A stretch of 64,000 nucleotides of DNA from IMG/VR virus record IMGVR_UViG_3300012988_000016, positions 244,896 to 308,895 of that record; one strand, written 5' to 3'. The position numbers were made by a program, and so were the translations under genes. Under the pieces are notes generated by a model, which was given only the letters and a program-made list of their open reading frames with translations, did no database searches and was not told the origin of the DNA. Shown piece by piece: positions 1 through 64,000 of this stretch; positions within the stretch are counted from its first letter, which is position 1, and each line of letters begins with the position of its first letter.

Positions 1-156
1 GAATCATCAACTGATCTAATGACATGGAAACCCTTCATCGGCCCTGGACCAGACGAACAAGTTGAAGCTGCTTGGCAGGAGGTTCAGTTGTGGATCCAGC
101 AAGAGCAACCCTTCGGGTTCTTCCGCATGGTCGCCTTCATTCCACCGGAGGTGTAA
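1..156 (+). CDS. 3' end of hypothetical protein (partial)
   Basis: Frame 1 open from base 1 to TAA at 154-156 (...FGFFRMVAFIPPEV*). Confidence 0.5.
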   Translation, partial: ESSTDLMTWKPFIGPGPDEQVEAAWQEVQLWIQQEQPFGFFRMVAFIPPEV

Positions 157-186
157 ACTCGTCCGACAAAACACCTACTAGACAAG

Positions 187-591
187 GTGCGTCAAAGCAA
201 GTACGTTCCCCACATGAAAGATTTCTCATTCGACTACGAGAAACTTTACCGTCTAGGCACCTCACAAGCCCTAGACTACCTCTACGAAATGATGGAGGAA
301 TTCCTGTTTGCTGGCCGTTATGACCTAGCCGAGCAAATCATGGTCAACATCGACCTGGACCGAGGTCAGACTGCGTTGGCGTGTGGGATCCTGACCGTCA
401 CGCTAATTTGGGATGAGGTGTTGCCCAGTCGGCCTGCGTTCTACCAGCGGGCCTACGAGTACTACCGAACCCGAGATAAGGATGCCGACGCTATCTTGGA
501 CGGATTGGAAAGGTACGAACCGTTTCCGGGAGTTCCGAGTCTTCGGGACTTTCGTGTGACGAGGTGGCAGGGGGCTTCAAAAGCTCAGTGA
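187..591 (+). CDS. hypothetical helical protein, paralog of 12289-12651
   Basis: ALDYLYEMMEEFLFAGRYDLAEQIM...ILTVTLIW aligns with AVDHTYRTLDTHLLAGEFDQAEYIL...ALTITTPW. Confidence 0.7.
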   Translation: MRQSKYVPHMKDFSFDYEKLYRLGTSQALDYLYEMMEEFLFAGRYDLAEQIMVNIDLDRGQTALACGILTVTLIWDEVLPSRPAFYQRAYEYYRTRDKDADAILDGLERYEPFPGVPSLRDFRVTRWQGASKAQ

Positions 592-682
592 TCTTGGCTT
601 GAGCCCTAACATCTCGCCGGCTCAATCGGATGTGACGGTGTTCCCGAACATCCAGGTAACCATCGTAGTGATTGAATGACAT

Positions 683-949
683 TTAGTGTCCTTTCAAAAT
701 CCTAGTCACAAGCCTCAGCCGGCTTGCTCGTGATCGCTTTCGAAAGCGTCGCAAGATAGGGTAGATGTCTTCCGACACCCCGTCTAGCTCGGAAGTGATC
801 TTCAGCTTATTTCTTACCCCTTCCACGCTCAACAGATCTACCGTCACTTCGGGTGTGATGGTGTGGGTCAGCTGCTTGACTTGACACAAGTATTTGATCA
901 CCGCCCAAGTGAATAGGCGATAGAAATCCTGGTCTACTTTCGCCGACAT
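683..949 (-). CDS. hypothetical protein
   Basis: ATG at 949 coupled to the stop of the upstream gene; start shortened from ORF track. Confidence 0.55.
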   Translation of the reverse strand: MSAKVDQDFYRLFTWAVIKYLCQVKQLTHTITPEVTVDLLSVEGVRNKLKITSELDGVSEDIYPILRRFRKRSRASRLRLVTRILKGH

Positions 950-1380
950 CAGGGCAACCACCATGATTCCCGATCTTTGAACAACGGCTTGATCAAGTCG
1001 GCCTGGGCTTGACCATCTTTCCAACGTTGGATGAAGCGTTGGCGGTCTGCTTCGTCCTTGGCGTAACTGCCGCCACCCTCTTTCTGACCGTCCACCCGAC
1101 ACCAAGTCGCATCAGCTTGTTCGAAGGCGGCTTCCAAGCCGGCCCCTTTGCGGAGTGCTGATAGGAAGTCCAACGCACTGTAGACACATCCCCCAGAGCC
1201 AGGAATCAGCCTTGAGGCGACCGCTTTGGGGGTGTTGTCCCCATACGGTTTCTCGGTAGCTTGTTCGAAATTGTCGAACGCCTTGAGGATGCAGAAGGCG
1301 ATCGTCACTGGATGCCCTGGGTAGAGGGCGTGATCCGGAGTGATGCCGTATTCTTGAAATAGTTCCCGATCAATTGTCAT
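949..1380 (-). CDS. hypothetical protein (predicted leaderless)
   Basis: Class A motif places the start at ATG 1380 (MTIDREL). Confidence 0.7.
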   Translation of the reverse strand: MTIDRELFQEYGITPDHALYPGHPVTIAFCILKAFDNFEQATEKPYGDNTPKAVASRLIPGSGGCVYSALDFLSALRKGAGLEAAFEQADATWCRVDGQKEGGGSYAKDEADRQRFIQRWKDGQAQADLIKPLFKDRESWWLP

Positions 1381-1386
1381 ACCCAT

Positions 1387-1414
1387 CCTGACGGCCATCA
1401 GATGTGGAAGTTAA
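1387..1414 (-). promoter_or_regulatory. class A promoter-like motif
   Basis: TTAACTT-N12-GCCGTCAGG; ATG 34 nt from the first T. Confidence 0.65.
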
Positions 1415-1417
1415 GGG

Positions 1418-2362
1418 TCAAAAACGGGCTATACCAGCCTCATAGTAGATAGGCTGGAGCTCTGCCCCAAAGGCTCGACGGCCTAGCCGTTTGGCAGCCA
1501 GCGAGCCACTGAACAGGCCGCCAAAGGGTTCCCACACCACATCCCCTGGGTCAGATGAAGCTTCGATCAGGCGACTCATCAGGTCGAGGGGCTTCTGATT
1601 GGGATGCAGCATTTTGGTCCCCACCTTGACCCTCTCATGCCCATTGACTGGACCTCGGTTCCAACAATTGGTCACCCCATGAGGGCAGTTGAACTTAGCT
1701 CTCATCAGTTTCCACTCAGATGGGGTGACGGGATGCTGACCATCAAGTGAGAAATAGGGACGTCCCTCGGGTCTACCATGTTGATTGGCATGATTGACCA
1801 TCAGTTGCATCGCCTGCACTGGGGGAAAGTACCAGAGTCGTCCTTGATTGAGGTACTTTCGAGTAGCCGCATCCTTGACCCCACAAGCCTCGTTGGCTGA
1901 TTTGAGGGTCAGTCCAGTACGCCTCCATTCCCGCAGCAACCACTGTTTGAGCGTGGAACAGGCAACCTTTGGCTCAAACACGTACTGACAACATATCTCG
2001 GTCACGACAGGGAAGCGGCGTATTTTCTTCGTATCTACGTTGCCTGCAATGTGCTGAAGTCCCTTGTTCCACACATTGAGGTTTTGATACCGCCAGCCAT
2101 ATCGCTCCAACAATGGGTGAGCGGACGCCCACCCTATCTCGGTATTCCAGAACCAGAGGGTAGTTTGGGGCAAGGCTAGCTCCGACCAAAGCCTCACATG
2201 AGGCTCATACCAAGGCGGTATGCTGAGATGATCGGAGGTGTCTCCTTCGAAGCCCAATAGACCGTACGCCCCATCTGAGATGATGACGGTTGGCTTGGGC
2301 CAATCTCTGTAGAACTGCAGACTGTCCCCAAGATAAAGGGAGGCTTGCCCCTCAAGCATCAT
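1418..2362 (-). CDS. DNA N6-adenine/N4-cytosine methyltransferase, beta class
   Basis: N-terminal GDSL and VIISDGAYG (DPPY-like motif IV); C-terminal HPNQKP...DPGDVVWEPFGG (motif X/I). Confidence 0.85.
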   Translation of the reverse strand: MMLEGQASLYLGDSLQFYRDWPKPTVIISDGAYGLLGFEGDTSDHLSIPPWYEPHVRLWSELALPQTTLWFWNTEIGWASAHPLLERYGWRYQNLNVWNKGLQHIAGNVDTKKIRRFPVVTEICCQYVFEPKVACSTLKQWLLREWRRTGLTLKSANEACGVKDAATRKYLNQGRLWYFPPVQAMQLMVNHANQHGRPEGRPYFSLDGQHPVTPSEWKLMRAKFNCPHGVTNCWNRGPVNGHERVKVGTKMLHPNQKPLDLMSRLIEASSDPGDVVWEPFGGLFSGSLAAKRLGRRAFGAELQPIYYEAGIARF

Positions 2363-3258
2363 GGGGATGGTTGGTAGACCGTAAAATTGTTCACGAAGGA
2401 GCTCTTCTTAGGGTCCAACACATCATCCAACAACATGGTGAAATCCCCATTCTTGGTACGATTCCCATTGTTGATGAACCCACCTCTAATCCCAGAAGTG
2501 AACATCCATCGATGCTCGGCAGGGATCATTCGATCCAGCTTATCCCCTATACCGGCACCCAGTCTCAGTTGTTCGGCTCGCTTGGAACCAAAAATCAACG
2601 TATGGTCACGACGAACCAAATTATCCAATCGAGGCGGGCGTCCGTCATGAGCGTCGATCGCAGGAGCGAACAATGTGTTTTCAAAGCCGGCCCTAGGACG
2701 GTACCACCAGAATATCGGATCGGTGCTTTCACCCCGCATATCCTGCATATCAAAGCAACAAATGGCGATTGGCCATTCTGGATATAGACGCCCCAATTCG
2801 TCCAAGAAAGCCTCAGGGATATGGGGGCGTTTGTTGGACGGAACTTCTTTCAACGCTAGATTCAAACCAGCCGCTGAATTGGACAGCGCTACCGTATAGG
2901 CACCGGAGTCAATGATCTCGAAGGCTACTGCACCCAACACATCTTCGTCATCGTCTTCACTCAAAGAGAAGCTTCTGGAAAAGCTTTTCTGCTTGGGTTT
3001 AAGATGCTCGATCGCTTGATGGTATTCAGACAAGATGTCTTTGAAGCCGCTCGCATCCACCACATTAGCCGGACCCAATGAACCCAGGGCAGGGATGGGT
3101 AGGATCATGGCATTCGGGCCTCGCCTGTAGGCCGTCACACTATTTTGATAACCCAGGACGTGGACTGTCTCAACCCCATCTTCTGTGGGATGATCCACTT
3201 CAGCTGAATAGATGACGGTGTTGGAAAGCTCAGTACCAGATTCGATGACACAACACAT
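2359..3258 (-). CDS. conserved hypothetical protein (possibly DUF2330-like)
   Basis: 299 aa with HVLGYQN...GPNAMILPIP; class B motif 9 nt upstream. Confidence 0.7.
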   Translation of the reverse strand: MCCVIESGTELSNTVIYSAEVDHPTEDGVETVHVLGYQNSVTAYRRGPNAMILPIPALGSLGPANVVDASGFKDILSEYHQAIEHLKPKQKSFSRSFSLSEDDDEDVLGAVAFEIIDSGAYTVALSNSAAGLNLALKEVPSNKRPHIPEAFLDELGRLYPEWPIAICCFDMQDMRGESTDPIFWWYRPRAGFENTLFAPAIDAHDGRPPRLDNLVRRDHTLIFGSKRAEQLRLGAGIGDKLDRMIPAEHRWMFTSGIRGGFINNGNRTKNGDFTMLLDDVLDPKKSSFVNNFTVYQPSP

Positions 3259-3264
3259 GACAGG

Positions 3265-3753
3265 TCATACACCACCGAAAGGGACCTTGTGCGGGGGTTG
3301 CCAATAGTTTGGCCAGTTCTCGATCAGTCGGGTAAGACAGTAATCCATGTGCTCAATCACACTAAGAGGTACTTGATGCACATTCCTAGCATGGCTGACC
3401 TCTACCGGACATTCCAGCAACACCAACTCTGGAAAATGCCCAAAAGCCGACGCTATCTGAACGTAAGGCGCAAGATCGTACAACATCACATTGGTGTTAT
3501 CGACCACAACCGTCGATTCTCTAGACAATGGAGTGGTGGTCCGATAATAGTGCATGGGGGTGGACACCAGATTGACGAACTTGCGCAAACAAGCCCCATG
3601 AGCCAAACTCCGATCCTCTATTTCAAAGCTGTATCCACCTGGACCTTCATGCCAATGATCGGCACTGCAAATCGAAACGTCCCCCCAAGTGTTTCGCTTG
3701 ATCCAAGTAGATTTCCCAGCGCCTGGTAGCCCAATCAAAATCACCACTCTCAT
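3265..3753 (-). CDS. P-loop kinase (AAA_33/polynucleotide kinase-like)
   Basis: Walker A GLPGAGKS, SAD, VVVDNTN and RNVH lid motif. Confidence 0.85.
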   Translation of the reverse strand: MRVVILIGLPGAGKSTWIKRNTWGDVSICSADHWHEGPGGYSFEIEDRSLAHGACLRKFVNLVSTPMHYYRTTTPLSRESTVVVDNTNVMLYDLAPYVQIASAFGHFPELVLLECPVEVSHARNVHQVPLSVIEHMDYCLTRLIENWPNYWQPPHKVPFGGV

Positions 3754-3780
3754 GGTGAGGCATTACACCAAATCCTGGAC

Positions 3781-4080
3781 TCAAGGCTTCGGAAGTGGGT
3801 CTGCTTTGACGAACCAGCTGACACCCCAGCAAGAGTAGTGATCTCCCGAACAGGTGCAGTAGTAGGCCAGCGGGTCACCCGAACTATCTAGCGGCACAGG
3901 AGTGTTGTGGGCACCGAACGCACAGGTGTCAGCCGTCTGAGGGTCACACTTGAAAGTGCCGTAGTTGAAATCAGCCGCATCATGCAGATAGCAGGAGTCT
4001 GGGACGGCTGGCTTCTGGTCAGGATCCTGACCTGAACATGAGGTTAGTACTAGGAACGCTAAAATGATGGTTTTACACAT
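3781..4080 (-). CDS. Cys-rich lipoprotein
   Basis: Signal peptide with lipobox LTSC; several Cys in the mature part; class A motif at 34 nt. Confidence 0.7.
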   Translation of the reverse strand: MCKTIILAFLVLTSCSGQDPDQKPAVPDSCYLHDAADFNYGTFKCDPQTADTCAFGAHNTPVPLDSSGDPLAYYCTCSGDHYSCWGVSWFVKADPLPKP

Positions 4081-4086
4081 ACCATC

Positions 4087-4114
4087 TAGAACGGAGCAAG
4101 GAAATGAAAGTTAA
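4087..4114 (-). promoter_or_regulatory. class A promoter-like motif inside an inverted repeat
   Basis: TTAACTT-N12-TCCGTTCTA-N6-ATG(4080); 14/15 inverted repeat 4088-4102/4117-4131. Confidence 0.75.
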
Positions 4115-4136
4115 GGTCCCTGCTCCGTTCTCAACG

Positions 4137-4928
4137 TCAACTTTCCCAGGTGGGGGTCGACCAGGCTTCGGGCCACGAACGTGTGGCGGGGGATGCTTGG
4201 TTCTTATCCTTGGTCAAACCTTGATCCCGCATCTTCGCAGCAACCAGGCGGTCGGCCTCCACATCTGAGCCGTTGTAGCGTGAGACCTGCTCCTTATTGG
4301 GGTTCTTCTGACCTTCCTTGAGGGTCAAAAAGCCGCATTCGATCGCTCTCTCAAGAGCAGCGATCTTCATAGGAGATCCGTTCCGTAGGATGACCTGTTC
4401 CTTCCCATCATAGTAGATCTCAGAGTCTTTCAAAAAGGTCAGCTGAGAGTGGGCGGCGGTTCCAGTTACCCAGGAATGAACAAATTCTCTGGCTACCAGA
4501 TAAATGGTATAGACGGCACTCTGGGTTCCCTCTGACCTCTTAATCTGGGTCCAATCGACATCACGTGGGTACATGAACCCCGCTTGAGAGGTACGATCTT
4601 CGGACAACCATCTCCCCTGATATACCTCTCCGTACAGTTTTACCGTACCATGCAGCTTATAGTTTCCAGCATGAGTCCTGACCACCGTACCATCTGGCAG
4701 GGTTTCGGGGAGTTTGGTAGGTTGTTTACCGTAGAAGCCTGCACGACGGGCTCGGATGCGTCGACCCAAAGCCACTACGACTTCTGGATTCTCGGCCCTG
4801 GCTCCAGGCGCACATGCATACGAGATAGCGGCCAGATGTAGGTCTTGAACACCATAACTGGGGCAGTCGGCCCATCCAAGGATTTGACCATCAGCGTCTT
4901 GTTCACCACAACATTCGCATTTAGACAT
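4137..4928 (-). CDS. hypothetical protein
   Basis: Start MSKCECC 9 nt after GGTGTA. Confidence 0.65.
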   Translation of the reverse strand: MSKCECCGEQDADGQILGWADCPSYGVQDLHLAAISYACAPGARAENPEVVVALGRRIRARRAGFYGKQPTKLPETLPDGTVVRTHAGNYKLHGTVKLYGEVYQGRWLSEDRTSQAGFMYPRDVDWTQIKRSEGTQSAVYTIYLVAREFVHSWVTGTAAHSQLTFLKDSEIYYDGKEQVILRNGSPMKIAALERAIECGFLTLKEGQKNPNKEQVSRYNGSDVEADRLVAAKMRDQGLTKDKNQASPATRSWPEAWSTPTWES

Positions 4929-4945
4929 GATGACTCCTACACCAA

Positions 4946-5203
4946 TCAGTTGACCCAAGTACTGGCCAATATGGCGGTACAGCTCCTTGTTACAAATCTC
5001 GTCGACATATAGAAAGGATGTCCAAAGTCGAATCGACCTTTACACCCACAATGTGGACATGTGTGCTCCACTATTGTCTCGGTGACCCTAATTGGTTCAT
5101 GCTCGTCATCATTGAGGATCTCGCCACAGCGGCAAAGAAGCACACAACGGCGGTCCCTCATGACGGTACGATACTTGAACCAGTTGCGTATTTGACGAAT
5201 CAT
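4946..5203 (-). CDS. small zinc-ribbon protein
   Basis: CRCG...CPHCG. Confidence 0.6.
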   Translation of the reverse strand: MIRQIRNWFKYRTVMRDRRCVLLCRCGEILNDDEHEPIRVTETIVEHTCPHCGCKGRFDFGHPFYMSTRFVTRSCTAILASTWVN

Positions 5204-5421
5204 TCACTCACCCGTTCAAGCCAACGCCCGCAGTAGCCGTACTTGAGCCCACTTGGCTCCCACCTGACATCGAAGGCGGGGTCGGACTTATAACCGTCGT
5301 CACCGACGACCACGCCCACACAATGACCGAATTCCTCAACATGTTCTGCACAATCATTGATCAGCAGTCCTTTCTTGAGTTCTTCCGTCATACGGACGCG
5401 GTCGCCGACTTTCAGCCTCAT
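5200..5421 (-). CDS. small SH3/KOW-like hypothetical protein
   Basis: LKVGDRVRM...GVVV...VRW; coupled start. Confidence 0.6.
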   Translation of the reverse strand: MRLKVGDRVRMTEELKKGLLINDCAEHVEEFGHCVGVVVGDDGYKSDPAFDVRWEPSGLKYGYCGRWLERVSE

Positions 5422-5813
5422 TACTGGATTTCTTTCGAATCTAGCTGTTGCCAAGCAGTTAGACGCTCTGGTGTGGCTGTCTTGATGTTACCCAAGGACC
5501 AGCAGGTCCCCATATTGGCCTTCAGGACTACAAGGGAAAAGAAGCTGATTGAGTTCTCTTTCAAGATCTCCTCCAAGTCCTTATTTGCTTTGGAGATCGT
5601 ATGGGTGCTCTCTAAAGATTGTCCCGCTGGTTCCAGCCGAAAGGTCAAAAGAGCCCCTAGAATGTTCTCCTCAGTTGTCACATAATCGTAAAACTCTTTT
5701 GCATTGGAGCCAGGGATAGGGGACACCTTCCAACCTCGACCAATCAAACACGCGAAAATGGTGTCTGCAAAAGCAGGGGTTAGGATGGTGAGGATAACTG
5801 TGTGGGTGGCCAT
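5421..5813 (-). CDS. hypothetical protein with C-terminal RxTxWQxL motif
   Basis: Start at MATHTV; ends ERLTAWQQLDSKEIQ. Confidence 0.6.
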   Translation of the reverse strand: MATHTVILTILTPAFADTIFACLIGRGWKVSPIPGSNAKEFYDYVTTEENILGALLTFRLEPAGQSLESTHTISKANKDLEEILKENSISFFSLVVLKANMGTCWSLGNIKTATPERLTAWQQLDSKEIQ

Positions 5814-5820
5814 AGATTGA

Positions 5821-6081
5821 CTAGACGGGCTCGGGTATGGGCAGTTCGCTCTCGAAAGCCTCAAAGGCTTCCTTGAGGGTACGGAACGGTCCGACCGTCG
5901 GTTGCTGAAGCTTCTGGTTGGGCATCAACCCCACCAATGCCCAATCCTCATCAACCGAGGCCCAATAACCCTTGTCTCGCTGGATCAGCACCCCACGACC
6001 CTTGAGATGCCGGACCGACACTGCATCTCCTGCTCGTTCGGTCATCCAGCTCTTCAGCACATAATCACGCAATTTCGCCAT
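5821..6081 (-). CDS. hypothetical protein
   Basis: Class B motif 10 nt upstream. Confidence 0.65.
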   Translation of the reverse strand: MAKLRDYVLKSWMTERAGDAVSVRHLKGRGVLIQRDKGYWASVDEDWALVGLMPNQKLQQPTVGPFRTLKEAFEAFESELPIPEPV

Positions 6082-6101
6082 CTTGCCTCAATACACCGAA
6101 G

Positions 6102-6491
6102 TCAAAAGTTGTTCCCACCAAAGATCAGTTGATCGACTGATTGGGTCCAAACCGTTTCTTGTTGCAGACGCTCCAACTCAGCAGGGTCAGGCTGAAGCAC
6201 CTTCTCTTCACCAGACATCAAGGCCGAACCTGGCTCAGTCGCACACTCACGACACGATAGATAGGTGACCGCCGTCACTGGACGAACAACAGGGTACGAA
6301 TCCTCGGGGGTGGCGAAGTCATTGTCCTTCGGATCCTTCAAGGACCTAAGCCCTACCACGTAGGCCACTTGTTCCAGTCTGAATGAAAACAGGCTACCCT
6401 CAACGGTCAGGTCAGTTCCACAACGAGGACACACCTCTGGGAATTCGATTTCTCGAACGCGAACCACTAGATCCGCAAATTTGACCTTCAT
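6102..6491 (-). CDS. zinc-ribbon hypothetical protein
   Basis: CPRC...CREC; degenerate class A motif at 34 nt. Confidence 0.65.
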   Translation of the reverse strand: MKVKFADLVVRVREIEFPEVCPRCGTDLTVEGSLFSFRLEQVAYVVGLRSLKDPKDNDFATPEDSYPVVRPVTAVTYLSCRECATEPGSALMSGEEKVLQPDPAELERLQQETVWTQSVDQLIFGGNNF

Positions 6492-6528
6492 GGACGTCCA
6501 TACGGCTGTCTTGAAGGAGACCTAAGCT

Positions 6529-6948
6529 CTACTTGTGGTGTTCCATCCATTTGAACGATACGCTGATGGCTCCCCAATAGCCTTTTCGGGCCACCTTCCA
6601 GCCAGGCGAGTTGGAACCATCGTGGTCTGGGTATGTGGGCTGATCCTTAGGGTCCATCTGTCTGAAGAAGTTCTCCGCCATCTGGATCACCCCCAAAGCG
6701 TCGAGCGGGAAGGGCAGCTGTACCCACCCATCGGTAGCGATTTCATGATGACCAATTCCACCAGAGAAAATGATCTCACTTCCTTTGGCTCGAACATGTG
6801 AGACAGACCTGATTTGGGCCATCAACATCGCGATAGAGGCCTTCAAATGAATGGGGGATGACCCAGCCACTTCAAACGATGCCATACTATCGATGGGGTT
6901 GTGGGATCGATCGGAAAGAGCTCGCACTATCTCGTCAGCTAGACTCAT
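6529..6948 (-). CDS. hypothetical protein
   Basis: Class B motif 9 nt upstream. Confidence 0.65.
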   Translation of the reverse strand: MSLADEIVRALSDRSHNPIDSMASFEVAGSSPIHLKASIAMLMAQIRSVSHVRAKGSEIIFSGGIGHHEIATDGWVQLPFPLDALGVIQMAENFFRQMDPKDQPTYPDHDGSNSPGWKVARKGYWGAISVSFKWMEHHK

Positions 6949-6986
6949 GTTTGGCCTTACACCACTGGTGTAGGGGAAAGCATCGA

Positions 6987-7163
6987 ATGGAAACCCATTA
7001 CTACGTCTACAAGTACGTCAGAAAACCTGCCGATGGTGGAAAGCCGTACTATTGCTACGAACGGACATGTGGTACGGAGAGGAGGGCCCAGGAACGAGTC
7101 AAGCAGCTGGGTGAAGGTTCCGTCTACCTGATCAACCATCTCATCCGTGGAGCATTCTATTGA
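6987..7163 (+). CDS. hypothetical protein
   Basis: METHYYVY start, divergent from TACACC-act-GGTGTA. Confidence 0.55.
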   Translation: METHYYVYKYVRKPADGGKPYYCYERTCGTERRAQERVKQLGEGSVYLINHLIRGAFY

Positions 7164-7402
7164 GTCATCTTACCCGAGAAGCGGTCATGCTGGACCCGTT
7201 CTTCCACACCTGCTTGGCGGCTTGCCTGCAGGATAGGGACTTCATCGAGGGATTCGATCGTCTGACTGGTAGCTGTTTGGCACTTCACAAGCTACAGCCG
7301 ATCGAACAGATGGTAGATAGGGCAACGGGCAGGACGGAAGAAAGCGTCCAACGGTTCGTTGATTTTGTCTATCAGACCGTCTATCTGAGAGTATCTGGAT
7401 GA
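7160..7402 (+). CDS. hypothetical protein
   Basis: Coupled ORF, 80 aa. Confidence 0.6.
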   Translation: MSHLTREAVMLDPFFHTCLAACLQDRDFIEGFDRLTGSCLALHKLQPIEQMVDRATGRTEESVQRFVDFVYQTVYLRVSG

Positions 7403-7575
7403 GTCGATCCATCAAAGGGGCTAAGGGCCCTGGCTATGAATATTGGACCAACCGGCCTGGCAACCGATTGGGCGCCAACCGACCCACATCAGGCAAGTGG
7501 GGTAAGAAGCGGACTCACCGCTTGGAGCGTCTGATCAACAGATCGATCGTTAGAGAGGAAAAGAAGTCGGCCTAG
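7399..7575 (+). CDS. small basic protein (not in ORF track)
   Basis: ATGA overlap; MSRSIKGAKGPGYEYWTNRP...KKRTHRLER, 58 aa. Confidence 0.65.
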   Translation: MSRSIKGAKGPGYEYWTNRPGNRLGANRPTSGKWGKKRTHRLERLINRSIVREEKKSA

Positions 7576-7585
7576 CCGACCGACT

Positions 7586-8053
7586 TCACTTGTACGGGTT
7601 GTGGATAGAGGCGATGGGGTCATCTTCCAAGACGACCTTTGCTGGCGGCAACTTGGCTGAGGCGACAGGGGCGGGGGCAGCCGAGGCGACAACAGCGGGT
7701 TTTAGGACTGGATTCTGGTACACCACCACGGGAGCGACGGGCTTGGGGGCCGATTGCACCGTCGGCACGACAGGTTGGGCAGAGGGTTGAGCTGAAGCGA
7801 CGGGTTGCGGTTCCCCTGCATCTGCCAATTCGCCCACAGACACCACTGGGATGCGATCCTGCTCTATGGAAGCTTGCCAACGCTTGAGAAACTCCAGCGT
7901 CTCTGCATCCAGAACCACAGGTGTGACGACAGCTTTGGTCTGTTCCACAGGGGCTGGTAGTTTGGGCACCGTTACCGAGAGGCGGCCACCCATGAAGAGC
8001 GCAACGGCTGAAACGAATATTGAGGCAATTGCGAAACGGTCTATGTTGTCCAT
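7586..8053 (-). CDS. membrane-anchored Pro/Ala-rich protein
   Basis: N-terminal hydrophobic helix, VASAxP low-complexity tail; class A motif at 34 nt. Confidence 0.65.
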   Translation of the reverse strand: MDNIDRFAIASIFVSAVALFMGGRLSVTVPKLPAPVEQTKAVVTPVVLDAETLEFLKRWQASIEQDRIPVVSVGELADAGEPQPVASAQPSAQPVVPTVQSAPKPVAPVVVYQNPVLKPAVVASAAPAPVASAKLPPAKVVLEDDPIASIHNPYK

Positions 8054-8059
8054 ATCCGG

Positions 8060-8087
8060 TAGAACGGATAGGACGTTTCGAAATTAA
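8060..8087 (-). promoter_or_regulatory. class A promoter-like motif
   Basis: TTAATTT-N12-TCCGTTCTA-N6-ATG(8053). Confidence 0.75.
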
Positions 8088-8088
8088 C

Positions 8089-8340
8089 CTATTTCGAATC
8101 TTTTTCGGATTCCAGTACCAATGAAAGAAGCAGTCGCTGGGGGAAGGCGGTCGACAACACCAAGAGCCTTCGATCTGGCGTATCGAGATCAAAAGCTTTG
8201 AGCCAATCGGTCACCCAAAGGGGGATCGGATGAGGCACCTTGCCATCCAACACGATCGATCGGGCCACCTCAATCATCTCTTTCCGTTCTACAGGTAAGA
8301 TATCCGTGTAGAGCATCGTCTTTTGGTCGATTTGCATCAT
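8089..8340 (-). CDS. hypothetical protein
   Basis: Coupled ORF in a minus-strand run. Confidence 0.6.
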   Translation of the reverse strand: MMQIDQKTMLYTDILPVERKEMIEVARSIVLDGKVPHPIPLWVTDWLKAFDLDTPDRRLLVLSTAFPQRLLLSLVLESEKDSK

Positions 8341-8519
8341 TTTCTCTTCGGTTTTTGGCTAGATTTCAGCAGCATCCACAGCAACAAGTTCTGAAAAACT
8401 GCAGCAGCTGTGAAAATTTTGCCTATCAGAGGGTTTGCCGTCCAAGTATACGCAATGATCGCTATCGCCATGCTGGCAGGCACCAAAGCCCACCAGCGGC
8501 TTCTAGGGAACCAATTCAC
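8337..8519 (-). CDS. small membrane protein
   Basis: Two hydrophobic segments; coupled. Confidence 0.55.
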   Translation of the reverse strand: MNWFPRSRWWALVPASMAIAIIAYTWTANPLIGKIFTAAAVFQNLLLWMLLKSSQKPKRK

Positions 8520-8731
8520 GCCTTGGACTCATTTCGAGTCTGCAAGTCGACTTTGGCTTGGAGGAAGTCGGCAGCATCGTACAACCCAGCCCTATTGGCA
8601 AGAGGAATCAATGCCTTGAGTTGATCGATAAGAGAGGCTTGGCTCTGGGTGGCCGTGGTCTCCTTATTGCACTTGCGGCAGGATCCGTCGTAAGCGACAT
8701 TGGGGGCAGCACATTGACAAATGTCAGCCAT
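8516..8731 (-). CDS. hypothetical protein
   Basis: CQC...CRKC; coupled. Confidence 0.55.
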   Translation of the reverse strand: MADICQCAAPNVAYDGSCRKCNKETTATQSQASLIDQLKALIPLANRAGLYDAADFLQAKVDLQTRNESKA

Positions 8732-9000
8732 CAGAATTCCCCCTTCTCCAAGGAATCTGCACAGATATCACACTGGTAACCGCGCTGGACATCGATTGGG
8801 GTCAACATATCGGCACGTCCACAGGTCGGACACGGACAGTTGCGGGGATTGCGCTTGGTGGCAGCTCGAAGGGCAGAACGGCCGCCAGGATCGGCGAAAC
8901 CCACACCATCGATGGGAGCGAAATCTTCATCTTCGCCATCTAGGTCAAAATCTTCGCGATCGTCCTCAAAGCCGTCGTATCCGTCAAAGTCCTGATCCAT
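8731..9000 (-). CDS. acidic protein with zinc finger
   Basis: Asp-rich N-terminus, CPTC...CDIC; class A motif gives ATG 9000. Confidence 0.7.
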   Translation of the reverse strand: MDQDFDGYDGFEDDREDFDLDGEDEDFAPIDGVGFADPGGRSALRAATKRNPRNCPCPTCGRADMLTPIDVQRGYQCDICADSLEKGEF

Positions 9001-9006
9001 GACCCC

Positions 9007-9034
9007 TATAACGGATCCCACCGGGAGGAGTTAA
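9007..9034 (-). promoter_or_regulatory. class A promoter-like motif
   Basis: TTAACTC-N12-TCCGTTATA-N6-ATG(9000); its TAA is the stop of the upstream gene. Confidence 0.75.
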
Positions 9035-9486
9035 GACCTTTTCGATCCAATCAGACCGTGATCGGCCTGCCACTGGGTCATTTCCTCGTATTCGGCCATC
9101 ATCTTAGGCTCATACTGAGGATCTCTGAGCCATCCCAGATGTTCAGGATCTCGCACCGTCACCCAAGCGACGTAAGCCTCAGCATAGAAGCGGAGGAAGG
9201 CCTCACCTTCCTCCATGGTGCGAAACAGACCCCCACCATGCCCCACACCGTTGTCCAACCATACGAGATTATAGGCAATCAAACTTTCAGGTTCGGTCGA
9301 CTGTTTTGGCGTTCGAACCGGTTTGACCTTCTTCTCAATCTTTCGAGCTTCATCAACCAGTTGGCGGGCCAACAAGTCTAGACGAAACCATTCTGACAAG
9401 ACGCTACCCTCGGCAAGCTTAAGTTGTCGACGAGCCAACCTAGCCGCATAGCGAAGCGTCTTAGGGTCTCGTTTAGGTCGAGTCAC
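9031..9486 (-). CDS. hypothetical protein
   Basis: 151-aa coupled ORF. Confidence 0.6.
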   Translation of the reverse strand: MTRPKRDPKTLRYAARLARRQLKLAEGSVLSEWFRLDLLARQLVDEARKIEKKVKPVRTPKQSTEPESLIAYNLVWLDNGVGHGGGLFRTMEEGEAFLRFYAEAYVAWVTVRDPEHLGWLRDPQYEPKMMAEYEEMTQWQADHGLIGSKRS

Positions 9487-9734
9487 GGTTGCGGCTGTTG
9501 CTGAAGCTTGATACAGCCTTTGCAGACCCAGATCTTGGGATCCCCCAGCTGGGCACCCTTGGCCTTCTGGGTTCCCCAGCCACGCTTGCGAGCTTGTTCG
9601 GCCGCATCTCCAGGGTCACTGCCAGTATGAGTGCAAAGAGTGTGACAGAGGTCACACTTGGCCACCTGAGAGGCCAGGTAGTAGCTCTTGCCTGGGACGC
9701 TATATTTTGATGTTGGATGTTCGATAATTGCCAT
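9483..9734 (-). CDS. small zinc-finger protein
   Basis: CDLC...GW...CKGC. Confidence 0.65.
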   Translation of the reverse strand: MAIIEHPTSKYSVPGKSYYLASQVAKCDLCHTLCTHTGSDPGDAAEQARKRGWGTQKAKGAQLGDPKIWVCKGCIKLQQQPQP

Positions 9735-9767
9735 TAGGTTCGTGTTACGACTGTTGTGAGGGTTGAT

Positions 9768-9983
9768 TTAAGGGGCCAGCCGGCCGCCTCTTAGGGGACG
9801 ATTCCTCGTCGGTACTTCGCCAGGAGCGATTCGTTGCCATCCATGTCGGGCACTTTGGCGCTCCCAGACCCCATCCTCTGGGCTGATCTTAAAAGGATTA
9901 GCCATCACTTTGACGACCCGATGGGTTTTCTGACAGGCGTGAAGGCTCTGCACCACTGCATCTATTTCTGGTTCCATCACCAC
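9768..9983 (-). CDS. hypothetical protein
   Basis: Tiles with its neighbours. Confidence 0.5.
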   Translation of the reverse strand: MVMEPEIDAVVQSLHACQKTHRVVKVMANPFKISPEDGVWERQSARHGWQRIAPGEVPTRNRPLRGGRLAP

Positions 9984-10234
9984 GGCTCCGTACGATAAAG
10001 GGTTTCGATCTCCAGTTTGGCAGCGGCTTTTGATTCCCAGCCTGTGCCAGAATAAAGACTAGCATGCTTGGATTCTTTGGGTAAAGTGGCATGCCAACGG
10101 TCAGGACGGTCGACAAATCCTCCTAGAGGCCAGACGACTGCCTTGGTACGACCCCCAACCAGAAACACCCAAGAGTCGCCAGACAACTCCCATTGGTTGA
10201 CTGGAGGAGAGTCAACCTCAACAGGTTGACTCAT
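9977..10234 (-). CDS. hypothetical protein
   Basis: Coupled ORF. Confidence 0.6.
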   Translation of the reverse strand: MSQPVEVDSPPVNQWELSGDSWVFLVGGRTKAVVWPLGGFVDRPDRWHATLPKESKHASLYSGTGWESKAAAKLEIETLYRTEPW

Positions 10235-10569
10235 GTAAGGGGACCTACAAGCTCGAAGAACGTCACGTCCCCCAACCCTAGCTCAAATTCTCGTGCGGGA
10301 TCTCGATGGAACTCATGTACCCACACCGAGAGTTTTTCCTTCAGATCTCCGTGCTTCTCAATCAATTTTTTGGTATCTGCGATCTTCGGATCTAACTGAG
10401 ACATGTTGGAGTCCAACATGTAGGCAGCCATCTGCTCTCTGGCCTTCCGCTCCAATTCAGAGTGTCGTTTAAATAGATACTCTGCTGTCGGGAGAAGTTC
10501 ATCACCTCTGTATTGGAAGGTCCAGACGGTACGAGTTGCATTTACGTTGTCGTTAAAAAGTCCCATCAA
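10231..10569 (-). CDS. hypothetical coiled-coil protein
   Basis: Coupled ORF. Confidence 0.65.
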   Translation of the reverse strand: MMGLFNDNVNATRTVWTFQYRGDELLPTAEYLFKRHSELERKAREQMAAYMLDSNMSQLDPKIADTKKLIEKHGDLKEKLSVWVHEFHRDPAREFELGLGDVTFFELVGPLT

Positions 10570-10949
10570 TCTTCTCCGTGAATGTAACCCCAGATCTCGG
10601 TCGACAAGCTACCGTCTTGACTCTCAAAGCGAAGACGGTCACACACATCAGGAAATTGTTGCTTTAGCCCCAAAAAAGCCTTGCGGAGGAAAGCAGATGA
10701 GAACCCCATCGTATTGTCAAGGTCGATCACCAGCTTACCTGGATCATTCAACTGATCCACCAACAGAGCTCGAAACGATTCAGGCGAGTTATCGCCCCAA
10801 CCTGGGAAGCGTGAGAAATGGTCCGCCACGCTAAAACGTCTGGTCTGAACCCGCTCTTGGCGATATCGCACAGAGTCCCTGATCAGGATGTAGATCAAAG
10901 GGACGATGATCGCCAACACGAGAAACAAAGGATTGGGTGAGCGTCCCAT
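10566..10949 (-). CDS. membrane-anchored STAS-like (DUF4325-type) protein
   Basis: TM helix then FSRFPG...SPESFR...LVIDLDNTMGFSSAFLRKAFLGL. Confidence 0.65.
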   Translation of the reverse strand: MGRSPNPLFLVLAIIVPLIYILIRDSVRYRQERVQTRRFSVADHFSRFPGWGDNSPESFRALLVDQLNDPGKLVIDLDNTMGFSSAFLRKAFLGLKQQFPDVCDRLRFESQDGSLSTEIWGYIHGED

Positions 10950-11188
10950 CAGTTCCAATATTTGGCGTTTGGAGGAGTGGTCGGAGGGGTGGCGGGCGCT
11001 TCTGTATTGTAGATCATCTCCCGCATGTAGGCTTGACTGTTCAGAATCAATTGGGGCCATTTTGCCGCCAATTTTAGCCGTTTCTTAGAGGGGATTCCGA
11101 ATCGCCGTAGTTCACGGTGGACCGCCACAGCCACTCCACCATAAACCAACGCACCTAACAACACGGTCGTTCCAATGATTGAGGACAT
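10949..11188 (-). CDS. small membrane protein
   Basis: N-terminal TM; class B motif 11 nt upstream. Confidence 0.55.
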   Translation of the reverse strand: MSSIIGTTVLLGALVYGGVAVAVHRELRRFGIPSKKRLKLAAKWPQLILNSQAYMREMIYNTEAPATPPTTPPNAKYWN

Positions 11189-11422
11189 CAAGCGTCTTCT
11201 ACACCGATTGGACGGGTGCTGGCGACCCCCAGACAGTCAGGACAGGTCTCCAGCTCAGATCGGAAGCTATAGAGCCCACCATCACAACGATAGACCCCTT
11301 CAGGTAGCGGTACGGGTTCAAACATACCCCCACCCAACATAGTGACTCAGACCAGTACATCGAAAGGTGACGTAGGGTTGTGAGGCATAGTCACACCCAT
11401 GGATCGGGTCTAGCTCGGCCAT
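11188..11422 (-). pseudogene. apparently frameshifted small Cys/His protein
   Basis: 235 nt = 78 codons + 1; deleting one G of the G5 run (11327-11331) joins two reading frames. Confidence 0.45.
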
Positions 11423-11685
11423 CAATTCAGCCCCGATGTCTGTAGGATCTCTACTACAGGACTGGTTAGCGTCCCTGGCAAGGCGCCCGCCTCCTTAGGC
11501 TCTTCATTGGCCCAATGAATCAGCACAGGATGGCCCACCGCCACATCAGATAGGCTGACATATGGCTTCCAAGCCCCATCCTGGCCAGTTCGGGCCGTCG
11601 GTTCGAGAGCCCCGTACAGGCGACGGATCTGTAGCTTGGTGGCATCTACCTCATAGGCTGAACCTGAAAGTGTTTTGAAGATCAT
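11422..11685 (-). CDS. hypothetical protein
   Basis: MIFKTLSGSAYEVD...TSPVVEI; coupled. Confidence 0.65.
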   Translation of the reverse strand: MIFKTLSGSAYEVDATKLQIRRLYGALEPTARTGQDGAWKPYVSLSDVAVGHPVLIHWANEEPKEAGALPGTLTSPVVEILQTSGLN

Positions 11686-12014
11686 GGTCGTATTTTTTGC
11701 CTCTTGAGGTAACGGCGTCTGGACTTTCTCAGGAAAGGAGCAATTTCCGAACTATGGACGGTAAACACCAAATCTGCGTTCCGACAGGCTCTTGCCCTAG
11801 TCTGCCCAACTCTTGCGATATGCCAAAACTCTCCCAGCCTAGAAGAGGGTTCGCAGTCAGTAATGGTTAGCCCGCATCGCCTGCAGACGCCTTTTCGATT
11901 TCCCTGCTGGTCTATGCGTGGGAAGTCACGGTTATCGAGATTGGTTTCCTTTTTTGCATGCTCACGCCCCTTTTGGGGGGTGTCTCGTTTTGGAGCAGTC
12001 GCCCTGCTACTCAT
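11682..12014 (-). CDS. basic Cys-containing hypothetical protein
   Basis: Class B motif 10 nt upstream. Confidence 0.65.
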   Translation of the reverse strand: MSSRATAPKRDTPQKGREHAKKETNLDNRDFPRIDQQGNRKGVCRRCGLTITDCEPSSRLGEFWHIARVGQTRARACRNADLVFTVHSSEIAPFLRKSRRRYLKRQKIRP

Positions 12015-12033
12015 GTGACACCTTTACACCAGC

Positions 12034-12061
12034 TTAAGAAGCTGTCCCGATGGCCGTTATA
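12034..12061 (+). promoter_or_regulatory. class A promoter-like motif, back-to-back with a class B motif
   Basis: TTAAGAA-N12-GCCGTTATA-N6-ATG(12068). Confidence 0.65.
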
Positions 12062-12067
12062 CCCAGC

Positions 12068-12346
12068 ATGAACAAGGGTGACCGAATCCGAGCTAGCTGG
12101 TTTGAGGCCAAGACTTCTGGGTTCTCCCTAGCGGGAGCACAGACCAAGTTTCCAGCAGTTCGTCACGAACTAACGGGAATCGTCCGACACATCCGTGGGG
12201 ACCACCCCATCAGCCCGACCAGCATCAGAGTCTACGTTGATCCTGATGGCGATTGGAAAGGCTCGACCATCAATCTCATTGGGTGTAAATGTGGACACCC
12301 TCATGTGGAGCTCAAGCCGGAATGGATCCTAGGAATCGTGGCCTGA
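12068..12346 (+). CDS. hypothetical protein
   Basis: Start reassigned by the class A motif. Confidence 0.65.
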   Translation: MNKGDRIRASWFEAKTSGFSLAGAQTKFPAVRHELTGIVRHIRGDHPISPTSIRVYVDPDGDWKGSTINLIGCKCGHPHVELKPEWILGIVA

Positions 12347-12651
12347 CAGTAGTGGCAGAGATTCAAGCCCTGATGGATGGAGAAGCTGTCTCTAGGGCGG
12401 TGGACCACACCTACCGTACTCTGGACACCCATCTGCTGGCAGGGGAATTCGATCAAGCAGAGTACATCCTGAGGGCCATGCAGACAAGCGGGCTGCCATT
12501 GGCGGTTCGCTTGTCTGCCCTGACGATCACCACCCCATGGAGGCAGCGATTTCGGCTAGCCCATGAGGCGTTGCGAGCCAGCATCAAGGCTCAGGCTTTT
12601 GCTATAGGAGGTCAGCAGAAGGTGGACGCCGTGTTCCGAGGGATCCGATAG
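12289..12651 (+). CDS. hypothetical protein, paralog of 187-591 (true start probably near 12343-12373)
   Basis: Sequence similarity as noted for 187-591. Confidence 0.6.
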   Translation: MWTPSCGAQAGMDPRNRGLTVVAEIQALMDGEAVSRAVDHTYRTLDTHLLAGEFDQAEYILRAMQTSGLPLAVRLSALTITTPWRQRFRLAHEALRASIKAQAFAIGGQQKVDAVFRGIR

Positions 12652-12652
12652 T

Positions 12653-12883
12653 TCAGTGAACCCCACGGTAGCAGGCCCCTCGATCATCATAGGATCCGCC
12701 GGCATTGACGCAATCGGCCTTCATCTGGACCATTTGTTGCTGTAGTTTTACAGCATTCTGCTCATTTAGCTTCTTGACTTCGTTGTCAGATACGGTGCAG
12801 CCACGAGCTTGAACAGATGCGTAGCAGAGGAAGATACAGAGGAGGGTACAGAGAAAGGCGGTCAGACGGTGTTCACTTGACAT
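12653..12883 (-). CDS. small exported/membrane protein
   Basis: Hydrophobic N-terminus; class B motif 10 nt upstream of ATG 12883. Confidence 0.6.
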   Translation of the reverse strand: MSSEHRLTAFLCTLLCIFLCYASVQARGCTVSDNEVKKLNEQNAVKLQQQMVQMKADCVNAGGSYDDRGACYRGVH

Positions 12884-12903
12884 TAGGCAAACATACACCG
12901 GAA

Positions 12904-13368
12904 CTAAATGAAAGAGTCCAACAACCGCTCGGAGAAGCTGGGGCGATTGGTGACCTCCAACAGCTTCTCTGACACCACCATCTTGAACGCCCACCCTTCG
13001 GGCGTAGGAAAACTAACGTACCAGTCCTCTGGATTGATGTGGGGGACCTCCAAGGTGGCTTCCAAACGGGTTCCAGCGGCGTATTGAGGGATCGTTATGG
13101 GCAATGTGAAGAACACCTTCTGGCCCATCATGAACGGACTGGAATCCACCCAATCTTTGGTACCATCGTCCAACAGGGTCAAACTGTCGTTCGTGTAAGG
13201 CCATTCTGCATGACAAGGGTTTCGGCTAGCATCAGTAGCAATGACAGGGAGACCATTCTGAGTGTAGCTCAGCACACGAGACTTCCAATGTTGCTCAGGT
13301 CTGCTGCAATCATGCCAATTACCTGAACTTTGGTGAACCAATACCCGCTGTCCGATCGAGAATGACAT
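12904..13368 (-). CDS. tandem SH3-like hypothetical protein
   Basis: FSIGQRV and FMMGQKV repeats; GGAG RBS; ends RPSFSERLLDSFI. Confidence 0.6.
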   Translation of the reverse strand: MSFSIGQRVLVHQSSGNWHDCSRPEQHWKSRVLSYTQNGLPVIATDASRNPCHAEWPYTNDSLTLLDDGTKDWVDSSPFMMGQKVFFTLPITIPQYAAGTRLEATLEVPHINPEDWYVSFPTPEGWAFKMVVSEKLLEVTNRPSFSERLLDSFI

Positions 13369-13376
13369 CAGCTCTC

Positions 13377-13787
13377 CTAGAACTGTGAAGGTTGCAGCAC
13401 TATTTCGACACCCTTGCTAGATCGGGTCGGCATCTGTTTGGCGGCCGCCAACAACCCTGCCGTCGGTTGGCCCAGCACTTTGACCAGCAAGTAGTAGTGG
13501 CCAGCCGGATTCTTGTCGATCAAGATCGGCCCATACTCCTTGTCCCACATCTTTTCCACCTCTTTCTTGGCCTCGTAGGCTTGCTGCCATGAGGTGGGGC
13601 TTCCCTTGAGCATGAACTTCTCATATCGTTCAATGTCAAAGAAGAACTTGGGCCACTTGAGGATGTGGAGAAACGACACCCCACCCCTTTGAAAGAGCAG
13701 CACCAACACTCCTAACAGGTATAGGAAGATCGCCATGTAGAGAGCGTGGTGCCACAGACTAGTTAGGAGAGCCGAGTGTGTTTTCAT
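13377..13787 (-). CDS. membrane protein
   Basis: N-terminal TM; coupled to the AAA gene. Confidence 0.6.
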   Translation of the reverse strand: MKTHSALLTSLWHHALYMAIFLYLLGVLVLLFQRGGVSFLHILKWPKFFFDIERYEKFMLKGSPTSWQQAYEAKKEVEKMWDKEYGPILIDKNPAGHYYLLVKVLGQPTAGLLAAAKQMPTRSSKGVEIVLQPSQF

Positions 13788-14833
13788 TCAGCCGCCTGCA
13801 CTTCCTCCAACTTACCCACATCATCATACACTTGGGCAATGGTGGTGGCTTGCTTGTAGGAGCCTTCTTTGCCACCAGAGATTCGGTGGTACGCCGCATT
13901 AGCCTGTGCGGGGTCCAACGCACCTACCTCGATGTGCGCAATCAAACGACCCTTGCGGAGGATGGCAGGGTCAATCTCCACCGTGCGGACGTTGGTTGTT
14001 ACCAGCAGCCGGACGTCCAGAGCGTCCCCCATCAGGCCGTCGCCGAAATTGAGGATGGCTTGGATGGCCGAGAGATTGTTGGCCGAACGAGGTGCGATGG
14101 CCGAGTCCGCGTCTTCCAGAAGCAACACTACTTTTCGCCGTGCATACCCACTTTCGGGACGAGTAGCCAACATCTGCATGAATCTGTGCAAATTCTGGCT
14201 CACCTGAAGACATTGCTCAATGTTGATGAGCACAAAATCGACATCCTCAACATACTCGTTGAGGATGGCTCGCAACAGATAGGTTTTCCCAGTGCCTGGG
14301 TAACCAGACAATACCCCGATCCTCCCCCTAGGCCGATCAGCTACCAACTGCTTGGTCAGATGTTTGAACTTTTGCAGAACCTGGGGAGAATAGTTGCCGG
14401 TCTGCAGGGGTTCTGCAGGGGCTGACAGGTTGGTCAGCTTATATCCGGTATTGCTGCTCACCAATAGCTTCAAGTTGTTGGTTGGAATAGAGGCTTGACC
14501 GTATTTCTTTTTCAGCGTGTCATACAGAGCTGCCACATCCGCCTTGTCTCGGCCCCCGACATAGATAGCGCTGTAGGCATTTGGGTTAGAAACGACCAGT
14601 TGCTTGACATCGTTCAAGTAAACCCGATGCTCTTGGAAATCCATGATGAGGCGAAAGCCGTCATCTGCCAAGGCTTCCCACACATCAGCCTGAGGCTTGG
14701 TCTCAAAAGTCTTGACCACCAAGGGCTTGGCGCCAGGTTCAAGACTGTCCAGCAACCACAACCCATAGAGAAGGTCATCCGCATCAAAAGATGGGTTGGG
14801 GGAGTTGAGAATAAAGTTCGAAAAGGTCCGCAT
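13784..14833 (-). CDS. AAA+ ATPase
   Basis: Walker A GYPGTGKT, Walker B LLLEDAD, sensor-1 TTN, DPAILRKGR arginine finger. Confidence 0.9.
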   Translation of the reverse strand: MRTFSNFILNSPNPSFDADDLLYGLWLLDSLEPGAKPLVVKTFETKPQADVWEALADDGFRLIMDFQEHRVYLNDVKQLVVSNPNAYSAIYVGGRDKADVAALYDTLKKKYGQASIPTNNLKLLVSSNTGYKLTNLSAPAEPLQTGNYSPQVLQKFKHLTKQLVADRPRGRIGVLSGYPGTGKTYLLRAILNEYVEDVDFVLINIEQCLQVSQNLHRFMQMLATRPESGYARRKVVLLLEDADSAIAPRSANNLSAIQAILNFGDGLMGDALDVRLLVTTNVRTVEIDPAILRKGRLIAHIEVGALDPAQANAAYHRISGGKEGSYKQATTIAQVYDDVGKLEEVQAAE

Positions 14834-14880
14834 GATAGACCTCTACACCGATGGAATGTTTGGTGTAGAGGTCTATCATG
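14831..14880. promoter_or_regulatory. perfect 19-bp inverted repeat holding two divergent class B motifs and both start codons
   Basis: CATGATAGACCTCTACACC-N12-GGTGTAGAGGTCTATCATG. Confidence 0.85.
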
Positions 14881-15219
14881 ACGATAGATTTGTCAAAATT
14901 GACCTCCGACCTTCGAACTTTACAGGTTGAGGCCGCGAGCAAAGTTCATCTGATGAAGGATGGTGGCTCGGCCAATCGAGATGCCGTCTGCCTGAACTTC
15001 AAGCGAAAGCCGCTGCCCAAGACCTACCAGAAGATCCTCACTGCCATCGATGAGGCAGGTATGTCGGGCCATTGGTGTCGTAGTTGGGGCTACCGAGGGT
15101 TCCTCATATCTCCCTGTGTACCCTTCCAAGGTGGGCCCAACACGATCGCGGCCGAGCACATCCACAACGGGCTGAAGAATCTAGGGTGGGACGTTAGTAT
15201 GTACTACCAGTTGGACTGA
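14878..15219 (+). CDS. hypothetical protein
   Basis: Class B motif 10 nt upstream. Confidence 0.7.
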   Translation: MTIDLSKLTSDLRTLQVEAASKVHLMKDGGSANRDAVCLNFKRKPLPKTYQKILTAIDEAGMSGHWCRSWGYRGFLISPCVPFQGGPNTIAAEHIHNGLKNLGWDVSMYYQLD

Positions 15220-15557
15220 ACCAGCTCAGTTTCGATCCAAACAATCCCCTCGTTGATCTTGCCCAAGATCTCTTGATGAGTCCTACCTAGCTGCTCATTG
15301 AAACGGATGGCTGCTCCGCAATGACAACCAGGGAACATCGCTTCCAAGATGTTGTCCCAACGCTGGGACGAGTCCTGTCCATTAGAGACCTTGTACATCG
15401 CTCCAGACAGGCAAAAACAACAGGCAGAGCTGTCTTCCTCGGACACCTGATGTCCGGCAATGTCTCTAGCGTAGGCTCCTTGAGTCCATCGCTCTGGCTT
15501 TGAGAGCAGCTCCTTCAAAGCCTTGAGGTCGGCCAGCGTTTGAGCGGCGTTGATCAC
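15204..15557 (-). CDS. DUF6197-like protein
   Basis: DLKALKELL...WTQGAYARD...CFCLSGA; GTG start coupled to the upstream stop. Confidence 0.65.
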   Translation of the reverse strand: MINAAQTLADLKALKELLSKPERWTQGAYARDIAGHQVSEEDSSACCFCLSGAMYKVSNGQDSSQRWDNILEAMFPGCHCGAAIRFNEQLGRTHQEILGKINEGIVWIETELVQSNW

Positions 15558-15835
15558 AGGAACAGATGCCAGAGGAAGCCAGAGGCCAAGCAATAGGCGA
15601 GTCCGTACGCAAATGCCGCGTAGAGACTGAACGCATCCTTGTTCCTACATATAATCGCCACCACCACACCCACCAATTCTAGGCTAATCGTCATATCGAT
15701 GCCAATCGCCTGCCGGTAGGTAATGGGGTGCCCAAAGACAGGGACGACGTACCAGCCCCAATACAGATAGAAGACCCATGAACCCAACAGGGTGAACAAT
15801 ATACCGAACAGAATTGTAAACAGAAATTCTCGCAT
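15554..15835 (-). CDS. membrane protein
   Basis: About three TM segments; class A-like motif at 35 nt. Confidence 0.65.
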   Translation of the reverse strand: MREFLFTILFGILFTLLGSWVFYLYWGWYVVPVFGHPITYRQAIGIDMTISLELVGVVVAIICRNKDAFSLYAAFAYGLAYCLASGFLWHLFL

Positions 15836-15866
15836 GTTCTGATAGACGTCCAGGGAGAGCGATAGG

Positions 15867-16064
15867 TTAAGCCCCCAGGTCTTCTGGTTTCAACAGTCGG
15901 ATCACCTCGATCTCACTCTCGCTAGGCCAGATGGTCTGCAACCCGTCCGTGAACGTGATGACGGTCGCCTTACCTGAAATGTAGGCATCCTTGATGCAAC
16001 AGATCTGTCCCCAAATATTGAGATACCGGTCTCTGCGTCGCACCAGTTTGGCTTTGACCAACAT
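15867..16064 (-). CDS. small beta-barrel protein, similar to 57758-58024
   Basis: ITFTDG...W...IEVIRL vs FTFEDG...W...IEVVRL. Confidence 0.6.
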   Translation of the reverse strand: MLVKAKLVRRRDRYLNIWGQICCIKDAYISGKATVITFTDGLQTIWPSESEIEVIRLLKPEDLGA

Positions 16065-16070
16065 GAAGCC

Positions 16071-16592
16071 TCAGGGGCAGAGGTGCTTCAGACCTTCAAG
16101 GGCAGCTTCCGATGTAGGATAGCTGGCCATCGACACATCAGGGCGCCAATCGATATTGCCTTTGACGTAGTAGGTGTCGTGAGAAAATCCATTTCCCCCT
16201 TGAACCTCTACGTAACAGGATGTGACCTTCCCGTCTGCCGAGATAGCCCGCCAACAAACCCAGAACAGTCCGCCCGTTGCAGTGAACAGGACGAAGAAAA
16301 GCAAAACGGTAAATAGGCGTTCCATATCTAGAATCCAATCGAGGAAAGAAGAGGTGGTGCGGGACAGATCCACATACCAACTGACTTGATTACGACGAGT
16401 CAGAACCGGAGGTCTTCTAGTTAACCCCATGTCGATCAGTCTTGGTGACCCTAAAGGGATTGGGGGTGGTGGAGGCAACAGTTTTGCCTCCGGTTCCAAA
16501 GGAACCTCTACCACAGTTGGTGCGGGTTCTTCCGACCCATTGGGTTGCAGAGCCTCCCAAGCAGCCTGCAATTCGTCCTTGTCGCTCTTCAT
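16071..16592 (-). CDS. membrane protein with Pro-rich N-terminus
   Basis: Single TM segment. Confidence 0.6.
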   Translation of the reverse strand: MKSDKDELQAAWEALQPNGSEEPAPTVVEVPLEPEAKLLPPPPPIPLGSPRLIDMGLTRRPPVLTRRNQVSWYVDLSRTTSSFLDWILDMERLFTVLLFFVLFTATGGLFWVCWRAISADGKVTSCYVEVQGGNGFSHDTYYVKGNIDWRPDVSMASYPTSEAALEGLKHLCP

Positions 16593-16596
16593 AGGT

Positions 16597-16845
16597 CTAG
16601 AACCGTATCGTACACCCTTTGGTCATAAGGCCGCAACAGACGGCCCCTTCCACTATCATACCCCGAGGGTTCTTGGCTTGGAATCCAGTGTGGTAGTGAT
16701 CGTTGTCGCTACAATACCAGAAGGCATAACCAGTGGTTTTTATTTCACTGTAACCAGCATCCGTCAAAGTTCTGACGGTGGCGTCCTCGTTCGTACAGGA
16801 AAGAAGTGGCAGAACGCAGATCAAGGTGAGCAGTAGTTTCTTCAT
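16597..16845 (-). CDS. small phage lipoprotein
   Basis: MKKLLLTLICVLPLLSC lipobox; GY...C...TGF...GAVCCG...KGCTIRF. Confidence 0.75.
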   Translation of the reverse strand: MKKLLLTLICVLPLLSCTNEDATVRTLTDAGYSEIKTTGYAFWYCSDNDHYHTGFQAKNPRGMIVEGAVCCGLMTKGCTIRF

Positions 16846-17096
16846 AATTGTCTCCAAGTGGCTTGAGGTACGAGCTGTTCGTGTGTGAGCCCTTCGTCTT
16901 TCAGGGCTTGATTGTAGAACATTTGAAGTACCAAGACCATGGTGTCGGAGGCCAACGCTCCATGGATGCAGCGATCCAACAATTCCAGCAGCTGGATGGC
17001 GGAAGGTTTGCCTTCCCAAGTGCATATGAGAGGCATGACGCACCGATCAAGCCAGCTGTCAGGAGCTTCAAGCAGCAGTTTGGTTATTTCGTGCAT
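16842..17096 (-). CDS. hypothetical protein
   Basis: Class B motif 9 nt upstream. Confidence 0.65.
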   Translation of the reverse strand: MHEITKLLLEAPDSWLDRCVMPLICTWEGKPSAIQLLELLDRCIHGALASDTMVLVLQMFYNQALKDEGLTHEQLVPQATWRQL

Positions 17097-17102
17097 TGAT
17101 GT

Positions 17103-17489
17103 TCATACACCGTCAATGCTCAATTTTTTCAACCCTAGGGTGTTGATGTAACCGCCAGTAACCCAGCACTCTCGGTCGTCCCCACCACGATGCAAGACAA
17201 CCATCAACTTTTGACCCTTAGTCAACAGGACCGGCGCCCCTCGATCATCGAACTCGACTCTACATACAAAATATCCGTCCCACAGGCTAGGGCAAGCCAC
17301 CTCCATCCCTTTCAAAAGATCCTGCGTGGCTGGAATCGTATGTTCGACGTCTGGCACACCTTCAACCATCAGGTGGATAGGAGATCCCATATACTCCTTT
17401 ACACACCAACCAATGGTCGGAGCGGCTGTGGGATCTGCACTCAAAACAATAATCGGGGTGCTGACAGGCAGTTTTTCACTGGAGGTCAT
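17103..17489 (-). CDS. hypothetical protein
   Basis: 128-aa ORF. Confidence 0.55.
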   Translation of the reverse strand: MTSSEKLPVSTPIIVLSADPTAAPTIGWCVKEYMGSPIHLMVEGVPDVEHTIPATQDLLKGMEVACPSLWDGYFVCRVEFDDRGAPVLLTKGQKLMVVLHRGGDDRECWVTGGYINTLGLKKLSIDGV

Positions 17490-17610
17490 CTGCCATCTCG
17501 ATGTCGACGTTCGTTTTCATGCAGCTTGGCCGCCTCTTGACAGGTATCGTGGCACCCGCCCACCAATCGTTTGAACAATCCTAAGATACGGTTTAACACC
17601 TTCTTGAACA

Positions 17611-17994
17611 TCAGGTTTCTTTCTGATATTGGGCTCTACGAACTCGCCTCAGACGTTCTCGCAAGTGTTTAGCTCGATTGTCCAGCACTTCTCGCAGTTC
17701 AACCACTCTATCAAGAGGGAATCCTTCCAGAGCAGGGGTAACCTCAATGGCTTTTTCCAATAAGGTTTGGTCGGACAGGAGCTTCAGCTCTTGGAGTTTA
17801 GTCAAGTCCGCTTCCAACCGCTCGGTCAACTGATGACGGTGCACTTCATGAAGCAGCCAACCCTTCTCGGCCTTTTGGTTCAGATAGGAGTAATGCTTCA
17901 TGGCTTGGGGTTTTCGGAATAGAGGAGTGGAGCTCGCCATGGGGTCTGCGAAGTTCATCGTCTTGGCATGTCGGCGTATTTCGGGATCTGGCAT
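17611..17994 (-). CDS. hypothetical coiled-coil protein
   Basis: Coupled ORF. Confidence 0.6.
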   Translation of the reverse strand: MPDPEIRRHAKTMNFADPMASSTPLFRKPQAMKHYSYLNQKAEKGWLLHEVHRHQLTERLEADLTKLQELKLLSDQTLLEKAIEVTPALEGFPLDRVVELREVLDNRAKHLRERLRRVRRAQYQKET

Positions 17995-18338
17995 CAGAGC
18001 TCATCCAAACGTTGCCAAATGGACTTGCGGTTGGGATATACCGCTACAGGATCGAAGTCCAAGTCTTCCGTCAAGCTAGTGAAGAGGTAGAAACGTTGTA
18101 GTTCTTCCACATTTTGCGTTAACAACCAGTCGGGAAGGGGATCGGGCAGCACCAATCCAAAACGTGCCCCAGCAGGACTGACGACGGCTCGTCCTCTGAC
18201 CTGCCTCAAAACGGCTTTTCCCCAGTTGGGGGTGTTGGGGATCCCATCTACCAAAGGCTCCAAACTAGAAGCGTAGGCTCGAATCTCTCCGATGAGCCAC
18301 GCCTTCTGTTGCTCGGTCAGGAGGTCCAGCCCAGTCAT
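17994..18338 (-). CDS. hypothetical protein with C-terminal RKSIWQRL motif
   Basis: Coupled ORF. Confidence 0.6.
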   Translation of the reverse strand: MTGLDLLTEQQKAWLIGEIRAYASSLEPLVDGIPNTPNWGKAVLRQVRGRAVVSPAGARFGLVLPDPLPDWLLTQNVEELQRFYLFTSLTEDLDFDPVAVYPNRKSIWQRLDEL

Positions 18339-18706
18339 GTGAGTTGGAAATGTGAGATCTTATCACCTTCGTAGACGGCCGAGACGTAACCCCATTGATT
18401 GCGTGGTTGCACTCCTATCAAGCCGTTGAGGATCCCCAACAAACCTACGGCCGGAGAGCTATCTCTCAAGGCTCCGATCTGTGTGGTGGGATGATTGACC
18501 AATTCAGGATTGGCGAACACCCGCTGTTCGCAGAGATTGGTGATCGCCTCGGGGTCAAGAGCCAACACCTCATTCAGATAGGTGATGACCTCGGTCGCCA
18601 GTTTGACTTTCTCTTCTTCGGTCCGATCCAGATGAGGCTGCATAGCCTTCAATACACCGAAGTATTGAGCAATTGACGGACCTTTGGCGGCACCAAAGCG
18701 TTCCAC
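18335..18706 (-). CDS. conserved phage hypothetical protein
   Basis: LNEVLALDPEAI...HPT...VGLLGILNGL. Confidence 0.65.
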   Translation of the reverse strand: MERFGAAKGPSIAQYFGVLKAMQPHLDRTEEEKVKLATEVITYLNEVLALDPEAITNLCEQRVFANPELVNHPTTQIGALRDSSPAVGLLGILNGLIGVQPRNQWGYVSAVYEGDKISHFQLT

Positions 18707-18984
18707 ATCTGGATCTCAGGATAGGAGGCGTCTCGCCTCATGATACGCCTGAACTCATCCTTCTCCACCAACGTCTCTCTGTTGATGAGGAAGTTAAAGC
18801 CGTAGGTGGCCTCAATAAGGATCAACCAACCTGTCAGAACATCCTCAATAGCTTCGAAGTTGCTCATATCTTCGATTGAGACAGTGGCCGGCCCCCATTT
18901 GCCGTTCTGCTTCAGCAAAGGCTTTAGGTCGAGTTCCTCGGCTAACAAGAGCGTTCGACCGTCCTGATGTTCGGCTACGATCAT
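18649..18984 (-). CDS. hypothetical protein
   Basis: 111-aa ORF. Confidence 0.5.
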   Translation of the reverse strand: MIVAEHQDGRTLLLAEELDLKPLLKQNGKWGPATVSIEDMSNFEAIEDVLTGWLILIEATYGFNFLINRETLVEKDEFRRIMRRDASYPEIQMWNALVPPKVRQLLNTSVY

Positions 18985-18985
18985 G

Positions 18986-19411
18986 TCATACCTTTGCTAT
19001 GTCGGTACCACATTTGGAACACCAGATCAGGTCGTTCCCACCTACAGGGTGGTGCACACAAGCAGCGATCTCAGCTGCCACCAATCGATCAACCAACCAC
19101 TTCTCCCGCGCCTTCATCTCAGCCATCTCGGCACGATAATCAAGGAAGCCGAACCCACAGTCGAGGCATACGGTCGCTAATGTCTCATAGGAGAAAGGTT
19201 GGCTGGCAAAGACAGCAGTCTCCCTACTGACCAGCTTCTCTTCCAATTTGGCGCCGTTACATTCAAGGCATTGGAGCGGAATATTGTCCAACGCCCTCTG
19301 GAGCGTAATATTCTGTGCGTGCAGGTGACGAATTTGATCCGCGGGTGACTTGGACGGATCTGCCCCGGACTCTACCAAGGCCTTTTGGATGTCATCAACA
19401 TCTAAAATCAT
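18986..19411 (-). CDS. zinc-ribbon protein
   Basis: CLEC, CLDC, CSKC; GAGGA RBS. Confidence 0.6.
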   Translation of the reverse strand: MILDVDDIQKALVESGADPSKSPADQIRHLHAQNITLQRALDNIPLQCLECNGAKLEEKLVSRETAVFASQPFSYETLATVCLDCGFGFLDYRAEMAEMKAREKWLVDRLVAAEIAACVHHPVGGNDLIWCSKCGTDIAKV

Positions 19412-19510
19412 CGTGTTCCTCTAATCTTTAGCAGGCGACATCCAAGTACACCCACTACCAACACGATGCAAAATACCACTGTGGCTGAGCTGAAGATGAT
19501 GGGGTACATG

Positions 19511-19768
19511 TTAGCGAGGCAACTTAGGGTAACCAGAAGGAGCCTTGCCAGGGGCGGTCAAGACCAACTCACGGAAAGGCCTACACCCTACACCAAACAG
19601 GTTCCATTTTGAGATCCTCGCCTCAATCAGGCCGGCCTTGTGGAGTCGTTCCACCATCCGGAAGGTCGATTCCCCGCGCACCCAAACCCATCCTTTGGAG
19701 AAGACCCGTCGGACCAATCTCATGTGGCGTCGCTTGGAATGGCCAGATAGCCTATGGAAGGGGACCAT
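19511..19768 (-). CDS. basic hypothetical protein
   Basis: 85-aa ORF. Confidence 0.5.
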   Translation of the reverse strand: MVPFHRLSGHSKRRHMRLVRRVFSKGWVWVRGESTFRMVERLHKAGLIEARISKWNLFGVGCRPFRELVLTAPGKAPSGYPKLPR

Positions 19769-19778
19769 TCACTCAAGC

Positions 19779-19970
19779 CTAGGATTCGAAGAGCCAGGAC
19801 TTCACAATAGCCAGGACGAGGAAAAACAGAACCACTGCGGCGCTCACAATAACGAGGCTAGGGTAAGCGCACACCAACAGGACCCACAAATAGCCTACCA
19901 GAAACATCAAGGATGTGAAGATCAACGCCTTGAACCAAGGGGACGAGACCCTAGCAGGGAAAACTTTCAT
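19779..19970 (-). CDS. small membrane protein
   Basis: Two TM segments; class B motif 10 nt upstream. Confidence 0.6.
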   Translation of the reverse strand: MKVFPARVSSPWFKALIFTSLMFLVGYLWVLLVCAYPSLVIVSAAVVLFFLVLAIVKSWLFES

Positions 19971-20031
19971 TCGGTCAGCTTACACCAAGTTGTGTTACAG
20001 TGTGGTTGTGATCATTCCAGGGGCGGAATGT

Positions 20032-20062
20032 GTGTAAGTATATGTATTACATACACTTACAC
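20032..20062. repeat. AT-rich quasi-palindrome upstream of the structural cassette
   Basis: GTGTAAGTATATGTA-T-TACATACACTTACAC, 14/15 arms. Confidence 0.7.
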
Positions 20063-20173
20063 CAAAGATCCTAGGGGTCGTGGTCCGCTATAGTCAAGCA
20101 GTAAGGTTCTTATAGACCCGTTATGTCGTGAATGTAGCCACCCAAGGAGTGGGCGTTCCGATCGGGTCTATCT

Positions 20174-21349
20174 ATGCCAGCTACCGCCCTACTTAAATTT
20201 GCACAAGCTACGGTTGGAACTGGTTTGGCTGGACAGGCCTTTGCAGGGGTGCTGGGCCAACTAGTAACGGTCACCAATAGTGACAACACAGGGGTGGCGA
20301 GTTGGCAGATTGATCTGCTGTACGCCGCTCCTGGCAGTACCACTCCTGCCACCACCGCCTTGGCTTTCAGTGACAATGGTGCGACCCCTACCGTCACCTT
20401 CACGCCCAATGTGAGGCGTAGTTACCGTTTTCAACTCAAGGTGTGGAACGTCCCTAATAGGGTGGGGATTCCTGACATCGATATTCGTGTCTTCAGTGTT
20501 CGGGAATTGAACAACCTGTTCGTCCCTCCAGTCCAGATCTACCCACTACCTCTACCAGATCCTCAATCTAGTCTCGCAGGTGCCAAGCCAAATGAGATGA
20601 ACTTTGGAGGGCAATCAGGAGGTTGGGCAGGCGGTATTGATGCGGACGGTCTGCTGAATGACTTGATTGCCAGACATTTGAATGTAGCAGGCACTCCAGC
20701 TATCGGTAAGTTCATCGGGTACAACGGCACCACCCCCATATGGTCGATCCCTGGAGGGTTGGTGATCACTGGGTTCAACGTATCGGTGGGTTTGCTGGAA
20801 ACAGGTCAGATCATCAACAATCCGTCGTTCTCGGCCAGCTACAATACTGCTCCCGATAGTGTGACGTTGATCAACAACGCAGATGCTGAATCGAAAGATG
20901 TCAGCGGTACTCCCAACAGCTTTTCAAGCAGCCACAGTTTCCAAAAGAACGTCCCCAATCAATCGGTCACCTTCACCATCACTGCCACATTGTCGGGGTC
21001 AGCCAACGCTACCGCCAATGCGTCGATTACATGGGGTCAGAAGAACTTTTGGGGAGTCAGCAGTACGCCGGCCAACACTGAGGCTTTCATTGAAGGTTTG
21101 GCTAGCAATTCGTTGAGTACTTCTCGAAATGCTTCTTTCTCAGTCAACGCAACTGCTGGCACAAAGATCTACTACGCATGTCCCACTCGTTATGGAACTC
21201 CCAGTTTCTCAGTAGGTGGGTTCACAGGTGGATTCATCCAACGAGCTACAGGCATTAGTGTGACAAACGCCCAAGGATTCATCGAGAACTACGATCTCTA
21301 TGAGAGCGTATCAGTAGGTCTCGGACCAACAACTGTGAATGTATCATGA
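20174..21349 (+). CDS. putative virion structural (tail/fibre-associated) protein
   Basis: 391 aa, Thr/Ser/Gly/Asn-rich beta-strand pattern; ATGA-coupled to the giant fibre gene. Confidence 0.65.
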
Positions 21350-24300
21350 GTATCAATCAACCTGGTGACGTAACAGTTATTGCCCCAATCTCTGTACCTG
21401 GGGACGCTAATGCGGCAGTTCGTGCCGCATCTGTATTGGGCGGATTCGTAGCAGTAGTCGATACTACTGAACGAGATTTGATTCCCTCTAGTTCTCGAAA
21501 ACAAGGTATGTTGGTACATACCAATGATGGGACGTTCTATGTATTGGGGGCGGGTCTCACAAATGCCGATTGGGCGATCACCTCAATAGGTGGTGATTCC
21601 AGCTTCATGATCGTGGCTGACAACACAGCTCGCAACGCCATCCCTTCAGGGGCTAGGCGAGAGGGTATGTTGGTCTACAGCAAACTGACCAAAGTCTACT
21701 ACTCCCTAAACAGCGACCTGACGACCTGGACATTCTTTAGTGCCAGTCACTCCCTCGCACTGCAGACCGACTGGTACATCAACGCCTCAACTGGCAATGA
21801 CAACAATGATGGTAAGGTCGGCAACCCATTAGCTACAGTTGAAGAGCTGACTGCACGCCTAAATCCGAATGGGGCGAAGCTCGTTCTGTCACAGAATACC
21901 ACAATCCACATTGCGGCCGGTACCTACAATTTCTTCGACATCAATCTAGATATACCGATTGGTTCAAACTACATCTTCAAGGTCCTGTGTGATTACACGT
22001 CGTCTGCCCCCATCACCCTGAGTGGCGTCACCAACACGGTCGGTAGTGCTACTCCGACTCGTGGAAGTATACAGACAGCTGCTGGAACCTTTGTCGATAA
22101 GGCAAGAATCAGAAGCACCTCGGGTGCGGCGGCTGGAGCAATCACCTACGTGACTGGCCTGACCAGCTCAACCAACGCTTTCGTCAAAACCTGGTTTCAG
22201 GAGACGACCCCCAGCAGCTTCGGGGTCGTCAATGTGGCGAGCGGCACCACAGTGGTGATCGACACCCTACAGGTGACGATCAATCGACTGCGAATCCGAA
22301 CCACCAACAATCCGCTTAGCGGCGTTGTGAGTGTTTGGGACGCTATCCTGCCGGCCGGCGCCGAGTTCGTGAACGTTGCTGCCGGCAGCGCCGCCGTCTA
22401 CCTGTCGCAATGCCAGATCGGCGGTGGGACGTCGACGAACACCAAGCTCGTCGGCAATATGCAGGCCCGGAACAGCCGTCTTGTCGGGGCGAGCATCTCA
22501 CCGTTCGCGGTCTCCTTTCACGGCAACTCATCCCCCGTCTTGCAGGGGTGCGTCATCGAGTGCCCCATAACCTTCCTGACCGCGCTCGTCATCCCCGTCG
22601 GGAGCTGCTTCAACGGAGGGACTGTCACCGGAGGCGACCCGGCCGGCGTGTTTGGTGCCGGGAGCCTAAGCCTCTCTGACACCGAGTGGGTGAACGGCTC
22701 CGGAACCGCCGTGACCCTGAACTACGGGTGCCAGATGTATATCTTGGGCCAGCAGTTCGGCTTCGGGACCCCGTACGCCGTCGGATTCGCCCTGACCGCG
22801 CAGACCTCCGTGGCTGTGGCCTCGTCCACCTACCTAGGGATCCTCGCGACCCAGCAGATCACGATGGTCGGGCACAAGCACACGTACGCCCAGGTTCCGA
22901 TCTCGTACCCGAACTCAGAGTGCATATTCGCCCTCGCCTCCGACCCGCTAGGCATCCCCTACGGGTTCCCGGCACAGACGGCCACGGACTGGTACGTCAA
23001 CGCCTCTACCGGCAACGACTCCAACGATGGTCTGACCGCCGGCACTGCCCTCCGAACAACGGAGAGGTTGGCAGCGATCCTATGTCCTGGCGGCACCACC
23101 CTCACAGTTAGACAGAATACAATCGTTCACTTGGCGGCTGGTACCTATGATGCCTTGGAACTAAGTCTGACGATCCCCGTTGGTTCAAACTACACGTTCG
23201 AGGTGGTGTGTGCCTACACCTCATCGGCCCCCATCACCCTCTCAGGTGTGACCAACACGGTTGGAACTGTAACTCCTGTCCGAGGTAGCATCCAGACCGC
23301 TTCAGGCACGTTCGTCGACAAGGCTCGTATCCGTTCAACTTCAGGTGCCTCCGTTGGAGCCATCACCTACTGTACAGGTCTAACGAGCAGTACTAATGCC
23401 TTCGTCAAGAGCTGGTACCTAGAATCCTCTACATCTCAAGTCAACATTGTGAACGGCACGACCGTAACGGTTGACACCCTACAGGTGACGATCAATCGGG
23501 TCCAGATCCGCACTGTAGGGAATCCACTCAGCGGGGCGATCACCGTTAGAGATGCGATCCTACCGAACGGTATGGAATGCTTATTCTTGGGAGGCAGTTC
23601 TCAATTTGTCTTCTCTCAATGCCAGATCGGCGGGACACTCCCCAATGCCTGCCGAGTATCAGGCAACATACAGATGGCGAATTGCCGTTTCACCGGCACT
23701 CAAGTCTTGGGATTCGCTCAAGGAAGTTCTCCCGTTTTTGCAGGGTGTGTGCTTGAGATCAAAGCACTGATCTATAACAACGTCTCGGAATTTCAAGCCA
23801 ACTGCTTCAATGGAGGTAGTGTTGAATTGGGAGATCCGACTGCCGCTCTTCAAGCGAGTCTCATACTTACCGACAACGAATGGGTGAATGGCTCTGGAAC
23901 GGCTATCGCGGTATTCCCTGGTAGTTATCTGAGAATCACAGGTCAACAGTTCGGCTTCGGCACCAATTACGCGGTCGGCTACAACGTGACGGCAGGTGGT
24001 CATGTCGTCACCAATTCGACCGCTATACTGAGCATACCTGCTACTCAGCAGATCACGATGGCTGGGAAGAATCTCAACTACGTGGATGTGCCCAGGTCTT
24101 ATCCGAATGCGGATTGTGTTTTTGCTCTAACGAATGACCCTAATCCGATTCCTTTCGGAAACACTACCGCTTCTTCGCAAGCTGCCTGGTACATCAACGC
24201 TAGTACGGGCAATGATGCGAATGACGGCAAGACAAGCGGTACCGCTCTCGCTAGCCTCGACGAGCTCCGAAACCGTCTCAACCCCAATGGAGCCTGGTAT

Positions 24301-27300
24301 ATCCCCGCTCAAAGCACGACCGTGTTCATTGCGGCCGGTACCTACAATGCTCTTGAGCTCAGCGTCAGCATCCCCGTTGGCTCAAACTACGTCTTCGATG
24401 TGAAGGGGGACTTTACCTCCAGTAGTCCGATCACCCTGTCTAGTGTGACCAACACGGTTGGATCTGCCACTCCCACCCGAGGTGCCATTCAAACTGCCTC
24501 CGGTACTTTTATCGACAAAGCTCGTGTTAGAAGCACCTCGGGAGGCTCCACAGGAGCAATCAGCTATATCACTGGCCTGACAAGCTCAACTAACGCTTTC
24601 GTCAAGAAGTGGTTCAACGCTACCTCGTTCAGCGAAACGACGGTTGGTCTCAGTTCAACAGTGGTGATGGACACCTTACAGGTGACGATCAATCGTGTCC
24701 AGATCCGAACCAGCGGTCATCCACTTGGTGGGCAGATTCACGTATACGACACCATTTTGCCTTTCGGGGCAGAGATCGTCAATCAGGTAGGGGGCAGTGC
24801 CTCATTGGCACTAGTCGGATGCAAGATTGGCAATTCTGGCTCAGTAACGGCCCGTGTTTCTGGTAACGTTCAGCTGCAAAACTGCCAGATTACAGGCACT
24901 CAACCCGTGTCGATGTTCAGCGGCGTGGTGCCCGTATTTGCTGGATGTGTGATCGAGAATCAAGTGTTGATTTACTCGACAACACAGATCTATGTCGCCA
25001 ACTGTATGAACGGCGGTTCGATCTACGCCTCTGGTACTACAGCTGTTGTGCCGGCCAATCTATCGATCGCTGATTGTGAGTGGGTTAACGGAAATGGATC
25101 CACAACAGCCATCACGGTCGGACCTAGATGTGGGATTCAAATATTTGGTCAGCAATATGGGTTTGGGACCAACTATGCGGTTGGCTTCGCTCTGACGAGT
25201 GGGGCAACCGTCGTCACAGACTCTGTTACAAGTTTGGGTATTCTGGCCACTCAACAGATCACCATGACGGGCCACAATTTGAACTATTCAAATGTGCCTC
25301 GAAGCTACCCTAATGCCGATTGTGCTTTCGTATTGCTGAACGATCCTGCCGCAGTTGCGTTCACCTCAGCTCGTTTTGGCGCCACTTTCTACGTAGATCC
25401 GGCCTACACTGGATTCTCGAACGGCACTCAAGCCAACCCATATCCAAGCATCACCACCGCCATAGCGGCCGCTCCTTCGACTGGTGCGCTGATCTTTATG
25501 GCGCCGTATTCGACCACAGTTGAGAACGTCACGTTCCCAACAACTGGTGTTTGGGAGGTCCGGTCTGAGGCCGAGGTGGGGACTACCATCAACGGCAACA
25601 TCGTGTGTACGGGTGGTGCTGGTGCGGCCGTTACCCTGACGACTCTGATCGTTACTGGTACGGTGAGCGGTGATTTCACGTCGCCAACTGGTGGACGTTC
25701 TCTGATCCTGAACAACACAGATATCAATGGGGCTGTGAGCCTGACGTCCACTGCCGGCAACCGCTGGACCCTTATCCTAAACGGACTAGGCGGTTCACTG
25801 GCGGGTCTTAATGGTGCGTTGAAGTCAACGGCATCGGTCGTTGGCGCCATCCAGGCGTCCAACTACTACATGGTTGGCGCCGTGTCGTTCTCAGCAGCTT
25901 CGCAGCTAAATAACTGCCACCTGACTTCTGGCAGCATTGGTGTGGGTGCGAATGTTTTGATTGAGAACACTGTGTTCGACTCAGCTGTGACGTTCACGGG
26001 AGCAGGGGTTGTGACGATTGATGGTGAGAGCCACGCTTCCGCAAAGGCAGTTGGTGCCATCACACTAGCGGGTGGTGCGACACTTGTGATTCGAAACAGC
26101 GTCTCTCTTGTGGGTATCCAACAAGACGGGGCTCTTGATACGCAAGTACTTGCCTGGAACAACTCGCTCTCTAGATGGAACCCTTCCTCTGTTGTGGGAC
26201 CTGCTGGACCCACAGGACCCGTTGGTCCGACCGGACCTACAGGTCCCACTGGTGCGACTGGCGCCACTGGAGCAGGCACCACAGGTGCAACTGGCCCGAC
26301 GGGACCTGCTGGACCAACTGGACCTGCAGGTGCCACGGGTGCCACAGGAGCTACTGGGGCGACCGGCGCAACGGGGCCAATAGGTCCAACGGGGCCGACA
26401 GGGGCTACAGGTCCCATCGGACCCACAGGTGCAACGGGCCCCATAGGTGCCACAGGGGCAACGGGAGCTACAGGATCGACTGGTGCCACAGGGGCTACTG
26501 GTGCTACTGGACCAACGGGTGCCAGCGGAACTTCAACCGTAGCGGCTACGTCTCCTATCACGGTCAGTACAGTAGGGTCTACCTCAACCATCGGAATCAT
26601 TCATCTTTGGGAGTTCACGATCGGTAACGGCACAACTACATTCGGCGATTTCAATGGTGCGTCTGCCGTTCGAGATGCCGTCACCTATGCCAACACTGTG
26701 GTGGGCCCTCTTGGAACTCCGTGGCAGCTCAGCCTCTTGATGAAAGTCGCTAGCTGCGACATCAACAACGGGGCCGGCAGCACTCTCATCATACCTGCAG
26801 ACTGCACTCTGAAGATCCGAGGATCTGGCTACAACCTAACCAGCAACAATTCGAAGCTGAACATCAATGGTAATGGTGGCTTCGAAGTAATTGGATCACT
26901 GTTCTTGGAGAATGTGTTGCTCCAAGGATCTGGCAGCACCCCATTGGGGTTTGCTATCATGAATTCTACGGCCGCTGTTCTTGGGATGCGAGACTGCTAT
27001 GTGCAGAACAGCTACCTTGATTGGCGTCAATCCAAAGGTCTAAAGACCGTCATTGAACGGACTTCTTTCGAAGCTCAAAGTAGTGACGCTAACCCCCTGA
27101 TCAGCATCAGTGGTGGGAGTGGCGGATATTTGGGGCATCTCGTGTTCTCGGAATGCACTTTCCAAGGAGTTGTTGATCGTACGTTAACTGCTTTCGGCCC
27201 AAGCAGCAACTCCTCATGGGTTGATCTGACTTTCGTACGATGCACTCTACGTTGCGCGGGCAATAGTGTGGCGGTCTCCAACAGCGTAACCAACGCCAAT

Positions 27301-28686
27301 AGCGGAGTGCTGAATGTATTCCCAGGTGGTGGTTCGGTCCCCAGTCGAATCAACGTCAAGTATTTGGATTGCAACGTATGGTCTGACGCTATCGTGGGGG
27401 GTGGTGGAGCTGGTGGGGCGATCCTCATGTATCTGACTAGTTCTGGTACTGGAGGAGCCGCCACCACCATTGATCTGGAAATCAATGGTGGGCAATGGTT
27501 GGCAAGTCCCAGCATCTACAGCGGTATCAACACCCCTTTCTACATTGGACCCAGGACTTGGGCAACTTCCGTAGATAATAACGGCATACGTAGTGTGTTG
27601 ATCAATAACGTTAGGATGGGTTGGGCAGACATCACTGGAGTGTTCAACGGAACACTCCATTATGGGCTTCCTGCATCCGAGATCAGTTACGGTGGGGACT
27701 CTAGGGCGTGGGCTGCCTTCACGGTGTACGCCCATAACACTAGAGTATCAAGGATCACCCTAGGAGGTATGGTCCAAGACTCTGATAGGGCGGACTTCGC
27801 ATTCATCGGTATTGACCGTTGCGAAGTAGAGGATGTACAGGCAGAGGGCGATTGGCAAGCTACCGGCTTGGGTACGTATCCAAAAGGGCGGTTCATCCTA
27901 TACCCAACTGTCAACTACAAGACCAAAAATGTGGCCCGCTATTCAAAGATCGCATACGGTAACTTTGAGGCGGCAGCACAAGCCAGCACCAACGATGGTG
28001 GGGTTTTCTGCGAATGCACCTTTCCGGACTCTGGTGCCCACCCGCAAGGTTGGGTGTTGTCAGATTCTACCGCTATCCTTTCATCCAACTGCCCGATCGG
28101 TAACGGAGTGTTCGTTGGCAGCGACAACAACGTTGTCTGGAGAACAATCGAGCGTTGTACTCTGATAGGTAATCTGAATCTAGCGACAGATGGTGACGGG
28201 GTAGCCTGCTATTCGCTCACCACCACCATAAATTTGGTTGTGAGAGATTGCACCATCAGTTCTTGGATAGCATGCGGCGTTCTTGTATCGACCAACACTA
28301 CGTTCGGTGGTACTTGCGAAATCTCTAACAATCGCATCGACAACTGCAGTCTTCCAGGGATCTACGTTCTGGCAAGTGCTTGGAGCTACATCGGCCCCCG
28401 CATCCTAGGTAACAATGTCGAGCATTGTGACGAAGGGGACTATCCGCACCTACACAGCCAAATTCGTGTCGGGCACCCCTCTGTCGACAATACAGTTGCC
28501 ACTATCGTTGGCAACTCTTGCGACCTCGGTGGTGGGATTGAAGTCCTTTCCTTAGGCTACATGTACGTCGCTGGTATGGATATGTTCAACTACGACACCA
28601 ATGTACCAATCTTAATCTCAACAACACCCTTGAGCGGTACGAGGCTCCGTCAGAACTATGCCGTGTGGAGAAGCGGGCTACACTGA
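21346..28686 (+). CDS. giant tail fibre/adhesin-like protein with three tandem beta-helix-like modules, a collagen tract and a C-terminal beta-helix
   Basis: 2446 aa; WY(I/V)NASTGNDxNDG three times; YVDP...[11 protein letters not shown]; (Gxx)n; C-terminal ISNNRI/ILGNNV/IVGNS repeats. Confidence 0.8.
21763..25360 (+). repeat. three ~1.2-kb intragenic tandem repeats
   Basis: Units start near 21763, 22975 and 24178; shared SSxPITLSxVTNTVG...GTFxDKARxRSTSG...DTLQVTINR. Confidence 0.85.
26197..26532 (+). repeat. collagen-like GPT/GAT triplet repeat
   Basis: About 110 aa of Gly-X-Y with one short interruption. Confidence 0.9.
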
Positions 28687-29448
28687 TCAATAGCCGTAGC
28701 AATGGATAGTGTCTGACACATTGACCCAAGCAGACCCAGTGCCTGGAGGCTGAACGTCACAGGCACTGGACCATCCAACTCGACATTGCCAAACGAAACG
28801 CTCGGCATACGGGTCGTTGGAATCACGGTAGTCGACGTAATCTCCGTCTCGGTAGAAGCCTCCACAGGTGCCGTGAGAGGTCCACTGAGGCAGCGTACAG
28901 AGACCAAGCCACTGCCCAATCTTGCCGTCGGGAGGCAGGCCTTGCCACCTAACGGGTTCCCAATAACGTCTCGTCTCAGGGAAACCTTCGTCAGTCGGGG
29001 CCTGGACGGCGTAATCGCAAAATGGCTGATGGTCACAACGCCAATTGTTGTACTTGCTGAATTTGACGATCGTCCCATAAGGGACGGAACCCGTGGTGCT
29101 GACCGTATCTTCTACGGCCGGTCTACCTAGACCTATCTCCAGCTGATGGGCTTGTTCCAGATACTCAGGAAGCTGACAGTCTTCTTCAGACAAGCCTCCC
29201 GCCCCTGCCAGCTCAACACCCGCCGAGCCGCCCTCATGGCTGCCAGCCTGGCCTGCTTGGCCACCATCAGCAGAGCCACCCTCACCTGCTTGTCCGGCCT
29301 CTAGGAGCTTGATGGTGGGCCAGATCAACTGATTGACCCCACCTTGACCCCAATAGGTTGGCCGAATCGGTTCGGCGTCATTCGAACAAGCGATGGTTAG
29401 AGCCCATGTCAGGGCCGAGACAATTGAGATGGTTCGCCAAGCAGTCAT
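28687..29448 (-). CDS. lipoprotein with Gly/Ala linker and C-terminal CBM5/12-like domain
   Basis: Lipobox TIAC; AGQAGEGGSADGGQAG linker; YRDGDYV...VWQC...W...PG...W. Confidence 0.7.
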   Translation of the reverse strand: MTAWRTISIVSALTWALTIACSNDAEPIRPTYWGQGGVNQLIWPTIKLLEAGQAGEGGSADGGQAGQAGSHEGGSAGVELAGAGGLSEEDCQLPEYLEQAHQLEIGLGRPAVEDTVSTTGSVPYGTIVKFSKYNNWRCDHQPFCDYAVQAPTDEGFPETRRYWEPVRWQGLPPDGKIGQWLGLCTLPQWTSHGTCGGFYRDGDYVDYRDSNDPYAERFVWQCRVGWSSACDVQPPGTGSAWVNVSDTIHCYGY

Positions 29449-29783
29449 TTGGATTCCTCCACTTTGATCGCCCTAACGATCAAAGTCAGCACTTCCTCAT
29501 AGGTAGACTCATCATTGAACAGCCCCAAGACGTATGTCCATTTGCTATTGGCCGGAAACCCTCTCCGAAGACCGCTCTTCAGAGCCTCGACCCTCTTGGA
29601 ATCATCCCCGACCACCTTGTGACAGCCGCCTAATAGGCAAAAACACACAGCTTTTTCAGAGCTGAAGGAGCAAGGGTTCCCCTCAGCATCCTTTGCCAGT
29701 GAACGTTGAGCCCATTTGCTAGGGTCGGAGAAAAGAGCCAGTAGTGCTTTTAGGTCTTTCAGCAGAGGGGTCGTCAGGGGCAT
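29445..29783 (-). CDS. DUF6197-like protein
   Basis: DLKALLALF...WAQRSLAKD...CFCLLG; class A motif (29790-29818) gives ATG 29783. Confidence 0.65.
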   Translation of the reverse strand: MPLTTPLLKDLKALLALFSDPSKWAQRSLAKDAEGNPCSFSSEKAVCFCLLGGCHKVVGDDSKRVEALKSGLRRGFPANSKWTYVLGLFNDESTYEEVLTLIVRAIKVEESK

Positions 29784-29821
29784 GTTGGCTCTAACGACCT
29801 CTGCTAGACTGAACTTAAGGG

Positions 29822-29965
29822 TCACCCTGGAAAGTAAGGGCAGCTAACCTTCACCATCTGAGGGGTCGGTGGTTGCTTTTTGGACCACAACCCCCTCTGG
29901 ACCACCACGCCTACCACCAACAACGGAACCAGCAACAATAGAGCCCAACGACGATTCGGTTTCAT
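29822..29965 (-). CDS. small membrane peptide (not in ORF track)
   Basis: AAGGAG RBS; MKPNRRWALLLLVPLLVVGVVV..., 47 aa. Confidence 0.55.
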   Translation of the reverse strand: MKPNRRWALLLLVPLLVVGVVVQRGLWSKKQPPTPQMVKVSCPYFPG

Positions 29966-29991
29966 GACACTTCTCCTTATCGGGGAAACAC

Positions 29992-30186
29992 TTACACCAG
30001 GCAGATCAGCTGTTTGAGGCGATTACGAACCGTCCGCAACTTGGCTCCAGGCTGACCATTGATCCACATATAGGTGCTGTTATGGTCTCCGTCAGTCACG
30101 ATACCGTTCCGCTTGGCTAGCTCCAACACAGCTTCCGCCTCAGGCGTGACGATCCCGTGAAATTCGTAGCCCACCAAACGAGCCAT
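29992..30186 (-). CDS. hypothetical protein
   Basis: Tiles with its neighbours. Confidence 0.55.
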   Translation of the reverse strand: MARLVGYEFHGIVTPEAEAVLELAKRNGIVTDGDHNSTYMWINGQPGAKLRTVRNRLKQLICLV

Positions 30187-30429
30187 TCAGCTTCCGTACA
30201 TGCCGATGAAGTAGCACTGAGGAGTAGTCAGATCCTGACCACACCGAAAGTGCACTGGAGTGCCCTTCTTGGTCACGCCAAAACATACCAAATACCCGCC
30301 ATCCGCATCGCACACCACACTGTCAGGAGTGATCTGTACACGGTCTTGGAATTTGGTCTTCAGATCCTGCAATTCTGAAGGAGAGGGGTTGCAGGCGACC
30401 AGCAGTAAAGCAACAAGAATAGGTCTCAT
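30187..30429 (-). CDS. Cys-rich lipoprotein
   Basis: MRPILVALLLVAC lipobox. Confidence 0.7.
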   Translation of the reverse strand: MRPILVALLLVACNPSPSELQDLKTKFQDRVQITPDSVVCDADGGYLVCFGVTKKGTPVHFRCGQDLTTPQCYFIGMYGS

Positions 30430-31442
30430 TCGGCAGCCTGCAACTCTTCCTCTAGGCCGACATTGTGATACACTTCCGCCAATGTGGTGGGGGTGTGGTA
30501 CTGCCTCGGCTTGCCCGTGCCCGCCAGATTGATGTGGGCGATCTCCGCCTGCTCCTTGGAAAGCTGTCCTACCTCGATCTTCTCGATCAAGCGACCGAAC
30601 CTGGTGATCGCTTGATCGATTTCAATAGCCTTCGCATTCGTGGTAAGGATGAGGCGGATATTCAACGCTTCTCCAATCAGGCCGTCCCCCATATTCAACA
30701 AAGCTTGGATAGCCTTCATGTTCTCGGCTTGACGCTCAACCAACAGGTCGTCTGCGTCCTCTAAGATGAAGATGGTCTTCAGATCAGAGTCCATGTTGTC
30801 CAGTAGATTCAGGTATTTGTCCAGGTTATTGCTCAGGTCCAGCAACTGCTTGCTGTTGAGCAACACATACGCCACTCCTGGGCTGTATCGGTCCAGCAAA
30901 GCCCTGATGAGGAACGATTTGCCCGTTCCAGGTTGGCCCAAGATCAGCCCAACGCGGCCTTTCGGAACCTCCGCTTCCAACCCTTGTTGCAAACGGCGAA
31001 ATTGCTGTATCACGTGAGGATTGTAGTTCGACTCAATCAAAGGTTTGCCAGGTTGACCCATGCTTCGGAGGGAGTAGCTGCGCATACCTTCAATCAAAAG
31101 ATAGACCGGATTCTTGGCCGGGATCTCTACTGATTTGGTTTGATGAAGAGTGAAGACCCGCTCCAACTCTTGGAACACCTCTACTTCTCGGCTATACAGC
31201 AGTGCGTAGCTTGGAGTGATCTCCACATAAGTATCGAGGGAAGCAAAGGTTTTGTTCTCACCTTGGTCAATCACCAATGGCAACTGCTGTGTTTCACAAG
31301 CTTTGATGAAGGGCTCCTTATCAGACAACGGGTAGGTCCGCATCTGAACCTTATCCCCATCATTCAGATGAGCTCTTAGGATCCATCTTTTGACGATCAG
31401 TGGGTAGTGAGAATCGTCATTCAAGGAGTAGTGGGTGTCCAT
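30426..31442 (-). CDS. AAA+ ATPase, paralog of 13784-14833
   Basis: GQPGTGKS, FILEDAD, LLNMGDGL, TTN, DQAITRFGR; both paralogs end in QAAE. Confidence 0.9.
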   Translation of the reverse strand: MDTHYSLNDDSHYPLIVKRWILRAHLNDGDKVQMRTYPLSDKEPFIKACETQQLPLVIDQGENKTFASLDTYVEITPSYALLYSREVEVFQELERVFTLHQTKSVEIPAKNPVYLLIEGMRSYSLRSMGQPGKPLIESNYNPHVIQQFRRLQQGLEAEVPKGRVGLILGQPGTGKSFLIRALLDRYSPGVAYVLLNSKQLLDLSNNLDKYLNLLDNMDSDLKTIFILEDADDLLVERQAENMKAIQALLNMGDGLIGEALNIRLILTTNAKAIEIDQAITRFGRLIEKIEVGQLSKEQAEIAHINLAGTGKPRQYHTPTTLAEVYHNVGLEEELQAAE

Positions 31443-31451
31443 TGTGCCCCT

Positions 31452-31670
31452 CTACACCGCTCCGATCTCAGCCGTGGTCAGATCTTCCACTGCTTCTGAG
31501 CAGGCGAACCATCGTTGCTGCTCCAATGGGGACAGTTCCTCCCAGGGTGGGGACAACGGTCTGACGGGAGCTAACCCCACCCGTTCTTCTACCGTCTGAT
31601 AGGTGCGGTACGCCTCATAGGCTGTTTGAGCATAGCGAAGCGCATGCTGGTATACCGTCTCAGAATCCAT
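31452..31670 (-). CDS. hypothetical protein
   Basis: AYEAY...PPWEELSP. Confidence 0.6.
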   Translation of the reverse strand: MDSETVYQHALRYAQTAYEAYRTYQTVEERVGLAPVRPLSPPWEELSPLEQQRWFACSEAVEDLTTAEIGAV

Positions 31671-32190
31671 CCGAAATGCTCGTTACTGCGTCTATACAGC
31701 CTCGACATGTCACATCTTGGATTCGATCAAAGGATCTGGTGTTACCTATTGGGGTACCACACAGATATCGACCATCTTTTATCGAGTGATGCGTTCCACA
31801 GTAACTCCAGTAATGGATGGCAGTCATCTTACGTCGCCTCAAGTTCAGGGCAGTGCCGTTATTGGGACGTTTGCCTGGCCTGACCCACGCAATGTCGTGA
31901 TGCGAGGCGGCCGTCATCGCCGCATCCCTAGCATGATCGGTCAGGAAGCCGCCCACCCGTTCATAACGGTCTACCGTATGGCGTGGGGCATCGAACATGT
32001 GGAAGACGGTCACCTCGGCGATAGTGTTGGACAACCACAGCTGAGCCATCGCATCCGCCCCCTTAGCGTCTCCCAAGACGAAGCTGCACCCGTCTTGAAC
32101 CGCCTGGGCCAACTGAGGGACGTAGTGTTGCTCAAACTCTTCAGGGGTTAGGTCGAGATGACCAGAAACAAAGCAGATCATTCGGACCAC
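31660..32190 (-). CDS. SLOG-superfamily-like protein with C-terminal Cys module
   Basis: FVSGH...GDAKGAD...RDAAM...GTALNL. Confidence 0.65.
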   Translation of the reverse strand: MVRMICFVSGHLDLTPEEFEQHYVPQLAQAVQDGCSFVLGDAKGADAMAQLWLSNTIAEVTVFHMFDAPRHTVDRYERVGGFLTDHARDAAMTAASHHDIAWVRPGKRPNNGTALNLRRRKMTAIHYWSYCGTHHSIKDGRYLCGTPIGNTRSFDRIQDVTCRGCIDAVTSISDGF

Positions 32191-32414
32191 AATTCTTCCG
32201 CGATAGCTTGTAGTTGGGATGGCGTGAGAGGTTCTTTTGAGAAGATGTAGCTGTGTTGGTCGGTATCCTGCATACCAGGATCTTCGTAGACCAATACTCC
32301 CAACAGATTAAGAGCTCGGTTGAGAGTTTCGAGAGAAGGTCTGGATTTCCAACCGAAAATCAAATGACCATATGAAGTAGAGGCTGTTCCTGGTGTATCA
32401 CAATCAGCTATCAT
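32178..32414 (-). CDS. hypothetical protein
   Basis: 78-aa ORF. Confidence 0.55.
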   Translation of the reverse strand: MIADCDTPGTASTSYGHLIFGWKSRPSLETLNRALNLLGVLVYEDPGMQDTDQHSYIFSKEPLTPSQLQAIAEELWSE

Positions 32415-32449
32415 GTTGTTACCCTTGGGTCCTATCTGGCTTCACATTC

Positions 32450-32812
32450 TCAAACTACGTCAACAGATACCTCAGTCTCCAACACGGTCGGGACGTCAAT
32501 CTGGGATGACCCAACAGGCGGCTGTCGAGGCGGTATGGCGGAGTGTATGGTACAACCACCTCTAATCACACACCCAGCCAGAGTAGCGTGTGTACCTGCC
32601 TCAAATATCAGGAAGCCCTCAATATCCTGATTGGTTATTTGTATTTGGCCCATCTCACGTTTGAACCGGTAAACACCATCTAGACGGAACACCACCCTCT
32701 CAACCCCGTCAGCCGTCATCCGGAGTGGAGCTTCCCCCACTCCGGATGCAATCAGGATGTAGCACGAGAGGATTTGACGCTTAGTGGCGATGCTGGCAGG
32801 TTCGGCCATCAA
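32450..32812 (-). CDS. hypothetical protein
   Basis: Coupled ORF. Confidence 0.55.
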   Translation of the reverse strand: MMAEPASIATKRQILSCYILIASGVGEAPLRMTADGVERVVFRLDGVYRFKREMGQIQITNQDIEGFLIFEAGTHATLAGCVIRGGCTIHSAIPPRQPPVGSSQIDVPTVLETEVSVDVV

Positions 32813-33036
32813 CCCCTAGGCAGCGCTTTGACAGTCTGATCAATCCCTTGCTGGGACACCAGCTTGACCAGCGCTACTGCACCCGCCATGTTGCCACTGT
32901 GGACCTCCATGTGGATGCGAGTGGCGATACGTTCGCTAGCATCTTGCTCGCTCTTGGGCTTGGTTCCGCTGAGAGATTCGACAAATGCTCGGGCGGCCGC
33001 CCCTTTGAGGGTGATGGATTTGCTTCTAGAAGACAT
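32809..33036 (-). CDS. hypothetical protein
   Basis: 75-aa ORF. Confidence 0.55.
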   Translation of the reverse strand: MSSRSKSITLKGAAARAFVESLSGTKPKSEQDASERIATRIHMEVHSGNMAGAVALVKLVSQQGIDQTVKALPRG

Positions 33037-33038
33037 CT

Positions 33039-33563
33039 TCAGTCTTTCTTTTGAGGAAAGGTCACATCCCTAAACACGCGGTCAGACAATCGTTGATATT
33101 GATTCTTCAAGCTGTTGAAGATCAGGTTAAAGATACGGCGAATCGGATCATTCAGCAGGGTGCCGACGAGGCTGAATGGCCAGAAGATCATCCAAGCAGT
33201 GATCCGCTTCTTGTTCTCGGATGCGAGCGGCTTCTTGTCCAGAGGGAGGCCCCTATATTCAACAGGGAAATTGAAGTCCCCTCTTTCCTTCATCACCTCA
33301 CGGACACGCACCAAGAAGCTGAACCACTTGATGAACGACCACACCACGCCTACCACGATGAAGCCGACCAGATAGCCCACGCTAGTTAGTGTATGGGCCT
33401 TGATGAAGGCCAACAGATGCAGATCGGCCAAGTAGTGGGCTGCCACCAATGAGGCGATGATCGATAGGGTGGCCCAAACATACCGCTCTGTTTCGGTCAG
33501 CAGGGCCACCAACCCAAACACAACGAAGAATCCAATAATTCCAAACAATGAGGTGAATAGCAT
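33039..33563 (-). CDS. multi-pass membrane protein
   Basis: Three to four TM segments, NKKRITAWMIFWPFS; class B motif. Confidence 0.75.
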   Translation of the reverse strand: MLFTSLFGIIGFFVVFGLVALLTETERYVWATLSIIASLVAAHYLADLHLLAFIKAHTLTSVGYLVGFIVVGVVWSFIKWFSFLVRVREVMKERGDFNFPVEYRGLPLDKKPLASENKKRITAWMIFWPFSLVGTLLNDPIRRIFNLIFNSLKNQYQRLSDRVFRDVTFPQKKD

Positions 33564-33579
33564 GCTGGGCTATACACCA

Positions 33580-34434
33580 TCAGAGCATGAATGCTCGCGC
33601 GGGAGACATCTTCTGACGGCAAATAGAGGACGCCACTTCGGTGATCTCCTCAACGGTAGCCCTCCAATGATCTCGGTTGTTGCCTCGTTCTAGGCGTTGA
33701 CCCACCGCATGAACTCGAATCAAGAAGGCATCCACCGCATCTTCGATCTTGCCTTCAGGGCCAATGGCTGGAGGGCCCCCATTGGTTGAAATGGTTCGAA
33801 GAACGTTCACCAACACCACCTCTTTACCGTACATCAATGCGGCCATCAAGTCATGTTGAAGGGCTTGCGCCCTCCCATTAGCGGCAATCAGGATGTCGGT
33901 CGACCTGGCGAAAGCGTCCGCATAAGCGGCTTGAGAGTTAGCCACGTAGACCGGCAGGAAGTCATCTTCTACATAGAACATGAATCGCGGACAGCTAAAC
34001 CCTAGATTGGGGCGATTCAATCTTCGAGACGCCTGCATGATCGCCGCGTCTACCCCCATATTGCTTGCCCCGTGAAGATACCGGACATCCACACCCTTGA
34101 ACAAGTCCTGCATCCGACTAGTCACCACTTCAAGCAAAGAGGCGACGGCTTGCTCATAAGCGCCCGGCTTGACACCCCAAACCATGCAATGCTCTGCCGT
34201 CAAATTGCTGTAGCCATTTGCGGCCAACCGAAGGACATCATGGCCTTCTAGGTTCTCAACAATCGCTCGGTCAAGCTCATGTGGGAGGTAGATCCGTTTC
34301 TTGCTAAATACCTTACTATTGACGAGCCCATCCTCTGACGTCTCGACGCCAGGCAAAGAGGCGACGTACTTGTCGAAGGGTGCCTCAACAATGAAGCTCT
34401 CGTCTTTTTTACGAATTTGGCCTTCGGAATCCAT
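33580..34434 (-). CDS. SLOG/LOG-like Rossmannoid protein
   Basis: ANGYS...HGASNMGVDAA...GFS...STDILIAANG; class B motif gives ATG 34434. Confidence 0.6.
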   Translation of the reverse strand: MDSEGQIRKKDESFIVEAPFDKYVASLPGVETSEDGLVNSKVFSKKRIYLPHELDRAIVENLEGHDVLRLAANGYSNLTAEHCMVWGVKPGAYEQAVASLLEVVTSRMQDLFKGVDVRYLHGASNMGVDAAIMQASRRLNRPNLGFSCPRFMFYVEDDFLPVYVANSQAAYADAFARSTDILIAANGRAQALQHDLMAALMYGKEVVLVNVLRTISTNGGPPAIGPEGKIEDAVDAFLIRVHAVGQRLERGNNRDHWRATVEEITEVASSICRQKMSPARAFML

Positions 34435-34485
34435 AGCAGCTATACACCGAACCAAAGAAACGGTGTATAGCGCAGGAAAGTGTCC

Positions 34486-35457
34486 TCAAGGGACTGATTG
34501 AGGCTGATTTCTGGGATCCAGACGCTCCAAGATGTTGGCAGGAGTCTGGATGAGGAGCGACCCATGCAAGGGTTCTCGGTAACGTTCCTCTGAAGTATCG
34601 GTCCATCGAACAAAACGATCATACGTATCTCGCTGTTCTATAGGGGTGGTGGCACTCAACATCACAGGGTCAATCCAAATCGATTGGACGGTGAGATGTT
34701 GCACGTGTGAGTTTCTATTGACCACCACCACATCCCCAACTTGCAACAGATAGGCGGGGATTCGACAGGTTTTTGATCGTAGCAGTACAGCACGAATCCT
34801 ATCAGGCTGAGCTGTAGCCTTAGTAGAAGGAGGATCGGTCAGTTGTCCGTTGATCTTGAACTTAGGGGTAGCCAGATGCCCCCCAACAGGGTCAACACCT
34901 TCATTCCACATATGCGGGGGTATTTCGAGCGAAATACCACTAGGATGCCCCAAGTCAGCCTGTATCTCATGGTCCCAGTATTGGTCGACCGATACCCCTA
35001 GATCGGTGGCTTGTTGAAGCCAGAACTCTTTTTCATCCTCATCCGCCAGACCCATGGTATTAATTTCGCCCAACACTTCGGCGAAATCCTTGTCCAAAGA
35101 AAGCTGGCGATAGGCAGGGAACTGCTTAAAATCATGAGGGTATGGGTCTTTGAGGACCTTATCAGTCTTCTTCAGCAGACCTAGTTCTCGACATTGGTCA
35201 AAGAACCCCTTGCCTGGTACGCCAGTCCGGCTATTGACCACCACCGCCACAGAGAGCGGCCGCTTCTGGGCCGCATCATCAGCCGTGATCAGAGACAGCG
35301 ATTGGGCCAACTCTCCGCCACCTGGCAGAGTTTTGAGTATTTGGGCCAACTCTTGATAGGTGATGGTCTTCCGGCTGAATATTCGGTCCAACAGGATGCC
35401 ACGAACACAGCACGCTCGCATGACGAGACGTGCATCTCTTTCGAAATGCTCAAACAT
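34486..35457 (-). CDS. hypothetical protein with putative N-terminal DNA-binding helical domain
   Basis: TITYQELA...RPLSVAVVV...GVPGKGFF; C-terminal SH3-like segment. Confidence 0.65.
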   Translation of the reverse strand: MFEHFERDARLVMRACCVRGILLDRIFSRKTITYQELAQILKTLPGGGELAQSLSLITADDAAQKRPLSVAVVVNSRTGVPGKGFFDQCRELGLLKKTDKVLKDPYPHDFKQFPAYRQLSLDKDFAEVLGEINTMGLADEDEKEFWLQQATDLGVSVDQYWDHEIQADLGHPSGISLEIPPHMWNEGVDPVGGHLATPKFKINGQLTDPPSTKATAQPDRIRAVLLRSKTCRIPAYLLQVGDVVVVNRNSHVQHLTVQSIWIDPVMLSATTPIEQRDTYDRFVRWTDTSEERYREPLHGSLLIQTPANILERLDPRNQPQSVP

Positions 35458-35565
35458 AGCTAGATTTTCCAGTCTGCCCGGGTGTTATGCGGGCGATACG
35501 CTCAGAACTATGCCGAGCGTTGCTGGTAACCTACACGGGTTCGAACATTATGTCAACATCAAAAT

Positions 35566-35736
35566 CTACTTTTGAGAGACCCTCTGACTCTCTTTGGAGA
35601 AGTACTCGTCTCGGTGAGCACTACAGACATGTAGTTCTCCGCCATGGATCGAGATAAGGATGCACTCTTTCCCACACCCTTCCTCGAAATTGCACTTCAG
35701 GTCGCACTCTTGATCGTGATACCAGCCAGAGTTCAT
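35566..35736 (-). CDS. small Cys/His protein (not in ORF track)
   Basis: ATG 10 nt after GGTGTA; MNSGWYHDQECDLKC...CSAH, 56 aa. Confidence 0.55.
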   Translation of the reverse strand: MNSGWYHDQECDLKCNFEEGCGKECILISIHGGELHVCSAHRDEYFSKESQRVSQK

Positions 35737-35771
35737 CCAGGTCATTTACACCCGTTGGTGTATGGTCAAGA

Positions 35772-36065
35772 ATGGAATTGACAACCAATCATGTGGTCAA
35801 AGCCTTCGCGGTTCTCGAAGGGTTGCCAGACCTGGAACACGGCTTTCTTCAGCACGTGTTGTTGGTAGCGTTGCAGACACCCCACTGTATCGACATCCAC
35901 CTAGCCGAGGCGTTGTTGCTGGTACCTAGCCTGGTCAAAGGGGAGGTGGTGGAAGGGGAGCCGCCAGTCCTCGACATGGCCAAAAAGCTGGCCGATCTAG
36001 CCCGACAGGACCCCCGCTTCCTTCAGAACTACCTGGACGGAAATCCGATGCAATCGTTTATGTGA
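35772..36065 (+). CDS. hypothetical protein
   Basis: Class B motif 9 nt upstream; divergent pair. Confidence 0.65.
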   Translation: MELTTNHVVKAFAVLEGLPDLEHGFLQHVLLVALQTPHCIDIHLAEALLLVPSLVKGEVVEGEPPVLDMAKKLADLARQDPRFLQNYLDGNPMQSFM

Positions 36066-36291
36066 GAGCCGTTTTCTTCTCTAGGACAAGACGGTAAAAC
36101 GGTTTGGGTAGGATAGTGACACTGATCCAGTTAACCTGATTGCAGGTAGGACAATCCCAAGAGATTGCGTCTCCGTCTCTCTTGTCTGAGATGAACGTTG
36201 TGTCGGTCGGCAACAAGGCGACTTTAGTTCCACAGTCGCCACAAGTGCTCTTATACTCTGGGTTCGGTTTAGGTACGCTGATGATCCGCAT
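36058..36291 (-). CDS. zinc-ribbon protein
   Basis: CGDC...CPTC. Confidence 0.65.
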   Translation of the reverse strand: MRIISVPKPNPEYKSTCGDCGTKVALLPTDTTFISDKRDGDAISWDCPTCNQVNWISVTILPKPFYRLVLEKKTALT

Positions 36292-36509
36292 CAGTATCCC
36301 AGACGAACGGGCGGCTTGATTTCCAAAAGCTCCATCGAAGGTGTATTCTGGAGCTTTTCGATCTGACTGGAACGAGCCAAATCAGCAACGAAGCGTAGCA
36401 ACGTTTCGGCTGGAAGCACCATGTCACGGTTATGGTGGCGGATCACCACCTCACCGCGAAGATCAGCATTGAAGCAAAATATCGTCTCGCCAACTTGATA
36501 GGTCTGCAT
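36291..36509 (-). CDS. hypothetical protein
   Basis: Class B motif 9 nt upstream. Confidence 0.65.
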   Translation of the reverse strand: MQTYQVGETIFCFNADLRGEVVIRHHNRDMVLPAETLLRFVADLARSSQIEKLQNTPSMELLEIKPPVRLGY

Positions 36510-36515
36510 CGCAGA

Positions 36516-36986
36516 CTATACACCGCTGATTCGGAAAGTCAGCCGCTTGGCCAGCTCAAAACCCTTCTGGGTCATCCTGGCTTCACTGACGTCTTGTCCG
36601 TTAGCCTCATTGGTATCTTGGCGATGTTCAATCAGTTCCAACTCGACCAATTTCTTGGCCTGACGAGACTCCCCAGGGAGGACCTCTACCCAACAGGTTC
36701 TGGAATCAGGATGACAGCCGTCGGCTTCTTCGAACAAGCTGATCAACAGCTTCTTCTGAGGCTTAGTGAGCTTGACTAGAGGCGAAGGGGTGGCGTCCAG
36801 TTGAGCCTCGTTTAGCTTCTCGGCGATGAATTGGGCTAGTTTGGGGCCCTCTACGTAGCAAAGGAAGCGTGCTGGACGAGACTTGCTGGTAGCGAACACT
36901 GCATCCCATAAGACGGTAGTCCTGGGCATCAACTGTTGGCCAGCTTCCGCCGTCTCATCCGAGAAAAGAAAATTGGGTTGAGTCAT
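36516..36986 (-). CDS. hypothetical protein, possible C-terminal winged helix
   Basis: LTKPQKKLL...KLVELELIE...RMTQKG; class A motif 36993-37020. Confidence 0.65.
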   Translation of the reverse strand: MTQPNFLFSDETAEAGQQLMPRTTVLWDAVFATSKSRPARFLCYVEGPKLAQFIAEKLNEAQLDATPSPLVKLTKPQKKLLISLFEEADGCHPDSRTCWVEVLPGESRQAKKLVELELIEHRQDTNEANGQDVSEARMTQKGFELAKRLTFRISGV

Positions 36987-37016
36987 ACTAGGTTGAACGG
37001 ATCTTAGGGCCAAACA

Positions 37017-37307
37017 TTAAGGATTGGCGTTCCAATAGGCCTCCCAAGCAGGGGCAGCCAATTCTTTCGAGGCATGACCACCACCCATCCCGAAGATGTT
37101 CCGACTCTTAGGGTCGGGCGGCATGTGGGTGCAGGCTTCGCACAATGGAACGCCGCAAACGAATCCGCCCGTATGCTGGCATTGACGAGTCGCCTTGGCC
37201 GAACAATTGACGCAAACCAAATCCTGATGCTCTTCACAGAACTCTTGTGCGGTCGGCTTCTGGCAGCGACCCACCCAGGCATTTTGGTAACAACAACTGT
37301 TCATCAC
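37017..37307 (-). CDS. Cys-rich zinc-finger protein
   Basis: Multiple CxxC/CxxH motifs. Confidence 0.65.
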   Translation of the reverse strand: MMNSCCYQNAWVGRCQKPTAQEFCEEHQDLVCVNCSAKATRQCQHTGGFVCGVPLCEACTHMPPDPKSRNIFGMGGGHASKELAAPAWEAYWNANP

Positions 37308-37555
37308 CGAAGTTTATCTGGCAGCGGGAACGAACGCAACATGGGGTTAGACAATCGGCCTCTGGACGGAAGCGGAGGGGGTGTGGAAGGTCGGTGGGGT
37401 GTTTTCAACCCTTCTTCAATCACCAGATCAAAGTCAGCATCATCAAGCTGAAGCGCTTGCTTGACCATCTGATCCAGCGTCAAGGTGGTGGTTCGGGTAG
37501 ACCCAACCACATGTTCGTAGTTGGGGGGTGGAGGGGTGGTGTCTTGATTAGCCAT
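37304..37555 (-). CDS. Pro-rich hypothetical protein
   Basis: Class A motif 37562-37590 gives ATG 37555. Confidence 0.55.
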   Translation of the reverse strand: MANQDTTPPPPNYEHVVGSTRTTTLTLDQMVKQALQLDDADFDLVIEEGLKTPHRPSTPPPLPSRGRLSNPMLRSFPLPDKLR

Positions 37556-37607
37556 ATTGGATTGAACGGTACAAGGCTGGCCAGAATTAACCCCTGCTGC
37601 AAAATTG

Positions 37608-38117
37608 CTAGTTGAGTTCAGACGGGATCCACCTGCCTGCCGGTACCTCAAAGGTAAGCAGTTTCCCACCCCGCTCTATCAAGCAAACCATCGAATGTTG
37701 GCGATTCTGCACAGCTGCGATGTAGTCCTCCAACCCATTTATGTCCTGGCCATCCACTCGAAGCACCACATCCCCCACCTGGATGCCCGCATGCACGGCA
37801 GGACTATGGGGCAACAGATGTAGGACATTCAACCCTTTGGTCGGGGTTTTGGGGCGATATTTGGGGCAAGGACACTCCAGGTCAATATCCAACGCCATCA
37901 AACAAAAGCCGTGTTGAGGGCTGTGGTGCTGTTTGATGTGCCCACATTCACACACCAGGTATTGAAGATGGTCTGGCGATGGTTCAACTGACGTCAAACT
38001 ACCGGTCACGTTATCTCGGGCACAGATCTGGGCAAATCGAATCCTAGCTTCAGACTCACTCCAACAATCGGCCTCGTAAAACGTCCCGTCCGTGCAATCG
38101 AAATGGTAGCGGTTCAT
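37608..38117 (-). CDS. PDZ-domain protein with N-terminal Cys/His module
   Basis: GLNVLHLLPHSPAVHAGIQVGDVVLRVDG. Confidence 0.8.
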   Translation of the reverse strand: MNRYHFDCTDGTFYEADCWSESEARIRFAQICARDNVTGSLTSVEPSPDHLQYLVCECGHIKQHHSPQHGFCLMALDIDLECPCPKYRPKTPTKGLNVLHLLPHSPAVHAGIQVGDVVLRVDGQDINGLEDYIAAVQNRQHSMVCLIERGGKLLTFEVPAGRWIPSELN

Positions 38118-38368
38118 TTGGCCTTCTTGGCCCGAAGCAAATCGTCGATGTATTGAATTCGACGTTCGTGATCCTCGTAGCGATCCCGCCCCGACACCCC
38201 ACCTCCAGCAATCAACGTACCCAATTGATCCATTTGCCGTATAGAGAAGCTCCTAGCTTCCTTCAGCTCATCTAGCGTCATTCGATCAAAATGAGCCTTC
38301 TGAGCCTGTCCCAAAGATGCGGACGGCTTGGTGGGTATTGGAGGCTTGGGGGATTTGCGTTTTGACAT
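38114..38368 (-). CDS. hypothetical protein
   Basis: Coupled ORF. Confidence 0.55.
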   Translation of the reverse strand: MSKRKSPKPPIPTKPSASLGQAQKAHFDRMTLDELKEARSFSIRQMDQLGTLIAGGGVSGRDRYEDHERRIQYIDDLLRAKKAK

Positions 38369-38715
38369 CAGGGTTCTGAATGGGCACGAGACCAGATGAC
38401 CGTGCCCTCGGGATTCATGATGTGGATTACATCGTCACATTGTTCATTGACACGAAAAATCGCATCTTTGTCCGAATAGGCCTCGACGAACCACCCTTCT
38501 CCCTGACCAGGACGTGCATACCGATACTTCCGGAGGAAAGCCTTGGACCTTTCCTCCTCGACATGTTGTTCCATGAACGCTTTGGCCCAACGGTATGACC
38601 GTTCAGCGTACAGATCTGCCTGCTCGTGTCTATTGGTCAGATCAGAAATCAAGGTGACCGACACACGGACGAAAATGTCTCGGGCCAGTTGGTGAATTTG
38701 TTCTTCTCGATTCAT
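38368..38715 (-). CDS. hypothetical protein
   Basis: Class A-like motif; C-terminus resembles the N-terminus of 47194-47532. Confidence 0.6.
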   Translation of the reverse strand: MNREEQIHQLARDIFVRVSVTLISDLTNRHEQADLYAERSYRWAKAFMEQHVEEERSKAFLRKYRYARPGQGEGWFVEAYSDKDAIFRVNEQCDDVIHIMNPEGTVIWSRAHSEP

Positions 38716-38761
38716 TGCAACAATAGACGGCCGGAAGGGACCTCTCGTTAACCCATACACC

Positions 38762-38789
38762 AAAGAAAAAGGCGCCCTTTCGAGCGCCT
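38762..38789 (-). terminator. rho-independent terminator
   Basis: Minus strand AGGCGCTC-GAAA-GGGCGCCT followed by TTTTCTTT. Confidence 0.8.
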
Positions 38790-38819
38790 CTTGGTCACGG
38801 TCGTAACTTCAGAACGTCG

Positions 38820-39431
38820 TCAGTACCACCAGTCCATTCGAAAGTCATCGAATTGGACTGACGCAGATGTGGCGGTCTTGACCAACGCAAGGCGAACCAC
38901 CACATCTTGCCTACAATTCAACACCTCTGGAGTCCAGATCCTAGTCCAAGCGGTGGATTTCGGCAGATCAATCTCTTTCTGCGACATGATGAAGTAATCT
39001 GGATCCAGCAAGACGATCGCTACGTGTGCACCTTGAGAGGTACGGACCGACACCTCCGCACTGCAGAACTTGGCATTGCTGGATTGCTGTGAAAACGGAC
39101 CTGAGGAGGTCCTGCCTCGGCAAGCATCGTAACGAGAGTTAGCGTCTCCTGCTAGCGTGAAATACCTGTCAAGCGCCATAAAGTTGCCATTCGACTCTCT
39201 ATCGGCAAACGACATCAACACTGCCCCAGGCGGGCTCTTGTTGCTTCCAGTGGTGCCAACCTTGGTGACACCCGATACCGAGACATTCCAAAGACCCCAA
39301 TTACCCCAGCCGTTGAAGCTGTCGTAGGACGTATAGTCGTAGCACCAGCTGGGAAGCGCCTGCGCCTGTGTGGTGCTGCTGAGAACCAGCAACGCAAGCA
39401 ACATACCGAACAATCTCACCATATTTTTCAT
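38820..39431 (-). CDS. secreted beta-sandwich (CBM-like) protein
   Basis: Signal peptide ending AQA; C-terminal VQFDDF; AAGGAG RBS. Confidence 0.65.
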   Translation of the reverse strand: MKNMVRLFGMLLALLVLSSTTQAQALPSWCYDYTSYDSFNGWGNWGLWNVSVSGVTKVGTTGSNKSPPGAVLMSFADRESNGNFMALDRYFTLAGDANSRYDACRGRTSSGPFSQQSSNAKFCSAEVSVRTSQGAHVAIVLLDPDYFIMSQKEIDLPKSTAWTRIWTPEVLNCRQDVVVRLALVKTATSASVQFDDFRMDWWY

Positions 39432-39491
39432 CCGTTGTCTCCTTTAGGGACGGTTGGCCCACCCTACACCAATCGGTGTACTGAAAGCCAG

Positions 39492-40169
39492 ATGATCTAC
39501 TGGGAACGGGTCAACCCCGTGCTACGAATTGACGTTTTGCCGTTCATGGCAGAAGAATTGTTCGGCGATCAGTGGATTGATGGACGCTCGGCCCTCACAT
39601 GGTCGATGGGGATGACCCCCAAGGAGGCGGCAGATCGGATCCGTGCTGCTATGGAGGAGGGCTACGATTATCTGATCCTGTACGGCCATTTGGGCAAAAA
39701 CGTTCACACCTGCTGTTTGCGAGCCGAACAGATCCCAAACGAGTTTGGCCAGCAGCCTCCCGAGTGGTGGGTCAAAGAAGGTACGCTCGAAGCTTTGCTG
39801 CATGAAGTCAAGCAGCAAAGAGAACTGGCGATGGCGATGAACCTAAAACGGCAATCTATCGTCAAGCCCAACGTGCCGCCGATGCCAGGCTATTGCAAGT
39901 GTGGATTGCCTGATAGGGTGCATGTTGAGCACAGTCCGCCATTTAGAGGTATTGACGACGACGAATACAAGGCCTGGGTACAAGAGTTCAATCGAACCTA
40001 TGGTTCGGCATTGCAGCGCATGACGACGGTGGAGTTGCTCTGTATGCCGATCCTTCACATGGGGCATGTCAGAAGACTGTGTTTGATTCAGTTGGAGATC
40101 GAGCTACGTCTCAAACTGACCCCCACCATCCAGCGAACATCCAGCTGGCAACTCCTACTGGAGAGCTAA
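39492..40169 (+). CDS. hypothetical protein with C-terminal RTSSWQLL motif
   Basis: Class B motif 11 nt upstream. Confidence 0.65.
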   Translation: MIYWERVNPVLRIDVLPFMAEELFGDQWIDGRSALTWSMGMTPKEAADRIRAAMEEGYDYLILYGHLGKNVHTCCLRAEQIPNEFGQQPPEWWVKEGTLEALLHEVKQQRELAMAMNLKRQSIVKPNVPPMPGYCKCGLPDRVHVEHSPPFRGIDDDEYKAWVQEFNRTYGSALQRMTTVELLCMPILHMGHVRRLCLIQLEIELRLKLTPTIQRTSSWQLLLES

Positions 40170-40573
40170 GACTTGAACGGATCCTGCAACAGATGTTCTA
40201 CGAACTCTGGACGTTGGACAGGTTCTACTACAGGTTTAGGGATCCTGAGGTCCTCCCATTCAGCCATGCTGGCCTTCAACAGCCTATATAGGTCTCCCGC
40301 TGATGGGTCCCATTCTGCCGGCCCCATCAGCGTAAAAACCCTCATCCAAGTACTGCAGAAACGAGCCCTACATCCCAAACAATTGGGGAATCCAGTAGTC
40401 AGATTGTCGTTGCGAGCACCGACCAACGAATCAATCAATTTTTTACGCCCTTCAACCGTGTAAAGATACGCTAGAACCATTTGCTCATAGATTGTGTCCA
40501 CAATCACTGCTTCGCATTCGGAATCATGCGGGAATTGCGGATACTGTGGAGGCTCTTCAGCTTCGGGCGGCAT
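40166..40573 (-). CDS. hypothetical protein
   Basis: GAGGA RBS; 135 aa. Confidence 0.6.
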   Translation of the reverse strand: MPPEAEEPPQYPQFPHDSECEAVIVDTIYEQMVLAYLYTVEGRKKLIDSLVGARNDNLTTGFPNCLGCRARFCSTWMRVFTLMGPAEWDPSAGDLYRLLKASMAEWEDLRIPKPVVEPVQRPEFVEHLLQDPFKS

Positions 40574-40583
40574 CTTAATCCTC

Positions 40584-40964
40584 TCAGCGATCTCCCATCA
40601 GCCGGATACCAGGCCGCACTTTCGGCCTGGGCTTGGAGAAGCGACGTTTCTCCACCATCTGTCGTCCAAGTAGCTTCTGAGGGTCTTGTCCCAAGCTCCG
40701 CAACACGGTGCTGATCACCATCCTGTCTCGGTTGGTCGGCACCTGACCGGTCGGTTCACTGCGGCAAACTGGGATCCGCTCACTATCGATGCTGATCCAG
40801 ATGGTGGCCAGTTGGGGAGTGGGGCCGCCGATCCAGAGATCGATCACACCCGATTCAAGATGAGTCTGCAGATGAACCCCCACAGTGGGGTCCCACATGG
40901 TCAGTTGAGGGTCAGCAGAATGTTGAATGTTGGTCGAGGGTTTGATTTTCCAGGGCATTTTCAC
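40584..40964 (-). CDS. hypothetical protein
   Basis: 126-aa ORF. Confidence 0.55.
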   Translation of the reverse strand: MKMPWKIKPSTNIQHSADPQLTMWDPTVGVHLQTHLESGVIDLWIGGPTPQLATIWISIDSERIPVCRSEPTGQVPTNRDRMVISTVLRSLGQDPQKLLGRQMVEKRRFSKPRPKVRPGIRLMGDR

Positions 40965-41107
40965 AATTTCAACGAATCAAGTAGTAGACATAGGGAGCAC
41001 ATTTGTGGTTCAGACAATGATAACCTGACCCACAGGATGACTGACAGACGAGAGGATGGGTCGACCGTGCGGGCCTCAGATGGGTGCTACAACCGAGCAG
41101 ACAGAAG

Positions 41108-41767
41108 CTAAGGACGGCGAATAGGAACTGCCGTTCTGGAGACGAGGAAACCACCTTCCACCTCCTCGATCTTCGGTTCGAGTTCAATCCCAACAATGTT
41201 GGGGTCAGACCATTCATCTCCACTGAGCTGAAAATAGGATTTTTGACCATCATTCCCAAAATCGATCGTCTGGCCGGTAGTCTGGAACGGTTCCACCACA
41301 TGGTCCGGCTGATCGGTTTCAATGCACTGAAGCTGAACCGTCTGGTCATGAAGGCGATACAGCTTGCGAGGATCCAGCCAAAAGTGTTGTCGACCATCTG
41401 ACGGATGAAGCCCGATAGAGGTTCCAATCGGGTTACAATCAAGAGTCAATATCCCGACTCCCAGCTGAATCATCTCATGGCGATTCGCTCTGATGGGGCG
41501 GAGCCCCAGATTCAGGTCTCCCATGTGTCCGGAGGTGCGTTCCTCCAACACGATGCACCAGAGGCGAACTCGCTTCCCCTGAAGCTGTCCCAGCCCTTCT
41601 TGATTGAGCCAAAACTCCGCTTTTGCATCCTCATTGAAATTCGAATCACTCAGATTGATGGAACCATATCGCTTGGAGCGTCGTTCACTTGGGTGCCAAG
41701 AGAGGATACCTTCGCCCAATATGGTGTGTAGTAATGATGGCATCAAATCTCTAGTCTTGAAGTCCAC
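41108..41767 (-). CDS. hypothetical protein
   Basis: 219-aa ORF, FWLDPRKLYRLHDQTV. Confidence 0.65.
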   Translation of the reverse strand: MDFKTRDLMPSLLHTILGEGILSWHPSERRSKRYGSINLSDSNFNEDAKAEFWLNQEGLGQLQGKRVRLWCIVLEERTSGHMGDLNLGLRPIRANRHEMIQLGVGILTLDCNPIGTSIGLHPSDGRQHFWLDPRKLYRLHDQTVQLQCIETDQPDHVVEPFQTTGQTIDFGNDGQKSYFQLSGDEWSDPNIVGIELEPKIEEVEGGFLVSRTAVPIRRP

Positions 41768-41946
41768 TGTCCCAACATTCCTAGAAAGAAAAGCAGTAGG
41801 TGGAGTATGGTTTGATCGTAGGTGTGGTGGATTGCCGCCACCGTGGTGAGCAATAGATTTACCCCCATCAACAGTTCGAACAGATAAGGGAGCAGAAACT
41901 GCAATCTGGGCATCTCATCAACCTAACGGCCCATCAGACCAGAAGA

Positions 41947-42189
41947 TTAGAGCTGCTTGGCCTCTTTGGCTTCAATCCTGGCGATCTGTTGGGTCAGATC
42001 ATCGGCCGCTCGTTCATAGGTACGGGCCGTTCGCTCCAACACAGCCGCTTCTTCCAACCAGATGATCCGCTTCATCCGCAGTCTAGTCAATAGATCTGTA
42101 CCTTTGGACATCGCCACTTCAGTCAATCTGGCGTTCAAACTGGAATGTAATCCCGTCGTCAGTGGGCGTTTTTGAGGTTTATCGGTCAT
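41947..42189 (-). CDS. hypothetical coiled-coil protein
   Basis: 80-aa ORF. Confidence 0.55.
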   Translation of the reverse strand: MTDKPQKRPLTTGLHSSLNARLTEVAMSKGTDLLTRLRMKRIIWLEEAAVLERTARTYERAADDLTQQIARIEAKEAKQL

Positions 42190-42453
42190 CCCAATTCCCT
42201 ACGGCTCAACGGCTGGGATGTTTAGGCTTATGAGGCGTATCGCCACAATGCTGGCCAAACAAGGCTCGATCCGCCTGCTCGATAATGTTGAGGGCTCGCC
42301 GGAGATGCCAAGCTGGCGACTGATTGGTCTCCTGTTCGATCTGTCGGCCCAACACCCGACGCAAACTCTCGGTCACTTGCTGGAGCGAATATGCCTTGAG
42401 CATACCTGCTATCCGCCTATCAAGCAACTGTTCGGATCGGTCCCTGGCTTGCA

Positions 42454-43245
42454 TCAATCCTGCCTGGCTGGAGGTGTGGGGGTCGGGTCGACCACCCTTG
42501 GCATCCAATGCGTCACATCGGTCAGGTAATAGTCATCAGTCCAGAAGTTACCGTCACGCCACCATCCCGCATAGGTGACCTCAAGGTTGATGAACCAAAC
42601 CGCCTGACCTGCTTGAGGCATCTCTTTCTGACAGGCTCGCCAAGTTCTAGCCTGAGATCTGAAGACGCCACTATTTAGAGGACTTTCGGCAAAATAGCTG
42701 CCATCCACCCGTTGATAACAATCGCCCAGCACATGCAAGCCATCTTCAATCGAAGTAGGCTGAATGATCGGCCTGCTGTTCCGATAACTGGTTCGCAAGC
42801 TATCCAGGTCAGGCAATATCTTTTCCCAACCTATCTCTAGGCTGGATCGGTAGAGACTAAGCACGTCTTGCAAGGCAGCCTCATATCCCACCATCCGTTC
42901 ATCAGGAGGGAGATCGGCGGGTTGCCCAGCCTTGAGACGCTCCAACCGTTGCTCGGTAACCTTGACGGCTCTCCCAACCAGCGAAATAGAGCGAGCTAGA
43001 CGGACCTGTTCGGCTTTGAGGTGCCGAAGCTGTTGTTCGGTTGCCGAAATGTCTGACGTGGGTTCTATCATTCTAGGCATCCAATGGGTAACTGCAGGGA
43101 TGGGCTGTTTGGATTCCGCATCAGCATAGAAGGCTCCTTGACGCCAGCAACCTGCTTGGCTGATGCCGTAGAAGGTGAGCCAAACCGCCTGGCCTTCTTT
43201 AGGCCGCTGGACCGAGCAAGCGATCCATTGACGATCCTCAGACAT
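42454..43245 (-). CDS. double DUF551-like protein
   Basis: WIAC...P..GQAVW...VTHWMPR occurs at both ends. Confidence 0.75.
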   Translation of the reverse strand: MSEDRQWIACSVQRPKEGQAVWLTFYGISQAGCWRQGAFYADAESKQPIPAVTHWMPRMIEPTSDISATEQQLRHLKAEQVRLARSISLVGRAVKVTEQRLERLKAGQPADLPPDERMVGYEAALQDVLSLYRSSLEIGWEKILPDLDSLRTSYRNSRPIIQPTSIEDGLHVLGDCYQRVDGSYFAESPLNSGVFRSQARTWRACQKEMPQAGQAVWFINLEVTYAGWWRDGNFWTDDYYLTDVTHWMPRVVDPTPTPPARQD

Positions 43246-43526
43246 CAAACCTCTGACATCAAGTCGTCGAACCGGCAATCGGTCCAACGGGTTTGACCTA
43301 ACTCCAACTTGAGAGCCTCATCGATGGTCTCTTTGAACAGGGCTCGCTGCTCAGCAGCTGAATCGGTCGCCTCAAAGGTGGCACGGCTGTAACGATCCCC
43401 ACCACAGAAGCAAGTCATTCCCATGTACTGAGTGATGGTCAGATAGTAGGTACCAACGTCATAACTACATCTGTACAGCCCACCCTTGGGACCAAGCTGC
43501 AAACACGAGACCTCTAGGAGCCGCAT
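43245..43526 (-). CDS. hypothetical protein
   Basis: Class B motif 9 nt upstream. Confidence 0.6.
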   Translation of the reverse strand: MRLLEVSCLQLGPKGGLYRCSYDVGTYYLTITQYMGMTCFCGGDRYSRATFEATDSAAEQRALFKETIDEALKLELGQTRWTDCRFDDLMSEV

Positions 43527-43532
43527 CGCCAG

Positions 43533-43787
43533 CTATACACCAGCTGATTTGCAGCAGTGGTTAGCTGGAACGTGGCTCTGAACCGACACCGTTGCCCGAC
43601 ATGGCTGCAATATCTCAAGCAGAGGCCGTGTCGGGTGGACCTGGTCCCAAATCTGCAGACATTCGGTACAATACTGATGAGGGTAGAAGACGGGCTGATT
43701 GGGCCAAATCACCCTATCGTGAATCCACACATCTTCACACCAAGAACCATCTTTAGTGCCGTCGGTTCGAAGATGATAGGTTGTCAT
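43533..43787 (-). CDS. small Cys/His protein
   Basis: Coupled start MTTYHL. Confidence 0.5.
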   Translation of the reverse strand: MTTYHLRTDGTKDGSWCEDVWIHDRVIWPNQPVFYPHQYCTECLQIWDQVHPTRPLLEILQPCRATVSVQSHVPANHCCKSAGV

Positions 43788-44470
43788 TTCTTCAGTTCCT
43801 CTGCACACCACTCGGCCGCAAACCTCAAAGCAGTCAGGCGATCAGAGCTATTGAAGCCACAAATGACCCTATCTCCCTTGAAGGCACACAAGGTAGGGAT
43901 CCACTCGTCTCCCTCATCCGACCGTTCGACCGAGAAACGCATGGTTCGATAGGTGGTATCGAGATTGTTCCCACCCTGCTGACACCATCGGGTGATCACG
44001 TCCCAACAGTCTGTCTCATCCAGCTCCTGAGCGGATGGCTCAAAATTGTCATCAGAGGGGCCGATGAGTCGAAATTGCTCGACAAGTGTCACCTCCAAGA
44101 CAGTGGTCAGTTGGATTTTAGCTTGTTGAAGGAAGCTGGCGTCTGACGGCCCATACCCTAAACTACAGATCATCCGTATGGGGTTCAACGAGGCCGGTTC
44201 CACCAACAACACTGAAGGGGCAGGTTTGGGGTCATTGGACCAAATCCCTTGAGGAGGCTGGATTTTAAAATGGGCAACCCGCACCCGCCCTGAGGCCGGT
44301 TCGGCTGGCCAACAATTTCCTTTGATGCCCAACCAAGGTAGCCAAAGATTACCTTGATCGTCTTCCCACAGTGTGAACGAACTTCCGTTAGTCGATGACA
44401 ATGCACTGTGCTGTGAGGGCCGGATTTTCATAGATCCAAACTGCTGGCCCAACAGGGGGATGGTTTTCAC
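43784..44470 (-). CDS. hypothetical protein
   Basis: GTG start 9 nt after GGTGTA. Confidence 0.65.
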   Translation of the reverse strand: MKTIPLLGQQFGSMKIRPSQHSALSSTNGSSFTLWEDDQGNLWLPWLGIKGNCWPAEPASGRVRVAHFKIQPPQGIWSNDPKPAPSVLLVEPASLNPIRMICSLGYGPSDASFLQQAKIQLTTVLEVTLVEQFRLIGPSDDNFEPSAQELDETDCWDVITRWCQQGGNNLDTTYRTMRFSVERSDEGDEWIPTLCAFKGDRVICGFNSSDRLTALRFAAEWCAEELKK

Positions 44471-44492
44471 CCTGTTCTTTACACCACCCTGG

Positions 44493-44930
44493 CTAGGGAA
44501 GCCAGCAGGCGATCAACAGATCCAAGTCTTCTCGGCTGAGCATCCTCAACACCTCCGCCTCATAGTCAGGCGTGCGAGGTTCATCACCAACTTCACGATA
44601 GGGGAGGGCTTCAGGTGTGTCGGAATGCTGAGGCCACAGACGACGGCCATATTGCTCATGATGATCGGTCAACAGGTCGCCCGCCAGAGGCCCTGTAGAG
44701 GGTTCGGCTTCCCAGCGGCCTGTCCTCAAAAAGTGTTGTGTGCAGCCGCAAATCCAGCAACAGTAGAGGATTTGATCCCTAGGATCGGGCCAACTCATCC
44801 CCCATTCCTCTAACGCCAAATCGACTAGCTCCAGAAGGGGTAGGTTGTAGTCAACCCTGGCCCATGGACCTTTTTCCAAACACACCATCGTTCGAGTCGG
44901 ATGGTGAAAGACGTAATTGATCACACCCAT
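44493..44930 (-). CDS. hypothetical protein
   Basis: 145-aa ORF. Confidence 0.55.
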   Translation of the reverse strand: MGVINYVFHHPTRTMVCLEKGPWARVDYNLPLLELVDLALEEWGMSWPDPRDQILYCCWICGCTQHFLRTGRWEAEPSTGPLAGDLLTDHHEQYGRRLWPQHSDTPEALPYREVGDEPRTPDYEAEVLRMLSREDLDLLIACWLP

Positions 44931-44939
44931 GAAGACACT

Positions 44940-45239
44940 CTAGCAAGGAATAGGCAGACCAGCTCGGCGGAAGTAATCACGGATCGTGCTCTTGAGGAGC
45001 CTCGATTTGGCCCGATAGCCGTATTGGTCGGCCGCCTTCAGTTGAGCCTCCAACTCGACATAGCATTGAGCCGCCACCTTGACGTCTGGGATATCCAACA
45101 CCACCAGCTCAACATCGTGATCCAACTGCCCCTCGGGGGTGAGACGGATGCAAGACAGATGCGGCATCCCATCACAGAAGGAGAGCGAAAGGCTAGCTTG
45201 GTTGATTTCCACGTGCTCGATGACGGTCATTTGGTTCAT
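44940..45239 (-). CDS. hypothetical protein
   Basis: Class A motif at 34 nt. Confidence 0.7.
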   Translation of the reverse strand: MNQMTVIEHVEINQASLSLSFCDGMPHLSCIRLTPEGQLDHDVELVVLDIPDVKVAAQCYVELEAQLKAADQYGYRAKSRLLKSTIRDYFRRAGLPIPC

Positions 45240-45245
45240 GTAGGC

Positions 45246-45273
45246 TAGAACGGATGCGGGGTTGAGAAGTTAA
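45246..45273 (-). promoter_or_regulatory. class A promoter-like motif
   Basis: TTAACTT-N12-TCCGTTCTA-N6-ATG(45239). Confidence 0.8.
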
Positions 45274-45277
45274 CCCT

Positions 45278-45781
45278 TCATTTGACCATCTGGGCAAAAC
45301 GTTCCAAATGGTCAAATATCCCCTCCAGACCCTCCTTATGGCCGTTCTCCCAGGCCATCCGGTAGGCCAGATTGGCTTTGGGATGATCGGTCAGTCCCAC
45401 CGCCTCAAAAGCATCTCGCTTGAACAGATCGGTCAGACGACTGTCCTCAATCTGATAGGCTATCTTTTGACGTCGCCATTCATCCTTGACCTCTTGAGAG
45501 TCGCTAGGTAGAGGGTGTGGAGGATAGGCCAGTTGAATCTTGTAGCGACCTTGTTTGATGGCTCGTAGGATATCGAGGGGTGGCCTATCGGCCCCCCACT
45601 TGGCACGATCGATCCAAGCGTCGATCGCACAACAGACGTCAAAGAAGGCACCCTGGAAGGGGTAAGCTTGCTCAAGCGGGTCCGGCCCCTCTTCTACCTG
45701 CCTGGCAGTTTCCCATGCGGCACAAAGGTTGTGTGAAGCGGTTCGGAAAGCGATGAGGGCGTCTAACAGGTGAGGGGTCAT
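45278..45781 (-). CDS. hypothetical protein; C-terminal domain paralogous to 49219-49500
   Basis: FKRD...GL..HPK...MAW..GH.EG shared. Confidence 0.65.
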   Translation of the reverse strand: MTPHLLDALIAFRTASHNLCAAWETARQVEEGPDPLEQAYPFQGAFFDVCCAIDAWIDRAKWGADRPPLDILRAIKQGRYKIQLAYPPHPLPSDSQEVKDEWRRQKIAYQIEDSRLTDLFKRDAFEAVGLTDHPKANLAYRMAWENGHKEGLEGIFDHLERFAQMVK

Positions 45782-45945
45782 GATTGTGGGATTTGGTAAG
45801 AGGTTTCGCCGTCCAGGTATGGAAATTGTGCCTCACAGGCGGCTTCCTGCTGGCGAGCCTCGTAGGGGGTCAGTTCACCCCGTTCGAGCGCTTGATCGAT
45901 ACGGGCCAGCTCTTGATTGCGTAGTTCAGTATTGCGGTTTGCCAT
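45778..45945 (-). CDS. small protein (not in ORF track)
   Basis: MANRNTELRNQELARID..., 55 aa; class A motif at 33 nt; ATGA coupling. Confidence 0.65.
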   Translation of the reverse strand: MANRNTELRNQELARIDQALERGELTPYEARQQEAACEAQFPYLDGETSYQIPQS

Positions 45946-46028
45946 GCTGATATAACGGACAAGCTGGCCGATTGTTAAGCCTGACCAACCGTCAGTTCCA
46001 TCAATACCTCACCCTTCTTGGACCGTTT

Positions 46029-46211
46029 TCACGCTTCGTTACACTCTTCAACGGTAAATTCGGCCTCTAGGGGAGCCAAACTGGTCGTGACCCTCCTCTT
46101 GAGCTCCTCCAAGTCGGGATGACTCATGTAAAGAGGTGTGTTGTCCTGATCGCGGTAGAGGGCCATGTATGGATATGCCGGCCCACGTCTGAAAATTTCG
46201 ATCTTCATCAT
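46029..46211 (-). CDS. hypothetical protein
   Basis: 60-aa ORF. Confidence 0.5.
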   Translation of the reverse strand: MMKIEIFRRGPAYPYMALYRDQDNTPLYMSHPDLEELKRRVTTSLAPLEAEFTVEECNEA

Positions 46212-46366
46212 TCCTCTTTGATCCGCAATCTAGCGACTCGACGGATCATCCGCCGGCCCACCACCTTGAGCTTCTTTGGGTTGATCCATCCGCCCCATCG
46301 GCCCAGCAGCTTCAACAAGGGTACGCCATCTTGGGGACGACCTTTGGGCCATCGATAGTGTGTCAT

Positions 46367-46618
46367 TCAGGTACGCTCAAGCTGGCAAGGCTTAGTAGGG
46401 TCTTGATGTGGAGATCCACATGGACACAGGCTATCGAGCGGCATCCCTTCACTATCGACGATCCGACGGGTGACAGCATTAAGCAACACCCAGAGCTGCC
46501 CATGAAGTGGGTCTTTGATGGCCCGATGCTGTTGCTGCTTAGACAAGGACAGCACGTTCGCTTGCTGGATGGCCAGCCGTCGTTGTGCATACCAGGTGCG
46601 AGACTCAGATTTGGTCAT
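46367..46618 (-). CDS. hypothetical protein
   Basis: Class A motif (46624-46652) at 34 nt. Confidence 0.65.
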   Translation of the reverse strand: MTKSESRTWYAQRRLAIQQANVLSLSKQQQHRAIKDPLHGQLWVLLNAVTRRIVDSEGMPLDSLCPCGSPHQDPTKPCQLERT

Positions 46619-46819
46619 GCAGGTAGAACGGATCCTCAGACCTATAAATTAAGCCTCAATCCTTAGAGGGGTCTCGTCTTCCGCCAATCGGCTGGGACGA
46701 GCGCAATATTCTTCCAACATCGCTGGATCGAACGATTTGCCGAACCAATCGAGCGGGCGGTTTGGGGCCCTTCAGCTTGATGGTCGGGCGAACCTTTACC
46801 CCATCACTCTTCTTCATCG

Positions 46820-47197
46820 TCATACGTCCTCATTGGACGTCTCAACCGGCCCAGGAGCGTAATGCCTACATACCGCCTCGGTGACGGCCATCCCCAGGCT
46901 GGTGTGACGATTTCCAGCAAAGATGCGATCCGCATTAGTGTAGATCTCGTCCAACAACGCCTGCCTGACCGCCAGCCTGTCAGCCTCAATCAGCTGACAA
47001 CATAACTCAACACACTGATCTTCATCAGATTTGCCCGCCTGTGGCTTGAGATCAGTAGTGTTGCGGTATCGAACCAATAGGGTGTAGACCAATTCTCGGG
47101 CGGTAGTCATTTGCTTTCTAGCTCGTTGAACGGTGTCAATCAGGTCCTCCCCAGGACGGGTTAGGATCGCTTTAGAGAAGTCAAATCTAGGCATCAA
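46820..47197 (-). CDS. hypothetical protein
   Basis: Coupled ORF. Confidence 0.6.
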   Translation of the reverse strand: MMPRFDFSKAILTRPGEDLIDTVQRARKQMTTARELVYTLLVRYRNTTDLKPQAGKSDEDQCVELCCQLIEADRLAVRQALLDEIYTNADRIFAGNRHTSLGMAVTEAVCRHYAPGPVETSNEDV

Positions 47198-47532
47198 CCT
47201 TTACCAATTCGATGTGACATCACCAGATCAGCGACGATCTGCTGCACCACATATTCGACCTCACGGGAACGGTGGGTGGCGAGCCAACGCTCCAACAAGG
47301 GTTTAAGCTGCTCCACCGTTTCACGGGTCAACTGATTGGCCTCATACGTGTAACGTTCATTTGCGTCAAAAAGCGATTTGAGGACGGGCCAAATAACCCT
47401 GCCTTCGGTCAGAATCGTCTCTGTATCAGGAGCTTCAAGCAAGATTTGCTGGATGGCTATTCGATCCGAATCCGCTTGGAGGATCCAACCCCCAACATGA
47501 CCAGGACGTGTAAAGGTATAGGTGGGCATCAC
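47194..47532 (-). CDS. hypothetical protein
   Basis: Coupled ORF. Confidence 0.6.
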   Translation of the reverse strand: MMPTYTFTRPGHVGGWILQADSDRIAIQQILLEAPDTETILTEGRVIWPVLKSLFDANERYTYEANQLTRETVEQLKPLLERWLATHRSREVEYVVQQIVADLVMSHRIGKG

Positions 47533-47738
47533 GACTCCGTTCCCTGAAGCTCTTTGACGATCTGGTCCGCCCTCTCTTTGGTCATCTCTCCGTCCGTATG
47601 GACGAAACGATGGGGGCCTATCTGAATCTCAACCTGATGGCATGTGGCGCCAGAGTAAGGTCTCACATACTCAACAGCCTGGATGACGGGGGATTCGGGG
47701 GTGGTCATGGCTAGTATGACGGCCATAGGTTGGATCAT
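47529..47738 (-). CDS. hypothetical protein
   Basis: Coupled ORF. Confidence 0.55.
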   Translation of the reverse strand: MIQPMAVILAMTTPESPVIQAVEYVRPYSGATCHQVEIQIGPHRFVHTDGEMTKERADQIVKELQGTES

Positions 47739-48236
47739 TTAAGACTTTGGTGGATATTCAATCCACTGGGTTCCGTCCCACCTGTAATAGTGCGCCTTCG
47801 GTTGTTCGGTCATCCTGAAGAAATGTCCCGTTCGGGAAACCTCTTCAACCAAAGCCCACGCTGCTAGGACCGCCTGCTCGGGAGTAGGGCCCCAACCGAG
47901 CTGCATAGGAAGCAATGCCTCTCCATCAAAGATCCGCCCAGGAAGATGACAATACCATTCACCTGGGCGCAGCATGCCGAGGAGATCCGTATCGCCCAAA
48001 TAGGGGATTTGTTGCATTTCATATAACCGCTGCTCCCACCCAATCTCAGGATTGGGCCCGGCTTCTTTAGCGTACTGCTGATTCAACTCAGCAATCGCAG
48101 CCAACAAGCCAGGCCATTCTTTGGGCTGATGAAGTGCAAACCGCTCAGGTGAAAGGGCCAGCTCAGGCGCATACCAGATACAAAGCTCGGACAGCAGGTC
48201 TCGTCGGATCTGATTATCGTGAGAGGTGCTCATCAA
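47739..48236 (-). CDS. hypothetical protein
   Basis: 165-aa ORF, GWGPTPEQAV. Confidence 0.6.
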   Translation of the reverse strand: MMSTSHDNQIRRDLLSELCIWYAPELALSPERFALHQPKEWPGLLAAIAELNQQYAKEAGPNPEIGWEQRLYEMQQIPYLGDTDLLGMLRPGEWYCHLPGRIFDGEALLPMQLGWGPTPEQAVLAAWALVEEVSRTGHFFRMTEQPKAHYYRWDGTQWIEYPPKS

Positions 48237-48676
48237 GTCTCCTTTTGGGTCTCGGGAGCGAGCCGGTCAGCCAACTCGATCAAACTGTTGAGCTCCGCAG
48301 CGGTTCGGTGATGGATCGAGTTTTGGCCAAAGACCCTCAACAACCGCTCCACAGCCACACGTCCCTGTCCAATCAGCTGCTGATGCTGCTCACGATCAGC
48401 TTGTTGATACAGCTCTGCTTCAATCTGCTTCTGATCTAGGATCAGCCGCACCTCAGGTGTGTGGTAGTCTACTTTGCCGTACTCGATCATCGTCGCTTTG
48501 ACGAACCGACGCTCCTGCGTGGCAGGATCCCCGTCCACAACAACGAAGATATGCTGCTTGGTCACTCTGGTGACGGTAGCAAGCTTGTGGTCATAGCCAC
48601 GAAACGGTCCGAAACCGTGACGCTTGGCTTGCTGGATGAGTGCTTGTTGGCCTGCCTGAAAGTCTAGTTGGGTCAT
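48233..48676 (-). CDS. hypothetical protein
   Basis: Class A motif at 34 nt. Confidence 0.7.
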   Translation of the reverse strand: MTQLDFQAGQQALIQQAKRHGFGPFRGYDHKLATVTRVTKQHIFVVVDGDPATQERRFVKATMIEYGKVDYHTPEVRLILDQKQIEAELYQQADREQHQQLIGQGRVAVERLLRVFGQNSIHHRTAAELNSLIELADRLAPETQKET

Positions 48677-48682
48677 GCTGGC

Positions 48683-48710
48683 TAGAACGGATCGCCAGCT
48701 GGGAAGTTAA
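48683..48710 (-). promoter_or_regulatory. class A promoter-like motif
   Basis: TTAACTT-N12-TCCGTTCTA-N6-ATG(48676). Confidence 0.8.
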
Positions 48711-48985
48711 GGGCGCCTAATCAAACCCAGCTCAGCTGCGGCGGCCTGGTAGGACTCGACCCTTGAACGGACCTTTTCAGCTAAGCTTTTCTCCAGTTCT
48801 TCGAGGGTAGACTCATGCATGAAAGCGTGCATAGCCCCGTAATCGACACTCCCAGAGAAAGATCCTGGGTAGGGCTGAACATGGATATGAGGCTGATACC
48901 CTTTGGGAGTCTGATAGTACCCCTTCTCGTGAAGGTGTAGGGTGCGGCCGAACATGGTGATGGTCTTGGGTTGTTGAGGGTCCAT
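48707..48985 (-). CDS. hypothetical protein, TIxxxGRxL family
   Basis: TITMFGRTL; class B motif. Confidence 0.65.
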   Translation of the reverse strand: MDPQQPKTITMFGRTLHLHEKGYYQTPKGYQPHIHVQPYPGSFSGSVDYGAMHAFMHESTLEELEKSLAEKVRSRVESYQAAAAELGLIRRP

Positions 48986-49020
48986 CCAACAATCTACACC
49001 ATCAGACCAAACAAGATACT

Positions 49021-49209
49021 TTAGGTGCCGTCCGATTGGTCCAACTCCTCATACGAGGCCCCACAATCGACCTCAGGATGGTGCGGCCCATCAGCCAGAG
49101 GCTTCCTACAAACCTTGCAGGTAGGGGCCTGCTCAGGTGCGCAACCGCAGTACCGGGACAACCGATGGCAAGCTGGACAGTTGGTCAAGATTGGTACCAA
49201 AGGAATCAT
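49021..49209 (-). CDS. small Cys-rich protein
   Basis: CPAC, CGC, CKVC. Confidence 0.5.
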   Translation of the reverse strand: MIPLVPILTNCPACHRLSRYCGCAPEQAPTCKVCRKPLADGPHHPEVDCGASYEELDQSDGT

Positions 49210-49218
49210 CTACGCATC

Positions 49219-49500
49219 CTATGCCCACAACAGATCGGCCAAATACCTGAGCTCTCGAAATACCGCCTCATGCCCCTCCTGATGGCAACGCCCCCATGCC
49301 ATATTGAAAGCCTGCTGCCCTCTAGGATGTTGTCTGATCCCCAGCTGTTCCAAACAGTCCCGCTGAAACTGGCCAAACAAGCGGGCTTCATCCTCATCAT
49401 GAGCCAATCGGGCCCCTATCGACTGAGGAGATGAATCGTCAGGGTAGGGCATTTGGCTACAATAATGCTGTAGATGTATCTTTCGCAAGATATCTTGCAT
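49219..49500 (-). CDS. hypothetical protein
   Basis: Paralog of the C-terminus of 45278-45781. Confidence 0.65.
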   Translation of the reverse strand: MQDILRKIHLQHYCSQMPYPDDSSPQSIGARLAHDEDEARLFGQFQRDCLEQLGIRQHPRGQQAFNMAWGRCHQEGHEAVFRELRYLADLLWA

Positions 49501-49501
49501 A

Positions 49502-50179
49502 CTATCGGGATCCCCCACGGGTCTGATGTGCTGAGCAATAGTGGGTAGGTAGCACCAAATGACCGACCGGCCCACTCAAGTCAGGTTTGGCATGATTCCA
49601 TGGGTCGTCAGGCCGGTCAGGGTCCGGTCCCACCATCACGACAGGAAGGAACGGACTACCAGATCGGGGCCGGCCACACCAACCATACAGCCTCCCCTCA
49701 TGGCCTACCGTCCCCCCATCAGTCCCCATACTGAAATGACGGCACCCACTGCAAAGCTGCGCCTCATCTCTGGCCGGCAACCCCTCCTGGATGCGATCCA
49801 ACCCCCGTTCGATCAGCCCTATGACTTGATACCGCTCAGCTGTCTGACTAAACCGATGTAGGTCCGGCCCCCAATTGGGCAAACCTTCGACCAAATGACC
49901 ATACAACGCCACATACCGGTCATCTAGTTCCGTCCTAGCAGCCGTCACCGCCAACATGCCGCCAATCAGGTTCCACGCCACCGCCTCATGGGAGCGAGGA
50001 TCTATCGCCTTCCCCTCACGGTCGATCGCTCGATTGATACCACTACGCTGTGGATTAGGCATCAAGGTCCAACCACCAATGTTAAATAGCCTCAGCAAAG
50101 CCTTGAGGTCATGGATCAACAACAACCTAACCCCCTCTTGAGGGTCCGGTCTATCAGGATACGACTTAGAAGTCGCCAA
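49502..50179 (-). CDS. DUF6197-like domain fused to a Cys module
   Basis: DLKALLRLF..GW...AVAWNLIGG; CSGCRHF...C...YCSAH. Confidence 0.6.
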   Translation of the reverse strand: MATSKSYPDRPDPQEGVRLLLIHDLKALLRLFNIGGWTLMPNPQRSGINRAIDREGKAIDPRSHEAVAWNLIGGMLAVTAARTELDDRYVALYGHLVEGLPNWGPDLHRFSQTAERYQVIGLIERGLDRIQEGLPARDEAQLCSGCRHFSMGTDGGTVGHEGRLYGWCGRPRSGSPFLPVVMVGPDPDRPDDPWNHAKPDLSGPVGHLVLPTHYCSAHQTRGGSR

Positions 50180-50489
50180 GCCCCATCTCCAACCCCATCA
50201 CCCTTCCAGCCTCCATCCATACAGCCCACCGACGCTTCAACGCCAGCTCGGCCATCCCTATATCCTCCCCCCACCCCTCAAACGTCAGATGGCGGTTACC
50301 CGATTGTACCCACATCTGGAGCTCAACCCTCACCTGGCTGGTCCCAGAATAGTGCCAATTAGGGTAATGGGAGACCATCAGTTTAATAGACCCTTGCCGA
50401 GCCTCATATGTCAACACCTCACGAGCCTGGTTGGGATTCTCCACAGATACCAACGGGAGCTGACGTCCCAAAAATTCAATGGTCTGCAT
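50166..50489 (-). CDS. hypothetical protein, TIxxxGRxL family
   Basis: MQTIEFLGRQL; class B motif. Confidence 0.6.
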   Translation of the reverse strand: MQTIEFLGRQLPLVSVENPNQAREVLTYEARQGSIKLMVSHYPNWHYSGTSQVRVELQMWVQSGNRHLTFEGWGEDIGMAELALKRRWAVWMEAGRVMGLEMGLGDF

Positions 50490-50508
50490 GCGGGTCCTCT
50501 ACACCACC

Positions 50509-50889
50509 CTACTGGAACAACACCCAATAGTAGACCGGCAACAGGTCAGGACCATCATCATGCCGTCGACTCACACACGTCTGTAGGTCATCCCCACACA
50601 TCAGACCGCCACTACACCAATGAACCCCATCCCGACACCAAGATAACCGGTCCACACATGTCAGGTCAGGTGCACACACCCGCCCACCCGTGCACCAATG
50701 CTGCCCGTCAGCACACCATTGGACCGATGTGACGCATTGCTGGCTATCAGGCGTACATACCTTCCCATGCGGACATAGATGCTGACCATCAGCACATGTG
50801 ACGTCCATCACCGGAGGAGGAGGAGGAGTGGGGTCGGCCTGACAAGACAGCAATACCAAACAGATGGCGAAAAGACAACGTTTACTCAT
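50509..50889 (-). CDS. lipoprotein with three Cys-rich repeats
   Basis: LLSC lipobox; CxDGxHxCxxGxxCxxDxxxCV three times. Confidence 0.75.
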   Translation of the reverse strand: MSKRCLFAICLVLLSCQADPTPPPPPVMDVTCADGQHLCPHGKVCTPDSQQCVTSVQWCADGQHWCTGGRVCAPDLTCVDRLSWCRDGVHWCSGGLMCGDDLQTCVSRRHDDGPDLLPVYYWVLFQ

Positions 50890-50959
50890 CTGGATACTCA
50901 AAATCAAACTCCCAAACCGACCAACCTGGCAGGCGAAGCAGGCCCTGTTGGGTGTTCTT

Positions 50960-51230
50960 GATGGTCATTTGCCAAACCCGAAATCGACAAGAAATCCGAA
51001 AATCTCGAAAGACCAATAATAACCAGCATTTAACTCAACAGATGGAAATTAGTCCATATTGCTTGACTATATTGATTCGCAAGAACCGTGCCGAGAGGAG
51101 GATGGTCAAGCAGCCTTGACCATCCTCCTACCAATCGAACCCCCTACCTACGATTTGCCAAAATGATTGCTCGGAAGTGCGGAAATAGAGTGACGCCCAC
51201 ATGACGGTGTGCATCGCTCTATCATGTCTC
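50960..51230. other. AT-rich intergenic region at a GC-skew switch (candidate origin or genome junction)
   Basis: C-rich + strand to the left, G-rich to the right, genes minus-strand on both sides; perfect 15-bp inverted repeat 51096-51110/51115-51129. Confidence 0.5.
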
Positions 51231-51268
51231 TGCCCATGGCTTCGGATCGTCTGGTTGGAGGTGATGGC

Positions 51269-51511
51269 TCAAGATTCGGCCGAATCTACGGTGGTGCCAC
51301 CTTCTTCTTGAGTATATGGTTGAGCATGATCGGGGCAGAACAGTTTCCAATCGAATGCTTGTACCCAACCTTCGGGCAATTCATTGTAGCGTGGGGATAG
51401 GAATGGTTGTTGGAAGAACGGGAAGGTGGGAGCGAGTTCAAGTTTTAGTTGTTCGGTCCTTGGGCAGCCGGGGTGTTGGCACATGGCGGTAGCTAGGATG
51501 TAGAGTTGCAT
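51269..51511 (-). CDS. zinc-finger microprotein (tandem copy 3)
   Basis: CQHPGC...LPEGW...CPDH. Confidence 0.7.
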   Translation of the reverse strand: MQLYILATAMCQHPGCPRTEQLKLELAPTFPFFQQPFLSPRYNELPEGWVQAFDWKLFCPDHAQPYTQEEGGTTVDSAES

Positions 51512-51729
51512 CAGAACTCGCTTCCGTGATCGTATGAGCAATCGGGGCAGGCGATTCGGTGTCCGCCTCGGTAGTCAGGTTGGAGGGTCCAGCCTTGGGG
51601 CAGTTGGGTGGGAGGAAAGCTGAGCAACACTTGGTTGTCCACCAGGGGCTGGCGTTGGAGTTCTACCAGGTGGGCTTGTTGGCGACTGCAACCGACTTCA
51701 CAAGTGATGGTGGTTTGGAGGGTGATCAT
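51511..51729 (-). CDS. zinc-finger microprotein (tandem copy 2)
   Basis: CEVGC...LPQGW...CPDC. Confidence 0.7.
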   Translation of the reverse strand: MITLQTTITCEVGCSRQQAHLVELQRQPLVDNQVLLSFPPTQLPQGWTLQPDYRGGHRIACPDCSYDHGSEF

Positions 51730-51932
51730 GGGAATTCGATCGAATGAGCGGGACACACCACGGTCGAGTGGGCGGCCCAGAGGTTTAGGATCCGTCTCCA
51801 GCCAGGCGGTAGTTTCTTGCCCATGACGGGGCCACTCATCCCCACCACAGGTTCTAGGCCTAGGAGGAAGGGTTCTTCCTTGTTGCAGCCCTGGACTTCA
51901 CAGCAGGCCAAAGCTTGGACGAAGACCGGCAT
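51726..51932 (-). CDS. zinc-finger microprotein (tandem copy 1)
   Basis: CEVQGC...LPPGW...CPAH; class B motif. Confidence 0.7.
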   Translation of the reverse strand: MPVFVQALACCEVQGCNKEEPFLLGLEPVVGMSGPVMGKKLPPGWRRILNLWAAHSTVVCPAHSIEFP

Positions 51933-52003
51933 AGGGTGGTTCTACACCGAGGGATGGTGATGGGCAGGCTTAAGCGGTTGGCAGTTGGGCCGTATGGTCT
52001 GGC

Positions 52004-52303
52004 ATGCCGAACACCAAGCTGGATGAAGCCGAGCAAGCCATGATGGCCCAGATTTTCCAAACCCGTAAGGAAGTGGGTCAGGATGTCGATAAGGCGCTGG
52101 AGCGGTTACGTCCCCAAAACAAGCTGGACTATTTGGTTACCCAAAAGGTCTTGGCGGGCTATACGGCCTATCCGGATAAGGATGGGAACGATACGCTGTG
52201 CCTCCAGTTCCTCAATGGCGACAGTGTGGTGATCCAGGCTACTCCGATCCAAAACGGTTATTCGGCCGGTCTGTTGGTGGACGGTGAAGAGGTGGTGCCT
52301 TAA
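52004..52303 (+). CDS. hypothetical protein
   Basis: Class A variant TTAAGCG-N12-GCCGTATGG at 34 nt. Confidence 0.7.
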   Translation: MPNTKLDEAEQAMMAQIFQTRKEVGQDVDKALERLRPQNKLDYLVTQKVLAGYTAYPDKDGNDTLCLQFLNGDSVVIQATPIQNGYSAGLLVDGEEVVP

Positions 52304-52332
52304 TCTTTCGAGGCTGGGGCCGTTCTATCAGC

Positions 52333-52566
52333 ATGTTCCTCTTGTTGCTGAAGACTGAAAAGAACGCTGGCATCAACCTGAACTTCGTTGGCATGTATCC
52401 CTCCAAGGAGCGGGCCGAGCGACGGGTGGGGCCGGAGTACAAGGAGTTCCAGGAGGCTGGCTTCGGCCGATACCGCATGCTGGGTGGGATGGCCGACATT
52501 GATGCCAAAGCGGTTTGGGAGACCAGCAGCTGGCAAGGAGCCACCTACTTGTTAGCTTGGTACTGA
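52333..52566 (+). CDS. hypothetical protein
   Basis: Class A TTAATCT-N12-GCCGTTCTA at 33 nt. Confidence 0.7.
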   Translation: MFLLLLKTEKNAGINLNFVGMYPSKERAERRVGPEYKEFQEAGFGRYRMLGGMADIDAKAVWETSSWQGATYLLAWY

Positions 52567-52605
52567 TAGGCCCTTAACTCTTCAGAAGGACAGCCGTTTA
52601 TATCA

Positions 52606-52757
52606 ATGAAGCGGCTGGTTCGGTTCCCCCACGGGGCTAGCCCAGACGGAGAAGGGACGGCTTCGGGGAGATCCGGTCTGGGGACCTTTTGGAGGATGGA
52701 TTCCCCCGTCCCCGTGGGTCAGAAGGGCGGGCTTGCCGTGACGGCTGAGCGCCCTGT
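52606..52757 (-). ncRNA. candidate structured ncRNA between convergent class A motifs
   Basis: Minus motif 52764-52791 has no ATG at +1; four stems; G-U wobble favours the minus strand. Confidence 0.55.
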
Positions 52758-52952
52758 TGATGATAGAACGGCCATGGTGGGGAGAAGTTAAGGCTCACCA
52801 CAGCTTCGGTAATTTTCGAATCCCCCGGTCGATCGCCAACGCTAGGCAGATCACCACATTGTTGACCAGCTCTTCCATCCTAGCATCGAGGCGGGCCAGG
52901 ATCCCTTTGGGCTTTTGAGGCATCGGTCCTCAGCTTAGCCCAAAGGGGCCTA

Positions 52953-53189
52953 TCAAGCAATTGGTTTGGGTTTGGATGACCGCTTACGGTCTTGTCGCAA
53001 GATCTCTCGTTCGATGATTCTGGCCAGAAGGTTTCGTTCCGAACCATTGAGGTTGTGGCACGTACTGGCAGCCAGTACGGCGTATTCGGTCACTGTGATG
53101 GGGGTCGACTTGTTCATGGTAGGATGCTGGGGACAGGGGCTATTGAGTACCAGGATACTCAATAGCCCGCATTTGGGGCAACGATTCAT
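52953..53189 (-). CDS. hypothetical protein
   Basis: CPKC; coupled. Confidence 0.55.
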   Translation of the reverse strand: MNRCPKCGLLSILVLNSPCPQHPTMNKSTPITVTEYAVLAASTCHNLNGSERNLLARIIEREILRQDRKRSSKPKPIA

Positions 53190-53443
53190 GCGGTGATGTA
53201 AGCGTTGGCTGGCAGCCGGCGATCCAATAGTTGGCGGGCCAGGCTGTATTGAGTGCCCTCAGGGGTGAGGGTCCCAAGGCTGCCGTACTGATGGTCTTCA
53301 TTGCCATGTCGGGCTGTGAACTCGCCCGTGCGGCTACAACAGTAGAGGTCCTTGCCATCCAGGCGGCCGAGGAAGCGGCATTCATCGCAGTCGTGCTGGT
53401 ATAGGGGGCGGACCATTCGAGCAACCAACTTGGCGGTCTTCAT
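53186..53443 (-). CDS. conserved phage Cys/His protein
   Basis: HDCDECRFLG...DLYCC...ARHG; class A motif 53453-53480. Confidence 0.7.
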   Translation of the reverse strand: MKTAKLVARMVRPLYQHDCDECRFLGRLDGKDLYCCSRTGEFTARHGNEDHQYGSLGTLTPEGTQYSLARQLLDRRLPANAYITA

Positions 53444-53488
53444 GATGCATGATAGAACGGAAGTCGGTTTTGGAACTTAAGGGACAGG

Positions 53489-53680
53489 ATGACGGTTGAT
53501 CAGATCCTAGCAGGGTGGCGGAACGGGACGCTAAATAGGGCGGAGCTTATTAGCGGTTTGGCTCAGCTGGAGGTGCCCTTGGAAGAGCTCTACTTGCCGG
53601 AAGGCATGGCGGCCGATGTGGAGCGGTTGAGGGCCGCTATCGGGCGGGGAGAGGCCTTCACGGTAGAGGCCAAGGCTTAG
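53489..53680 (+). CDS. hypothetical protein
   Basis: 63-aa ORF filling the gap. Confidence 0.5.
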   Translation: MTVDQILAGWRNGTLNRAELISGLAQLEVPLEELYLPEGMAADVERLRAAIGRGEAFTVEAKA

Positions 53681-53871
53681 TCGTTATTGACGGTCAGCGC
53701 CGAATTGGTGACCCACACTGCTGTTCCGAAATGGGTCACCTTATCGTAATCCGACAGGTCTCGGCCCAACCCTTCCTTGAAGTACTCTTCGAGCATCTGA
53801 GGTTCCAGCTCAGGAGTGGTGACCAACACTTCAGTACCGTCAGAGTAGCTGATCAGGGTGAGGGTTGGCAT
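53677..53871 (-). CDS. hypothetical protein
   Basis: Class B motif 9 nt upstream. Confidence 0.65.
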   Translation of the reverse strand: MPTLTLISYSDGTEVLVTTPELEPQMLEEYFKEGLGRDLSDYDKVTHFGTAVWVTNSALTVNND

Positions 53872-53874
53872 CCC

Positions 53875-54315
53875 TCACTTTACACCGATGACGGTCCCAC
53901 ACCACATGAATTCCTGCATGTTGGGGACCTTTTTGGCCAAGGCTTGGATCAAGCTGACCACACGGCCGTAGGTCATTGCATCTTGTAGATGACGGACACC
54001 GACCGGCTGTTGCTTGATCGTGTAGTAGAGGTCATCGTAGAACACTACTTCGACGACCCTGGTTTGGCCGCTGTAGCACCATACTTGTGCGATCTGGCGG
54101 GGTTCTTGATCGGTTGGCCCGTGGACCCAATCATCCTGATTGAGGATCCCTTCAGCCGTCTCTTGGATCAGTTTGAGTGAGTAGCGTGTGGCTTTTAGCG
54201 GCTCTCTGCTGCCAGGGCAACCGAAACCATCAGCTCCGATGTGGTTGCAGATCTTACCCCCATAGATGTGTTGATCAGTCTTGCAGACGGGACAGGTGAC
54301 TAGGTGGCGTTCCAT
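53875..54315 (-). CDS. hypothetical protein with N-terminal zinc finger
   Basis: CPVC...H...CPGS; start MERHLV. Confidence 0.6.
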   Translation of the reverse strand: MERHLVTCPVCKTDQHIYGGKICNHIGADGFGCPGSREPLKATRYSLKLIQETAEGILNQDDWVHGPTDQEPRQIAQVWCYSGQTRVVEVVFYDDLYYTIKQQPVGVRHLQDAMTYGRVVSLIQALAKKVPNMQEFMWCGTVIGVK

Positions 54316-54317
54316 GT

Positions 54318-54614
54318 TCAGACTCCGTAGACCTTGCAATTGAGGTCTTTCCAGTCTTGACCCACCTGACCGTCCAGCCATTCGTTGTACTGCCGGCGGG
54401 CCACTTGGGCGCACTCCTGGTACAGCTCTGTGGTCATGCCGACGGGGTTGCTCAACAGGTGGATACGGGTCTCACCATCAATGAAGTCGGCCGCGTAGCG
54501 GAGCAGTTGGCGGCCCAGCATCACCTCAACCACACAAGGAGCTCCAGAGCCGTCTGGATAGGGCTTGCCTGAGTTGGTGGAGCATTTGAGGCTGTTAGGG
54601 GTGGGCTGGTTCAT
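54318..54614 (-). CDS. hypothetical protein
   Basis: Class A motif (54621-54648) at 34 nt. Confidence 0.7.
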   Translation of the reverse strand: MNQPTPNSLKCSTNSGKPYPDGSGAPCVVEVMLGRQLLRYAADFIDGETRIHLLSNPVGMTTELYQECAQVARRQYNEWLDGQVGQDWKDLNCKVYGV

Positions 54615-54661
54615 GTCTGATGGAACGGAAGCCAGGTGGGGAAGTTAAGGCTTCCCCACCC

Positions 54662-54895
54662 TCAGGGTTCGTTCTTGCCCAAACAAATCATCAAGCGAGT
54701 TCGGGTCTCGACGGAAGGTTCGGGAAAGGGTCTGGATTCCGATCGAGTGACGATCAGCTCTGGGCAGGCACCTTGCTGGTTACCCTGTACCGGCATTTGG
54801 GCCAACTGTCCGACCAGTAGGGCGATCAAGTCGGTCGCCTCTTGTCGGGTCAGGACCAGGACATCAAAGTTGGTTTGGGGGATTTGTCTGGCCAT
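54662..54895 (-). CDS. hypothetical protein
   Basis: Probable start MARQIP. Confidence 0.5.
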   Translation of the reverse strand: MARQIPQTNFDVLVLTRQEATDLIALLVGQLAQMPVQGNQQGACPELIVTRSESRPFPEPSVETRTRLMICLGKNEP

Positions 54896-55041
54896 GATCA
54901 GGCTTCTCGGGCGCTTCCTTTGGACCATCAGGGAGATCGATGAACCAATTCTTTTCGCAGAGGATTGAGCAGTAGCCGCCAATAGCATCAATGAGGCGGC
55001 CGCAGCCTTGGCAATTCGTTGGTGTGGAATACATGGTGTTC

Positions 55042-55320
55042 CTAGGTACTGTGGAGGAAATCGGTGCAGTCTCTGGCTGTTTGGAGGATTTTTTCTTTGA
55101 GAGCGGCCTCAGCCTTGGTCAACGTACCGGCGCAGAGGGTGAGGAAGGTCTTGTTGATCGTCACTGAGATCTGCCAGAAGTCTCCGCCGTCGGGTGGGGT
55201 CTGGTGTTGCACTTGGATGTGAGGCTTGCCCTGCTGTTCAGCGTTACTGTAGTGTTCCTTGTAGCCAGGCACAGCGTGTAGGGTTTGGCCTAAGACTTGA
55301 ATGGTGGAGGGGGTATCCAT
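55042..55320 (-). CDS. hypothetical protein, TIxxxGRxL family
   Basis: TIQVLGQTL...PHIQV. Confidence 0.65.
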   Translation of the reverse strand: MDTPSTIQVLGQTLHAVPGYKEHYSNAEQQGKPHIQVQHQTPPDGGDFWQISVTINKTFLTLCAGTLTKAEAALKEKILQTARDCTDFLHST

Positions 55321-55322
55321 GG

Positions 55323-55523
55323 TCAGATCTTGGTAGCCTGTTGGCGGCTCCAGTAGCAGACCCTACACCCACAGGGACGGCGAGCCATGAAGGCAGCTTT
55401 GAACTGTTCCTGTACGGCTGGAATGTCGACCACCAGCAGCTTGGCGACCCGCTTGGAGTGACGGGCTAGGATCTGGGCATTCATGCGGAGGGCTTCCGCC
55501 TCGTGAACCTGTAGGGTGATCAT
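55323..55523 (-). CDS. hypothetical protein
   Basis: Class A motif (55530-55557) at 34 nt. Confidence 0.7.
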   Translation of the reverse strand: MITLQVHEAEALRMNAQILARHSKRVAKLLVVDIPAVQEQFKAAFMARRPCGCRVCYWSRQQATKI

Positions 55524-55553
55524 GATTGATGGAACGGAACCTAGGACGGGAAG

Positions 55554-55793
55554 TTAAGCTCCAACCACGCAATAGAGCGTGCCTGGATTGAGGCGTTCGA
55601 GCTCTAGGCGACGAGCATTCGCCTCAGCGGTTTGCTCAGCCGTGAAGGCGTTTAGGCGGTATTCTGCTGAGGTGAATCGGGCTCGACTAACCGATCCATC
55701 CTTGTTGAGGCGTTTGACCAACAGGGTCTTGGTTGAGACCATATCGGTCCAATGTTTGGCCTGTAAGGCTCGGAAGGCGGCGGTGGGTTTCAT
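55554..55793 (-). CDS. hypothetical protein
   Basis: 79-aa ORF behind a structured leader. Confidence 0.65.
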   Translation of the reverse strand: MKPTAAFRALQAKHWTDMVSTKTLLVKRLNKDGSVSRARFTSAEYRLNAFTAEQTAEANARRLELERLNPGTLYCVVGA

Positions 55794-55813
55794 GAGCTTT
55801 GGTTGGAAAAGGG

Positions 55814-55875
55814 ACGCTGACCGTGCCGGCCCAGTCCCTAGGGCCTATCGGGCGTCGGACTCACCGGTCAGCGTT
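55814..55875 (-). ncRNA. structured leader or small RNA
   Basis: Class A motif 55882-55909 predicts +1 at 55875; 10-bp stem ACGCTGACCG/CGGTCAGCGT enclosing a GGCCC/GGGCC hairpin. Confidence 0.5.
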
Positions 55876-55985
55876 ACCTACTAGAACGGATGGGGGAGCG
55901 AGAAGTTAACCCTCTTGATACACCCCTATGTTGGGTTAACGATGGCCCTTGTTACTCAATCGGATAAGTAAACTGCGAGCAAAAA

Positions 55986-56011
55986 TGACCGAAAACGCCT
56001 ATTCTAGGACA
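55986..56011. promoter_or_regulatory. Xer-type-site-like imperfect palindrome
   Basis: TGACCGAAAA-cgccta-TTCTAGGACA (7/10 arms, 6-bp spacer), 43 nt upstream of the recombinase-like gene. Confidence 0.4.
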
Positions 56012-56054
56012 CAGTTTCGATGTATGTAGAATCTACTTGTAAGGCGAGCCATGT

Positions 56055-57059
56055 ATGCATCACGAGAAATTGCTCGAAGCGTGGTTGGCTGGATACGGGG
56101 GAGCCACCCTCATAGCGTACAGACCGGTCGCCCAATCGTTCCTAACTCAGGTCCCTCTTGAGATGCCGGCCATCCAGGCATGGGCCGAATCGCTCACAGG
56201 AAGTCCCTCAACAAGAGCGAGGAAGGTCTCGACCATTGTCAGCCTATTGACCTTCGCCCACAAGCACAGATACGTTGAAGAGAACTTGGGACTGTCTTTG
56301 AACCGTCCCAAGCAGACACCCAAGAAAGTCGTCCCTGTCGACACAAGCCTGATCCAGGATCTGGTTGGCGCTGCCAACGGGGAGCGGGACCGCCTCTTGA
56401 TTCGAGTGCTCTATGAGACCGGCAAATCCCCAGAGGCCGTCACCAAGCTTCGGTTCAAGGACTTGGATCAGGTCTCTGACGGATTGAAAGCTAGCCTGCT
56501 TGAGTTCCAAAAGGACGCCAGCCCTGAGCGGCTTGTGTTCCTATCATTTCGAAACCAAAAGCTTTCTGCCAGAGATGCCAGACGTATGGTACAGCGTGCT
56601 GCAACGGAAGCCGGCTTGGATGAGTTGGGGACGGCCTGGCTTCGCAAGGCCCATCACTGGAAAGACCCGAAACCAGTCCGAGCTTGGAATATTCGACAGG
56701 CTGCCTCGGGGCCGTTCGGAATCATCTACGGTCTGAGGGACCCAAGAACCAACGATCTCTGCTACGTCGGTATGACCCGTCTAAAGCTCCAAGAGCGGCT
56801 GAGGTGTCATCTGTCGAAGGCCAACCTAAAGACCCGTAATCGGGCTTCTGGATGGCTTCGGGGCCTCCTTGCAGACGGGGTTCGCCCTGTGGCTGAAGTG
56901 TTGGCAGTCGCCAAGGATCGGGACGAGCTGCTCTACCTGGAACGCTATCACATCAGCCAAGCCCGCTCGGAGGGACATCCGCTGGTCAACAGTACGCACG
57001 TCTGGAGCCTGAGGAAGATTCAAAAGAGGCTCAGAGGCGACATGAGTCGCTGGGCTTGA
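56055..57059 (+). CDS. degenerate tyrosine recombinase fused to a GIY-YIG-like endonuclease domain
   Basis: Core-binding domain; RDRLLIRVLYETGKS; WLRKAH; then IIYGLRDP...YVGMT...R...H...E. Confidence 0.75.
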   Translation: MHHEKLLEAWLAGYGGATLIAYRPVAQSFLTQVPLEMPAIQAWAESLTGSPSTRARKVSTIVSLLTFAHKHRYVEENLGLSLNRPKQTPKKVVPVDTSLIQDLVGAANGERDRLLIRVLYETGKSPEAVTKLRFKDLDQVSDGLKASLLEFQKDASPERLVFLSFRNQKLSARDARRMVQRAATEAGLDELGTAWLRKAHHWKDPKPVRAWNIRQAASGPFGIIYGLRDPRTNDLCYVGMTRLKLQERLRCHLSKANLKTRNRASGWLRGLLADGVRPVAEVLAVAKDRDELLYLERYHISQARSEGHPLVNSTHVWSLRKIQKRLRGDMSRWA

Positions 57060-57307
57060 CTGGTGGTACCTATCGGCCAGCCGACCAAGACGTTACTTGG
57101 TGTAAGGCCTGCATGGTGAAAATCTTTCTAAGGGTGTTGGGCGAAGACCATTACGCCGAACACATGGTCTCCCGAGTTCCCGGTCTTAACGAGCTGGTGG
57201 CTAGGGATGACGGTTCCTATCTGGTCAAAACCGTCTGTCATCACGTAGACCCTGTGGAGGGTGAAGTGGTGGCGACGGTCCTAATTGAGAGGCCCCAGCG
57301 AACATGA
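57056..57307 (+). CDS. hypothetical protein
   Basis: Coupled ORF. Confidence 0.5.
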   Translation: MTGGTYRPADQDVTWCKACMVKIFLRVLGEDHYAEHMVSRVPGLNELVARDDGSYLVKTVCHHVDPVEGEVVATVLIERPQRT

Positions 57308-57507
57308 CCGTAGGCGAACTCAAGCTCTTCCTCGCCAACTCTGAACTCCCCGATTCGGCAGAGGTGGTGATCCCTGGCCGACACTCCCTCCACGTCTGTC
57401 AGGCGGCTGAGACCACCATCGGGGACATCAACCACTACGGGCAGACCAGCTGGAAGCCCAACGGTGGCGACCCCGCACTGATCCTTCAGGATTGTTCCAC
57501 GGGTTGA
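57304..57507 (+). CDS. small phage protein (MTVxEL type)
   Basis: MTVGELKLFL...LPDSAEVV. Confidence 0.65.
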   Translation: MTVGELKLFLANSELPDSAEVVIPGRHSLHVCQAAETTIGDINHYGQTSWKPNGGDPALILQDCSTG

Positions 57508-57509
57508 GC

Positions 57510-57755
57510 ATGAACTTCTTCGATGAAGCACAGCAAGAAGTAGCGGAAGCCGAGGAACGCCGCTCCAAAGAACGTACGAGGCAGGACATGACCAAGCAAG
57601 AACTGATCAAGCTCTTGAAGGAGCAGCTCAGGATCGAGGTACGGTCGGAGGATCGAAACAACTACCTCAGCGGGCGATGTCAGCGGGTCAGGGTCATGCT
57701 CTTCTTGGGGGATGAGCTGATAGCCGAAGATTCGGCCGATTTGGGGACGGGCTGA
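57510..57755 (+). CDS. hypothetical protein
   Basis: Start MNFFDE. Confidence 0.6.
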   Translation: MNFFDEAQQEVAEAEERRSKERTRQDMTKQELIKLLKEQLRIEVRSEDRNNYLSGRCQRVRVMLFLGDELIAEDSADLGTG

Positions 57756-57757
57756 CG

Positions 57758-58024
57758 ATGAACCGTGAAACCAGAGAAGAGGTGATTCGCCTGTTGTCCG
57801 AGATGACAGGGGAATCGGACTCGATCCAGATTCAGACGATGCGGATCCCCGCCTGTATGGTGCGACCAGGCGATCGGTGGCCCTGCTATCAGAAGCCCAC
57901 ACTTGTCGTAAAGACGGTGCTTAATTCAAACGAAACGATGAGGTTCACGTTCGAGGACGGCCGCACAAGCACCACCTGGGCTAGCGGGACATCGATTGAG
58001 GTGGTGCGGCTGACGGCTATCTAG
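57758..58024 (+). CDS. small beta-barrel protein
   Basis: Similar to 15867-16064. Confidence 0.6.
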   Translation: MNRETREEVIRLLSEMTGESDSIQIQTMRIPACMVRPGDRWPCYQKPTLVVKTVLNSNETMRFTFEDGRTSTTWASGTSIEVVRLTAI

Positions 58025-58097
58025 CTGCTTTCACAGCTCGTTTTGACCCGAACGAGCTGTAGGGCTGGTGTAAGTGAGGGGATGAAAGGAGGTTCTC

Positions 58098-58313
58098 ATG
58101 CAAGAAGGAGACCTCGTTACGTTGAAGACAGCGGACAGCCCCATCATGGTAATCGAAAGTTTCCAGACGGGTGAACGTATTGCAAAGTGTGTATGGTGGA
58201 ATCCTTGGAGTAAGGAGATCCGTCATGAACAAATATACATTGGGGGTCTAAAGGAGTATGTACCTCCAAAACCAGACAATGGTAGGACCCTAAAAGTTGG
58301 AGTAAAGCGTTAA
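58098..58313 (+). CDS. YodC/DUF2158-like protein
   Basis: GDLVTLK...PIMVI...CVWW; AAGGAGG RBS. Confidence 0.75.
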   Translation: MQEGDLVTLKTADSPIMVIESFQTGERIAKCVWWNPWSKEIRHEQIYIGGLKEYVPPKPDNGRTLKVGVKR

Positions 58314-58337
58314 CTCCCGCCCACCCCGGCCGTACTA
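58310..58337 (+). promoter_or_regulatory. class A motif driving the tRNA-like pair
   Basis: TTAACTC-N12-GCCGTACTA; no ATG at +1. Confidence 0.7.
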
Positions 58338-58373
58338 TCAATCAAGGGCAACGGAGTCATGACCCACAGCCCC

Positions 58374-58465
58374 CAGTCGAATAGTTGGCCGGTTGCCAGC
58401 ATCTGATCCAATAACTCAGAATCGGGCGAGACGTCGCCCCAGGGGTTCAACTCCCCCTCGACGGT
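58374..58465 (+). tRNA. atypical tRNA-like gene (8/4 fold, long variable arm, 9-nt anticodon loop; identity undetermined)
   Basis: D-stem GTTGGC/GCCAGC, anticodon stem TCTGA/TCAGA, V-arm GGGCGA/TCGCCC, T-arm GGGG-TTCAACT-CCCC, acceptor 6/8 paired. Confidence 0.6.
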
Positions 58466-58538
58466 TTGCGGCTAGTTCAACAGGAAGAGCGACCCTTGTT
58501 AAAAGGGAGAGAAGTGGGTTCGAGGCCCACGCCGTGAG
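58466..58538 (+). tRNA. atypical tRNA-like gene (anticodon loop GTTAA, Asn-like)
   Basis: Acceptor TTGCGGC/GCCGTGA, TA, D GTTC/GAGC, CCCTT-GTTAA-AAGGG, T GTGGG-TTCGAGG-CCCAC. Confidence 0.7.
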
Positions 58539-58541
58539 CAA

Positions 58542-58745
58542 ATGGCACAACTGACCGAAGAACGGCGAGCCTACTACGAGAAAGCGATCCTCGACTACGA
58601 ACAGTTCCTGGCCCGTCCCCATCCAGAGCACTTCTACAGCAAACCGATCAAGTTCCCCGCCAACTTCGACCCTAAGCGGACCAACCATACCCACATCCTC
58701 GCCCTGATCCAAGACGCCAAAGAACAGCTTGAACCAAATGGCTAA
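58542..58745 (+). CDS. hypothetical protein
   Basis: 67-aa ORF right after the tRNA-like pair. Confidence 0.55.
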   Translation: MAQLTEERRAYYEKAILDYEQFLARPHPEHFYSKPIKFPANFDPKRTNHTHILALIQDAKEQLEPNG

Positions 58746-58950
58746 GTGCCGCTTCTGCCATGCCCCATCTGGCCAGCCTCACGATCGGACCATCCCACAC
58801 GGCGATCCATTCAACCGGAACTTCGTTGGCGATGTGGCCCAATGCGGTTGCAGGTGGGAGCGACAACCAGGCTATGGAGACGTGCTGATCTTATGCCCGA
58901 TCCACAGTGAGATCAATCGAATTGAGTATCTCAATACTCAATCTAGCTAG
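58738..58950 (+). CDS. small Cys/His protein
   Basis: CRFC...CGC...CPIH. Confidence 0.55.
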   Translation: MAKCRFCHAPSGQPHDRTIPHGDPFNRNFVGDVAQCGCRWERQPGYGDVLILCPIHSEINRIEYLNTQSS

Positions 58951-58970
58951 TTTGGTGTAAGATTTGGATC

Positions 58971-59345
58971 ATGAAACGTAGCCCCGCCATCCTCCACATA
59001 GCTCAAGATCTACAGTGGACCCCTGAGGATGTCCTCACGCCCATCGAATCCGCCTACCAACGCCTCAAACTGGCGGGCCTCCACGTTCACCTATGTGACG
59101 ATCGACTGATCGGAGGCTCTCACTACGATGACTCGGATCATCGTATCCGTATGGTGCTGAACGGCTTCATGATCGCTCCCGAGGGAACGGGCTATCGGCT
59201 CAAGAGGGCATCCGACGGTCAGACGGACGGCATAGGGTGCCTGACGCTCGATCAAGCCATCAGGTTGGTGATCGATACGATCCAGCCTCAGCCGAATATT
59301 GAGGCCCCACCCAGACCCCCTCAAAAAGGCCCACAGCTCTATTAA
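58971..59345 (+). CDS. hypothetical protein
   Basis: Class B motif 11 nt upstream. Confidence 0.6.
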   Translation: MKRSPAILHIAQDLQWTPEDVLTPIESAYQRLKLAGLHVHLCDDRLIGGSHYDDSDHRIRMVLNGFMIAPEGTGYRLKRASDGQTDGIGCLTLDQAIRLVIDTIQPQPNIEAPPRPPQKGPQLY

Positions 59346-59369
59346 CTTTCCCCCACCTGATCCGTTATA
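59342..59369 (+). promoter_or_regulatory. class A motif driving a tRNA-like gene
   Basis: TTAACTT-N12-TCCGTTATA; no ATG at +1; CCTAGCTG/CAGCTAGG hairpin follows. Confidence 0.7.
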
Positions 59370-59437
59370 TAGATCAGAATGCATGGAGCGCCTAGCTGGC
59401 CCAAGAGGCAGCTAGGACCGAGTCAAGTCTTGGCAGC

Positions 59438-59509
59438 GATACTTTGGTGTACTGGTGCACACACCCGATAAGGGTGGAGAGTTGGGTTCGAATCCCAGCA
59501 AGTATCCCA
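59438..59509 (+). tRNA. atypical tRNA-like gene (anticodon loop GATAA, Ile-like)
   Basis: Acceptor GATACTT/AAGTATC then CCA; D GTGT/GCAC; CACCC-GATAA-GGGTG; T GTTGGG-TTCGAAT-CCCAGC. Confidence 0.75.
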
Positions 59510-59510
59510 C

Positions 59511-59714
59511 ATGAAAGAACAACTAGCCGACATCCGAGATGCCTGGCTGCTACTCATCATGATAGTGTGGTGGGTGGTGACGCTGGAGTTCCAACGCTGG
59601 GAGATTCGACGTCAGTACGCTGGTCTGACCAGGCAGCTTGAGCAGAGTCAACTGAGGCTTCAACAACTCAAGCGAGGGGTCGGGACAGTAGCGGTACGTT
59701 ACCGTGTAGGCTGA
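59511..59714 (+). CDS. small membrane protein
   Basis: TM segment plus coiled coil. Confidence 0.55.
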   Translation: MKEQLADIRDAWLLLIMIVWWVVTLEFQRWEIRRQYAGLTRQLEQSQLRLQQLKRGVGTVAVRYRVG

Positions 59715-59937
59715 ACAACTATCGGCGGCCGACTGGCCTGGCTCCCCATAGCGAAGCTACGGGCCGGCCCACCAGCCGCCGCTAAATGACCGTCTGGCCG
59801 AACCGATCGATAATCCGTTCGGGCTGTACAGATCTCCCAAAATGGCGTATCCAGTATGCGCCCCGCTCAAAACGGCAAATAGGTCAAATCCCCCTATCTA
59901 TCCAAATTTTTATCGACCGGCCATTTTTGGCTCGATC

Positions 59938-59975
59938 AAAAAATCCGCATGGCTTCGCCGGGCGGCGGATTTTTT
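59938..59975. terminator. bidirectional terminator-like hairpin
   Basis: AAAAAATCCGC...GCGGATTTTTT. Confidence 0.55.
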
Positions 59976-59992
59976 CTGGGCCCGCATTTTCC

Positions 59993-60157
59993 ATGAAACC
60001 TGATCCCAAACAGCTGATTGCTAAGGTTGAGGCCGATCTAGAGAGGGAACGGATGCGGTTCGCCCTATTGACCAAACAGCATCTGGCCAAGGTAGCGAGG
60101 CTGAAGAAGCGGATGGTTCGACTGCAAGAGCAATCTGGTCAAGAGTGGTGGCGTTGA
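59993..60157 (+). CDS. small coiled-coil protein
   Basis: Probable start MKPDPK. Confidence 0.5.
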   Translation: MKPDPKQLIAKVEADLERERMRFALLTKQHLAKVARLKKRMVRLQEQSGQEWWR

Positions 60158-60169
60158 CGCTCGATACTG

Positions 60170-60554
60170 TCAGCCAAATGCTGGGTCGAGCCGTCGCAAC
60201 AGTCCCAACATCCAGTCGATGAAGGACTGTTGCGATAGCCCTTTGAGGGCGATCCGTTCCCCGAATCTGGTACATTCGAGCCATCGGTTATCGTCAGAGA
60301 GGGTCAGGTTCAGCTGCAGGTCTCCCTCGGGGATGGGGATCGGCACATACGTTAGCTCGATCGCTCGTGGGTAGCTGCCTAGGATTTGGAGCCGCACTCC
60401 TTTGGCTGATAGGACCTAACGACTCAGCGATCTGCAGGACGGCCGGCCCCACTAGGTCGAACAGCATTCCTTCTGCCTGTGCTTGTTGATCGGAGCGAGC
60501 CTTCAGATACGCTTCACGCCCTTGGAGGAATTGGGCAACGGCTTTAAGGGACAT
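60170..60554 (-). pseudogene. possibly frameshifted gene (ORFs 60294-60554 and 60170-60397)
   Basis: Start at the palindromic class B site; a one-base shift near 60415 would join ...LQIAES to VLSAKGVRLQILG... Confidence 0.4.
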
Positions 60555-60593
60555 ACGGCCAATACACCAATTCTGGTGTATTGGCCGTATGTC
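60550..60593. promoter_or_regulatory. perfect 20-bp inverted repeat holding two divergent class B motifs and both start codons
   Basis: GACATACGGCCAATACACCA-attc-TGGTGTATTGGCCGTATGTC. Confidence 0.85.
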
Positions 60594-60810
60594 TACCAAA
60601 TACCTGTTGAGCCTCATACTGCTGCTTCAGGCATGTGGTGGCCGTGTTGACGGTGGGCCCGACCAGCCTTTCCAAACCCCTGGACCTACATCTATCTGTC
60701 GCGAAGGTGAGTTGCCCATCACATTGGAGCGTCTGACGCCTCAGCTCCGTGAAGAGTTGGAGGGGTGTAGGATGTTGGACCCGACCAAGTGGTGTTGTCC
60801 AACGGTGTAG
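60589..60810 (+). CDS. small Cys-rich lipoprotein
   Basis: LQAC lipobox followed by GG; ends WCCP. Confidence 0.7.
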   Translation: MSTKYLLSLILLLQACGGRVDGGPDQPFQTPGPTSICREGELPITLERLTPQLREELEGCRMLDPTKWCCPTV

Positions 60811-60818
60811 ACCCATCC

Positions 60819-61142
60819 ATGAAACCCACCACTACAGTTGCGATCGGTCTAGCCACCCTACTGGATGCGTTCCATTGTCTCGACACACGGGTGGAGGCGG
60901 TCTGGATCCATCCTGCCCACATGCCAGAGCTCAGAACTGACCCTGAGTACGACCCGATCGCCCAGATGTCGGTCATCCAACAAGTCAGTCAAGCTGGTGG
61001 AGGCAGGTTTGAAGGCTTGCTGTGGGGAGTCCGGATCCTAAGTTCCGAGTTGGTGCCTATGGGGCGAGCCTGTGTCTTGCTGGCAGGCTTTGAGGCCAGG
61101 TTGGTGTCGGGTGAGGGGTCGGTGCCTTTCATGATCCAATGA
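60819..61142 (+). CDS. stand-alone protein resembling a major-capsid-protein subdomain
   Basis: DAF...RVEAVWIHP...LR...GLLWGVRILSSELVPMGRACV; class B motif. Confidence 0.5.
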   Translation: MKPTTTVAIGLATLLDAFHCLDTRVEAVWIHPAHMPELRTDPEYDPIAQMSVIQQVSQAGGGRFEGLLWGVRILSSELVPMGRACVLLAGFEARLVSGEGSVPFMIQ

Positions 61143-61476
61143 ACTGGCGTAGCCTGATAGCTGCCAGTCGTCTTGACATCCAGGGTTCATTCACGAAACT
61201 GTATCGGCCGTCCATCAGTGTTATGGAGGCGATCATTTTAGATGTCCCATTGGGGTTCAGTTGCAGGATCTCAAACACGAACTGCCCATGCCAGCTACGG
61301 CTCGTTAGTAGACATCTCACGTTACGTAGTCCCGCCAGCTTGACCAAGCCGTCAATTTGCTGGATGGCTGTTGCCAACCATTCGTCTAGGAAACGTTCTT
61401 GGAATTGCTCGAACGTAAGCTCCCCAGAACGTATCTGATCATAGACCCTCCTAGCGTTCTTCGACTTGCGGGGCAT
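61129..61476 (-). CDS. hypothetical protein
   Basis: AAGGA RBS; 115 aa. Confidence 0.55.
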   Translation of the reverse strand: MPRKSKNARRVYDQIRSGELTFEQFQERFLDEWLATAIQQIDGLVKLAGLRNVRCLLTSRSWHGQFVFEILQLNPNGTSKMIASITLMDGRYSFVNEPWMSRRLAAIRLRQFIGS

Positions 61477-61960
61477 GGGGGTCCTTTACGCTGCTGAGGG
61501 GGCGTTCCCTGCAATACTGTTGCAACGCCCGTCTAGCTAGCTCATATGCCTGGAGGGCTGGGACCAGCCTAGGTTGCTTCACCCGACAGTAAGGCAGGTA
61601 GCTGTTTAGCTGCATGTCTCCAAATCGATCGGCCCAACTCAACACAGCTCCTTCGCTGCAATGGTTCCAAAGTTTGGTCTGTTCGACCAAACCTAGTCGT
61701 TTGAGCTGTTGGGCCAACGCCACGGTGGTCAGCTGGACCCTACAGACTACCTGCCTGGCTGGGGGTTCCAATGTGGCGAAGCGCTCCATGTAATCGACCA
61801 TGTTTTGGTGATTATCGAGCAGGTACTGCATGCTGGAGAGGAACTCAGGTTCGCCTAGTGGCGGGGTCCTGGGGTCTTTCGAGCCAGCCCAGGTGGGTAA
61901 GGCAATCGAGAGTACCGACAAACAGGTGAGGGCTTGGAGCATGGAGCGGCGGTTCATCAT
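61451..61960 (-). CDS. exported protein with Tat-like signal
   Basis: MNRRSML...AWA-type signal; class B motif. Confidence 0.6.
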   Translation of the reverse strand: MMNRRSMLQALTCLSVLSIALPTWAGSKDPRTPPLGEPEFLSSMQYLLDNHQNMVDYMERFATLEPPARQVVCRVQLTTVALAQQLKRLGLVEQTKLWNHCSEGAVLSWADRFGDMQLNSYLPYCRVKQPRLVPALQAYELARRALQQYCRERPLSSVKDPHAPQVEER

Positions 61961-62010
61961 TTGGGCTTTACACCGGTTATCTTTTATCCGGAAGGGCCGT
62001 TGGTGTCTAT

Positions 62011-62307
62011 ATGTCGATGAATCCCACCATCCAAATTTTCGGCCGAACCCTCGACCTGATCCGCCTGGAGTCTAAGTACGATGACCAGATCCAGTTGGGG
62101 GTCTACCGGACCCCTGCCGGTCAGTACCCTAGGATTGAGGTTAATTGGTTCACCCATGTGGGTCAACCTGACTATTTGAATCTTTCGGTCCGACTAGCCA
62201 AGGATCTTGGAGTGGGATCGTATGGGGAATCGATCAAAGAGTTGGAGCAACGGCTCAAGAAAGAATTCAGTCTCTACCGAACCATCGAAGCCGAGTTGTT
62301 GGGCTGA
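62011..62307 (+). CDS. hypothetical protein, TIxxxGRxL family
   Basis: TIQIFGRTL; class A variant at 34 nt. Confidence 0.65.
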   Translation: MSMNPTIQIFGRTLDLIRLESKYDDQIQLGVYRTPAGQYPRIEVNWFTHVGQPDYLNLSVRLAKDLGVGSYGESIKELEQRLKKEFSLYRTIEAELLG

Positions 62308-62309
62308 CC

Positions 62310-62337
62310 TTAACTTCTCCACCTGGCATCCGTTCTA
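62310..62337 (+). promoter_or_regulatory. class A promoter-like motif
   Basis: TTAACTT-N12-TCCGTTCTA-N6-ATG(62344). Confidence 0.8.
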
Positions 62338-62343
62338 CCAGGT

Positions 62344-62484
62344 ATGAAACAAACAATCTCGCTACTGGGTGATGTGCTCGCTCTCTCGTGTTTGGTGGCT
62401 GCTGTCCCTTTCATGTTGGGCATGAAGGCTTACCGGAAACTGACTGGTAAGAAGCCCGCTCGCCCGATCAACATTTTCTTCTGA
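62344..62484 (+). CDS. 46-aa membrane peptide (not in ORF track)
   Basis: MKQTISLLGDVLALSCLVAAVPFMLGMKAYRK... Confidence 0.65.
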   Translation: MKQTISLLGDVLALSCLVAAVPFMLGMKAYRKLTGKKPARPINIFF

Positions 62485-62495
62485 AGGAGATCCAG

Positions 62496-62696
62496 ATGCG
62501 AAACCATTTCCGAAGTTCTCGTCTGACCTTGGTCGAAATCCTAATCGGCCTCGCCATCTGTTTGACCGTAGCTGGTGCGATCTATAGCCTGACCTACATG
62601 GCCGTCAATGACTGTCATGACGGGCTATGGGTCCGTGACGCGATGGGGATGCCTCGTTGTATTCATACTCAAAACGTCAACCTACTGGTCCACTGA
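62496..62696 (+). CDS. prepilin-like mini protein
   Basis: AAGGAG RBS; basic leader then LTLVEILIGLAI; two C-terminal Cys. Confidence 0.6.
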   Translation: MRNHFRSSRLTLVEILIGLAICLTVAGAIYSLTYMAVNDCHDGLWVRDAMGMPRCIHTQNVNLLVH

Positions 62697-62986
62697 TGAC
62701 TCAACATACCTTGCGTGTCCATACCCGAAATGGGATCAAGACCTACACGGTCGACGGGGATAATACGGTAGATGCCATCTTTTTAGGTGAGCGACTCGCC
62801 ACCAGCGGGCCTGGTATCATGGTGGTGTGGTACAGAGATGGTGTGGCGTATCATCGTTGGATTGGGCAATCAGTTGGGGTGTGTTGGGTTGAAGTCAACG
62901 TGGGGCCGCAAGAACCCAACCGAGCTGAATCCTGGACTTTTTCTGGAGAGGTTAGGCCTTCTAAGCTTCCGTCTGACCCCACATGA
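62696..62986 (+). CDS. hypothetical protein
   Basis: Coupled start MTQHTL. Confidence 0.55.
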   Translation: MTQHTLRVHTRNGIKTYTVDGDNTVDAIFLGERLATSGPGIMVVWYRDGVAYHRWIGQSVGVCWVEVNVGPQEPNRAESWTFSGEVRPSKLPSDPT

Positions 62987-63315
62987 CCAAAATGGACCAG
63001 TTCATCAAAATACCTCATCCAACCAATCGGGTCTGGCCTGGCACTCCGTATCATGTATTGATGACGGTTGAGCAGGCCTATGAGGATGGCCGTCAGACGG
63101 GCCTCAACTGGGCGGCAGCTGACCAATACGTCCCTGGCGGACCGTCGGTCGGACCAGGGCAACACATCGGATTCTCGGCGTTGGAGGACCAGGAGCGGCG
63201 GGTCCACCGTGAATGGATGCGGGGTTGGCATGCTGGCTTTCGGCAGCAATACCCCAAGGCGGCCTTACGGCCGCAATGGTACCGAAGATTCGATTTTGAT
63301 CTATCCGACGTCTGA
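62983..63315 (+). CDS. hypothetical protein
   Basis: AYEDG...G...W.RGW..G. Confidence 0.6.
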   Translation: MTKMDQFIKIPHPTNRVWPGTPYHVLMTVEQAYEDGRQTGLNWAAADQYVPGGPSVGPGQHIGFSALEDQERRVHREWMRGWHAGFRQQYPKAALRPQWYRRFDFDLSDV

Positions 63316-63332
63316 TCGGTGTATAGACCCTA

Positions 63333-63412
63333 GTCAGCCGTTTTGGATGGTCCAGAGCTGCTGATCCAAACCCCTCCTAGAGACCGTGCGGCTCATACTA
63401 GGAGGGGTTTGG
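63333..63412 (+). ncRNA. candidate two-hairpin small RNA
   Basis: Orphan GGTGTA at 63318; hairpin GTCAGC...GCTGAT then a perfect 15-bp inverted repeat 63366-63380/63398-63412. Confidence 0.4.
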
Positions 63413-63425
63413 TGTATGTTGGCTG

Positions 63426-63827
63426 ATGAGTCAACATCAGAAATTCAAGTTCTTCAGTTTTCACCAAACCTACGACGTAGACCAGCAGATCTCCAAGCAG
63501 GTGAACGAGTGGGTCCAGACCAACCAGGTGCAGGCTTGCTCGATTGGGGTTGAGTACGTGGAACGCCTCAATTGTTTGCTGGTCAGTCTGGGTTACCTGC
63601 CTGGCATCAGATTGACCACTCCAGGCGGGGGACAGGTCGGAAGCACCAGTTTTCCGGTGGAGCTTCATACGGTCAAATTGGGCCGACTATCGTTGGGCAA
63701 GTTGGATACCCTGGAGAGTCTACTCGAAGCTGAGGCTCAAAAGTTTGACGGGGTGATTTGCCACGAATTCTATGTCAACCAACTGAATGACGTGGTGGCG
63801 GTATTTTTGGTTCAGAGTAAGGCTTAA
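63426..63827 (+). CDS. conserved hypothetical protein
   Basis: Class B motif 9 nt upstream; SIGVEY...SLGY...ICHEFY. Confidence 0.7.
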   Translation: MSQHQKFKFFSFHQTYDVDQQISKQVNEWVQTNQVQACSIGVEYVERLNCLLVSLGYLPGIRLTTPGGGQVGSTSFPVELHTVKLGRLSLGKLDTLESLLEAEAQKFDGVICHEFYVNQLNDVVAVFLVQSKA

Positions 63828-63857
63828 CTTCTAGGCGGGCTCTTCCGTTCTAGCAGC

Positions 63858-64000
63858 ATGACCAAACGCAACCAACTATTCTCAGGCCCGTTCGACATGG
63901 AATGTACTTTCACTGATGCTGGCATGCAGCCACTTCGGCAGACCGTCACTTCGTTCGATCAGATCTTCACCCTACTGGTTCGATTGAACCAAACCTACAC
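63858..64000 (+). CDS. 5' end of hypothetical protein (partial)
   Basis: Class A motif 63824-63852, ATG at 34 nt; frame open to the window end. Confidence 0.6.
   Translation, partial: MTKRNQLFSGPFDMECTFTDAGMQPLRQTVTSFDQIFTLLVRLNQTY

What the first reader, a model, noticed from the sequence alone, without database searches (positions are those of the whole stretch)
58466..59509. Two tRNA-like genes share the same odd 5-nt anticodon loop (GTTAA, GATAA)
Seen: both have good acceptor, D and T arms, but their anticodon arms read CCCTT-GTTAA-AAGGG (58493-58507) and CACCC-GATAA-GGGTG (59462-59476). Known: canonical Asn and Ile loops are CU-GUU-AA and CU-GAU-AA with near-invariant U33. Both genes look like these minus the CU. 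Forcing a 7-nt loop puts G at 33 and gives anticodons TTA (ochre) and ATA. The second gene also has a 6-bp T-stem and CCA with no discriminator base. The same defect in two unrelated, separately promoted genes suggests selection rather than decay. Inference: non-decoding tRNA mimics (decoys for anticodon nucleases or synthetases, stringent-response modulators) or frameshifting tRNAs.
Basis: partly seen in the sequence, partly recalled or inferred. Interest (0 to 1): 0.78.

Follow-up and report, generated by a model that had tools for sequence, protein, structure and literature searches.

The report
Closed-anticodon tRNA look-alikes in a huge phage
A roughly 475-kb soil phage that already has 42 normal tRNAs also carries three separately placed tRNA-shaped genes whose anticodon arms are abnormal, so they probably cannot decode in the ordinary way and more likely act as processed tRNA mimics, though no function or expression has been shown.

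Summary
Gene #1 (58466-58538) and gene #2 (59438-59509) fold as cloverleaves with a 5-bp anticodon stem and a 5-nt loop (GUUAA, GAUAA). Independent assemblies from other soil samples carry identical sequences, so this is not an assembly error.

The two defects are not the same. #1 has a normal 17-nt arm; it reads as a 7-nt loop U-G-UUA-A-A with G33. #2 truly lacks two nucleotides. Its arm equals the E. coli tRNA-Ile(GAU) arm minus C32-U33.

It resembles an allo-tRNA, has a 9-nt loop and abuts #1.

The host is a huge phage. Its main array lies about 100 kb away and holds 42 normal tRNAs, including Asn, Ile, His and Ala, plus a tmRNA. The phage also encodes RtcB, an RNA ligase and a CCA-adding enzyme.

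Each odd unit follows a copy of a promoter-like motif that occurs five times in the genome. In each, a conserved 67-aa ORF starts 3 nt after the discriminator base. #1 carries G3·U70 and #2 carries G-1:C73, both anticodon-independent identity marks.

Best reading (confidence about 0.4): non-decoding tRNA mimics excised by RNase P and a 3' nuclease. Decay into pseudogenes remains a serious rival. No orthologues and no usable RNA data were found.

The parts
58310..58338 (+). Promoter-like motif, copy before #0/#1 (TTAACT, 17 nt containing CCCACC and CCG, then TACTAT). It overlaps the TAA stop of ORF 58098-58313.
   Evidence: Five copies in the 309-kb record match TTAACTnnCnCCCACCnnnnCCGTnnTAT with at most 3 mismatches. 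In two other copies an ATG ORF starts 4-5 nt after the motif.
58373..58465 (+). #0: a 92-93-nt irregular tRNA-like gene that resembles an allo-tRNA. It has U8-A9, a 6-bp D stem with a 5-nt loop, a 5-bp anticodon stem with the 9-nt loop UCCAAUAAC, a 6-bp variable arm and a 4-bp T stem. Its roughly 8-layer acceptor has a bulged A58375. It ends where #1 begins.
   Evidence: ARAGORN at a lowered threshold scores it 97.6. RNAfold gives a cloverleaf, z = -2.7. The Rfam tRNA-Sec model scores 26.5 bits, which is not specific because ordinary tRNAs score 20-40 bits with it. The stem parse is by hand.
58466..58538 (+). #1: a tRNA-like gene with canonical numbering. Acceptor U1-A72, U2·G71, G3·U70, and discriminator G73. 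Elbow nucleotides are canonical (U8, A14, G18G19, T54-T55-C56, A58). No CCA is encoded.
   Evidence: Rfam tRNA 29.3 bits. CM R2 matches tRNA-Asn of relative G004 best, at 48.9 bits.
58493..58507 (+). Anticodon arm of #1: CCCUU-GUUAA-AAGGG. In the canonical register this is A27·A43, four Watson-Crick pairs, U32-A38, G33, U34-U35-A36 and A37.
   Evidence: The 5-nt form folds at -25.4 kcal/mol and the 7-nt form at -22.9.
58542..58745 (+). 67-aa ORF whose ATG lies 3 nt after the discriminator of #1 (G-CAA-ATG). There is no room for a Shine-Dalgarno site outside the tRNA.
   Evidence: It is intact in the second haplotype with one amino-acid change. It has no homologue beyond this phage.
59342..59370 (+). 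Promoter-like motif, copy before #2. It overlaps the TAA stop of ORF 58971-59345.
59391..59416 (+). 8-bp hairpin (CCUAGCUG / CAGCUAGG) in the roughly 60-nt leader between the motif and #2.
   Evidence: Read directly. It is identical in both haplotypes.
59438..59509 (+). #2: a tRNA-like gene. A 7-bp helix runs from G59438:C59506, followed directly by CCA, which is the tRNA-His-type G-1:C73 geometry. The D stem is compact (5 bp with loop CUGG). The T stem has 6 bp, giving a 13-bp acceptor/T stack. The T loop is UUCGAAU.
   Evidence: The body 59437-59507 is identical in both haplotypes, while 59508 C>T turns CCA into CUA.
59462..59476 (+). Anticodon arm of #2: CACCC-GAUAA-GGGUG, 15 nt. It equals the E. 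coli tRNA-Ile(GAU) arm CACCC-CUGAUAA-GGGUG minus C32-U33.
   Evidence: The 5-nt loop form folds at -26.9 kcal/mol, the 7-nt loop form at -22.0 and the Ile register at -14.0.
59511..59714 (+). 67-aa ORF (a hydrophobic helix followed by a coiled coil) whose ATG lies 3 nt after C59507.
   Evidence: The start and reading frame are kept in the second haplotype despite 17 nucleotide differences, which give 7 amino-acid changes.
56055..57059 (+). Context: a 334-aa ORF with an integrase-like N-terminal part and a GIY-YIG nuclease domain. It is probably a mobile homing endonuclease and not part of the RNA genes.
   Evidence: The cassette is absent in strains L072 and L073.

Best explanation
The locus holds three tRNA-shaped RNA genes that no longer serve ordinary decoding. 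#0 and #1 form a head-to-tail dimer, and #2 stands alone. Each unit sits between a copy of a phage promoter-like motif and a small conserved ORF.

Inferred steps. The units are transcribed at the 5' end of short operons. RNase P and a 3' endonuclease, which recognise the intact acceptor stem and T/D elbow, cut them out. The phage's own CCA-adding enzyme can finish the 3' ends. Cutting at the 5' end of #1 would also create the 3' end of #0. Excision leaves the downstream mRNAs with only about 3 nt before the AUG. This fits a phage in which the same motif elsewhere sits 4-5 nt from an ATG, giving leaderless-type messages.

The released RNAs keep the tRNA body, but the anticodon arm is shut by a stable G-N-U-A-A pentaloop. 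This loop matches the GNRA-like fold of P22 boxB GACAA, in which the third base flips out. A closed arm would keep these RNAs out of normal codon reading. They carry anticodon-independent identity marks: G3·U70 in #1, G-1:C73 in #2 and a long variable arm in #0. They may therefore still be bound or charged by AlaRS, HisRS and SerRS.

The most likely use is as tRNA mimics in the tRNA-centred conflict with the host, acting as a sink or decoy for tRNA-binding enzymes. The excision itself also serves to form mRNA 5' ends.

Shown here: sequence, fold, context, motifs and identity marks. Inferred: expression, processing, charging and any decoy role.
For: The folds are intact and differ from shuffled controls, with canonical elbow nucleotides. 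Other samples carry the same sequences. The phage has 42 normal tRNAs about 95-105 kb away, including Asn x2, Ile, His and Ala x3, plus a tmRNA, so the odd genes are extra. A shared 29-nt motif lies upstream of both units, and in two other copies it sits directly before an ATG. In both units an ATG lies 3 nt after the discriminator, against 8 of 118 array tRNAs with an ORF start within 16 nt. ORF 59511-59714 is maintained despite 17 substitutions. G3·U70 occurs in 9 of 10 tRNA-Ala (one Ala in relative G004 lacks it) but in only 3 of about 150 other tRNAs. G-1 with C73 occurs only in tRNA-His, in 0 of 115 others. The arm of #2 equals the bacterial tRNA-Ile arm minus CU. The phage encodes RtcB (309 bits), an RNA ligase and a CCA-adding-type enzyme, and a HisRS-core fragment inside the array. 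The body of #2 is unchanged between two divergent patches. The GNRA-like pentaloop precedent is in PMC12550061. Irregular, chargeable but non-decoding tRNAs in soil polycistrons are described in PMC5389517.
Against: No expression or processing data exist. No orthologues were found in related phages or in metagenomes beyond this one phage species, so there is no covariation test. Only two haplotypes exist, and long stretches with no differences are common here, so conservation of #2 is weak evidence. Rfam scores are at or below the tRNA cut-off. The identity marks were noticed after the fact, each has a background rate of about 2%, and #1 has G73 rather than the A73 of tRNA-Ala. ORFs that start just after tRNAs also occur in the normal array. 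A promoter that can sit directly on an ATG needs no tRNA module to make a leaderless message.
Confidence: 0.4

Rival explanations
1. These are decayed tRNA genes (pseudo-tRNAs). Old copies of Asn-like, Ile- or Val-like and class II tRNAs became stranded in a hypervariable region of ORFan genes and are drifting. The closed loops are accidents of a small deletion (#2) and of substitutions (#1). The identity marks are chance wobble pairs.
For: Rfam bit scores are marginal or below threshold. The acceptor of #1 has two adjacent G·U pairs and an A27·A43 mismatch. #2 has a shortened D arm and a U·C or extra-pair junction. The elements are specific to this lineage, with no orthologues. The region is mosaic, with a mobile GIY-YIG cassette. 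Normal Asn, Ile, His and Ala tRNAs make these copies dispensable. The same phage's array also holds a tRNA with a 6-nt loop.
Against: All four stems in all three genes remain paired and the T and D loop elbow nucleotides are intact. Damage is confined to the anticodon arm and yields perfect 5-bp hairpins ending in G-N-U-A-A in both genes. Each unit keeps a copy of the promoter-like motif. #2 has no change while its flanks carry 9-17 substitutions. They are not recent copies of any of the phage's own tRNAs.
Confidence: 0.27
2. These are decoding-competent special tRNAs. #1 opens U32-A38 to a 7-nt loop and reads UAA as an ochre suppressor with anticodon UUA and G33, charged with Ala through G3·U70 or with Asn. 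#0 reads with a C33 loop CCAAUAA. #2 causes frameshifting or miscoding.
For: #1 has exactly canonical numbering, and Rfam aligns its loop as UG-UUA-AA. Opening U32-A38 costs only 2.5 kcal/mol, as in 26 of 118 normal tRNAs. This phage clade tolerates non-U33: C33 occurs in tRNA-Val(GAC) of this phage and three relatives. Relative G004 has a stand-alone allo-tRNA-like gene with the 8/4 structure and a CUA (amber) loop. Allo-tRNAs with UUA anticodons and G3:U70 are known (PMC5389517). TAA makes up only 16% of stop codons.
Against: Treating TAA, TAG or TGA as sense does not lengthen the long ORFs, so no recoding is seen. None of about 160 tRNAs examined has G33. The loop of #2 is closed by a C-G pair, and opening it costs 4.9 kcal/mol and yields G33 with AUA. 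A 5-nt loop cannot present a normal anticodon.
Confidence: 0.13
3. These are purely cis-acting processing signals (tRNA punctuation). Their only role is to be cut by RNase P and RNase Z so that the downstream small-ORF mRNAs gain defined 5' ends near the AUG. The released RNA has no function, as with the tRNA-like mascRNA of MALAT1 or mitochondrial tRNA punctuation.
For: In both units the ATG lies exactly 3 nt after the discriminator. The phage seems to use leaderless starts, with the motif 4-5 nt from an ATG in two copies. The parts that RNase P and Z recognise are kept while the anticodon loop is not. Rfam's mascRNA model gives weak, sub-threshold matches to #2 (16.6 bits) and to the array's 6-nt-loop tRNA (25.1 bits).
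Against: The same promoter motif can give a leaderless message without any tRNA module. This reading does not explain the shared G-N-U-A-A loop, the Ile-identical stem or the identity marks. No end-mapping data exist.
Confidence: 0.15
4. These are attachment-site remnants: partial host tRNA copies next to an integrase, as in temperate phages that integrate into tRNA genes.
For: The integrase-like ORF 56055-57059 lies 1.3 kb upstream. The arm of #2 matches a bacterial tRNA-Ile arm. IMG/VR labels two relatives as proviruses.
Against: The ORF carries a GIY-YIG nuclease domain, its integrase match is below Pfam's cut-off, and it is a presence/absence cassette. The elements are complete cloverleaves rather than 3' halves. 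Outside the arm, #2 does not resemble bacterial tRNA-Ile. Each unit has its own promoter-like motif.
Confidence: 0.03

Closest known systems
Irregular tRNA and allo-tRNA polycistrons from forest and peat soil (Mukai et al. 2017, NAR, PMC5389517)
   Same: Soil origin. An allo-tRNA-like gene (long variable arm, long D stem with a short loop, long acceptor with a short T stem) is joined head to tail to other irregular tRNAs. The published set includes members with G-1 that HisRS charges but that do not decode, and members with G3:U70 and UUA anticodons. Some allo-type tRNAs occur in phage tRNA clusters.
   Different: The published examples have 7-nt anticodon loops as far as the text says, and are assigned to Acidobacteria and toxin-antitoxin loci. 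Here the loops are 5, 5 and 9 nt, the carrier is a huge phage, and the neighbours are ORFans.
Phage tRNAs with anticodon-loop changes that escape host tRNA nucleases (van den Berg et al. 2023, PMC10264068; T5 tRNAs against retron and PARIS, PMC11555353, PMC11464382)
   Same: A phage rich in tRNAs and carrying tRNA repair genes. The alterations are concentrated in the anticodon loop. C33 variants are common in this clade.
   Different: Those tRNAs remain decoders with 7-nt loops and replace cleaved host tRNAs. #2 cannot decode, and the phage already has normal counterparts.
mascRNA / MALAT1-type tRNA-like processing modules and mitochondrial tRNA punctuation
   Same: A cloverleaf with a good acceptor, D and T arms but a small, non-functional anticodon loop, which RNase P and RNase Z use to define the ends of a neighbouring RNA. 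The module sits directly against the neighbouring message.
   Different: These are eukaryotic or organellar systems. The Rfam matches are far below threshold (16.6 bits against a cut-off of 42.5). Here the module lies upstream of the mRNA, not at its 3' end.
boxB-type GNRA-like pentaloops (P22 GACAA, lambda GAAAA)
   Same: A 5-bp stem capped by G-N-N-A-A. GAUAA differs from P22 GACAA only at the base that flips out (PMC12550061).
   Different: boxB is a stand-alone hairpin in nut sites and is bound by N protein. Here the hairpin replaces the anticodon arm of a cloverleaf. The fold is inferred, not tested.
tRNA-Other of Bacillus cereus (a pseudo-tRNA charged non-canonically)
   Same: A tRNA-like small RNA with an irregular anticodon region that is charged but is not a normal decoder (cited in PMC5389517).
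   Different: It is chromosomal and bacterial, with a different structure. No sequence comparison was made.

Membership tests
Canonical elongator tRNA (Rfam RF00005) | Score at or above the family gathering threshold (29 bits) | tested here: inconclusive
   #1 scores 29.3 bits, just above the threshold. #2 and #0 get no tRNA-model match; their best match within the clan is tRNA-Sec at 24.4 and 26.5 bits.
Canonical elongator tRNA (Rfam RF00005) | 5-bp anticodon stem with a 7-nt loop and U33 | tested here: not met
   #2 has a 15-nt arm with a 5-nt loop. #1 has a 17-nt arm but G33 and a pairable U32-A38. #0 has a 9-nt loop.
Canonical elongator tRNA (Rfam RF00005) | Elbow nucleotides (U8, A14, G18G19, T54-Psi55-C56, A58) and four paired stems | tested here: met
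   All are present in #1. #2 has U8, GG in a short D loop and the T loop UUCGAAU.
tRNA-Asn(GUU), for #1 | Loop C/U32-U33-G34-U35-U36-A37-A38 with G73 | tested here: not met
   G73 and U1-A72 are present, and the best CM match is tRNA-Asn of G004 (48.9 bits). But GUU sits at positions 33-35, one nucleotide out of register, and there is no U33.
tRNA-Ile(GAU), for #2 | Loop CU-GAU-AA on stem CACCC/GGGUG, with A73 | tested here: not met
   The stem and GAUAA are identical to E. coli tRNA-Ile, but C32-U33 are absent and the discriminator is C. The rest of the molecule is unlike tRNA-Ile.
tRNA-His, for #2 | G-1 paired with C73, giving a 13-bp acceptor/T stack and a 3-nt CCA tail | tested here: met
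   G59438:C59506 is followed directly by CCA. The stack is 7 + 6 = 13 bp. G-1 with C73 occurs only in tRNA-His among 118 tRNAs of relatives.
tRNA-His, for #2 | Anticodon GUG in a 7-nt loop | tested here: not met
   The loop is GAUAA. GUG occurs only in the 3' strand of the stem.
tRNA-Ala, for #1 | G3·U70 wobble pair | tested here: met
   The acceptor strands UUGCGGC and GCCGUGA give G3·U70. It is found in 9 of 10 tRNA-Ala and 3 of about 150 others.
tRNA-Ala, for #1 | A73 discriminator and an Ala anticodon (NGC) | tested here: not met
   The discriminator is G73. No NGC triplet occurs in the loop.
Allo-tRNA (8/4 or 9/3), for #0 | 12-bp acceptor/T branch made of a long acceptor and a short T stem, a long variable arm, and a long D stem with a short loop | tested here: inconclusive
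   The 4-bp T stem, 6-bp variable arm and 6-bp D stem with a 5-nt loop fit. The acceptor reaches about 8 layers only with a bulged A and a terminal mismatch (hand parse). The tRNA-Sec model score is not specific.
Nonsense-suppressor tRNA | Anticodon complementary to a stop codon in a functional 7-nt loop, with in-frame stops or read-through genes in the genome | tested here: not met
   UUA falls at positions 34-36 of #1 only if the loop opens, and then with G33. There is no sign of recoding.
Any functional tRNA-like RNA | Expression, end processing and aminoacylation | not testable with these tools
   One RNA run holds 6% of the sampled words. The read-laying cap had already been used on DNA runs.

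The most novel reading that the evidence does not exclude
A previously undescribed class of phage tRNA mimics. These would be full tRNA bodies with anticodon-independent synthetase marks, whose anticodon arm is deliberately capped by a GNRA-like G-N-U-A-A pentaloop. In #2 the arm copies the host tRNA-Ile stem. The mimics would be made from their own promoters to bind and neutralise tRNA-targeting host defences such as anticodon nucleases, or to carry amino acids without entering the ribosome. Their excision would also launch near-leaderless mRNAs.
Probability: 0.2. Interest if true: 0.8.

Novelty: new variant of a known kind. Interest (0 to 1): 0.5.

Why it matters
Phage tRNAs are now seen as weapons in a conflict over the host's tRNA pool. 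So far the known strategy is to supply nuclease-resistant replacement tRNAs or to repair cut ones. A tRNA-shaped RNA that cannot decode, yet keeps everything needed for processing and perhaps charging, would be a third strategy: mimicry or decoy. It would also be a natural example of a tRNA body with a redesigned anticodon arm.

The finding also shows that tRNA finders mislabel such genes; here they were called Leu(taa) and Tyr(ata). Huge soil phages hold irregular tRNAs of the kind first seen in soil metatranscriptomes. If the genes are merely decaying, the locus is an ordinary by-product of a large phage tRNA repertoire.

Tried and rejected
- blastn of the locus against 50,697 phage records found no match.
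- Neighbour-protein and DNA-pattern searches in IMG/VR for syntenic relatives found nothing.
- A homologue search with ORF 58542-58745 returned only itself.
- tblastx of window 48-64 kb against the tRNA arrays of relatives found no shared genes.
- The stop-codon recoding test was negative.
- The Rfam tRNA-Sec matches of #0 and #2 first looked meaningful. They are not specific, because ordinary tRNAs of these phages score 20-40 bits with that model.
- I first thought the odd genes were the edge of the main tRNA array running off the contig. That was rejected: longer assemblies place the array 95-105 kb away.
- The pattern scan for CCC-GATAA-GGG followed by a T loop returned a mixed set. IMG/VR hits were C33 tRNA-Ile-like genes and two poorly formed tRNA-likes. 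Bacterial-genome hits were one normal tRNA-Ile with C33, tRNA-Ser variable arms and non-tRNA sequence. This is not a family.
- The #1 pattern hit only non-tRNA sequence, in one ordinary IMG/VR contig and one giant-virus MAG.
- The exact #2 arm with a T loop occurs in JGI metagenomes only in this same phage.
- CM R1 (#2) found nothing in five related records.
- An 'Ile register' for #2 (loop CCGAUAA with C33) aligns without gaps to tRNA-Ile. It is 13 kcal/mol worse and leaves no workable D arm, so it was rejected.
- Host identification through capsid and ATPase searches failed.
- Pfam and PHROGs gave no confident match for the neighbouring small ORFs; two had only weak sub-threshold Pfam hits.
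- The sigma-70 consensus scan found nothing above chance.
- Conservation of #2 between haplotypes was downgraded once the mosaic divergence pattern was seen.
Full report
WHAT IS THERE

The window is the last 64 kb of a 308,895-bp IMG/VR virus record from soil (GC 52.8%, CheckV completeness 65%). ARAGORN finds exactly two tRNA genes in the whole record. One is at 58466-58539, called Leu(taa), score 104.4. The other is at 59439-59509, called Tyr(ata), score 103.3. Rfam's tRNA model reaches its threshold only for the first, at 29.3 bits against a cut-off of 29.

RNAfold gives both a cloverleaf in which the anticodon arm is a 5-bp stem with a 5-nt loop. The closing pairs have probabilities of 0.97 and 1.00.

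THE SEQUENCES ARE REAL

Contigs assembled from other soil samples carry the locus. They include a 475,623-bp ENA contig, which matches CheckV's size estimate and is probably the near-complete genome. There are two haplotypes, which differ at 32 positions across 58098-59797. #0, #1 and the body of #2 are identical in both, with no indels.

Among about 160 other tRNAs of this phage and four relatives, none has a 5-nt loop. One has a 6-nt loop.

THE TWO ARMS ARE NOT THE SAME DEFECT

#1 has exactly canonical numbering: an 8-nt D loop, a 5-nt variable loop and a 17-nt arm. The 27-43 pair is an A·A mismatch, pairs 28-42 to 31-39 are Watson-Crick, and U32 can pair with A38. A pairable 32-38 also occurs in 26 of 118 normal tRNAs in relatives. 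Opening it costs 2.5 kcal/mol. Rfam aligns the loop as U-G-UUA-A-A. What is odd in #1 is therefore G33, with UUA at positions 34-36, and not a missing CU.

#2 really is short. Its arm has 15 nt and a C-G closing pair, and opening that pair costs 4.9 kcal/mol. Its stem and the GAUAA are identical to the E. coli tRNA-Ile(GAU) arm CACCC-CUGAUAA-GGGUG without C32-U33. An ungapped 'Ile register' (loop CCGAUAA) is 13 kcal/mol worse and leaves no usable D arm.

A THIRD GENE WAS MISSED

Directly upstream of #1, ending at 58465, lies a 92-93-nt cloverleaf, #0. It has U8-A9, a 6-bp D stem with a 5-nt loop, a 6-bp variable arm and a 4-bp T stem. Its acceptor has about 8 layers with one bulged A, and its anticodon loop is the 9-nt UCCAAUAAC. 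This architecture resembles an allo-tRNA. #0 and #1 form a head-to-tail dimer with no spacer.

GENOMIC CONTEXT

A second IMG/VR contig, G001, is the same phage: the capsid region is 99.9% identical. Longer assemblies show that the phage's main tRNA array lies 95-105 kb downstream of the odd genes. The array holds 42 distinct normal tRNAs and a tmRNA. These include two tRNA-Asn (loop CUGUUAA), tRNA-Ile(GAU), tRNA-His and three tRNA-Ala.

The odd genes are therefore extra copies. They are not close paralogues of any of the phage's own tRNAs. Covariance models built from them give two results. #1 matches tRNA-Asn of relative G004 best (48.9 bits; the phage's own Asn scores 33 bits). #2 has no counterpart in five related records, and its best match among the phage's own tRNAs is the C33-type tRNA-Val(GAC) at 29 bits. 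The exact #2 arm followed by a T loop occurs in JGI metagenomes only in this phage.

The phage also encodes RtcB (309 bits), an RNA ligase and an adjacent CCA-adding-type nucleotidyltransferase. A 171-aa HisRS-core fragment lies inside the array. tRNA supply, repair and maturation are clearly a theme of this genome.

TRANSCRIPTION-UNIT ANATOMY

A 29-nt motif, TTAACT-nnCnCCCACCnnnnCCG-TnnTAT, has sigma-70-like spacing and occurs five times in the record. One copy lies at 58310, before #0/#1, and another at 59342, before #2. Both overlap the stop codon of the preceding ORF. In two other copies an ATG ORF begins 4-5 nt after the motif, which suggests leaderless messages.

In both odd units a 67-aa ORF starts exactly 3 nt after the discriminator: G-CAA-ATG at 58542 and C-CAC-ATG at 59511. 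This leaves no room for a ribosome-binding site. ORF 59511-59714 keeps its start and frame in the second haplotype despite 17 substitutions, which cause 7 amino-acid changes, so it is a real gene. Such tight tRNA-ORF junctions are not unique to these units. Eight of 118 array tRNAs have an ORF start within 16 nt.

IDENTITY MARKS

The acceptor of #1 reads U1-A72, U2·G71, G3·U70, with G73. G3·U70 is the AlaRS mark. Here it occurs in 9 of 10 tRNA-Ala and in 3 of about 150 other tRNAs.

The 7-bp helix of #2 starts with G59438:C59506 and is followed directly by CCA. With the 6-bp T stem it forms a 13-bp stack. This is the G-1:C73 geometry of bacterial tRNA-His, and it explains the 'CCA without discriminator'. 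G-1 with C73 is found only in tRNA-His among 118 tRNAs of relatives. The CCA reads CUA in the other haplotype, so it is not essential as encoded. The phage has its own CCA-adding enzyme.

#0 has the long variable arm used by SerRS-type recognition. All three marks work independently of the anticodon. These are leads noticed after the fact and are not proof.

LOOP TYPE

Both loops read G-N-U-A-A. The P22 boxB pentaloop GACAA adopts a GNRA fold with its third base flipped out (PMC12550061). GAUAA and GUUAA fit the same scheme. A stable capped hairpin would keep the RNA from acting as an adaptor. This is inference only.

INTERPRETATION

The best reading (confidence about 0.4) is that these are non-decoding tRNA-shaped modules at the head of small operons. 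RNase P and a 3' nuclease would excise them and the CCA enzyme would finish them. They would act as tRNA mimics, possibly charged and possibly decoys, in the conflict over tRNAs. Excision would also leave near-leaderless mRNAs.

The closest published parallel is the set of polycistrons of allo-tRNA-like and other irregular tRNAs from soil described by Mukai et al. That set includes G-1 species that HisRS charges but that do not decode, and G3:U70/UUA allo-tRNAs (PMC5389517).

Rival readings:
- Plain decay into pseudogenes (0.27).
- Purely cis-acting processing signals (0.15).
- Decoding-competent suppressor or miscoding tRNAs (0.13, mainly for #1). No recoding is seen. However, non-U33 tRNAs are common in this clade, and relative G004 has a stand-alone allo-tRNA-like gene with the 8/4 structure and a CUA loop.
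- An attachment-site remnant (0.03).

LIMITS

There are no expression data. One metatranscriptome holds 6% of the sampled words and could not be examined further. There are no orthologues, so no covariation test is possible. Divergence between the two haplotypes is patchy: there are no differences over 55550-58550, and patches of change at 59163-59283 and 59508-59725. The unchanged body of #2 between two patches is therefore only weak evidence of constraint. The host is unknown.

Noticed in passing
window 58373-58465: A third irregular tRNA-like gene abuts #1 with no spacer. It resembles an allo-tRNA: long variable arm, 6-bp D stem, 4-bp T stem and a 9-nt anticodon loop UCCAAUAAC. If U·C closes the loop, it reads CC-AAU-AA with C33.
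   Followed up: partly
window 58310, 59342, 52763(-), 45950(-); G000:226592(+): A promoter-like 29-nt motif, TTAACTnnCnCCCACCnnnnCCGTnnTAT, occurs five times. In two copies an ATG follows 4-5 nt later, suggesting leaderless mRNAs. The copy at 52763(-) is followed by about 260 nt with no ORF, possibly another non-coding RNA.
   Followed up: partly
window 56055-57059: A 334-aa ORF combines an integrase-like N-terminal region with a GIY-YIG nuclease domain. The cassette, together with three small ORFs, is absent in strains L072 and L073, which is typical of a mobile homing endonuclease.
   Followed up: partly
L079:1-11200, L075, L044 (same phage, 95-105 kb downstream of the window's odd genes): The main array holds 42 distinct tRNAs and a tmRNA (72.8 bits). 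It contains oddities of its own: a 70-nt tRNA with the 6-nt loop CUAACC, a 73-nt class I-sized 'Leu(UAA)' with C33 (loop CCUAAAA), and tRNA-Val(GAC) with C33. The C33 Val is also conserved in relatives G002, G004 and G005.
   Followed up: partly
L075:2909-3424: A 171-aa fragment of a HisRS catalytic core (PF13393, E = 1.7e-18) lies inside the tRNA array, next to tRNA-Ala. This is notable because #2 has a tRNA-His-type acceptor end. The same region encodes a ThiF-like protein, an aminotransferase, two HNH nucleases, and a histidine kinase with response regulators.
   Followed up: partly
G001:120591-121841; G000:142185-142712; G000:141345-141809: The phage encodes RtcB, an RNA ligase (PF09414) and an adjacent CCA-adding-type nucleotidyltransferase. 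Together these form a tRNA repair and maturation kit.
   Followed up: partly
L059 (G004:214853-214945, + strand): A related huge phage has a stand-alone 93-nt allo-tRNA-like gene of the 8/4 type, with an 8-bp acceptor and a 4-bp T stem. It has G73-CCA and the anticodon loop CUCUACA, which carries CUA (amber). It lies about 10 kb outside the main array, on the opposite strand.
   Followed up: partly
L049, L050 (relative G005): Several class I-sized (74-76 nt) tRNAs carry Leu anticodons (UAA, GAG, UAG), although bacterial tRNA-Leu normally has a long variable arm. Their identity is unclear.
   Followed up: no
L069 (ENA ERZ27311763 k141_787616): This 475,623-bp contig of the second haplotype is probably the near-complete genome. 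One contig end lies 188 nt upstream of the GIY-YIG ORF.
   Followed up: no
window 21346-28686: A 2446-aa ORF, the largest in the window. It was not examined.
   Followed up: no
L060:3065-3141 (Gammaproteobacteria MAG): A bacterial tRNA-Ile(GAU), in an Ile-Ala pair of the kind found in rRNA operons, reads CACCC-CCGAUAA-GGGUG. This means C33 instead of U33. It may be real or a sequencing error.
   Followed up: no
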